A stretch of 32,761 nt of DNA from a virus. Lineage: Duplodnaviria; Caudoviricetes. The DNA lies in IMG/VR virus record IMGVR_UViG_3300026187_000055, positions 1 through 32,761 of that record; one strand, 5' to 3'. Position numbers and translations under genes: made by a program. Each line of letters opens with the position of its first letter. Positions within the stretch are counted from its first letter, which is position 1. Shown here one piece after another: positions 1 through 32,761 of this stretch. A model generated the notes under the pieces. The model did no database searches. It was not told where the DNA came from and was given only the letters and a program-made list of their open reading frames with translations.

Positions 1-532
1 AGCTAGTGTAATGCCATGCTTTGAAGTTGGGGTCGCCACCTAACTCGGCTTGTTTGTAGAGGTCATAAAAATGGTTTCTACCCATTGGTGTCCCAATGAA
101 CAAAGCACTTGCCTTCAAGTCTGACAGAGCTGGGCGTAAAATCAACTCCCATACGTCAGGCTTCATGTCTGCGTATTCATCTAATACTAGGTAGGCTAGG
201 GAGACACCCCTCATAGTCTCTGGTCTGTCTGCTCCCTTTAGAGAAATGGTAATCCCGTTAATTAATTTAATCTGTAAGTTGTTAACGTGGGAGCCTTCAA
301 CCATGTCCCCTCCTAATTCTAAGAGGAGGTTCCACATAATATCTCTAGCCTGACCTTGAGTAGGGGCTACATAGAAAACGTGGCCTTTAGTAGCTTGTAA
401 AGCATTCACTAGAAGCAAATAAGCCGCAAGACGGGATTTTCCTGTCCTACGGCCTGCTGCGACTACCTTGAAGCGGGTAGGGTCGTTCCAGACCTCCTGC
501 TGCCAATTTAGTAGATTTATATCTAAGTTCAT
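1..532 (-). CDS. terL: Terminase large subunit, N-terminal ATPase part (runs off the left edge; not in the ORF track)
   Basis: Manual translation from ATG 532: MNLDINLLNWQQEVWNDPTRFKVVAAGRRTGKS (Walker A)...FYVAPTQGQARDIMW...GADRPETMRG...LVLDEYAD (Walker B)...FIGTPMGRNHFY. ATGA overlap with the upstream ORF. Confidence 0.95.
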   Translation of the reverse strand, partial: MNLDINLLNWQQEVWNDPTRFKVVAAGRRTGKSRLAAYLLLVNALQATKGHVFYVAPTQGQARDIMWNLLLELGGDMVEGSHVNNLQIKLINGITISLKGADRPETMRGVSLAYLVLDEYADMKPDVWELILRPALSDLKASALFIGTPMGRNHFYDLYKQAELGGDPNFKAWHYTS

Positions 533-777
533 GCGTTGCGGGTAGCTTTAACCTTTTTCCAAAGGTCAGCATCAGCCTTCCTAGCACCACCAGAGCCAGA
601 AGCAAAAGACTTAGCTCTAGCAATGCCCCACGCTGTAGGAGTCATGCCTGGACGCGACCCAGAAGAATAAAAAGCACCCTGACCACGCTTAACTACTTTC
701 CTTAAAATGCTAACAGGAACATTATGTTTCTTAGAAAGTTTTTGAAGTGTAGTTGTGGTGCTATCTTTTTTTGGCAT
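529..777 (-). CDS. Small basic hypothetical protein
   Basis: 82 aa, Lys/Arg-rich. Overlaps both neighbours in an operon-like chain. Confidence 0.75.
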   Translation of the reverse strand: MPKKDSTTTTLQKLSKKHNVPVSILRKVVKRGQGAFYSSGSRPGMTPTAWGIARAKSFASGSGGARKADADLWKKVKATRNA

Positions 778-955
778 TTCGCGACCTCCTTTTAGCTATA
801 GCGTCCATCTCAGCTTTAGTGAGGGTTCCCTGTTTGTATTTACGGGCGGTAGACCTTATTTCGTTCTCTGTAGCCGTGCGATTAGTAGCGCCACGGACAT
901 ACTTTTTGGGAGTACCCCTAGCAGTCTTAGAAACTCTTGAGAATCTACGAGCCAT
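761..955 (-). CDS. Small highly basic hypothetical protein
   Basis: 64 aa, Arg/Lys-rich. TGATG coupling to the upstream micro-ORF. Confidence 0.7.
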   Translation of the reverse strand: MARRFSRVSKTARGTPKKYVRGATNRTATENEIRSTARKYKQGTLTKAEMDAIAKRRSRNAKKR

Positions 956-1011
956 CAGTATCTAACTGGCGGCTTTTTAACTTTTTTCTTACCTTTCTTT
1001 TTAATAGGCAT
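955..1011 (-). CDS. 18-aa lysine-rich micro-ORF (MPIKKKGKKKVKKPPVRY)
   Basis: Below the ORF-track cutoff. Fills the gap exactly, has GGAG just upstream, and its TGA overlaps the next ATG. Confidence 0.55.
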   Translation of the reverse strand: MPIKKKGKKKVKKPPVRY

Positions 1012-1013
1012 AA

Positions 1014-1190
1014 TTATCTCCAGTTTGAACGTGCTTTGTTTTGAGCCTTCTTACTCAGCTCACCGTAATGAAAGAGCTTAACACTAGAACTTGTGTGTTT
1101 AGCCCCAGAATGTAACTCACCATTGGGCATTTTATGAGTACCACCTTTATGAATAGTTCCATCTTTCTTGTAGTGGTTAACGCCCCTCAT
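1014..1190 (-). CDS. Small His/Lys-rich hypothetical protein
   Basis: MRGVNHYKKDGTIHKGGTHKMPNGELHSG. Start moved to ATG 1190, which overlaps the end of the lysozyme gene. Confidence 0.7.
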   Translation of the reverse strand: MRGVNHYKKDGTIHKGGTHKMPNGELHSGAKHTSSSVKLFHYGELSKKAQNKARSNWR

Positions 1191-1611
1191 CTGGATATTC
1201 TCCATGTTGAATCATGTGTGCTACGTCTAAGGCTCTCTGACCCACCTGAGAGGCCCATAGAGAGTCTAAAAACTCTACTGAAGCCTCTGGGTAGTCTTTT
1301 GTTTCCATCAGTTTAAGAGCCAGTCTGAAGCCTCTGAGACGGGGTAGACCAATATTGAAACAGATGTTAATCATTGCATCCTTCCGAACTCTATCTAAAT
1401 CTTCATAGAAACGAAAGGCATTGGTTAATTCTTCATCAGTTCTTTGGATGTCGTTGTTTAATAGGGTGTAGATTTCCCCATCAGAAAGTCCTAATCCACC
1501 ATCCTCGTCAATATTCCTACCGACTCCTATAGTCCACTTACCAGCGGGGCATTTATAGGCGAAGCGTTTAACCCCTTCGTGCTTAGCTAGTTGGTCGGCT
1601 AATCTATTCAA
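1177..1611 (-). CDS. Endolysin, T4-lysozyme-like (GH24)
   Basis: E12-x8-C21-x5-T27 catalytic arrangement (HEGVKRFAYKCPAGKWTIGVG) and the C-terminal DSLWASQVGQRA motif. Confidence 0.9.
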   Translation of the reverse strand: MNRLADQLAKHEGVKRFAYKCPAGKWTIGVGRNIDEDGGLGLSDGEIYTLLNNDIQRTDEELTNAFRFYEDLDRVRKDAMINICFNIGLPRLRGFRLALKLMETKDYPEASVEFLDSLWASQVGQRALDVAHMIQHGEYPDEGR

Positions 1612-2026
1612 TTACTTCACCCTCAATGTCCTGAACCCCAGTATCTATGCGGTCTATAGAGGATACGTTGATTTGAATGACTGGCTTTTCATTCCCTTTT
1701 GTTTTATCATAATGACTTAAAGGGGCCATTCTATCCATTATTAACTTCCAAGCTGCGGCCTGATTCTTATGCTCAGGGTCTTCAGCAGCTTTAACAATGG
1801 CATCTATAACGTGTTCTATTCTATTAGCGGATAGGAGGCGTTCCTCAAGCTTCTTAATGGCAGTCCTCATACCTTTAGGTCTACCCTTAGCCTTCTTACC
1901 CTCATCTTCCCACTGTTGGCGAGTCATCAACCTATCAGGTTTACGAGGCCTACCCCTTCCCCTCTTCTTAGGTTCTTCCTCTACAGAACAGTCAGTAATA
2001 CCACTTGGTGCATTTAAATCATTCAT
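1604..2026 (-). CDS. terS: Probable terminase small subunit
   Basis: First gene of the packaging transcript. KKRGRGRPRK/GRPKG basic motifs, helical core (HKNQAAAWKLIMDR), beta-rich C-terminus. Start re-set to ATG 2026. Confidence 0.7.
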   Translation of the reverse strand: MNDLNAPSGITDCSVEEEPKKRGRGRPRKPDRLMTRQQWEDEGKKAKGRPKGMRTAIKKLEERLLSANRIEHVIDAIVKAAEDPEHKNQAAAWKLIMDRMAPLSHYDKTKGNEKPVIQINVSSIDRIDTGVQDIEGEVIE

Positions 2027-2032
2027 TGGCGA

Positions 2033-2062
2033 ATCATACCAATATTTAGCGAAAAATACCAA
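2033..2062 (-). promoter_or_regulatory. sigma70-type promoter for terS (extended -10), probably giving a leaderless mRNA
   Basis: Minus strand TTGGTA-18 bp-TATGAT with TG at the extended position. The ATG lies 6 nt after the -10 box and has no SD. Confidence 0.55.
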
Positions 2063-2068
2063 AAAGTA

Positions 2069-2081
2069 TAACTTATTGATA
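2069..2081 (-). promoter_or_regulatory. IHF binding site
   Basis: TATCAATAAGTTA is a perfect match to WATCAANNNNTTR, in an AT-rich context. Confidence 0.55.
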
Positions 2082-2175
2082 TAAAAACTATTTCGTTGGT
2101 TTTTTGAAATCGCTCTTTTGCAAGATTGGGTGGGTACTATAATAATTACGACACGCCAGCTCCCCTCCCCCCTAC

Positions 2176-2273
2176 TTATCCACAACCCCCTGACTTATCC
2201 ACAGCTTATCCACAGGCTCCAGGCTGACTTATCCACAGACTTATCCACAGTGTTGATAACTTATTGGGGATAA
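2176..2273. promoter_or_regulatory. DnaA-box array
   Basis: Perfect TTATCCACA at 2176, 2195, 2206, 2229 and 2241 (all +). Inverted one-mismatch boxes at 2251-2259 (TTATCAACA) and 2265-2273 (TTATCCCCA). Confidence 0.9.
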
Positions 2274-2278
2274 CTTAC

Positions 2279-2316
2279 TACTGGATGGATATACAGTACT
2301 GGATGGATTAACAGTG
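2279..2316. promoter_or_regulatory. Two tandem LexA (SOS) boxes
   Basis: taCTGgatggatataCAGta (core 2281-2296) and taCTGgatggattaaCAGtg (core 2299-2314). Both fit CTG-N10-CAG with the expected flanks. Confidence 0.8.
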
Positions 2317-2397
2317 TGGGGGTTTGTATGGCAACCAATACCCCAGTCAGCACCCAATAAATCTACTTTCATCTATAGGCAATTCCCACCAATAAAC

Positions 2398-2417
2398 TAC
2401 TGTATAAAAGAACAGTA
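2398..2417. promoter_or_regulatory. LexA (SOS) box upstream of the early promoter
   Basis: TACTGTATAAAAGAACAGTA, close to the consensus TACTGTATATATATACAGTA. Confidence 0.85.
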
Positions 2418-2436
2418 AAAATAATCAAAATAATTG

Positions 2437-2465
2437 TTGACCATAGCTATCATATACAATAGTAT
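2437..2465 (+). promoter_or_regulatory. Strong early sigma70 promoter
   Basis: TTGACC-17 bp-TAGTAT, preceded by an A/T tract (UP-element-like, 2417-2436). Confidence 0.75.
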
Positions 2466-2512
2466 CTCTATCACTGCTTAGGCAGAACCACTAACTATAA
2501 AGGTATACAGCA

Positions 2513-2695
2513 ATGCACAAAATATATTTATATAGGTCAAACGGTACTTGGATGGCAGAGCACACAGACCCAATGATTAAAGAGTTATTCGATACTGACA
2601 CATTGCCAACTGCTTACACAGATGACATGCGCGCAGAGAGCGTGGTCGAGTTGGTATCCAATAAGTTTCCGCAATACGAAGTTTGGGAAAAATAA
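2513..2695 (+). CDS. Early hypothetical protein
   Basis: 60-aa ORF, first after the early promoter. Confidence 0.65.
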   Translation: MHKIYLYRSNGTWMAEHTDPMIKELFDTDTLPTAYTDDMRAESVVELVSNKFPQYEVWEK

Positions 2696-2735
2696 TTCGG
2701 GTATTAGCTTTCACACTGCACAAGAGGGTCAAACA

Positions 2736-2927
2736 ATGAACAACTGGCATTCCGAAACAATAGCAAGATTTAAAAAACTAGATAGTGATTCCCTGGAATA
2801 TATCAGGGATGACGCCAAGCAGGCAGCTATTATAGGCGATTCAATCGGCAACGTGAAGGCCGGTCAATATTGGGATGAATACCACTATGCTTGCATGGAA
2901 CTTAAATTCAGGGGGGTTAAACAATGA
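2736..2927 (+). CDS. Early hypothetical protein
   Basis: Start re-set to ATG 2736 (GAGGG SD upstream). ATGA overlap with the next gene. Confidence 0.7.
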   Translation: MNNWHSETIARFKKLDSDSLEYIRDDAKQAAIIGDSIGNVKAGQYWDEYHYACMELKFRGVKQ

Positions 2928-3568
2928 TTAAACTTTCTAAACCATCCAAGATGCCATGCCTATCTTGGTCGCTAGTGGCTCGTGATACTTGCCCAGGTTC
3001 TATAGAAAATGGTGAATTAGTACCAGCATGCGCGGGATGCTATGCCGCCGGTGGTAACTATAGATTCCCCAATGTTAAAGCACCCAGAGTACACAATAAG
3101 GATGATTGGAAGCGGGACGATTGGGTTTCCGATATGGTCCAGGCCCTAGACAATAGCCGCTATTTCCGCTGGTTTGATTCTGGCGACCTATATTCAGTAA
3201 AGCTGGCCGAAAAGATAAAGCTTGTAATGGAAAAGACGCCATGGGTTAACCATTGGCTACCAACGCGCTCGCACAAGTTTAAAAAGTTTCACAAGGTATT
3301 AAACGATATACAGGCATTACCCAATGCCGTTGTAAGGTATTCCAGCGACAGTGTAACGGGTGAAACCATATCAGGCGATACAACTAGCACCATAGTGCCA
3401 ACGCCAGAGCACGCCAGCGATTCAATGTCATTGTGCAAAGCCTATGACAATGACGGCAAATGCGGCACCTGTAGACAGTGTTGGGATAAATCAGCAAAGG
3501 TAATAGCTTACCCAGCGCATGGAAAAAGCATGGCGAAAGTTGTTAATAACATTATAGCGAGGGGATAA
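2924..3568 (+). CDS. Gp88-like Cys-rich protein (radical-SAM-like Fe-S candidate)
   Basis: LSKPSKMP...TCPGS...CAGCYA..GNY, YFRWFDSGD, HWLPTR and C-terminal C..CGTCRQCW resemble the phage gene-product-88 family. Confidence 0.75.
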   Translation: MIKLSKPSKMPCLSWSLVARDTCPGSIENGELVPACAGCYAAGGNYRFPNVKAPRVHNKDDWKRDDWVSDMVQALDNSRYFRWFDSGDLYSVKLAEKIKLVMEKTPWVNHWLPTRSHKFKKFHKVLNDIQALPNAVVRYSSDSVTGETISGDTTSTIVPTPEHASDSMSLCKAYDNDGKCGTCRQCWDKSAKVIAYPAHGKSMAKVVNNIIARG

Positions 3569-3570
3569 AT

Positions 3571-3765
3571 ATGATTGATTTCGAGATAACAAATAACGGG
3601 GAAACAAAATACTTTACTTGGACCAAGCTTTGCGAGTTTTTCGGGACCAAACCATATCAACCAGGCACTCCAGAATTAGCGTCAATCAAGATGGAATTGG
3701 CTAAACGCTGGGATTTAGAACCAGATAGCGTGATTGTCAGAATGAATCAGCAACCGATACTATGA
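3571..3765 (+). CDS. Early hypothetical protein
   Basis: 64-aa ORF with a GAGGGG SD, adjacent to the previous stop. Confidence 0.65.
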   Translation: MIDFEITNNGETKYFTWTKLCEFFGTKPYQPGTPELASIKMELAKRWDLEPDSVIVRMNQQPIL

Positions 3766-3772
3766 GGAAACT

Positions 3773-3958
3773 ATGAGTAAACCACTAATCAGCGACAGAC
3801 TGCAAACTGCCATGGCATACGATAAAGCAATAGACTTGGCGTTTATATTAAACAATGACGACCCGGAATGGCGGTACCATGTAGAGATTGAAGCTTCTAC
3901 AGGTAAGGCAAAGATTGCCATCTTTGATGAAACAGATGACAAGATTGGCTATTTATAA
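3773..3958 (+). CDS. Early hypothetical protein
   Basis: 61-aa acidic ORF with a GAGG SD. Confidence 0.7.
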   Translation: MSKPLISDRLQTAMAYDKAIDLAFILNNDDPEWRYHVEIEASTGKAKIAIFDETDDKIGYL

Positions 3959-3963
3959 ATTGT

Positions 3964-3991
3964 AAAAAGAGCGGCCCCAAACAACGGGGCC
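3964..3991 (-). terminator. GC hairpin, terminator-like on the minus strand
   Basis: GGCCCC-7 nt-GGGGCC (3973-3991) with an A-run on its left side, which reads as a U-tail on the minus strand. Confidence 0.4.
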
Positions 3992-4021
3992 AAATCCCAC
4001 AAAGGATAAGGAAATTATACC

Positions 4022-4207
4022 ATGAATATATCATTTAGCGTTACTGAATCTGAGTACAAGGCATTACGCGCACTTATCTTAGTTGCACATAATAATTTAC
4101 ACACCGACTTAGACAATATGGAGTTATCAGATACCGGAGCATATGTTCTAAGTAGGCAAATGGAAGTATTAGAAAATTTAAAGAAGGTTATCAACCATGA
4201 ACAATAA
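4022..4207 (+). CDS. Early hypothetical protein
   Basis: 61-aa ORF with an AAGGGA SD. Confidence 0.65.
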   Translation: MNISFSVTESEYKALRALILVAHNNLHTDLDNMELSDTGAYVLSRQMEVLENLKKVINHEQ

Positions 4208-4298
4208 GCAAATAGAGCAATTATCCGAGACAGTCTACGCCATACTTTCATGCCTGATTATGGTGGGCTTCACGTTGCTGGTTTTATTTAATCTATAG
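4197..4298 (+). CDS. 33-aa single-pass membrane peptide
   Basis: MNNKQIEQLSETVYAILSCLIMVGFTLLVLFNL. AAGGT upstream, fills the gap between genes. Not in the ORF track. Confidence 0.55.
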   Translation: MNNKQIEQLSETVYAILSCLIMVGFTLLVLFNL

Positions 4299-4306
4299 GG
4301 GTAATC

Positions 4307-4552
4307 ATGCCAACAACTAACTACAAGCTTAAACCAGGCGGGAGAATATGTAGGTGTCCAACCTGCGGAGAGGCATTCTCAGGAATAAAAGCTTTTGATA
4401 TACATAGGGTAGGGGTGCATGGAGAAAATCGCTCCTGCATACGGTTAGGAGGCTCTAACAGGCATATAATCACTACGCCGAAGGGTAAGCATAAAACATT
4501 AGTGCTTGAAACCCTGCCAAGGGGTACATATTGGGGGATATTGAATGAGTAA
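4307..4552 (+). CDS. Zinc-finger protein (CxxC...FDxHR type)
   Basis: CPTCGEAFSGIKAFDIHRVG...C motif. Confidence 0.75.
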   Translation: MPTTNYKLKPGGRICRCPTCGEAFSGIKAFDIHRVGVHGENRSCIRLGGSNRHIITTPKGKHKTLVLETLPRGTYWGILNE

Positions 4553-4931
4553 AGCAGAGACAATTCTTGAGCGGCTAGAGATGGTGAGAAAAACTGGCAT
4601 TAGCAAATGGATTGCTCGATGCCCAGCGCATGATGACGGCACACCAAGTTTATCAGTTACCGAGATAGAAGGCGGGAACCGCGTGTTGATTCACTGTCAT
4701 GGCGGGTGTGGGGCATTGGATGTGCTGGAAAGCATAGGGCTAGACTGGTCTGCGCTGTACCCAGATGACTCAGATAATCGCTACAGGCCATTGTATAGGT
4801 CTAATCAAGACCAGCGAGCCATTGATGACATGATAGTTGCAATCGCACAAGCTAGACGCGACAAGGGTGAGCGGTTAAATGAATCAGATAAGCAAGCTCT
4901 AATCCAGGCAAAGCTAAGAGCGATAGGATAG
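4545..4931 (+). CDS. Stand-alone primase-type zinc-binding (CHC2-like) domain protein
   Basis: WIARCPAHDDGTPSLSV...LIHCHGGC. At 128 aa there is no room for a TOPRIM domain. Confidence 0.8.
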   Translation: MSKAETILERLEMVRKTGISKWIARCPAHDDGTPSLSVTEIEGGNRVLIHCHGGCGALDVLESIGLDWSALYPDDSDNRYRPLYRSNQDQRAIDDMIVAIAQARRDKGERLNESDKQALIQAKLRAIG

Positions 4932-4972
4932 TTATAGTTATAGCTGTACCTAGAGTTATAGCTATAGCTACT
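4931..4972. repeat. Degenerate hexamer tandem repeat (GYTATA, 7 units)
   Basis: gttata-gttata-gctgta-cctaga-gttata-gctata-gctact. Confidence 0.6.
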
Positions 4973-5115
4973 TTGTCATGAAATTCGGACATGAAAAATA
5001 AATTTATGTCATTGATTTTGTTAAGTTAAAGTGCTTAAAAATTGCAATTGCAGTTTGTTGGGTTAACTAGTTATAAAACGCGCGTGTTTCGTTGCTAGTT
5101 ATCAAACACAACACT

Positions 5116-5124
5116 TGCTATTAT
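5116..5124 (+). promoter_or_regulatory. Extended -10 promoter for the replication genes
   Basis: TGcTATTAT, no good -35. The predicted start (~5131) coincides with the beginning of a structured leader. Confidence 0.45.
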
Positions 5125-5129
5125 GTAAC

Positions 5130-5224
5130 TGCGCCTAGCTGCGGGTAGCTCCCTCAGTGAAAACGGCTCTCACTCCCCCGTGGCGCATTATATTTTTGGG
5201 AGTAACAATTAAAGCGGAGTGACT
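5130..5224 (+). ncRNA. Candidate structured cis-regulatory 5' leader of the initiator gene
   Basis: Nested stems TGCGCC/GGCGCA, GGGTAGCTCCC and AGTGA/TCACT. TCACTCC (5170-5176) is complementary to the RBS GGAGTGA (5216-5222). Confidence 0.45.
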
Positions 5225-5824
5225 ATGCACTACTACAAGCGCAATATTGGCGACTACTCCATAAAAGCTGGCAAGCTGACAATGCTTCAGCACGGCGCGT
5301 ACACGCTAATTATGGACTGTTGTTACGATAGGGAACAATTCCCCACCAGAGAGCAAGCTATTGAATGGACTTGGGCAGTCTCAGATGAAGAGGTTGCAGC
5401 AGTAGAATTTGTGCTGTCTCGGTTCTTTACCCTAGAAGGTGAGCATTATGTGCAAAAGCGCATAGCTGAAGAGCTGGGTGCATACCATGACAGGGCAGCA
5501 ATCAATAAGAAGAATAGAGCAAAAGGTAGCAGGACTGGTGACGAATCGTCAACGAATGGTGACAAACGGTCACCTAACCATAAACCACTAACTAATAACC
5601 ATAAACAAATAACTAAGTTTATTAGACCAAAGCCTAGTGAAGTTGAGGACTATGCAAAGCAAATAGGGTTCTCACTTGATGGTGATTATTTCTGCGACTA
5701 CTACGAAGCGAGAGGCTGGAAGCTAAGCACTGGCCCAATGAAGGATTGGAAGGCAGCGGTTAGGACTTGGAAGCGAAACAGAAAAGAAGATAAAGAATTC
5801 AAACCCAGGGAGATAATAATATGA
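5225..5824 (+). CDS. Replication initiator, YdaU/DUF1376-type
   Basis: MHYYKRNIGDY...LTMLQHGAYTLIMDCCYDRE N-terminus and FCDYYEARGW...MKDWKAAVRTW C-terminus. Followed by a helicase. ATG 5225 follows GGAG. Confidence 0.85.
   Translation: MHYYKRNIGDYSIKAGKLTMLQHGAYTLIMDCCYDREQFPTREQAIEWTWAVSDEEVAAVEFVLSRFFTLEGEHYVQKRIAEELGAYHDRAAINKKNRAKGSRTGDESSTNGDKRSPNHKPLTNNHKQITKFIRPKPSEVEDYAKQIGFSLDGDYFCDYYEARGWKLSTGPMKDWKAAVRTWKRNRKEDKEFKPREIII
5537..5616. repeat. Iteron-like repeats inside the initiator gene (probable phage origin)
   Basis: Two GGTGAC-N5-GTCA(A/C)C palindromes 21 bp apart (5537, 5558), then two 21-bp A/C-rich direct repeats TAACCATAAACnAnTAACTAA (5575, 5596). Confidence 0.6.
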
Positions 5825-6813
5825 ATATCCCCCATAACGTGGACTTCAGAGACTACATCAGCATTATCGGGGAAGCCGAGGCCCAGGAGATACACCATGC
5901 AGGGCATTGGAGGGAGCAGATACATGAAAGGGCAAAGAATCTTGAGCTTTCAGGTGACTTATTACCTTGGTCTAAGGTCAGTCAGCACTTCAAGCTAAGG
6001 GCTGGCGAAGTGACATTGTGGGCTGGCATGAATGGTCACAAGAAATCAATGGTGCTAGGCCAAGTGGCCCTGTCTTTGATGTGTCAGGGTAAGAAGATTG
6101 CGATTGCTTCCCTTGAGATGAAGCCAGAGGAAACTCTTTGGAGGATGTGCCAGCAAGCAGCAGGACTTACAGCAGGACAGCCAAGTCAGGAATTTATTAA
6201 TACTTTCATGGACTTAGCCAATGAATATCTTGTTATCTATGACCAGTTAGATTCTGTTAAGACTGAGAAAATATTAGGCTTTGTGAACTACTGCGGTAAG
6301 GTTTTAGATTGTGACCATATCATGATTGATTCCCTGGCTAAGTGCGGAATCGGTGTGGAGAACCGCGAAGGCGAAGCTGACATTATCAACAGGTTAGCTT
6401 GGTCGGCTAAACATCTAAACACTCACATTCACCTAGTCTCTCACGTCAGAAAGCCCCAGAGCGCGGGAGAAGAATACATTCCTACAAAGTTTGATGTGAA
6501 AGGTTCAAGCGCCCTCGTGGACTTAGTGGATAACTTAGTTATTTGCTGGGCCAATAAGAAACGGGAATCCCTAAAAGAACTTGGTCAATTGGACGAGAAG
6601 GAGCAGGAGTATTTTGATAAAACCTTCGACCAGCTACTCATCATAGCCAAGCAAAGGCATGGTAGATGGGAGGGTAAAGTCGGGCTTTATCATCACCAGA
6701 GTCTGCAATTTGTGTCTAGGGAAGGCAGGTCAATGGACTACAAGATAGACCAAGTATTTGATAATGAAGAAGAAAACACTAAAGAGAAAATAATTCAACA
6801 AATTGAGTTTTAG
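5821..6813 (+). CDS. DnaB/T7-gp4-like replicative helicase (no primase domain)
   Basis: GEVTLWAGMNGHKKS (variant Walker A), SLEM, IMIDSL (Walker B), HLVSHVRK, DVKGSS, KQRHG motifs. Confidence 0.9.
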   Translation: MNIPHNVDFRDYISIIGEAEAQEIHHAGHWREQIHERAKNLELSGDLLPWSKVSQHFKLRAGEVTLWAGMNGHKKSMVLGQVALSLMCQGKKIAIASLEMKPEETLWRMCQQAAGLTAGQPSQEFINTFMDLANEYLVIYDQLDSVKTEKILGFVNYCGKVLDCDHIMIDSLAKCGIGVENREGEADIINRLAWSAKHLNTHIHLVSHVRKPQSAGEEYIPTKFDVKGSSALVDLVDNLVICWANKKRESLKELGQLDEKEQEYFDKTFDQLLIIAKQRHGRWEGKVGLYHHQSLQFVSREGRSMDYKIDQVFDNEEENTKEKIIQQIEF

Positions 6814-6816
6814 TTG

Positions 6817-6845
6817 TTGACAAGAATAGTATTACCGATAATAAT
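6817..6845 (+). promoter_or_regulatory. sigma70 promoter for the recombination/middle genes
   Basis: Perfect TTGACA-17 bp-AATAAT in an intergenic gap. Confidence 0.6.
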
Positions 6846-6876
6846 TCACATTCCACAGAATGACGGGGGAGTAATT

Positions 6877-7095
6877 ATGAAGGTGGAAACGCAAGGGTGG
6901 GGTAGCTCAATGGTGGCTACCAAATATATGTATCAAGAAATCAAAGAAGCGAAAGAATTGCTTGTTGACGAGCTTGTTAGTCTTGGGATGTTGGATGAGT
7001 CAGACGCAGAGAAGCAACTAAATTGCTTGATGAAAATGCTGGCATATTTCCATAAATCACATACAGGTGAAGAGATAGGGGAGGAAGCACCATGA
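6877..7095 (+). CDS. Hypothetical protein
   Basis: Start re-set to ATG 6877 after GGGGAG. ATGA overlap downstream. Confidence 0.65.
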   Translation: MKVETQGWGSSMVATKYMYQEIKEAKELLVDELVSLGMLDESDAEKQLNCLMKMLAYFHKSHTGEEIGEEAP

Positions 7096-7469
7096 GCAGA
7101 TTGGAATATTACGTTGAAACAAATATAAGTGATTACGTCATTGATTCATGCGGATACGCAAACATCAAGAACAAAAATGTTGAGGAAGAACTACATATCC
7201 TGAGCCAGGATGATGATAACTTCTTGGATGAGGTGATGAATCATCACATCAAGAGTAGCGAGGAGGCTCAGATACTGTTGACTAAAGCAGTGCATGGCGA
7301 TTTGGCGGCTGGAATTAAATACTTTGGCATGATTAAAAAAGCAATGAAGTCATACTTAGCTTACGAGCTTGACAATATGTCTTGCGAGGGTCTTTTAGAA
7401 AAGTGGCAGGATGACTACGCCAAAGAATACGCCGAGGAGCAGAGGATGTCGGAGATGACTTATGGCTAA
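7092..7469 (+). CDS. Acidic hypothetical protein
   Basis: 125 aa, GGAGG SD, coupled to both neighbours. Confidence 0.7.
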   Translation: MSRLEYYVETNISDYVIDSCGYANIKNKNVEEELHILSQDDDNFLDEVMNHHIKSSEEAQILLTKAVHGDLAAGIKYFGMIKKAMKSYLAYELDNMSCEGLLEKWQDDYAKEYAEEQRMSEMTYG

Positions 7470-7728
7470 GAGAGGCCACAGAGATTTGTATCCAAAGATT
7501 ATTTCTATGGCAAAGAAAGGCATGAAAGGCACTGACATAGCCGCTGAATTAGGTCTAAGCCCTAACAGTATTAGAACTATATTGTTTAACAATGGAGTCA
7601 AGTTAAAGACCCCAAGGGGAAGGCCAATGGTGGACAACCCTGTCAGAAATAGATTCAAGGTTCCCAAGATTCATGAGGGGCCAGAGAGAGTATTACCAGA
7701 CCCATTTAGGAGGAGATATGAAAACTAG
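7462..7728 (+). CDS. Helix-turn-helix DNA-binding protein
   Basis: GMKGTDIAAELGLSPNSIRTIL followed by PRGRP. Confidence 0.75.
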   Translation: MAKRGHRDLYPKIISMAKKGMKGTDIAAELGLSPNSIRTILFNNGVKLKTPRGRPMVDNPVRNRFKVPKIHEGPERVLPDPFRRRYEN

Positions 7729-8113
7729 CGAATCACTAAAACACTTTGCACCAGCATTTAGAAAGGCGCAGAGTGAAATGGAAGCCGTTAAGAAAGACCA
7801 ATCCAACCCATTCTTTAAGTCAAAGTACGCGAACATTGAGTCAATAATTGACTGTGTTACGCCAATCTTGGGTAAGAACTTCCTGTCCTTTTCACAGCAT
7901 CCTGTGTCTACCGAAAGGGGGGTGGGCGTTACCACCATCCTAATGCACGACTCAGGTGAGTGGATACAAGAGTCCTACACTTTACCCATAGCCAGCCCTA
8001 AGCCCCAGGAAGGTGCTGCTGCGATTACCTACGCCAGAAGGTATGGTCTTCAATCAATATGTGGATTGAGAGCCTATGATGATGACGATGGCGAGAAGGC
8101 AATGGGTCGATGA
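7718..8113 (+). CDS. erf: ERF-family ssDNA annealing protein
   Basis: NPFFKSKYA, LMHDSGEWI, GAAITYARRYGL...DDDG. Start at ATG 7718 after AGGAG. Confidence 0.9.
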   Translation: MKTSESLKHFAPAFRKAQSEMEAVKKDQSNPFFKSKYANIESIIDCVTPILGKNFLSFSQHPVSTERGVGVTTILMHDSGEWIQESYTLPIASPKPQEGAAAITYARRYGLQSICGLRAYDDDDGEKAMGR

Positions 8114-8331
8114 TTTATTTTAAAGAAATTACAACCTGCCGCCAATGTGGAGGCGAATGTCGTGCGGTTCCAGAACTATTAAACTACACCGGAACAAACC
8201 GAGCTTATGGAGGGGTAGGAATTTGCACTGGCGAATATGTCTCTAACTGTTGTTTAGAGGCGGTACGACAGAGCAAACGAATTTCACTGAGGGGGCGAGT
8301 CAATGAGACTAATAGATTGCGAACAAGGTAG
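8110..8331 (+). CDS. Small Cys-rich hypothetical protein
   Basis: CRQC...C...SNCC. ATGA coupling to erf. Confidence 0.55.
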   Translation: MIYFKEITTCRQCGGECRAVPELLNYTGTNRAYGGVGICTGEYVSNCCLEAVRQSKRISLRGRVNETNRLRTR

Positions 8332-8905
8332 TGAGGAGTGGTTAAAGGCTAGGCTGGGAGTACCGTCTGCCTCTAACTTCTCCAAGGTTCTTACAATAAA
8401 AGGAACAGCGTCAACCCAAGCTAAGGCTTATGTTGATGCGCTAGTAGCAGAGGCCATTACGGGTGAATCCACCTATGTAAAGGTAACTGACGCCATGCAA
8501 CGTGGCACTGAGCTGGAACCCTACGCTAGAGATAGATACATACTAGAGACTGGGAACCAAGTTCAGGAAGTAGGCTTTTGTCTTCACAATGATTATCAAG
8601 CTGGCGCAAGCCCAGATGGTTTGATTGGTGACGATGGAGGTTTAGAAATCAAGTCACCCTTGGGAGGTACTATGGTATCTTATCTAAGAGGTGGCAGGTT
8701 GCCCAGTAAATACTTTCAGCAGGTACAAGGCTGTATGTATATCACTGGTAGGAAGTGGTGGGACTTCATGGCATACCATCCAGACATGAAGCCCCTGATA
8801 GTTAGAGTTGATAGAGATGAGCATTTCATATCTTGTCTTGATGAAACTCTAAGAAAGGTAGTGGATGAAATTGAAAGACTAGTTAATAAATATTCGGAGG
8901 AATAA
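8303..8905 (+). CDS. Lambda-type exonuclease (YqaJ family)
   Basis: QGSEEWLKARLG..SAS, RGTELEP, GASPDGL, LEIKSP, QVQGCM motifs. Confidence 0.92.
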   Translation: MRLIDCEQGSEEWLKARLGVPSASNFSKVLTIKGTASTQAKAYVDALVAEAITGESTYVKVTDAMQRGTELEPYARDRYILETGNQVQEVGFCLHNDYQAGASPDGLIGDDGGLEIKSPLGGTMVSYLRGGRLPSKYFQQVQGCMYITGRKWWDFMAYHPDMKPLIVRVDRDEHFISCLDETLRKVVDEIERLVNKYSEE

Positions 8906-9141
8906 TGGAATACGATAACACTAACAGGGGTGCAGTTTGGAAGAACGAAACTGATAACCCTAAAGCACCAACACTGAAGGGTGAGTGCAACATAGAGGGG
9001 ACTGACTATCTAGTGAGTGCCTGGAAGAACGACACTTCAGGCAATCCTAAAAGGCCAGTGCTTAGTTTCTCTTTTGAGAAAAAACAAGCTAAGGCCAAAG
9101 CCCCTGAACCAACTGCCAGCTTTGAGGATGTTCCGTGGTAG
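8905..9141 (+). CDS. Small putative ssDNA-binding protein
   Basis: Follows erf/exo. Beta-rich core with an SSB-like acidic tail (FEDVPW). Confidence 0.6.
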   Translation: MEYDNTNRGAVWKNETDNPKAPTLKGECNIEGTDYLVSAWKNDTSGNPKRPVLSFSFEKKQAKAKAPEPTASFEDVPW

Positions 9142-9338
9142 ACCATTTTGGGAATGTGTTAAGGAGGCTCCATGAATCTTCTGGAGTCTCACAATACAAA
9201 ATTGCTAAAGACATTGGGATGGCCTCATCTAACTACAACGCTATGTTGAATAGGAAAGATATGAAGTGTTCCACGTTCTTTACTGTTTGTGATGCGATGG
9301 GCTTTAAACCGGAGGATGTATGCCAGTATCTGCGGTAG
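9135..9338 (+). CDS. Cro/XRE-type HTH regulator
   Basis: LRRLHESSGVSQYKIAKDIGMASSNY. 67 aa, no S24 peptidase domain. Confidence 0.8.
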   Translation: MVDHFGNVLRRLHESSGVSQYKIAKDIGMASSNYNAMLNRKDMKCSTFFTVCDAMGFKPEDVCQYLR

Positions 9339-9790
9339 CTAATGATGTTTCAGATTTGAAGAAAATCTTTAAGGACATTGACAAGCTAATTAAGAAGACT
9401 GGTTTTGCTAACATAGCCTACTCTGATGGGGGGATGAAGGTGGAGGACTTCACCCTCTCCTCCCTGTCTCAGAAAGCCCTTAAAGCGATTTGGACAAGAG
9501 AGGCTGCAAAGCATAACTGGAAGACAGAAGACGTTGATGAAGCCATGTACGAAGGCATGAATCGGTGGCTTAAAACTAAGTGTTACAGCGACACTAAGGA
9601 GAAGTTTCTTCTAAGGTTTATTAAGAACCCAGAGGGAGGCGAGAAGGCAGAGGTTACAAGTTCTTCTAACTGGACTGTAGGGGAGATGACATTCTTCTTG
9701 GATTGGATGCAAAACTTCTGCGCCAAAGACGGGTTAATCTTAGAGGCCAAAGGGGAATACCTTGAAAACACGAAAGCTCAAAATAGTTAA
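9320..9790 (+). CDS. NinB-like recombination accessory protein
   Basis: SLSQKALKAIW...SSSNWTVGEMTFFLDWMQNFCAKDGLIL resembles NinB family motifs. Confidence 0.55.
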   Translation: MPVSAVANDVSDLKKIFKDIDKLIKKTGFANIAYSDGGMKVEDFTLSSLSQKALKAIWTREAAKHNWKTEDVDEAMYEGMNRWLKTKCYSDTKEKFLLRFIKNPEGGEKAEVTSSSNWTVGEMTFFLDWMQNFCAKDGLILEAKGEYLENTKAQNS

Positions 9791-10148
9791 TAAAGAAAAG
9801 GTAAAAGAAGCGTTAGCTGAGGAACTAACACCGAATGAGAAGAAACTTCTTAACGAGAGTAGGAGAGCGTTCACTGATAAAGAAATATCATACATAGAAA
9901 AGAACAAGCCATATTTATTGGCGTGTAATCAAAAAGAAGACATAAGGGATATTACTAATAGTGGATTCTCCATAATGTCTAAGGAGTTCAGCATTGAACT
10001 TCTGTCAAGAAGGTTTGCGTTTTATGAAGAGACATTCATAGGAAAAAAACTTGATACCGCACACGATTTAAGAATGAGGTCGTTGAGAGCAAGGGACTGC
10101 TTAATGAATGGCCTTTACTTCGACACATTGAAACCAGTTAAGGAATAA
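9762..10148 (+). CDS. Hypothetical protein
   Basis: 128-aa ORF filling the gap. Start uncertain (TTG). Confidence 0.55.
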   Translation: MKTRKLKIVNKEKVKEALAEELTPNEKKLLNESRRAFTDKEISYIEKNKPYLLACNQKEDIRDITNSGFSIMSKEFSIELLSRRFAFYEETFIGKKLDTAHDLRMRSLRARDCLMNGLYFDTLKPVKE

Positions 10149-10150
10149 CT

Positions 10151-11332
10151 ATGGGCGATAAATGGGATAACGTATCTGTCAGGGCCGCTCCAGACCCGCA
10201 ACTATTAGAGTATTGCGAGACAGAGAAGCAGAGAGAATACCTTACTGCTTGGATAGAGTTTGGAACTTCTGCCGCTGCTGCTAAGGAGCTTGGATGTAGT
10301 GAATTCAACATCAGGTCATCTAAGAGAACTGTCGAAATAAATGCGGCCAAGAAAGGCTGGCAGAAGTCAGACAAACATGTACCAGACGGGTATAAAGTAA
10401 AGGGGAAATCAACGCTCCTTGATTCTGATGGCAATACTAAAATCCAGTGGGTCAAGACTGAGGTAGATAAAGAAAGACAAGAAGAAATAATGAGGGAGCT
10501 ATGTGAAAACCTCACTCAGAATATAAAACCTTGGCCTGTAATCAAGGCTCCTAAGAAAGTTGATAAAGACTTATGCTCAGTGTACACAATCACTGACTAT
10601 CACATAGGTGCATACTCCTGGAATGAGGAGACTGGTGCTGATTGGGATATTAAGATTGCAGAGGATACTTTATACAAAGCATTCGGGGATATGATTAACG
10701 GAACCCCAGACTCTGAACAGGCAGTATTCGTTCAAATGGGGGACTTCCTACATTGGGACGGTCTGACCTCCGTAACCCCACTAAACAAGCACGTTCTTGA
10801 TTCAGATGGTAGATACCCTAAACTAGTCCAAGTCGCCGTAGAAACCTGTGTACGGGCGGTAGAAATGCTATTGCACAAGCATAAGCACGTTCATGTAGTA
10901 ATGTGCGAGGGTAATCACGACTTAACTGGGTCTGTCTGGTTGCAGGCCATAATGAAGATGGCATTTAAGAAGAACAAGAGAGTCACCGTGGATGATAGTG
11001 TGTTCCCATACTACTCATTTGCTTGGGGTAATGTCTTTCTAGGATGGCATCATGGACACCTAACTAAGATTAGGGGATTGGCTGGCAAGTTCTTCTCTGA
11101 GCCAAGGTTCCGTAGTCAGATGGCAAACACTGAATACATATACATTAGTACAGGACACTACCATACCAAAGAAGTAGTAGAGGTATCCGGTGCGGTGATA
11201 GAGAGACATCCTACATTAAACGCTAGAGATGCCTATGGCGCTAGGGGATTTGAACATTCCCAACGGGGCGCATTAGCAATCACTTATGACAAAAGTAAAG
11301 GCGAAATTAGTAGAGTAACGGTAACACCATGA
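10151..11332 (+). CDS. Calcineurin-like metallophosphoesterase with N-terminal HTH
   Basis: DYHIG, GDFLHWD, GNHD, HHGH, GHYH metal-binding motifs. N-terminal GTSAAAAKELG. Confidence 0.85.
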   Translation: MGDKWDNVSVRAAPDPQLLEYCETEKQREYLTAWIEFGTSAAAAKELGCSEFNIRSSKRTVEINAAKKGWQKSDKHVPDGYKVKGKSTLLDSDGNTKIQWVKTEVDKERQEEIMRELCENLTQNIKPWPVIKAPKKVDKDLCSVYTITDYHIGAYSWNEETGADWDIKIAEDTLYKAFGDMINGTPDSEQAVFVQMGDFLHWDGLTSVTPLNKHVLDSDGRYPKLVQVAVETCVRAVEMLLHKHKHVHVVMCEGNHDLTGSVWLQAIMKMAFKKNKRVTVDDSVFPYYSFAWGNVFLGWHHGHLTKIRGLAGKFFSEPRFRSQMANTEYIYISTGHYHTKEVVEVSGAVIERHPTLNARDAYGARGFEHSQRGALAITYDKSKGEISRVTVTP

Positions 11333-11508
11333 GACAACTGAGCGAACTTAACATTATTGAAAACTGCCAACAGTGCATCTATCACAAAAAAGATGACATC
11401 AACCCTTCTCGTACTTACTGTGAGAAGCTGGCAGAAAAATATGGGAGGCCAGTAGAGATATGTGTAAACAAACACTTTCCAACCCTATGCCCTTTGTCGA
11501 AGGTGTAG
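11329..11508 (+). CDS. 59-aa Cys-rich hypothetical protein
   Basis: MRQLSELNIIENCQQCIYH...YCEKL...ICVNKHFPTLCPL. ATGA overlap. Just below the ORF-track cutoff. Confidence 0.65.
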   Translation: MRQLSELNIIENCQQCIYHKKDDINPSRTYCEKLAEKYGRPVEICVNKHFPTLCPLSKV

Positions 11509-11714
11509 CTAGGGTTAGGAATCCCTGTAGAGGTATATGCTCTACTTCTACCGTGGGGAGTATCTGGTGTGTAGGCTGTGGTAGGTATTACAAAGATGTG
11601 ATTAATTGGAATGCCTATGATGAGTCCAACAAGATACTAGCCATGAAGAGGGCTACGGAACACCAACAGAAGAAGAGGAGTGGAGAGGTTACTGATAACC
11701 TAGATTACTTATGA
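11487..11714 (+). CDS. DUF1289-like predicted Fe-S/metal-binding protein
   Basis: NPCRGICS...CVGCGR...VINW motif. Start uncertain. Confidence 0.7.
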   Translation: MPFVEGVARVRNPCRGICSTSTVGSIWCVGCGRYYKDVINWNAYDESNKILAMKRATEHQQKKRSGEVTDNLDYL

Positions 11715-12130
11715 AAGAAAAAGACGATTACAAGCCAGCGGGTCACACAAGGTTCACTATGAACATGAGAGAAGACCTGCATGAAGACCTCAGGACTTAC
11801 TGCTTTGTTAACAAGGAGAACATGAGTTCAGTCATTGAGGAACTGATAGAGAAGCATCTTAACAAGCCAAGCTCTACTGACAAGAAGGTTATAGATGTTA
11901 AAGCAAAAGACATACAAGTAGGTGGGAATCATTATAAGGATTTTAAAATCCAACCCATAGAGTATATCCAGGCTAACGATTTAAGTTACTGCGAAGCCAA
12001 CGTGGTTAAGTATGTCACTAGGTGGAGGAGTAAGAATGGTATTGAGGACTTGAGGAAAGCTAAACACTATATAGACCTGCTCATAGAGAGCGAGGTTAAA
12101 GAGCCTAACTTAGAATATTTAAGAGAGTGA
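11711..12130 (+). CDS. DUF3310 (T7 gp1.7-like) protein with N-terminal ribbon-helix-helix-like segment
   Basis: QVGGNHY...QPIEYI...NVVKYVTRW..KNGIEDLRKAKHY. N-terminal RFTMNMREDLHEDLR...MSSVIEELIEKHL. Confidence 0.85.
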   Translation: MKEKDDYKPAGHTRFTMNMREDLHEDLRTYCFVNKENMSSVIEELIEKHLNKPSSTDKKVIDVKAKDIQVGGNHYKDFKIQPIEYIQANDLSYCEANVVKYVTRWRSKNGIEDLRKAKHYIDLLIESEVKEPNLEYLRE

Positions 12131-12131
12131 T

Positions 12132-12554
12132 ATGCGAAAGAAAACACTTAGAGCCTTGATAGATGATGTAGCTAAGTTATTACAGAAACACGTTAGATTG
12201 AAAGCGGCGGTAGCTGCTGATAAGAATGGCTTTATAGAGTGTGTATCATGTGGGAAGTGGTATCACTGGAAGAATATGCAGGGTGGACACTGGATAGAAA
12301 GAGGGAAGCAAGCCACTAAGATTATGGAGGAGAACATCCATCCTCAATGTGCTGGGTGTAATCAGTACGGTATGCGGCATAGGACTCACGTTAGAGAAGG
12401 GTATTCTAAGTACATGAGGAGTATGTATGGGGATGACTTCTGTGATGAGATGCTGACTAGCTCCAGAAAGCCCAAGAAGTATTTAAGGGCAGACTTAGAA
12501 GATATGGTTAAAGAATTGAGAAGAAAGAACGCGGAATTAGAAGATGCCATTTAA
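12132..12554 (+). CDS. ninG: NinG/Rap-like endonuclease
   Basis: CVSCG...GGHWI.RG...NIHPQCAGCN. Confidence 0.85.
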   Translation: MRKKTLRALIDDVAKLLQKHVRLKAAVAADKNGFIECVSCGKWYHWKNMQGGHWIERGKQATKIMEENIHPQCAGCNQYGMRHRTHVREGYSKYMRSMYGDDFCDEMLTSSRKPKKYLRADLEDMVKELRRKNAELEDAI

Positions 12555-13296
12555 CTTGGAGGGTAAACCAAAGGTATCTATTATTACCATAATGTATAAC
12601 GGTAGAACCCAATTGCTAAAAAGGGTGGTTCAAAGTGTTATCAACCAAAGCTATCCTTACTGGGAGCTTATCTTACAAGATGACCATTCTACAGACGGGA
12701 CTTATGAAATGGCTGCTGGGTTAGCCATGACCGATAAAAGAATAAAGGTCTACAGGAATGAGAAGAATCTTGGCATATCAAAGAATAGACTTGAGGCTTT
12801 CAAAAATACAACTGGTGAATTAATAGCTCATTTAGATAATGATGACTTTTTATATCCAGACGCAGTTAGGTTAATGGTAGATGCCTTCCAAGGGAATCCA
12901 GAAATAGGTTTTGCTTATAGTGATATGGCATACATTGAAGACAATCTACCTTCTGGGTACATAGCTCATAAGAATTACGGAGAGCCGCTTAGTCAGTATG
13001 GTTGGAGACACTTTGGAATGTTTAGAAGAAGCGCCTACGACAAGACCAGCGGATACAATGTTGACCTAGCCTACCCTTGTGAAGACGCAGATATATTTAT
13101 GCAGATTGCAGAGAAGTTTGTATTTACTAGGGTTCCCTTTGTTCTCTACGGATACCATAATCAAGGAGAACACGCTTACACTGGTATAGGCCCATGCAAT
13201 ACTTGTACTACCAGACATATATGTAATTTTTCTAGGGTGTTTGCTAAGAGCTTAACCCCTCCCATTGATGTGTTAACTTGGAAGCCGATAGAATAA
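12544..13296 (+). CDS. Glycosyltransferase family 2
   Basis: VSIITIMYN, ELILQDDHSTDGT, NLGISKNR, HLDNDD (DxD), CEDAD. Confidence 0.9.
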   Translation: MPFNLEGKPKVSIITIMYNGRTQLLKRVVQSVINQSYPYWELILQDDHSTDGTYEMAAGLAMTDKRIKVYRNEKNLGISKNRLEAFKNTTGELIAHLDNDDFLYPDAVRLMVDAFQGNPEIGFAYSDMAYIEDNLPSGYIAHKNYGEPLSQYGWRHFGMFRRSAYDKTSGYNVDLAYPCEDADIFMQIAEKFVFTRVPFVLYGYHNQGEHAYTGIGPCNTCTTRHICNFSRVFAKSLTPPIDVLTWKPIE

Positions 13297-13436
13297 TGGA
13301 CTTAAAACAAATCTGCGAATGTGGGAATAAAATGTTAATCATCTACGACAGGGAGGACGGTCTTGTAGTTAAAGGGTGGTTCTGTCCCTGGTGTAGGAAG
13401 TGGCAAAAGAATGATATGCGGAGTATGTTGGCTTGA
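13296..13436 (+). CDS. 46-aa zinc-ribbon protein
   Basis: MDLKQICECGNKM...WFCPWCRKW. TAATG coupling upstream, overlap downstream. Not in the ORF track. Confidence 0.6.
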   Translation: MDLKQICECGNKMLIIYDREDGLVVKGWFCPWCRKWQKNDMRSMLA

Positions 13437-13669
13437 AACAGGAAACCCAGAGTGTAGAGGTAGACCCCATGGAGCCAGAGGAACTGGCGAAGTGGGTGAA
13501 CGACAACTTACCCTATTTGGAGGGGACGGAACAGAGGGCGATAGGGACTCTAGCAATGATGGTGAGGGATTACTCAGACTTCATGGAGGAGAATAACACA
13601 GTAGATGAGTTGTTTAGTATGTTCATCTCTATGAGGTACAAAGAGGTAATGGATAAGGAGCTACATTAG
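13433..13669 (+). CDS. Acidic hypothetical protein
   Basis: 78 aa, coupled to both neighbours. Confidence 0.6.
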   Translation: MKQETQSVEVDPMEPEELAKWVNDNLPYLEGTEQRAIGTLAMMVRDYSDFMEENNTVDELFSMFISMRYKEVMDKELH

Positions 13670-14031
13670 TGTCAGAGATAAGAAATAAAAAACACGCAAG
13701 AAACTTAGTGTTGTTTAAGGGGATGGAGTTTCACAGAGGCATCTACCCTACTGACCTAGATGCCTTTATAGAAGTAGATAATGAAACCTTTATACTCATT
13801 GAGTGCAAGAAGGGTAACTCTAAACCAGATAGGGGACAGGCTTTAGCCTTGAGGAGGCTTGTGGATTCTCTTAAAGATAAGAGAGCATACCTATTACTAG
13901 CCTCTCATCAATCTGATGGAGACATAATTCTAGCTGACTGCCTAGTTACTTACTTTAGACACAATGGAGAGACTAGGAAAACGAGTAAGAGGGTAACAGT
14001 GAGGGAGTTTACAGACTGGATATTAAGGTGA
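13669..14031 (+). CDS. PD-(D/E)XK nuclease-fold protein
   Basis: TDLDAFIE...ILIECK...GQ motif. Confidence 0.6.
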   Translation: MSEIRNKKHARNLVLFKGMEFHRGIYPTDLDAFIEVDNETFILIECKKGNSKPDRGQALALRRLVDSLKDKRAYLLLASHQSDGDIILADCLVTYFRHNGETRKTSKRVTVREFTDWILR

Positions 14032-14089
14032 GGTCAGTACGGCACCCAAAGGCGAGGGTGGAGGAACCCAGGATGCCGCACTGGCCTCA
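14029..14089. terminator. Long hairpin at the convergence of the two transcription units
   Basis: 19-bp imperfect inverted repeat (14029-14047 / 14071-14089) around a 23-nt loop. Confidence 0.55.
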
Positions 14090-14093
14090 AAAC

Positions 14094-16598
14094 TTAATCT
14101 TGTTCCTGCTGCTCATCCCCATAAGTAGCAAGTGTTTGAGCCGCCCAAGCCCGTAAAGCTCTTTGAGATTTTTTCGACATAGGGCCGTCAGAAGGTCTTT
14201 CTAGCAGAGACTTAAACAAATCTTCATTAAATATAGCGTCCTCTAGCAGCCTTCTTTCTGCTCCAACTATTCCCCCTCTAGCCATATTCTCAAATATGTC
14301 TGCGACTAATTGGGGGGCCTGTAGAGTTCCAGTTCCAAGACCCCTACCTATAGAAGCTCCAGAAATTCTCAAAGCAGCCTTTTGCAGTAAGTTCATCTCT
14401 TGTTCTGCAAATAGCTCAACTGGCGTTCTAGATGCCAACTGCCTAGACAGAGCATCTACAGTTCTGGAGGCTCTTTCTAGTCTTGCTCTTTCTTCTCTGG
14501 AAAAAAGAGTCATTATTGCCTGCTTTGTTCTCTTATCGTCAACTAAAGCCCTAAACTTTGCCCCATCAACAATGTCTCTTTTAGTGCCGTTTGGAAGCGG
14601 TATGCTTGATGTAGATTTGTTTAGCAAGAAGTCTGCAAAAGAGGTTTTAAGGCCCGAAAGGGCTTCTCCAGTTGTATCCCTTTGCGCCATTGTCATCAGG
14701 CTTCTCATGTCCCTAGCAGTTGTCCTAGAAGACAAAACTTTGTTAAACGCATCTTCTGCGCCTTGCTCAATATATACTATTGCCTTGTTTTCGCTTGGGC
14801 TTAAAAATGGCCTTCCCTCTCTTCTTGAGCGAAGCAAGGACTCAGTATTGCTTGTTCTGATTGCATTTTGTATTTCTGACCTAAACGCTGGCATTCTATT
14901 CATCAAGTCTTGATTTGAGATAAGAAAATTTTGAGCGTCCCTAGGATTAAACTCTTGGCCTCTGAAAAAAGTAAATCTCAAGAACTCTTCCATAGCTTGT
15001 TGAACTTCTGGTTTTCCAGATACGGCCTGAAGTATACGGTCATAAGCAACAGTGTTTTTCTGTTTTCCAGCACCCAAAGTAGCAGTAAGAGTCTTTGATG
15101 GGTCTATTGATTCAGCACCAGTTCTATCCCTCCTAAGAATCCTAGCAACATCTCCTTGGTTAAATCTTTGGTTTAACTCTCTAGAAAACGCAACAGCGGT
15201 AGCTACTGTATTTTCTTCAGCAGAATCAACATATATGTTCGCAATATCTTCTGTTATTGAATCTGCTATTTCTTCTGCCAGCCTAGCTCTTTGAAAGTTA
15301 GGGTTATCTCCAGCCCTAGCAGCCCTAGCCTCAGCCCTTAATTCGCTCTGTATTCCTCTAATTTCAAATATAGAAGTTTGGTCTCCAATATAGGCAGAAC
15401 TTTCAGGGTCTAAAAATCTAGCAGCATTAGGCATATTTTCCTTTTGGGCAGTTGCCAAACTTGCGTCAGCTTGATTTCTGGCTGTTTTAGATATGTTTAC
15501 ATTAACAAAATCTTCTTGGTCAATTGCTTTATAAAGCTCGTCCTCAAACTCTCTTGCTTGCTTTAATGCTAAAGAAAGCTCATCACGAACAACTGGCTCA
15601 ATTGCCTCTCTTACGTCTTGTGGCTGAACTCTAGATATTGCTGTGTTAGCGCGACTCGTTGCTATCTGCATTCTTGCGTCTATAAGGTCTCCAAACAATT
15701 GGACTTGGTTTTCAAACAAGTTGCTAATATCTTGCTCTGATGCCCCGCCAAATGTTAAGTCGTTTCTGATTGCGGCATTTGTTTGTTCAATTGAATTAGC
15801 AAGCCTTTCTGATAAATTTCCCTCTTCAGCACCTTTTATTATTGCTTTTTCAAAAGCACTATACACAGGAGATTCGGTTCTGGTAAATGTGCTTATTTCT
15901 GCGCCAGGAGACAACTCTCCAGCTTCCTGCAAAGCCCTTAACGCTCCTTGTCTATCACCAGCAGCTAAAATATCTGATGCTCTTTGTCTTGCAGCAGATG
16001 GAGCCATTCTTTCTTTTAAAGAGCTAAAAATTTTAAAAGTAGGGGCAAGTTTTAAAGCCTGTGGAACGTATCCAACAGCCAAGCCGCCGCCAAGCTCTCC
16101 AATGAGCCTTGCTCCAGGTAAATCTGGAAAAGCTTTTTCTAAACGAAAACCACTTGCTCCTCCAAACCCGCCAGCAAAACTTTCCCCAGCAATTGTTGTT
16201 CCTGGCCTAGACCTAAAAACCCTACCGTAGTTGCTTATTGCGTTTTGCAAGCCAGTGACTATTCGTCCTGCTCCACTTGCCGCTCTTGCTTGCGGGACTG
16301 CCTGGGACAAAAGACCAATACCAACAGCAAAAGGGACTGTGTTAACAAAACCAGTGCCAAACGCCGTCCCAGTGGTCTCAATTGGCGTTTCTGCGCTAAT
16401 TTCAGCCGTTGAAGCAAGGTACTTTAATCTTTCTCCCGGAGAGAGTTGGTCTAATTGCATTTGTCTTCTGGCTTCTACGTCGCCAGAAACCATGCTTGCA
16501 ACACCTCTGCTTATAGTTGAAAGAGCATCAGGCAAAAAGCCAGTAGAAGGCGCATCAGATTGAGAAGCTAATTCTTTTAACTCTTTTCCACTAGCCAT
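14094..16598 (-). CDS. Large internal virion / DNA ejection protein (putative)
   Basis: 834 aa, Ala/Arg-rich and helical with Gly-rich hydrophobic segments. Last gene of the podoviral late operon. Confidence 0.65.
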   Translation of the reverse strand: MASGKELKELASQSDAPSTGFLPDALSTISRGVASMVSGDVEARRQMQLDQLSPGERLKYLASTAEISAETPIETTGTAFGTGFVNTVPFAVGIGLLSQAVPQARAASGAGRIVTGLQNAISNYGRVFRSRPGTTIAGESFAGGFGGASGFRLEKAFPDLPGARLIGELGGGLAVGYVPQALKLAPTFKIFSSLKERMAPSAARQRASDILAAGDRQGALRALQEAGELSPGAEISTFTRTESPVYSAFEKAIIKGAEEGNLSERLANSIEQTNAAIRNDLTFGGASEQDISNLFENQVQLFGDLIDARMQIATSRANTAISRVQPQDVREAIEPVVRDELSLALKQAREFEDELYKAIDQEDFVNVNISKTARNQADASLATAQKENMPNAARFLDPESSAYIGDQTSIFEIRGIQSELRAEARAARAGDNPNFQRARLAEEIADSITEDIANIYVDSAEENTVATAVAFSRELNQRFNQGDVARILRRDRTGAESIDPSKTLTATLGAGKQKNTVAYDRILQAVSGKPEVQQAMEEFLRFTFFRGQEFNPRDAQNFLISNQDLMNRMPAFRSEIQNAIRTSNTESLLRSRREGRPFLSPSENKAIVYIEQGAEDAFNKVLSSRTTARDMRSLMTMAQRDTTGEALSGLKTSFADFLLNKSTSSIPLPNGTKRDIVDGAKFRALVDDKRTKQAIMTLFSREERARLERASRTVDALSRQLASRTPVELFAEQEMNLLQKAALRISGASIGRGLGTGTLQAPQLVADIFENMARGGIVGAERRLLEDAIFNEDLFKSLLERPSDGPMSKKSQRALRAWAAQTLATYGDEQQEQD

Positions 16599-18019
16599 TA
16601 GTTACCACCTAATTTTTGTTCCATTGCTTGTCGTATTGAGGGGTCAAGATTGTCTAATTCTTCTTCAGTATATTGATTTATAAAACTAAGAACTCTTGAT
16701 TTAGACAGATTATTAACAGCATCTAAACTTAATGTACTTGCATCTGGAATCCTTGGAAGAAGTTTTTTTCTAAACTCTGTCATTGAATTAAGAAATATTC
16801 TTTCTTTAGCCTTTTCTTCTTCTGAAAACTCAGGGTTGTCTAAAAATTCTTGTGAATTTTTCTGCTCTTCTTCAATATAGCTGTCAATAGCAGTAATTCG
16901 CGCCAAGGCGGTTCCTCTTCCAGCCAAAAAAGAAGGTCTAATACGTATTCTTTCCCTAATTCTTTCTTGTTCACCGAAAGGAAATCTTGGGCTAAGAGAA
17001 AAGCTCCTAACTATGTCGCTTTCGAGAAGTTTTAAATATTGCTGATTCTCAGTTCTTTCCGCATCTAACATATCTTCGCTATATGTTGCGTCTCCTATCC
17101 TACCTATAACCTCCGAAATTATTGCAAATGGCCCAGTAGTATTTTGCAATCTTTCTAAAATAGAAATGCCTTCTTCTTCTGGGCTAAGTGGCTCGCCAGC
17201 ACCATCTTCTGAAACGTTTTCAGGTCTTGTAAGGGTAGAGGAAACATTTATCCTATCAACCCTACCCTCTACGTCATCAATCAAAAACGCTAAAGAAGGA
17301 TTATCTGGATTAAGCTCAATGCGAATATCTCCATTAGCAACTTTTGTTGCCTTATCTATAGCTTCTTGCTCAGGCATACCGTTAGCAATCAAAATTCTTT
17401 TGTATTCATTTATTTTTGTTTGAGTAGCCCCTTCTGCACTTGGAGAAATAAACTTTTCTGCAAAAGAAACTGCGCCATTTGGGTCTCCTGCATATAAAAC
17501 AGGCATTAGTCTGGCTAGTTGAGGGTCTGCCTGACGGACAATACTTGAAGCAGCAGATAGTCTTGAAGCATTTGAGGCTGTGGCGTTTCTTGCGGCTTGT
17601 AAAGTAAGCTCTTTGGCCTCTAAGTCAATATCTTCAACTTTTCTCTTTCTTTCTTCTTCATCAGCGGCCTGCAAGAGCGTCATAGCTTGAGCAGGAGCTA
17701 TTTGACGTATATCTCTTGCTAAATTTCTGAGTCCTTGCGGGTCAGAAGTATTAGCCTGTTTTAGAATATCTTGCAGCTTCTCAGACTCAGTTCTAACATC
17801 AAGGCCCAACATTCCACCAACACCCCTGCGGAGTGCTTCTTGTCTCTGGGGCATCTGCATAGATAGGGCAGATACTAGAGGTGCTTGAGTCCTAGCTAGT
17901 CCCGTAAGACCACCAGTTAACTCCCGTCCCTTGAGTATCCCCTCTGTCAGCATACGCTGTTGACGTTGAGCAGGAGTCTCAATAATGTCGCTAAATAAAG
18001 ATTGTATGTCGATAGCCAT
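16598..18019 (-). CDS. Internal virion / ejection protein (putative)
   Basis: 473 aa, helical and Q/E/A-rich. Middle gene of the ejection trio by position. Confidence 0.6.
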   Translation of the reverse strand: MAIDIQSLFSDIIETPAQRQQRMLTEGILKGRELTGGLTGLARTQAPLVSALSMQMPQRQEALRRGVGGMLGLDVRTESEKLQDILKQANTSDPQGLRNLARDIRQIAPAQAMTLLQAADEEERKRKVEDIDLEAKELTLQAARNATASNASRLSAASSIVRQADPQLARLMPVLYAGDPNGAVSFAEKFISPSAEGATQTKINEYKRILIANGMPEQEAIDKATKVANGDIRIELNPDNPSLAFLIDDVEGRVDRINVSSTLTRPENVSEDGAGEPLSPEEEGISILERLQNTTGPFAIISEVIGRIGDATYSEDMLDAERTENQQYLKLLESDIVRSFSLSPRFPFGEQERIRERIRIRPSFLAGRGTALARITAIDSYIEEEQKNSQEFLDNPEFSEEEKAKERIFLNSMTEFRKKLLPRIPDASTLSLDAVNNLSKSRVLSFINQYTEEELDNLDPSIRQAMEQKLGGN

Positions 18020-18021
18020 TA

Positions 18022-19176
18022 CTAATTCCCGTAATTCAATATATCTTCTAACGAGTAGCCCATTTCTGTTGCGGAGTTAATCAAGTTAGTAAATAAATTT
18101 CCGCTTTGACCAGAGCTAGTTGTAGTAGTTCCAGAAGATTGGCCTCGCCTTTCAGCGCTTAACAAGTCAAACAAACCTTGGTACTGCTGCTGTCTCAGAG
18201 CGTTTTTAAGCCCTTCAAACCCTAACTGGGATTCTATTGCAGATTCTGCCAAACCAGCCCCTAAACCTAGCCCAGTGGCCTGTAAAGAGGATGCTAGACG
18301 TGAAGCCTCCAATTGAGGTGTAAGCGTTCTCAAGAGTTCCTGTTGTGGTAGGTAAGCACCAGCAATAGCACCAAGACCAAGCTCACCAAAGAGTCCTGCG
18401 CGTTGTCTAAATTCACCCAAACCTGCAAGGGTTTGTTCGGAACCTAATGCTTGCTCCAATCTGGCTTGTTCTATAGCTGAAATAGCGTTAACTGCTCTTT
18501 GCTCTTCAATAGCTTTTTGTGCTGCAAGCTGTTCAGGTGTTCCTCCATAAGCAGCGGTTCTTACGCCGCCCCTTCCTTGGGCAAATAACCTTTCTTCAAG
18601 CTCTAGCTGCTCTCTTTCCCTAGCAGGCCGCTGCATCCCTTCAAGCCTGTTGTAAAGCTCCTGCTCTCTTGCTGCTCTTTGTGATGGGTCTTGAGTTAAC
18701 ATCCCAATTACTGAGGCTTGTTCTGCTGCCCTTTGAGCGGGGTCACCCAAAAAGTCAAAAGCACCCTGACCAAATCCAGTCAAAGACCTTTGCAATGCAG
18801 CTTCTTCAGGGCTTAGAGCTAACTCAGTACCCGTTTGAGAGATAGTAGCCGCCGCAGGCTGACCAAATACATTCGTACCCGTAACAGTAAATGGTTTGAA
18901 TTGAGACTGTCTTCCTACCTCACCCAATAAGCCGCCTTCATAAGTGGGTAAATCGGTAGCACCACCAAAGAATATGTTAGCTTCTTGACGGGCTTGGCCT
19001 ATATCTTTAATTGCTTTATCAGTCAGCATACCCTGACCCAATGCGCTTATAAGACCTGCGCCAGCACTACCAAAAAAACCACCACCACCTTGATTAAGGC
19101 CAAATAAATTTGCTGCTCCAGCACCAAGGTCTTTGAAATCAACAACGCCATCTTTGTTTACGTCAAAAATTGACAT
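18022..19176 (-). CDS. Internal virion / pilot protein (putative)
   Basis: 384 aa, G/A/Q-rich, with a Gly-rich amphipathic N-terminus. Confidence 0.6.
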   Translation of the reverse strand: MSIFDVNKDGVVDFKDLGAGAANLFGLNQGGGGFFGSAGAGLISALGQGMLTDKAIKDIGQARQEANIFFGGATDLPTYEGGLLGEVGRQSQFKPFTVTGTNVFGQPAAATISQTGTELALSPEEAALQRSLTGFGQGAFDFLGDPAQRAAEQASVIGMLTQDPSQRAAREQELYNRLEGMQRPAREREQLELEERLFAQGRGGVRTAAYGGTPEQLAAQKAIEEQRAVNAISAIEQARLEQALGSEQTLAGLGEFRQRAGLFGELGLGAIAGAYLPQQELLRTLTPQLEASRLASSLQATGLGLGAGLAESAIESQLGFEGLKNALRQQQYQGLFDLLSAERRGQSSGTTTTSSGQSGNLFTNLINSATEMGYSLEDILNYGN

Positions 19177-19406
19177 TAGTAAGTCCCTCCATCAATAGTG
19201 CCAGTGAATGTTCCTGACACTGTGAGGTTTGCGGCAGTTGTAGTCCCCGTAAATGTCGGGGCAGCTAAATTAGCCTTAGTAGATACCGCAGTTGCTATGT
19301 TATCAAATTCGGTGTTCACTTCAGTTCCCTTCACCACCTTAGCAGGATTTCCTGACACCAGAGAATCCTTGGCGGCAAAGTTCGTTGTCTTTGTATAGTC
19401 AGTCAT
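19176..19406 (-). CDS. Small virion structural protein (tail needle/fibre-like)
   Basis: MTDYTKTTNF...EFDNIATAVSTKA...PTFTGT...IDGGTY. Directly follows the tail tube gene. Confidence 0.65.
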   Translation of the reverse strand: MTDYTKTTNFAAKDSLVSGNPAKVVKGTEVNTEFDNIATAVSTKANLAAPTFTGTTTAANLTVSGTFTGTIDGGTY

Positions 19407-20935
19407 TAGACAATCCTTCCAAGTAGTGCATGAATGTTTAGTTGTTGAATAGCAATAGACTTACCGTTCACAGTTGTTTCTACTCCTACGGATACAACAG
19501 CACCAGAACCAGAAGTATTTATCTTCTGCCTGTTAATTAGATTTAACGAGCTGGAATACTCAGCTTCAGTGTTGTATTCAGAAATGTTGTATTGTGCAGC
19601 GTTGTTAGCAGGTAGTGTATAAACCTGCTTCTTATAAGCATTTGAGTAATCGTAGGCCCAGTTCAATACTACTGGGGCTTCGGCGCCGTCAAAGGTAGTT
19701 AGGTTAACTTTCTTTAAAAATTTAAGAACCGAACTATCCCCAAACGCTAAGGGATGCGAGAAGTAACTTAACTGATAGAAGCCTGTCCCGTCTGTATAAC
19801 TGTCATACTCAGCGATGCCAGTTGCGTTCCCAATGTAAATAGTGTCATCCACCAAATTAGTGAAGCGTAGTGGTGCCATGCTAGACCAAGTGGTTGCTCT
19901 GTATGAACCATCTTGGAGAGGAAATCTTGTATCAAAGACATACACCGTCTGAAGGACGGGAAAGTTAACCAAGACAAAGGCTTCTTTAGGAGAGTAATGT
20001 AGAGAGATGTTACCTGTTTCACTAGCTACCAGATTCTTAATGTCATTATTGACGTTCTTAGATATATCCCCAATAGGTGAGGACTTTTCCTGAATTGTTC
20101 TTGCCAGACTTCTTACGCCTGAACGGTCTAAAAAGATTAAATCCTTACCAGTAGATACAACTGCGTCCCTAGATACACATCCTATATTAGATATAGTGTC
20201 TGAAAGAGTCATAGAAGCAGGACTATCAGCACCTTCATAGATAACTATTGAGTCCTTACCAAAGATAATTAAGAACCCGTTATGAGCAGCTAAAGCTACA
20301 ATCTCATCGTAACCATTAGGCCATACCTTAGATATGTCTATAGAGCCTGTAGACCCACCACTCCAAGCATTACCGTTTAAAAGGTCACTCCAGTAAATAG
20401 TGGACTTATCTGTTGCAAAGTCAGCAACAAACAACCTACCAAATGCAGCTAATACTTCATTAGCTTGAGGTGGAGTTCCCGTAGCATGAGCATGAGCAGA
20501 CATCTTCTCAACATCAGCAACAGAATTAACATATAACAATGGCTCATGCGCTCTTTGAAAGAAGTAAGAATGGTCTACAAAGTTAACTATTTTCCAATTG
20601 TTAGCACTGATTGTATAACTGGCTGGAGTATCGTCAGTTAAAGTAGAAGTCCCGTGGAATATTTTGTTATTACCTGCGGAGAATATCTTGGTGTTACCAC
20701 CTGAATCCCTAAACTGGTGTATGGCTTCTATGCCATCAGAACTCCCCAATACAGCAGGGCCATTAGTAGACACCATGTCATAACCTTTACGCGCAGCAAC
20801 CCGCCCCTCCTTGTCAATAATGCAGTTATCTGCAACCGATGCAAAGGTAGGGTCTTGAGCTAACGGGGCATCTTGGGTGTTAATCCCTGCAAAGCCTGGA
20901 GCCGTAATAGTTATGCTTTGTAGTTTCTGGGCCAT
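19406..20935 (-). CDS. Tail tubular protein B / P22 gp10-like nozzle
   Basis: 509 aa, beta-rich (GRLFVA, IYWSDL, IGCVSRDAV). Follows the adaptor gene. Confidence 0.8.
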   Translation of the reverse strand: MAQKLQSITITAPGFAGINTQDAPLAQDPTFASVADNCIIDKEGRVAARKGYDMVSTNGPAVLGSSDGIEAIHQFRDSGGNTKIFSAGNNKIFHGTSTLTDDTPASYTISANNWKIVNFVDHSYFFQRAHEPLLYVNSVADVEKMSAHAHATGTPPQANEVLAAFGRLFVADFATDKSTIYWSDLLNGNAWSGGSTGSIDISKVWPNGYDEIVALAAHNGFLIIFGKDSIVIYEGADSPASMTLSDTISNIGCVSRDAVVSTGKDLIFLDRSGVRSLARTIQEKSSPIGDISKNVNNDIKNLVASETGNISLHYSPKEAFVLVNFPVLQTVYVFDTRFPLQDGSYRATTWSSMAPLRFTNLVDDTIYIGNATGIAEYDSYTDGTGFYQLSYFSHPLAFGDSSVLKFLKKVNLTTFDGAEAPVVLNWAYDYSNAYKKQVYTLPANNAAQYNISEYNTEAEYSSSLNLINRQKINTSGSGAVVSVGVETTVNGKSIAIQQLNIHALLGRIV

Positions 20936-21582
20936 TATCGTACCTGAAAGGTTAACTCAGAAGGGTATCTGTTAGCGTCAAATGCAATAGCGTCAGATAA
21001 AGAAGTAGAGGCTACAGCAAATTGTTCTGCTGCACTCTGACCGCCAGTCTCACCCCTTTCCCTCAAAGCCATAGCGTAGGCTAGTTGTATAACAGGGTTA
21101 TTAGGTGCTAACAAGCTATCCGAATCAGCAGTCAAATCAGTCTGTGGTTTAACAACATCAAACCTCAGAGCGTATGCTGCATCAGGCTTTGGATAAACTT
21201 GGACTTCTAAATCTTTATTAGTATCTGTACCCACAAATGTAAAATAATCAGGAGAGCCTGATTGTGGTGTAGTGTTGTAGGTTACATTGTTAAAGTATTC
21301 TTTACTTCTAAGGTGCATAAATCTTTTAGACGTAGTGTTCATTACGTCCTTTATAACAGCCAAATCACCACTACCAGTAAGTGAGTAAGTATCTGTACCA
21401 CTTACAGTGTTAACAGTTATGGAGTCTCTTAATGCAGTCCAGTCAAAAGAGTTTTCTACAATCTTCTTAGCGTCATTAACCAAGTCACCTATAAGATGAG
21501 AGTAGTCAGTAGCATTAGCTGTATCTACTGTATCCTCTCGTAATCTGCGGAGGACGTTATTAATTAAATCTAAGTATGTCAT
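20935..21582 (-). CDS. Tail tubular protein A / head-tail adaptor
   Basis: [16 protein letters not shown]...VNDAK...W..L, VYPKPD motifs and gene position. Confidence 0.8.
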   Translation of the reverse strand: MTYLDLINNVLRRLREDTVDTANATDYSHLIGDLVNDAKKIVENSFDWTALRDSITVNTVSGTDTYSLTGSGDLAVIKDVMNTTSKRFMHLRSKEYFNNVTYNTTPQSGSPDYFTFVGTDTNKDLEVQVYPKPDAAYALRFDVVKPQTDLTADSDSLLAPNNPVIQLAYAMALRERGETGGQSAAEQFAVASTSLSDAIAFDANRYPSELTFQVR

Positions 21583-23261
21583 TAAAATCGCCTTCCTATA
21601 GATTGAAGCATTCCTAAAGCCTGAGCTACATTATCTAATTCAGTAAATTTTGGCTCAAATAATTCTCTTGAAAACATTTGTTCGGTGATTGGTGCTTGTT
21701 GGGCTAAACCAATAATCAATCCGTTTCTTCCAATCCCAGTCCCAGTACCAGTTCCCGTCCCCGTTCCCGTCCCAGTCCCAGTACCAGTTCCCGTTCCCGT
21801 TCCCGTGCCTGTTCCTGTACCAGTTCCCGTTCCAGTACCAGTGCCAGTAGTAGTGGGTGTACTTGTGCTAGTAGTGGTAGGTGTGCTTGTGGTTATAGTT
21901 GTAGGTGTCCCAGTACCAGTACCTGTACCTGTCCCAGTACCTGTCCCAGTACCTGTTCCTGTGCCTGTCCCTGTACCTGTACCTGTACCCGTTCCTGTGC
22001 CTGTCCCTGTGCCTGTACCTGTTCCCGTTCCTGTGCCTGTTCCAGTGCCTGTACCTGTACCCGTTCCTGTTCCAGTGCCTGTACCTGTTCCTGTTCCTGT
22101 AGGTGTAGTAGTTCCTGTTCCTGTAGGTGTAGTAGTTCCTGTTCCTGTGCCTGTACCCGTACCATTTACATCAGTGCCGCCATGCTCTAATACTGCGCCA
22201 TCTGGCAAAAATATAATGCTTACGGTATCGCCTTCATTAAAAGTCTTGTTTTCAGTTCCAGCTACATCATCTACTTCTACTCTTTCTCCCCCAGGCAATC
22301 TGTTTCCATTTACATCATAAGGCGCATAAACAAACCCACCATCTTCGTATATCCATGAGTATGAAGCAGCAGTCTCGCTACCTGTTGTTGTTGTGCTTGT
22401 AGATGTTGTACTTGTAGGGTCAGTAGCCGTGCTTGTGGTTGCCGTGCTTGTGGTTGCCGTGCTAGTAGTTGCTGTGCTAGTAGAGTTAGTCGCTGTAGAA
22501 TCGGTAGATGTTGAAGAATCTGCGCTAGCTTGAGCAGAAGTAGCAGCGTCTGTAATAGTTATCCTATCCATTAACCTACCGCCCATGTCCATACCTGTAT
22601 CTGGGTCTAAACTAGCAGTATCGTGGAATATTCCAGCATTAGTAAGTATTTGAGATATTTCTTCATTAGAAGTAGCAGCGTTAGTTTTTGCCATTAAATC
22701 TGCAAATTCGGCTTGAGTTAAACCAACTTTGTTTTGTTCGGCAATATTTACATAGTCAAAGAAAACATCAGATTGACCAGTTACATCACTGTCTAATAGT
22801 TCGTTTTGAATTAACTTGTTTTTAGAAAAAACATCTTCTTCAAGCAATGGTTGACCAGTAACATCATAGCCAGCAGCCATTAGAGCTGCATCCACAGCGT
22901 CTCTAGGTATTTTCAACATCTGTGCAACAACATCTGAGCTAAAACCAGACTCTCTTAAAAACTCTGCTGTTACGTCTGCTTGTTGCTCTGGGGGTACAAG
23001 TTCTTGTATCTGAGACAAGACCATATAGGCGTTATCAGCTAAAGATTCGGCAGTCTCAAAGCGGCCTTCCATTTCTTCTTGTATTGTTTTGTCTCTAAGT
23101 ACGGGAAAAGCGCCGCCTAATAAAACTTGGTCAGCATAGGTCATTCCTCCAGAAGATGGAGTGTCTAATGACTGATTAACTGGAGTGCTAAAAAGGTCTG
23201 TAAAAAGAGAGCCGCCCATAGCAGCCTGCTGTTCAAGTGCAGCGAGTGAAATATCAGACAT
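21582..23261 (-). CDS. Acidic protein with long Thr-rich and (Gly-Thr)n tracts
   Basis: 559-aa open frame, TAATG-coupled on both sides within the virion operon. Confidence 0.75.
21735..22163 (-). repeat. Coding 6-nt tandem repeats (GGN ACN)n in two tracts
   Basis: Tracts at ~21735-21848 and ~21907-22163 with synonymous third-position variation. Confidence 0.9.
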
Positions 23262-23440
23262 TACTCTTCCTCAACCATGTTAGTCAGCATATAGTGGGCG
23301 TTGTATTGCAAAATCCCTACTAAATATACTGGGTCTAATCCTTGCTCTATCTTTTCTAAGCACCACTCATAAAGCTCTGCGTCTGCTTGTTCAGCAATAG
23401 AGTCCATCTTGTTAACAGGAAACTCTACGATAGTCATCAT
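23261..23440 (-). CDS. 59-aa acidic hypothetical protein
   Basis: [27 protein letters not shown]...VEEE. Overlaps both neighbours. Not in the ORF track. Confidence 0.65.
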
Positions 23441-23835
23441 TTTTCTCTTGAGACACCTTTAGTCTTTTCAAAGGTTCGCATTGCACCTAAACCTAACATA
23501 CCCATTAACACGGGCATCATCTCACTTAAAGCTATTAAAGGAACTACTACCCCAGTATCAAATAACTCTAAAGCCATATTTACAAATGGTATTACCAGGA
23601 AGTTTCCAGCCATTCCCAAAGCGCATATCCAGCCAATAGCAGGTCTCCAACCAGCAACAAACATACTATTGTGAGCTGCTTCAACTTTATTAACCTCAAT
23701 TTGAGCCATGACCTGCTCTTGAGCATGACGCTCAGCCATAGTAGCTATCTCGTGAGACAGCTTTTCTTTCAGGTCTTTGTCAGGTATTACCTTGTCTAAG
23801 ATAGCACTGACTGGGCCAATTAACGCGCTTATCAT
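23437..23835 (-). CDS. Holin, 3TM (GTA-holin-like) family
   Basis: LDKVIPD, FVAGWRPAIGWIC, LMGMLGLGAMRTFEK motifs. Confidence 0.85.
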   Translation of the reverse strand: MISALIGPVSAILDKVIPDKDLKEKLSHEIATMAERHAQEQVMAQIEVNKVEAAHNSMFVAGWRPAIGWICALGMAGNFLVIPFVNMALELFDTGVVVPLIALSEMMPVLMGMLGLGAMRTFEKTKGVSREK

Positions 23836-23957
23836 ACGAATATAACTGCACAGAATAAGATAACAACAAGACCTAAAGTACAGACAACCACTTTGCCTGC
23901 TTCTTCTTCAGTCATGTCCTGAACTTTCTCGCGTATCATTTTTCCAATTCGTCTCAT
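23832..23957 (-). CDS. 41-aa membrane peptide
   Basis: MRRIGKMIREKVQDMTEEEAGKVVVCTLGLVVILFCAVIFV. ATGA overlaps at both ends. Confidence 0.6.
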   Translation of the reverse strand: MRRIGKMIREKVQDMTEEEAGKVVVCTLGLVVILFCAVIFV

Positions 23958-24193
23958 AACATTCTTCCTATCACAGTCACAGTAGCTACGATTACTATCC
24001 AAAATATTCTTTCACCAAAGGCAACAGACGGCGACATCTTCTGTAACTTATCGTCCATCGTATTTATTCTATCTTCAATAGATGTTTGACGATTAAAGAT
24101 AGTGGTGATTCTTTCCTCTACACGGGCCAAGGAAACAACAGCCTCTTGAAGGTCATCTATCTTGCTTTCAATCCTGTCTATTCTATTTTCCAA
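23954..24193 (-). CDS. Coiled-coil protein with C-terminal TM helix (holin-like)
   Basis: Heptad pattern (LARVEERI) and a hydrophobic tail IFWIVIVATVTVI. Confidence 0.7.
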   Translation of the reverse strand: MENRIDRIESKIDDLQEAVVSLARVEERITTIFNRQTSIEDRINTMDDKLQKMSPSVAFGERIFWIVIVATVTVIGRML

Positions 24194-24650
24194 CTAGACT
24201 CACCGAATAGAAAACAAACACTAATCCTATAAAGCAACCAAACACTACTAATATATCTATCATGGCCGCTCTAGTTTGTGCTGCTTTCCTTGCCTCTGCT
24301 ATCCTTAAATTCCTTATCCTTATGCGTTCCCTTAACATATCGTGCCAAAGGTTCGCGTTACCCGTCCAATAGAATAAATCCTTCAATTCCTTTTCTAGCT
24401 GCTCTGCCTTCTGTTTCTGAAGCGTAGCCTCTAGTGCTTGGCTTTCTATTGAACTACTACCTAGCAACTTACCTATCTTACTTGTAGTCTTTGCTTTTTG
24501 TTCTAAGACGCTGACTTCTTCTCTAGCATCCCAGAACTTACTAATTGCTCTTGTTAAGTCTTGTACTTCTTTCCCTTTATGGACGGCTTTCTTAATAAAG
24601 TTAAATGCCTGGTTAGCGGCTGCAACCGCTGCTACTATTTCTGCTGGCAT
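24183..24650 (-). CDS. Coiled-coil protein with C-terminal TM helix
   Basis: 155 aa, hydrophobic C-terminus, within the membrane-protein cluster. Confidence 0.7.
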   Translation of the reverse strand: MPAEIVAAVAAANQAFNFIKKAVHKGKEVQDLTRAISKFWDAREEVSVLEQKAKTTSKIGKLLGSSSIESQALEATLQKQKAEQLEKELKDLFYWTGNANLWHDMLRERIRIRNLRIAEARKAAQTRAAMIDILVVFGCFIGLVFVFYSVSLVGK

Positions 24651-24651
24651 T

Positions 24652-24864
24652 CTAATACACCTTTATTCCATCCTCATTTGGGTTAATTAAAATTGGCTTG
24701 CAATATGTCGTTATGGTCTGGGTGCTTGGGCTTCCTCTTCTTCTTAACTTAGCTGCAAAACTATTGCAGGTGTCTAAATTAAAAAAGCACATAGCTTCGC
24801 GACAACTATCGTTAGCTACTTCAACACCTCCAATGGTCATAATTAATACAAATACATGAGCCAT
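24652..24864 (-). CDS. Hypothetical protein
   Basis: 70 aa with four Cys, directly after the tail fibre gene. Confidence 0.6.
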   Translation of the reverse strand: MAHVFVLIMTIGGVEVANDSCREAMCFFNLDTCNSFAAKLRRRGSPSTQTITTYCKPILINPNEDGIKVY

Positions 24865-24867
24865 TCA

Positions 24868-27800
24868 TCAAACTACCCGCACCTTCAGGTTGTTGCCTGT
24901 CAATGCTGTAATCCTGACCTTATTCTGGGCAGGAGCGTCATAGTCATAATCAGTACCCAGTATCGCGCCTTTATTAAGTACATTCGCATCGTAGTTAATT
25001 GCCACACCATCACTGGATGGAGCCGTAGTACCGCTAGACATGTTAAAGATAATTGCTAAATCTAAATCATTAGCTAGTGTGAAGTGATTAGCATCAGGGA
25101 TAGCGTCCAGTTGGGTTTTGTTCATTTGATTTGTGTAGTTTGTTGTTCCTATTGCGTATTCATTTACATCGTTTCCAGCATCACCGACAACATACATTTT
25201 AGTACCATCGGCGTTAAACGCTAATCCTAGTGGAGATGTCTCTTGCGATGAAACAGAAAAGTTTTGAGAATATGATGCAGTAGAAACATCAAAACCTGTA
25301 GTTAATGTGTATTCGTTTACATCATCTCCCGTATTTCCAAGAATAAACATTTTTGTCCCATCGGTATTAAAAGCTACATCTCTTGGTTCTGTATCTTGGG
25401 AAGCTACTGAAAAGTTTTGAGAGTAAGAAGCAGTAGAAACATCAAATCCAGTAGATAAAGTGTATTCATTTACGTCATCTCCAGTAAGACCAACAACAAA
25501 CATTTTTGTTCCATCAGTGTTAAAGGCTATTCCTGTTGGAAATGTTTCTTGCGTAGATACTGAGAAACTTTGAGAGTAAGAAGCTGTAGACACATCAAAA
25601 CCTGTTGTTAAGTCGTATTCAAATACAGTATCTGCAGCATTACCAACGATAAACATTTTCGTGCCATCAGTGTTGAATTCTAAACCTCTTGGATTTGCTT
25701 CTTGTGCGTTTACAGAAAAGCTCTGAGAATATGTTGCCGTAGAAACATCAAAGCCTGTAGTTAAGTCGTATTCGTTTACATTGTCTGACGTAATACCAAC
25801 AACAAACATTTTCGTGCCGTCAGTGTTGAATGCTATTCCTTCTGGAGACGTTTCTTGTGAATTTACAGAAAAATTTTGTGAATAAGAGGCAGTAGAAATA
25901 TCAAATTTATTTGTAGCAAAAGTTGCACCCGTCATAGCCTCCTGCAAAGCAGCCAGCTCTGCGTTGGTAGTAGCATTCGCCCAAGTCGTAGACGCATAAG
26001 TACCATTAGAGTTGTACTGCCAAGTGCCTGAGTTATTCCTGACTATACTCCTCTCACCATCAGTGCCTTGGGCAATCTTCCACGTTGCCCTGTCATCAGT
26101 AGATACACAGTAATAGATATTGCCATCACCAGCAGCTTCATCTGCGGTCATAGAGTTGATGTCAGTCCAGTAGGTAGAGTTTGTTGAGGTTGTAGTGTGG
26201 ACTGCGTGATAGCCTGTAGGTATTGACGTTGTGCCAATACTGTATTCATGCACAGAATCAGAAGACGTTCCAATAACATACATTTTTGAACCATCACTAT
26301 TAAAACGCAAACATTGAGGATTAGTATCTTTTGATGTTACTGAAAAACTTTGGTTAAACGTCATAGATGTTAAATTAAACGCTGAACCTAAATTGTATTC
26401 ATGTATTGAATCATTTTGTGAACCAATAAAATAAAATTTAGTTCCATCTGAATTAAACGCCATACCAAAAGGCTCAATATCCTTAGCTGATACGCTTTGC
26501 CCTCTTACATATGTTAATGACGTTATATCGTATGCAGTTGAAGCAGAAAACTCATACACCATATCTCCTGTTTCACCAATAACAAACGCTTTGGTTCCAT
26601 CATTATTCCAAGCCATATCTGTAGGCGTTGTTTCTATACCTGATAAAGCAAACCTATCATTGTATGTTGCAGTAGATATATCAAACGCAGTTGTTAACGT
26701 GTATTCATTTAAATCACTGCCTGTTCTTCCTACTAAATACAACTTAGTACCATCATTATTCCACGTTATTCCTTGAGGCTCTGTATCTTGCGGGCCTACA
26801 TTTAGGCTTACAGAGTCATAAGATGCGGTAGATACATCAAACCCAGTTGTTAATGTGTACTGATAAACATTATCTGTTGCTGAACCAACCGTATACATCT
26901 TGGTTCCATCATTATTAAAAGCCATTCCTCTAGGAAGACCATCTTCATTAGATGCATCAAAACTTTGGCTAAATGATGCTGTTGATATGTCATAAGTATT
27001 TATCTGACTTTTACTCAGCTCCAAGTCACCATCAGTCGTGTTAAACACAACGCCATACATCTCCCAAGAGCCTGAAGCTACTTGAGCGTATGAAGTGGGT
27101 GCTGTGGTTTCAGAATATGCGCCAGCAGTAGAAGTGAGAATAAACACACCGCTGTTAGCTTCAATGGTCTTGCCTACGTCAGCAGATGCGAATGAGCCTG
27201 TGCCTAGCAAAAAACTGCCATAAGGCATTGAATACTGAAAGACCGTATTGTTAGCTCCACCAGCAATATAAAGGTTTCCATCAGATGTTATATACATCCC
27301 ATTTGGCTGAGTATCTTGAGAAGACAAACTAAATGACTTGGAATCATAGCTTGCTGTGCTTATATCGTATGCCGTAGACAAACTGTATTGATACAAAGAA
27401 TCGGAAGCGTTATCAGCAATAATCATTACAGAACCACTTGCTAAAAATGCTAAATTTTTTGGCTGAGTTGCTTCGGATGGGTCATAAAAAGTGTCATAAG
27501 ACGCTGTACTTACATCATAAGCAGTAGATAATGTGTATTGATAAAAACTGTTATTAGTAAAACCTACAATGTACATTTTTGTTCCATCATTATTCATGTG
27601 AACAAATGTAGGTTGCGTCTCTTGGCTGTTTACATTATAACTTTTTGATTCATAAGATGCTGTAGATATATCCCAAGCTGTTGATAAAGCATATTGAAAA
27701 ACAGTATCGTTCCCGTATCCAAGAACATACATTTTAGTTCCATCAGGCTTAAAGAATAGACCGCTTGGGACTGTATTTCCTTCTGGTGTAACACTAAAAC

Positions 27801-29538
27801 TTACAGAGTCATAGGTTGCTGTAGAAACGTCATAAGCAGTAGATAGTGTATACTGCAAAACAGCATCATTTTGATAGCCTACAAGATACATTTTTGTGCC
27901 ATCATCTTTTAAGAAAATACCTTGCAAACCATTTTCTGTTGATGCCACATTAACACTTTTATTTGCATAGCTTGTACTTGATGTATCAGGAGCAAAATCC
28001 AAAGTAGTAGCAGAAGCAGAGTCCAAACGTGTGTAGTTCTCAGTAGTAGAATTAACGTCCCAAGTGTTATTGGTTACACCAGTTTGAGAGACTTCTTTAG
28101 TCACGCCCACAACAGGAGACAGCACGTTACCTGACAAAGTAATTGTGGCTACCTCATCTGCTACAAATGTCTTGGTTAAAGTTCCAGCGGTAACAGAAAT
28201 ATTATCTAGTTGTGTTTGAATATTAGACGTAACGCCATCAACGTAGTTAAGCTCTGCTGTAGTTGCAGTAACCCCATCAAGGATATTTAATTCAGCAGCA
28301 GTAGCAGTAACATCAGATATTTGACTAGCTGTAATACTGGTTGCTACTGGAGCTACATCAGTCCAGGCTGAACCTGTATAAACCTTCATCTTGTTATCAG
28401 ATGAATTAAAGTAAGTAGCACCAGTAACTAAAGCATCACCGTCATTGTCTAATGTTGGGTCACTAGCCTTAGCGCCTAAATATCTATCATCAAAAGAATC
28501 ATAACTAGCAGCCGCATTAGTTGCAGAAGTTGCGGCATTGCTTTCAGAAGTCGCTGCATTTGAAGCTGACGTTGCAGCATTTGATTCAGAAGTTGCTGCA
28601 TTTGCCGCACTGGTAGCAGCAGAGGTTGCACTGCCAAGAATAGAATCTACATAGCCCTTTCTAGTTAAATCATCATCAGTAGATGGTGTAGCAGTTGACG
28701 TAGCTTTGTTTGAACCTAATACGATATTGCCTGTCATTGTGCCACCAGCTAAAGGAAGCATAGTGTCGGCATAGGCTTTAGTAGAAGCGTCTGTACCCGC
28801 TGTAGGAGTACCAAGACCTGTAATCTTGTTCGTACCCATAGCAATAGCACCAGACATAGTGCCACCCGCTAATGGGAGTTTAGTTGCAATAGAGTTAGTT
28901 ACAGTAGTGTTAAAAGCTGCGTCATCATTCAAAGCAGCCGCTAACTCATTCAGCGTATCTAGCGCAGCAGGCGCACCACCAACTAAGTTAGTTACTTGAG
29001 TATCTACATAACCCTTAGTTGCAGCGTCAGTATCAGAAGACGGGGCCGCTAAGTTAGTTAAGACAGTATCTGTAAAGTCTACAGTTCCGTTAACTACCAA
29101 ATCGTTAACAGTGGTAGTACCACTTGAAGCAGTTAAGTTACCTGTTACGTCACCCGTAACATTACCAGTAACATTACCTGTCACGTTACCAGTTACATTT
29201 CCTGTTAACGCACCAGCAAAATTCGTATTAGCGGTAATTAAAGTACCAGTAATAGCCTGGGGCGTAGAGCCACCAACCACTACTCCGTTTACTGTACCGC
29301 CTGTTAATACAGCATTAGAAGAGTTAAGACTTGAGTTAGCGGTAACTGTACCAGTAGCTGTAATAGCACCAGTTGTAATTGAAGATGGATTAGTTCCAAT
29401 TTCAATAATTGTCGCACCTGAGTCCTCCGTAAAGAGTCTCTTGTCTGCGGTATTTACAGCAAGCTCACCTTGAACTAAGTCTGAAGCCAAAGGTACGGCT
29501 GACGAAGTTGAAGAAAACTTAGTAATAATTGTTGCCAT
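24868..29538 (-). CDS. Tail fibre / receptor-binding protein with three beta-propeller-like repeat blocks
   Basis: N-terminal GELAVNTADKRLF, TGNV repeats, DAATKGYVD, LDTLNELAAAL, LPLAGGTM, SAANAATSE repeats, then ~50-aa repeats FNxDGTKMFVVG...VNEYxLxTxFDVSTASY. Confidence 0.85.
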   Translation of the reverse strand: MATIITKFSSTSSAVPLASDLVQGELAVNTADKRLFTEDSGATIIEIGTNPSSITTGAITATGTVTANSSLNSSNAVLTGGTVNGVVVGGSTPQAITGTLITANTNFAGALTGNVTGNVTGNVTGNVTGDVTGNLTASSGTTTVNDLVVNGTVDFTDTVLTNLAAPSSDTDAATKGYVDTQVTNLVGGAPAALDTLNELAAALNDDAAFNTTVTNSIATKLPLAGGTMSGAIAMGTNKITGLGTPTAGTDASTKAYADTMLPLAGGTMTGNIVLGSNKATSTATPSTDDDLTRKGYVDSILGSATSAATSAANAATSESNAATSASNAATSESNAATSATNAAASYDSFDDRYLGAKASDPTLDNDGDALVTGATYFNSSDNKMKVYTGSAWTDVAPVATSITASQISDVTATAAELNILDGVTATTAELNYVDGVTSNIQTQLDNISVTAGTLTKTFVADEVATITLSGNVLSPVVGVTKEVSQTGVTNNTWDVNSTTENYTRLDSASATTLDFAPDTSSTSYANKSVNVASTENGLQGIFLKDDGTKMYLVGYQNDAVLQYTLSTAYDVSTATYDSVSFSVTPEGNTVPSGLFFKPDGTKMYVLGYGNDTVFQYALSTAWDISTASYESKSYNVNSQETQPTFVHMNNDGTKMYIVGFTNNSFYQYTLSTAYDVSTASYDTFYDPSEATQPKNLAFLASGSVMIIADNASDSLYQYSLSTAYDISTASYDSKSFSLSSQDTQPNGMYITSDGNLYIAGGANNTVFQYSMPYGSFLLGTGSFASADVGKTIEANSGVFILTSTAGAYSETTAPTSYAQVASGSWEMYGVVFNTTDGDLELSKSQINTYDISTASFSQSFDASNEDGLPRGMAFNNDGTKMYTVGSATDNVYQYTLTTGFDVSTASYDSVSLNVGPQDTEPQGITWNNDGTKLYLVGRTGSDLNEYTLTTAFDISTATYNDRFALSGIETTPTDMAWNNDGTKAFVIGETGDMVYEFSASTAYDITSLTYVRGQSVSAKDIEPFGMAFNSDGTKFYFIGSQNDSIHEYNLGSAFNLTSMTFNQSFSVTSKDTNPQCLRFNSDGSKMYVIGTSSDSVHEYSIGTTSIPTGYHAVHTTTSTNSTYWTDINSMTADEAAGDGNIYYCVSTDDRATWKIAQGTDGERSIVRNNSGTWQYNSNGTYASTTWANATTNAELAALQEAMTGATFATNKFDISTASYSQNFSVNSQETSPEGIAFNTDGTKMFVVGITSDNVNEYDLTTGFDVSTATYSQSFSVNAQEANPRGLEFNTDGTKMFIVGNAADTVFEYDLTTGFDVSTASYSQSFSVSTQETFPTGIAFNTDGTKMFVVGLTGDDVNEYTLSTGFDVSTASYSQNFSVASQDTEPRDVAFNTDGTKMFILGNTGDDVNEYTLTTGFDVSTASYSQNFSVSSQETSPLGLAFNADGTKMYVVGDAGNDVNEYAIGTTNYTNQMNKTQLDAIPDANHFTLANDLDLAIIFNMSSGTTAPSSDGVAINYDANVLNKGAILGTDYDYDAPAQNKVRITALTGNNLKVRVV

Positions 29539-29543
29539 CTATT

Positions 29544-29828
29544 TCACCACTTAACTTTATCTGCCCAGTACGCTGCGGAACACTTACCTTTTGCTATGTT
29601 CTTAGCATGACGCGCTTTAAAAGACTTCCTCCTCGCCTTTTCCTTTTCTGTCTTTGGGTTTTTGCCAGCGCCTGATACACCCTGCTGACCAAACCTAATT
29701 GTCTTAATGCTTCCATCCCCACACTTGGCTACAACAACGTGGCTTTTAGTAGGGTGATTAGGAGTCCTCTTAGGTTTGTTAAAACCAGAGACACCTGCTC
29801 TTGCTAATCTTGGGTCTTTCTTTTTCAT
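29544..29828 (-). CDS. Small basic hypothetical protein
   Basis: 94 aa, Lys/Arg-rich (NKPKRTPNHPTKSHVVVAK...RFGQQG...SFKARH). Lies between the capsid and tail fibre genes. Confidence 0.8.
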   Translation of the reverse strand: MKKKDPRLARAGVSGFNKPKRTPNHPTKSHVVVAKCGDGSIKTIRFGQQGVSGAGKNPKTEKEKARRKSFKARHAKNIAKGKCSAAYWADKVKW

Positions 29829-29831
29829 AAT

Positions 29832-29857
29832 AAGAAGTCAGGGGGCCGAAGCCCCCT
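29832..29857 (-). terminator. Post-capsid hairpin terminator/attenuator
   Basis: AGGGGGC-TTCG-GCCCCCT with a C(UUCG)G loop, followed by a weak U-tail GACUUCUU. Confidence 0.7.
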
Positions 29858-29870
29858 AACCTATCCTAAC

Positions 29871-30875
29871 TTATACGTCAGGGACACAAAGGATGAAGCC
29901 AGCCTCTGGACGATGTGCCTGAACACCATAAAGGGTGTCAGCAGTGTACAGAGTTGACAAATACTCTTGCTTGTACTGAGTTTGTGAGCGAACGCTCATT
30001 TGCTCAGCCAGGACAAGGGCATCTTTGTGGATGAGATAAGCACCGCGAACATCAGCAGTACCAGTACCGTTGGAAGTTGCATCTTCAATGAGAGGGCAGT
30101 TAGAAGAGACATAGATGTCAATTCCATAAACTGAACCAATCAAACCAGACTGGACAGTTGCACCTTCACGGAAGTCAGCAGATACATAACGCTCAGTACC
30201 CATGATTGCAGAACGCAGCGCAGGTGGAATAATAAATGCGCGGTCAGTCATAGGAACATCAGCATCATCCATACGCTTAATCAACGCACGGAAGCCAGCA
30301 TCTGTGAATACGTCTGCTGCTACAACAGTGTCGTCAGTGTAAGCGGTCAGACCATTAGAAGCGTCAACAAAGAACGTGTTTGCACCTTCCCATGCAGTAC
30401 CAGTACAAGTACCAGTAACAGGAACAGTCAGGTCAAAAGTACCACTACCAAAACCAGTACCAGCGCGGAACAGGTCATCATCAACCTGCTTAGCGAGAGC
30501 GTAACCAGCGTCTTCAGTGTAGAACTGACGAAGCGAGGCAAGAGCCTGTACTTCAACAATGTCTTCAATCAGACGAGAATACTCGTAGTGACGGTTAATG
30601 GTAACAGTAGTTTCACTTTCTAGATTAGCCTGCATAGTTACAGCAACAGCTTCTGCCTTAGCATTAGCGGAGCCGCGAGTAGGCTTAGGAAGGTGGATAA
30701 CATCACCCTTGTTGCCAGACATTGTCATTGTCTTAACAAGAGGAGCCATCTTCAGAGATTTTTGATATGCAGCAATAACTTCATCAGACCATATTTCAGG
30801 TACAAAAGTTGCCGCTGCGGTTTTGTCTACAGTTGCGTTTGCAGTAAAAAACGCACCAGAAGTTTCACCAGCCAT
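29871..30875 (-). CDS. Major capsid protein
   Basis: FVPEIWSDEVIAAY, GDVIHLP, AGYALAKQVD, GLIGSVYGIDIYVS, DTLYGV. Follows the scaffold gene. Confidence 0.92.
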   Translation of the reverse strand: MAGETSGAFFTANATVDKTAAATFVPEIWSDEVIAAYQKSLKMAPLVKTMTMSGNKGDVIHLPKPTRGSANAKAEAVAVTMQANLESETTVTINRHYEYSRLIEDIVEVQALASLRQFYTEDAGYALAKQVDDDLFRAGTGFGSGTFDLTVPVTGTCTGTAWEGANTFFVDASNGLTAYTDDTVVAADVFTDAGFRALIKRMDDADVPMTDRAFIIPPALRSAIMGTERYVSADFREGATVQSGLIGSVYGIDIYVSSNCPLIEDATSNGTGTADVRGAYLIHKDALVLAEQMSVRSQTQYKQEYLSTLYTADTLYGVQAHRPEAGFILCVPDV

Positions 30876-30887
30876 GTTTAATTTCCT

Positions 30888-31646
30888 TTATCTTACGCGC
30901 TTCTCCGCATAAGCCCTTCTAATCTCAGGCTCCATGCTTTGATAACGCTTAGGGTCAGTCTTCATAAGTTCAATAATATCTGCCCTTCGATAAATCTTTT
31001 TAGATGGGGTTTCAGAACTACCTTTAGCCCCACCAGTAGAAGCTTTCTTAACAGCATCCTTTCTAGCATCTTTCTCGTCTTGAACAGCAGTTTGTGACAT
31101 CTGCTTAATCTGCTTCCATTGAGAAAACAAATTGTCAGCAGCTCTACTGTCATACTGTTGGTCAGCACGAGTTAGAAGCTCAATGCGAATATCATCACTC
31201 TTTACCCAGTTAATAAAATCTGAGCTTTGAATAATCTCTTGCGCGTCTGGATGTTTGTTAATCAACTCCTGCTTAGCTTGGTCTTGTCTAATCCGTAGAG
31301 TATTTTCTTGAGCCTCCCTAATAGCAGGGTGGTTCGCAATCTTACTTTCTACAGCTTTGTCAGGGTCAGCAAAAAAATCTATCTCTTCAGCAGGTTCAGG
31401 TGCTTTTGTTTCCGACTGTTTAAGAATGAAGTTATCTACTACCTTTCGTAATTCTCCAACTTCAGCGCCTTGACTTCCCAATCGGCTTTCAGCTTCTTGG
31501 TGCATCTTAGCTACTTCAGCTATTGTCTTACCTTGGTACATTGGTGCAAGCTCTGCTTCCCCTTCCGAAGTATTTACTTCTTCTTGGACAGGTTCTTCCA
31601 CGCTATTTACTTCATCTACCTCTACTGGGTCAATTAGTGTTGCCAT
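30888..31646 (-). CDS. Capsid scaffolding protein
   Basis: Acidic N-terminus, YQGKT...EVGELRK coiled coil, basic C-terminal AYAEKRVR. Directly upstream of the capsid gene. Confidence 0.85.
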   Translation of the reverse strand: MATLIDPVEVDEVNSVEEPVQEEVNTSEGEAELAPMYQGKTIAEVAKMHQEAESRLGSQGAEVGELRKVVDNFILKQSETKAPEPAEEIDFFADPDKAVESKIANHPAIREAQENTLRIRQDQAKQELINKHPDAQEIIQSSDFINWVKSDDIRIELLTRADQQYDSRAADNLFSQWKQIKQMSQTAVQDEKDARKDAVKKASTGGAKGSSETPSKKIYRRADIIELMKTDPKRYQSMEPEIRRAYAEKRVR

Positions 31647-31687
31647 TATTAAACTCCGTTAAGACCGACTCTAGCTACCCCGAAGGA

Positions 31688-31918
31688 CTATTGTTCGGCT
31701 GCCTTACGTTCTAATGCCATCTTCTGCTCTCTGGAACGAACCCACTTATCTGTTGCACCTGGAAAATGTCCAGAAGCGGGGTCGAGACTACACCTGACAG
31801 CAGGGATGACTCGCGTTGCTACCTCATCACATTGAGGACAATCAATCTGTTTAGTTTCACGTGAAACAAGTTTTTCATTTACATGAGCATACTTGCATAC
31901 AAAATCAAACAGAATCAT
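31688..31918 (-). CDS. FmdB-like zinc-ribbon protein
   Basis: FDFVC..AH...IDCPQC....RVI. Confidence 0.75.
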   Translation of the reverse strand: MILFDFVCKYAHVNEKLVSRETKQIDCPQCDEVATRVIPAVRCSLDPASGHFPGATDKWVRSREQKMALERKAAEQ

Positions 31919-32141
31919 TGCTATCCTCTATATAATGTTCAACGGTAGACTCCATATTAAGCATGAAGGCAAGGATATTTAATTGTCCTTTACGGAAATG
32001 TAAGTCCTCGTTGTCCTTCGTTACTTCTACAGAATTTATTTGGATGGCATTATTTCTAAGCTCATCCATTAATACTTTCCAGCCCTCTGTACGAAACATA
32101 TCTTTAAGAGCTTGGTAATGCTTTTCTTCCTCTCTTTCCAC
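31905..32141 (-). CDS. Hypothetical head-module protein
   Basis: MFRTEGWK...LHFRKGQL. GTG start with GGAG upstream. Confidence 0.75.
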   Translation of the reverse strand: MEREEEKHYQALKDMFRTEGWKVLMDELRNNAIQINSVEVTKDNEDLHFRKGQLNILAFMLNMESTVEHYIEDSNDSV

Positions 32142-32250
32142 CCTTTGACTCCTTATTAGCTTCCTCTAGCTTTTGGATTCTTTCTTCTAAACCTTTAACG
32201 ATTCCATTAATTTGATTTAGAATGTTTTGCATTTCTGTGTTAGTAATCAT
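32104..32250 (-). CDS. 48-aa coiled-coil protein
   Basis: MITNTEMQNILNQINGIVKGLEERIQKLEE... ATGA overlap with the portal stop. Not in the ORF track. Confidence 0.6.
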   Translation of the reverse strand: MITNTEMQNILNQINGIVKGLEERIQKLEEANKESKGGKRGRKALPSS

Positions 32251-32761
32251 TGTGTCAAAGTCTTAGCTGTTTCCAGGTTAAGCCTTCTTTCCTCCAGTAG
32301 TTTGTCAGTTACTTTCATTCGCCTTTCAAACTCTTTGTCATCCTCATTGCCAGCCTTTAAGTTAGTTGCAATAGCCTTAATCCTGTCGTTCTCAAGTTCA
32401 ACAGGAATAGCTTTAGTCTCTTGAGCAATCTTCTCAGCTCTGGCTGTAGATTCAGCCGCCTGCCCGTTAAGAGCGTTAGTCTGAGACTGCTGGAACTGTA
32501 GCTGTACTTGTTGTGCTATTTGAGCTGCTTCCTGTGCCTCAGGATTAGGCTGTGAGGCTTGTTGGATAACCTGAATCAATTGCTCCCTATTGGAGATGTT
32601 CATGTTATCTATAATGGATTGTATTAAAACTGGGTACAGAGGAGAGTCTGAACCCATAGTTTGTAACAGTTGTACTAATTGAGTTACTTCGTATTCCCTA
32701 GCAATAATCCCTAAAGAGGATACGACTTCAAACTTGTAATCGTTAACAGGGTAGATTTCAG
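32247..32761 (-). CDS. Portal protein, C-terminal part (runs off the right edge)
   Basis: Frame open to the edge: ...YPVNDYKFEVVSSLGIIAREYEVTQLVQLLQTM..., then a Q/A-rich helical barrel-like tail as in P22-type portals. Upstream of scaffold and capsid. Confidence 0.85.
   Translation of the reverse strand, partial: EIYPVNDYKFEVVSSLGIIAREYEVTQLVQLLQTMGSDSPLYPVLIQSIIDNMNISNREQLIQVIQQASQPNPEAQEAAQIAQQVQLQFQQSQTNALNGQAAESTARAEKIAQETKAIPVELENDRIKAIATNLKAGNEDDKEFERRMKVTDKLLEERRLNLETAKTLTQ

What the first reader, a model, noticed from the sequence alone, without database searches (positions are those of the whole stretch)
2069..2465. Host-protein landing strip: 7 DnaA boxes, 3 LexA boxes and an IHF site in 400 bp at the late/early junction
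Seen: five perfect co-oriented TTATCCACA boxes (start-to-start spacing 19, 11, 23, 12 bp), two inverted one-mismatch boxes, two abutting SOS boxes, a third SOS box and an IHF consensus, all in one non-coding stretch between divergent promoters. Known: these are the consensus sites of E. coli-type DnaA, LexA and IHF, and the phage T5 injection-stop region has been reported to carry DnaA boxes. The phage also has its own initiator with internal iterons (5537-5616), so a second conventional origin is not obviously needed. Inferred options: (a) a cis-acting DNA decoy that titrates DnaA (datA-like, stalling host initiation) and LexA (derepressing SOS/recombination) before any phage protein is made; (b) a ratchet in which abundant host proteins bind the first-entering end and help pull the genome in, since there is no phage RNA polymerase; (c) an oriC-mimic for a plasmid-like carrier state. 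This is the best candidate for an undescribed system in the window.
Basis: partly seen in the sequence, partly recalled or inferred. Interest (0 to 1): 0.9.

Follow-up and report, generated by a model that had tools for sequence, protein, structure and literature searches.

The report
Phage genome ends borrow host proteins
The boxes fill a 197-base stretch whose two edges are where the DNA of close relatives stops, so it is most likely the repeat at both ends of this phage genome; relatives fill the same slot with sites for different host proteins (DnaA, LexA, sigma-54 and others), which suggests the phage coats its DNA ends with borrowed host proteins, likely to shield them as the genome enters the cell.

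Summary

In close relatives, 7 of 38 contigs cut short on the terminase side start at one base (window 2136), and 4 of 6 cut short on the early side stop at the base matching 2332. A long-read contig and adapter-like loose ends agree. So 2136-2332 is most likely a T7-style 197-bp terminal repeat holding the 7 DnaA and 2 LexA boxes. The IHF site and third LexA box lie outside it, at opposite genome ends.

Across the family both borders are conserved, while the filler (65-317 bp) is swapped. Of 79 distinct fillers, 18 carry DnaA arrays, 17 LexA boxes, 26 sigma-54 sites and 17 none of the motifs scored. Strains with identical terminase-side or initiator proteins differ in filler, which argues against an origin or a DnaA-specific decoy.

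Best reading (about 0.4): a passive coat of host proteins that shields the ends before any phage gene is expressed. An entry ratchet is second. Binding and function are untested. The scan earlier noted DnaA and sigma-54 arrays at other phage ends; mapped ends plus interchangeability in one slot were not in those notes.

The parts
1604..2026 (-). First gene of the late operon, likely small terminase subunit (140 aa, N-terminal AT-hook-like motif)
   Evidence: Position upstream of lysozyme and large terminase. No PHROG or Pfam family; Atlas neighbours are viral hypothetical proteins; fold model poor, pLDDT 54. The name is inferred from position only.
2069..2081 (-). IHF consensus, outside the terminal repeat on the terminase side; predicted to lie about 55 bp inside the right-end repeat boundary; likely packaging or late-control element
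   Evidence: IHF consensus on this side in 42 of 79 loci and 0 in the filler, whatever the filler type
2117..2149 (+). Anchor A: conserved border motif; the left genome end falls inside it, between 2135 and 2136
   Evidence: 93 distinct loci; 7 of 38 truncated contigs start at the base matching 2136; long-read contig end; adapter-like loose end joined at 2135/2136
2136..2332 (+). Predicted 197-bp direct terminal repeat
   Evidence: repeats of 140-209 bp in 26 distinct close relatives
2162..2172 (+). Conserved C-run, starting 27 nt from the left end
   Evidence: First CCCC lies 24-29 nt from the record start in T7, SP6, K1-5, Berlin, phiEap-1, Kp7 and phiKMV
2176..2273 (.). Seven DnaA boxes (five perfect on plus, two one-mismatch on minus): swappable filler
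   Evidence: perfect boxes are identical to a box in E. coli oriC; spacing mostly 11-12 or 17-24 bp across the family
2279..2316 (.). Two abutting LexA (SOS) boxes: swappable filler, ending 16 bp before the right end
2315..2338 (+). Anchor B: conserved border motif; the right genome end falls inside it, after 2332
   Evidence: Best-scoring B site found in all 79 full-length loci by a matrix trained on them; 4 of 6 truncated contigs end at the matching base; Logan contigs of X7 and X9 end there
2398..2417 (.). Third LexA box, outside the repeat, 20 bp before the early -35; further landing site or SOS operator of the early promoter
   Evidence: a LexA box lies in the 200 bp after B in 19 of 79 loci
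2437..2465 (+). Sigma-70-type promoter-like site of the early operon, about 300 bp inside the left end
   Evidence: consensus match only

Best explanation
The boxes fill a stretch whose edges are fixed DNA ends in close relatives, most likely a 197-bp terminal repeat, and its swappable filler of host-protein sites likely gives both genome ends a passive coat of host proteins that would shield them from end-loading nucleases and end sensors before any phage gene is expressed. Shown: the boxes, the two conserved borders, the fixed ends in relatives, and the exchange of DnaA, LexA, sigma-54 and other sites within one slot. Inferred by analogy with T7 (recalled): terminase cuts first at B, packages toward the late genes and cuts last at A, so the early end (repeat, then promoter at about +300) enters the cell first. 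Inferred: host proteins occupy the sites within seconds, and any tight, abundant, sequence-specific binder will do, so bulk and residence time matter and not the regulatory activity of the protein. Untested: binding, and which nuclease or sensor is hindered.
For: Left end: 7 of 38 upstream-truncated contigs (80 loci with flanks, of 87 found) start at the same base; all 7 sequences differ; P about 3e-9 under even spread. A long-read contig holding a 32.4-kb relative ends 2 letters outside that base. An adapter-like loose end is joined at that place in runs X6 and X7, one sample (identity as a Nanopore adapter is recalled). Right end: 4 of 6 downstream-truncated contigs, and Logan contigs of X7 and X9. 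Filler of 79 distinct loci: DnaA 105, LexA 36 and sigma-54 143 sites in 12.5 kb, against 2, 0, 0 in 15.7 kb on the terminase side, 9, 21, 6 in 15.7 kb on the early side, and 3.2, 0.6, 0 in shuffles. Interchangeable: L070 (9 sigma-54 sites, no DnaA) and L071 (3 DnaA boxes, no sigma-54) have identical TerS-like proteins; the DnaA state changes at least 5 times on well-supported branches (quick tree, 74 of 79 rows). DnaA boxes point either way and sigma-54 sites alternate strands with no gene to drive. Further classes by recalled consensus: SlmA and Fur (L166), FadR-like (L150), Fis-like (3 loci), parS (2 loci); PdhR-like repeats in L034 and L036 resemble the E. coli pdhR operator. Cultured T7-group phages show the same optional filling: 8 boxes in the 292-bp exact terminal repeat of ZK1, and 5, 7 and 9 boxes near record starts of phiEap-1, Kp7 and A7, against 0 in T7, SP6, K1-5, Berlin and phiKMV. 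DNA ends of injected genomes are targets of RecBCD, Shedu, Gabija and probably Lamassu (passages of PMC12904381 and PMC10286901).
Against: RecBCD pushes through tandem arrays of tight binders in vitro (abstract of bioRxiv 10.1101/142224), so a simple physical block of RecBCD is doubtful. The first 40 bp and last 16 bp carry no box and may suffice for loading an end binder. 17 of 79 fillers had none of the seven motif classes scored, though some hold other repeats, and T7 itself has no DnaA box. Extra sites spill only onto the early side, which fits an entry ratchet equally well. The end pile-up was not reproduced in IMG/VR contigs: 1 of 15 downstream-truncated loci ended at the B cut, and none of 11 truncated loci began at A. 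So ends are mapped for the close clade only. No single molecule with both repeats was seen. Many of the 79 loci are near-copies. The host is unknown.
Confidence: 0.42

Rival explanations
1. Entry ratchet or anchor: host proteins bind the copy that enters first, stop it sliding back, and hold it until host RNA polymerase engages the early promoter and pulls in the rest.
For: No phage RNA polymerase found. The repeat is followed by a promoter-like site pointing inward at about +300. Overflow sites lie only on the early side. A passive ratchet also tolerates any binder. Davison proposed a DnaA membrane anchor for T5, in silico only (bioRxiv 10.1101/866236).
Against: A coat of about 200 bp is small against a genome of about 35 kb, and capsid pressure should deliver far more than that unaided (own knowledge). 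Non-specific nucleoid proteins would ratchet without special sites. A membrane anchor is specific to DnaA and does not explain LexA-, sigma-54- or PdhR-type fillers.
Confidence: 0.22
2. End handling during replication or packaging: host proteins bridge the two repeat copies for circularisation or concatemer formation by the phage Erf/YqaJ system, or slow the terminase or the repeat-duplicating fork between cuts B and A.
For: The filler is confined between the two cut sites. Erf and YqaJ genes are present. An IHF consensus is conserved just outside A.
Against: Bridging needs self-associating proteins, and the binders differ in that respect (own knowledge). Cut positions stay fixed relative to A and B whatever the filler length (65-317 bp) or type. 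Sites also occur beyond B.
Confidence: 0.15
3. Decoy: the amplified repeats titrate DnaA, LexA or sigma-54 and so stall host initiation or rewire SOS or sigma-54 responses.
For: Near-consensus, multi-copy sites; an IHF consensus about 95 bp from the first DnaA box loosely recalls datA (datA layout recalled).
Against: An incoming genome carries only 14 DnaA and 5 LexA boxes. Strains with identical core proteins target different regulons or none. A decoy need not sit within 200 bp of the physical ends. The IHF site is kept when DnaA boxes are absent.
Confidence: 0.12
4. oriC mimic for DnaA-dependent replication or a plasmid-like state.
For: Perfect boxes, partly at helical spacing; AT-rich DNA on the terminase side (31% GC); a conserved parS-like site elsewhere in the genome.
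Against: DnaA boxes are absent from strains with a 100% identical initiator. The phage has its own DUF1376 initiator with internal repeats and a DnaB-like helicase. No GATC in the window against 11 in E. coli oriC. The repeat is 46% GC. No Par or integrase gene found in the window.
Confidence: 0.04
5. Neutral filler: slippage repeats in a spacer under no sequence constraint.
For: The filler is hypervariable in length and content.
Against: It converges repeatedly on near-perfect sites of at least three unrelated host proteins, 30-fold or more above shuffles, and on DnaA boxes again in unrelated T7-group repeats.
Confidence: 0.03

Closest known systems
Short direct terminal repeats of Autographiviridae (T7, SP6, K1-5, phiKMV; DnaA-filled in ZK1, Kp7, phiEap-1, A7)
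   Same: Similar size, C-run 24-29 nt inside the left end, fixed borders with variable filler, early promoter inside the left end; some members fill the repeat with 5-9 DnaA boxes.
   Different: This family has no RNA polymerase gene and uses a lambdoid-type initiator, helicase and Erf/YqaJ; no cultured phage matched its TerS-like protein. The filler here switches among several host proteins.
T5 injection-stop region (Davison, bioRxiv 10.1101/866236; parts 1-2 of 6 and passages read)
   Same: Non-coding DnaA-box cluster in a terminal repeat; proposed link to DNA entry.
   Different: T5 has 8 conserved boxes kilobases from the end of a 10-kb repeat, with A1/A2-dependent two-step entry. Here the boxes start 41 bp from the end of a 197-bp repeat and are optional and replaceable. 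The paper has no occurrence of LexA or sigma.
Phage end-capping proteins T4 gp2 and Mu Gam (passages of PMC10286901, PMC12315714, PMC12904381)
   Same: The proposed job: keeping nucleases off linear genome ends.
   Different: Those are phage-encoded, sequence-independent end binders. Here the cap would be host proteins recruited by cis sites, with no gene needed.
E. coli oriC and datA
   Same: Identical perfect DnaA 9-mer; IHF consensus nearby.
   Different: No GATC, no conserved box pattern, dispensable in sister strains, located at a linear genome end.

Membership tests
Short exact direct terminal repeat (T7-type ends) | Fixed left terminus | tested here: met
   7 of 38 truncated contigs, long-read contig end, adapter-like loose end; close clade only
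Short exact direct terminal repeat (T7-type ends) | Fixed right terminus 100-400 bp further on | tested here: met
   4 of 6 truncated contigs and Logan contigs of X7, X9; only 1 of 15 in IMG/VR
Short exact direct terminal repeat (T7-type ends) | Same repeat at both ends of one molecule | tested here: inconclusive
   No molecule with both ends; the long-read contig lacks the terminase-side end. Summed contig depth rises about two- to fourfold at 2134 in X6, X7, X9 (one sample), suggestive only
Short exact direct terminal repeat (T7-type ends) | C-run about 25-29 nt inside the left end | tested here: met
   27 here; 24-29 in seven cultured phages
Autographiviridae | Phage-encoded single-subunit RNA polymerase | tested here: not met
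   None among 55 ORFs scanned; the part missing from the window is terminase and portal in relative L001
oriC-type DnaA origin | High-affinity DnaA boxes | tested here: met
oriC-type DnaA origin | Conserved, required box arrangement | tested here: not met
   DnaA arrays in 18 of 79 fillers; absent in strains with identical initiator
oriC-type DnaA origin | Autonomous DnaA-dependent replication | not testable with these tools
   Needs a minichromosome assay
T5 injection-stop signal | Conserved 8-box pattern inside a roughly 10-kb repeat carrying pre-early genes | tested here: not met
   197-bp gene-free repeat with variable boxes; T5 layout
datA-type DnaA sink | IHF-dependent DnaA titration or inactivation | not testable with these tools
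   IHF consensus is independent of DnaA boxes in relatives; activity needs biochemistry
LexA (SOS) operator, E. coli type | CTG-N10-CAG close to natural operators | tested here: met
   2, 4 and 4 mismatches of 20 to the sulA operator; binding not tested
Sigma-54 -24/-12 site (relatives' filler) | TGGCAY-N5-TTGC spacing as in a natural promoter | tested here: met
   Same -24 element and GC spacing as the site upstream of E. coli glnA; 143 sites against 0 in shuffles; binding not tested

The most novel reading that the evidence does not exclude
Short terminal repeats of many unrelated phages are a gene-free counter-defence module: a plug-in slot of operators that recruits whichever abundant host regulator binds tightly (DnaA, LexA, sigma-54 holoenzyme, ParB, SlmA, Fur, GntR-family proteins) to armour or disguise the linear DNA ends from the first seconds of infection, with strains swapping fillers in an arms race with end-sensing immunity.
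Probability: 0.4. Interest if true: 0.9.

Novelty: new variant of a known kind. Interest (0 to 1): 0.78.

Why it matters
Terminal repeats are usually treated as packaging and recombination signals whose inner sequence does not matter. Here the inner sequence converges again and again on host-protein sites, and different proteins replace each other in the same slot among strains with identical core proteins. That turns scattered single observations (DnaA boxes in T5, DnaA-filled T7-group repeats, sigma-54 arrays near phage ends) into one testable rule: occupancy matters, identity does not. It bears on how a naked linear genome survives or enters before it can express anything, and it can be tested cheaply in E. 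coli K-12 with linear DNA or a T7-group coliphage. The family is large (about 2200 stored stretches in IMG/VR, an estimate) and has no cultured member in the collection searched.

Tried and rejected
No cultured relative of the TerS-like protein among 50,697 phage records; capsid, portal, tail and large terminase gave only distant hits. A sigma-54 filler found no similar array in cultured phages by blastn. No stable hairpin in the repeat (z = -0.31) and no Rfam match, so a structured RNA or cruciform was rejected. The AlphaFold model of the TerS-like protein was too poor for a fold search (pLDDT 54). Only assembled contigs, no raw reads, were served; the tool's own table of molecule starts was empty. 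IMG/VR contigs did not show the left-end pile-up. The MAG contig that holds a relative (L449) joins bacterial-looking DNA about 30 nt inside the TerS-like gene; it is read as a long-read chimera and not used as evidence of host or prophage. Matrix scan of anchor A against B gave weak scores, so A and B are not claimed to be one repeated motif. CRP, FNR, MatP, NtrC and NrdR consensus sites were not found in the fillers. DnaA triplets in other viruses: of 80 sampled, 22 lie beside this family's gene, 10 of the other 58 have a terminase as one of the two neighbours scanned, and some lie beside helicases or initiators; that is at most a modest enrichment outside the family. Literature: ten searches found only Davison's T5 preprint for DnaA boxes in a phage terminal repeat; most subscription papers are not covered, and the preprint's supplements were not seen.

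Full report
Observation. Only 0.36 perfect DnaA boxes are expected in the whole window. The perfect box is identical to one in E. coli oriC, and the first SOS box differs from the sulA operator at 2 of 20 positions. The IHF match alone is weak (5 in the window).

Setting. The window is a nearly complete podovirus-like genome. A late operon runs leftward from a 140-aa gene (likely small terminase, named from position only) through lysozyme and large terminase. An early operon runs rightward with a DUF1376 initiator, DnaB-like helicase, Erf and YqaJ. No RNA polymerase, integrase or partition gene was found among 55 ORFs. No cultured phage matched the TerS-like protein. IMG/VR holds about 2200 stretches with a relative (estimate).

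Anatomy across the family. Upstream of the TerS-like gene, relatives from about 35 to 100% identity keep a motif (anchor A) followed at a fixed distance by a C-run; 93 distinct such loci were collected. In the 79 with enough sequence, a second conserved motif (anchor B) follows 65-317 bp later (the matrix was trained on these loci). Between them lies a hypervariable filler. It holds 105 DnaA, 36 LexA and 143 sigma-54 sites in 12.5 kb. The 200 bp on the terminase side hold 2, 0 and 0, the 200 bp on the early side 9, 21 and 6, and shuffled fillers 3.2, 0.6 and 0. By locus: DnaA arrays in 18, LexA in 17 and sigma-54 in 26 of 79; 52 carry at least one of DnaA, LexA, sigma-54 or parS, 10 carry only unassigned palindromes, and 17 carry none of the seven classes scored. 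Some of the last group hold SlmA-, Fur-, FadR- or PdhR-like sites (consensus sequences recalled except PdhR, compared with the E. coli operator). Many of these loci are near-copies, so the counts are not independent events.

The filler is swapped among near-identical strains. L052 has an initiator 100% identical to the window's over 181 aa but three LexA boxes and no DnaA box. L070 (9 sigma-54 sites) and L071 (3 DnaA boxes) have identical TerS-like proteins. On a quick tree of 74 of the 79 proteins the DnaA state changes 10 times, at least 5 on well-supported branches. In an independent set from metagenomes, 26 distinct close-clade repeats carried DnaA arrays in 16, LexA in 13 and neither in 4.

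The slot is a terminal repeat. A pattern lying just inside A found 87 metagenome loci, 80 with flanks. Of the 38 that are cut short on the terminase side, 7 start at exactly the base matching window 2136; all seven differ in sequence, and the chance of such a pile-up is about 3e-9. Of the 6 cut short on the early side, 4 stop inside B at the base matching 2332. A long-read contig that carries a 32.4-kb relative ends two letters outside the same left base. Logan contigs of runs X6 and X7 carry a foreign, adapter-like stretch joined at 2135/2136, and contigs of X7 and X9 end at the right base (X6, X7 and X9 are one sample; that the stretch is a Nanopore adapter is recalled). Against this: IMG/VR contigs showed 1 of 15 ending at the B cut and none starting at A, and no molecule with both ends was seen. 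The ends are therefore mapped for the close clade and extended to the sigma-54 clades only by the shared anchors. The predicted repeat is 2136-2332, 197 bp. Its C-run starts 27 nt from the end, as it does at 24-29 nt in seven cultured Autographiviridae. In the linear genome, the IHF site would lie near the right end and the third LexA box near the left end.

Parallel in cultured phages. Klebsiella phage ZK1 has 8 DnaA boxes in a 292-bp exact terminal repeat; phiEap-1, Kp7 and A7 have 5, 7 and 9 within 700 bp of the record start, and vB_SEqdws-315 has 4; T7, SP6, K1-5, Berlin and phiKMV have none. These were picked by similarity to DnaA arrays or by name, so they show occurrence, not frequency. 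In IMG/VR, DnaA triplets (about 1400 stretches) lay beside this family's gene in 22 of 80 sampled loci, and sigma-54 triplets (about 330) in 33 of the 80 loci with long flanks.

Mechanism. Interchangeable binders, free orientation and dense packing from 41 bp inside the left end to 16 bp before the right end point to a passive role. An origin is excluded as a requirement, and a regulator-specific decoy is unlikely. I favour a shield (0.42): the repeat puts the coat on both ends, it works before any gene is expressed, and injected DNA ends are targets of RecBCD, Shedu, Gabija and probably Lamassu (passages of PMC12904381 and PMC10286901). The main weakness is that RecBCD clears arrays of tight binders in vitro (abstract of bioRxiv 10.1101/142224) and that the terminal 40 bp are free. 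An entry ratchet (0.22) fits the spill of extra sites onto the early side just as well. A role in circularisation or packaging (0.15) and a decoy (0.12) follow. Which end enters first is inferred from T7 (recalled). No binding or function was tested.

Prior knowledge. Ten literature searches found one paper on DnaA boxes in a phage terminal repeat, Davison's in-silico T5 preprint (parts 1-2 of 6 and passages read; supplements not seen). PMC11512268 and PMC12315714 were seen as passages and did not describe this. Earlier notes of this scan report DnaA arrays in T7-like repeats and sigma-54 arrays at phage ends; I read them after reaching the terminal-repeat reading, and they are not independent support. 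What this locus adds is base-level end mapping and the direct exchange of one host protein for another in a single slot.

Verdict. Real feature; a known kind of genome end with an undescribed, swappable load of host-protein sites. New variant of a known kind, interest 0.78.

Noticed in passing
window 1-32761: No GATC at all in 32.8 kb (about 122 expected); the close clade has 11 in 144 kb against 841 in 333 kb for more distant relatives. Suggests a host that cuts or reads GATC.
   Followed up: partly
window 31855-31866: parS-like palindrome inside the small zinc-ribbon ORF 31688-31918; a parS-type site occurs in 3 of 4 relatives searched, in G001 at the matching place with different letters that keep the palindrome. 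May load host ParB although the phage has no partition genes.
   Followed up: partly
L449 / G001:C1:358110-390534: A 32.4-kb relative sits at the end of a 390-kb MAG contig, joined to bacterial-looking DNA inside the TerS-like gene; probably a long-read chimera, not a prophage.
   Followed up: partly
L245 and L251 (one 36.6-kb contig): The two ends of one contig carry different fillers, one with two DnaA boxes and one without, showing coexisting strains that differ in this slot.
   Followed up: no
L008, L014, L083, L088, L098, L104, L115 fillers: Recurrent palindromes with no assigned binder: an 18-bp TetR-operator-like site (14 of 79 loci) and two TGGC-centred families (7 loci each).
   Followed up: partly
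L353, L380, L387, L390, L327, L344: Unrelated phages with other terminases also carry DnaA arrays next to a terminase gene, several beside a G/C-run.
   Followed up: partly
hits H1-H3, H150-H151, H293-H298: Small microvirus genomes carry DnaA-box-like arrays in or beside the replication initiator gene.
   Followed up: no
L352 (same contig as L351): One contig has a second DnaA array about 2.6 kb from the one beside the TerS-like gene.
   Followed up: no
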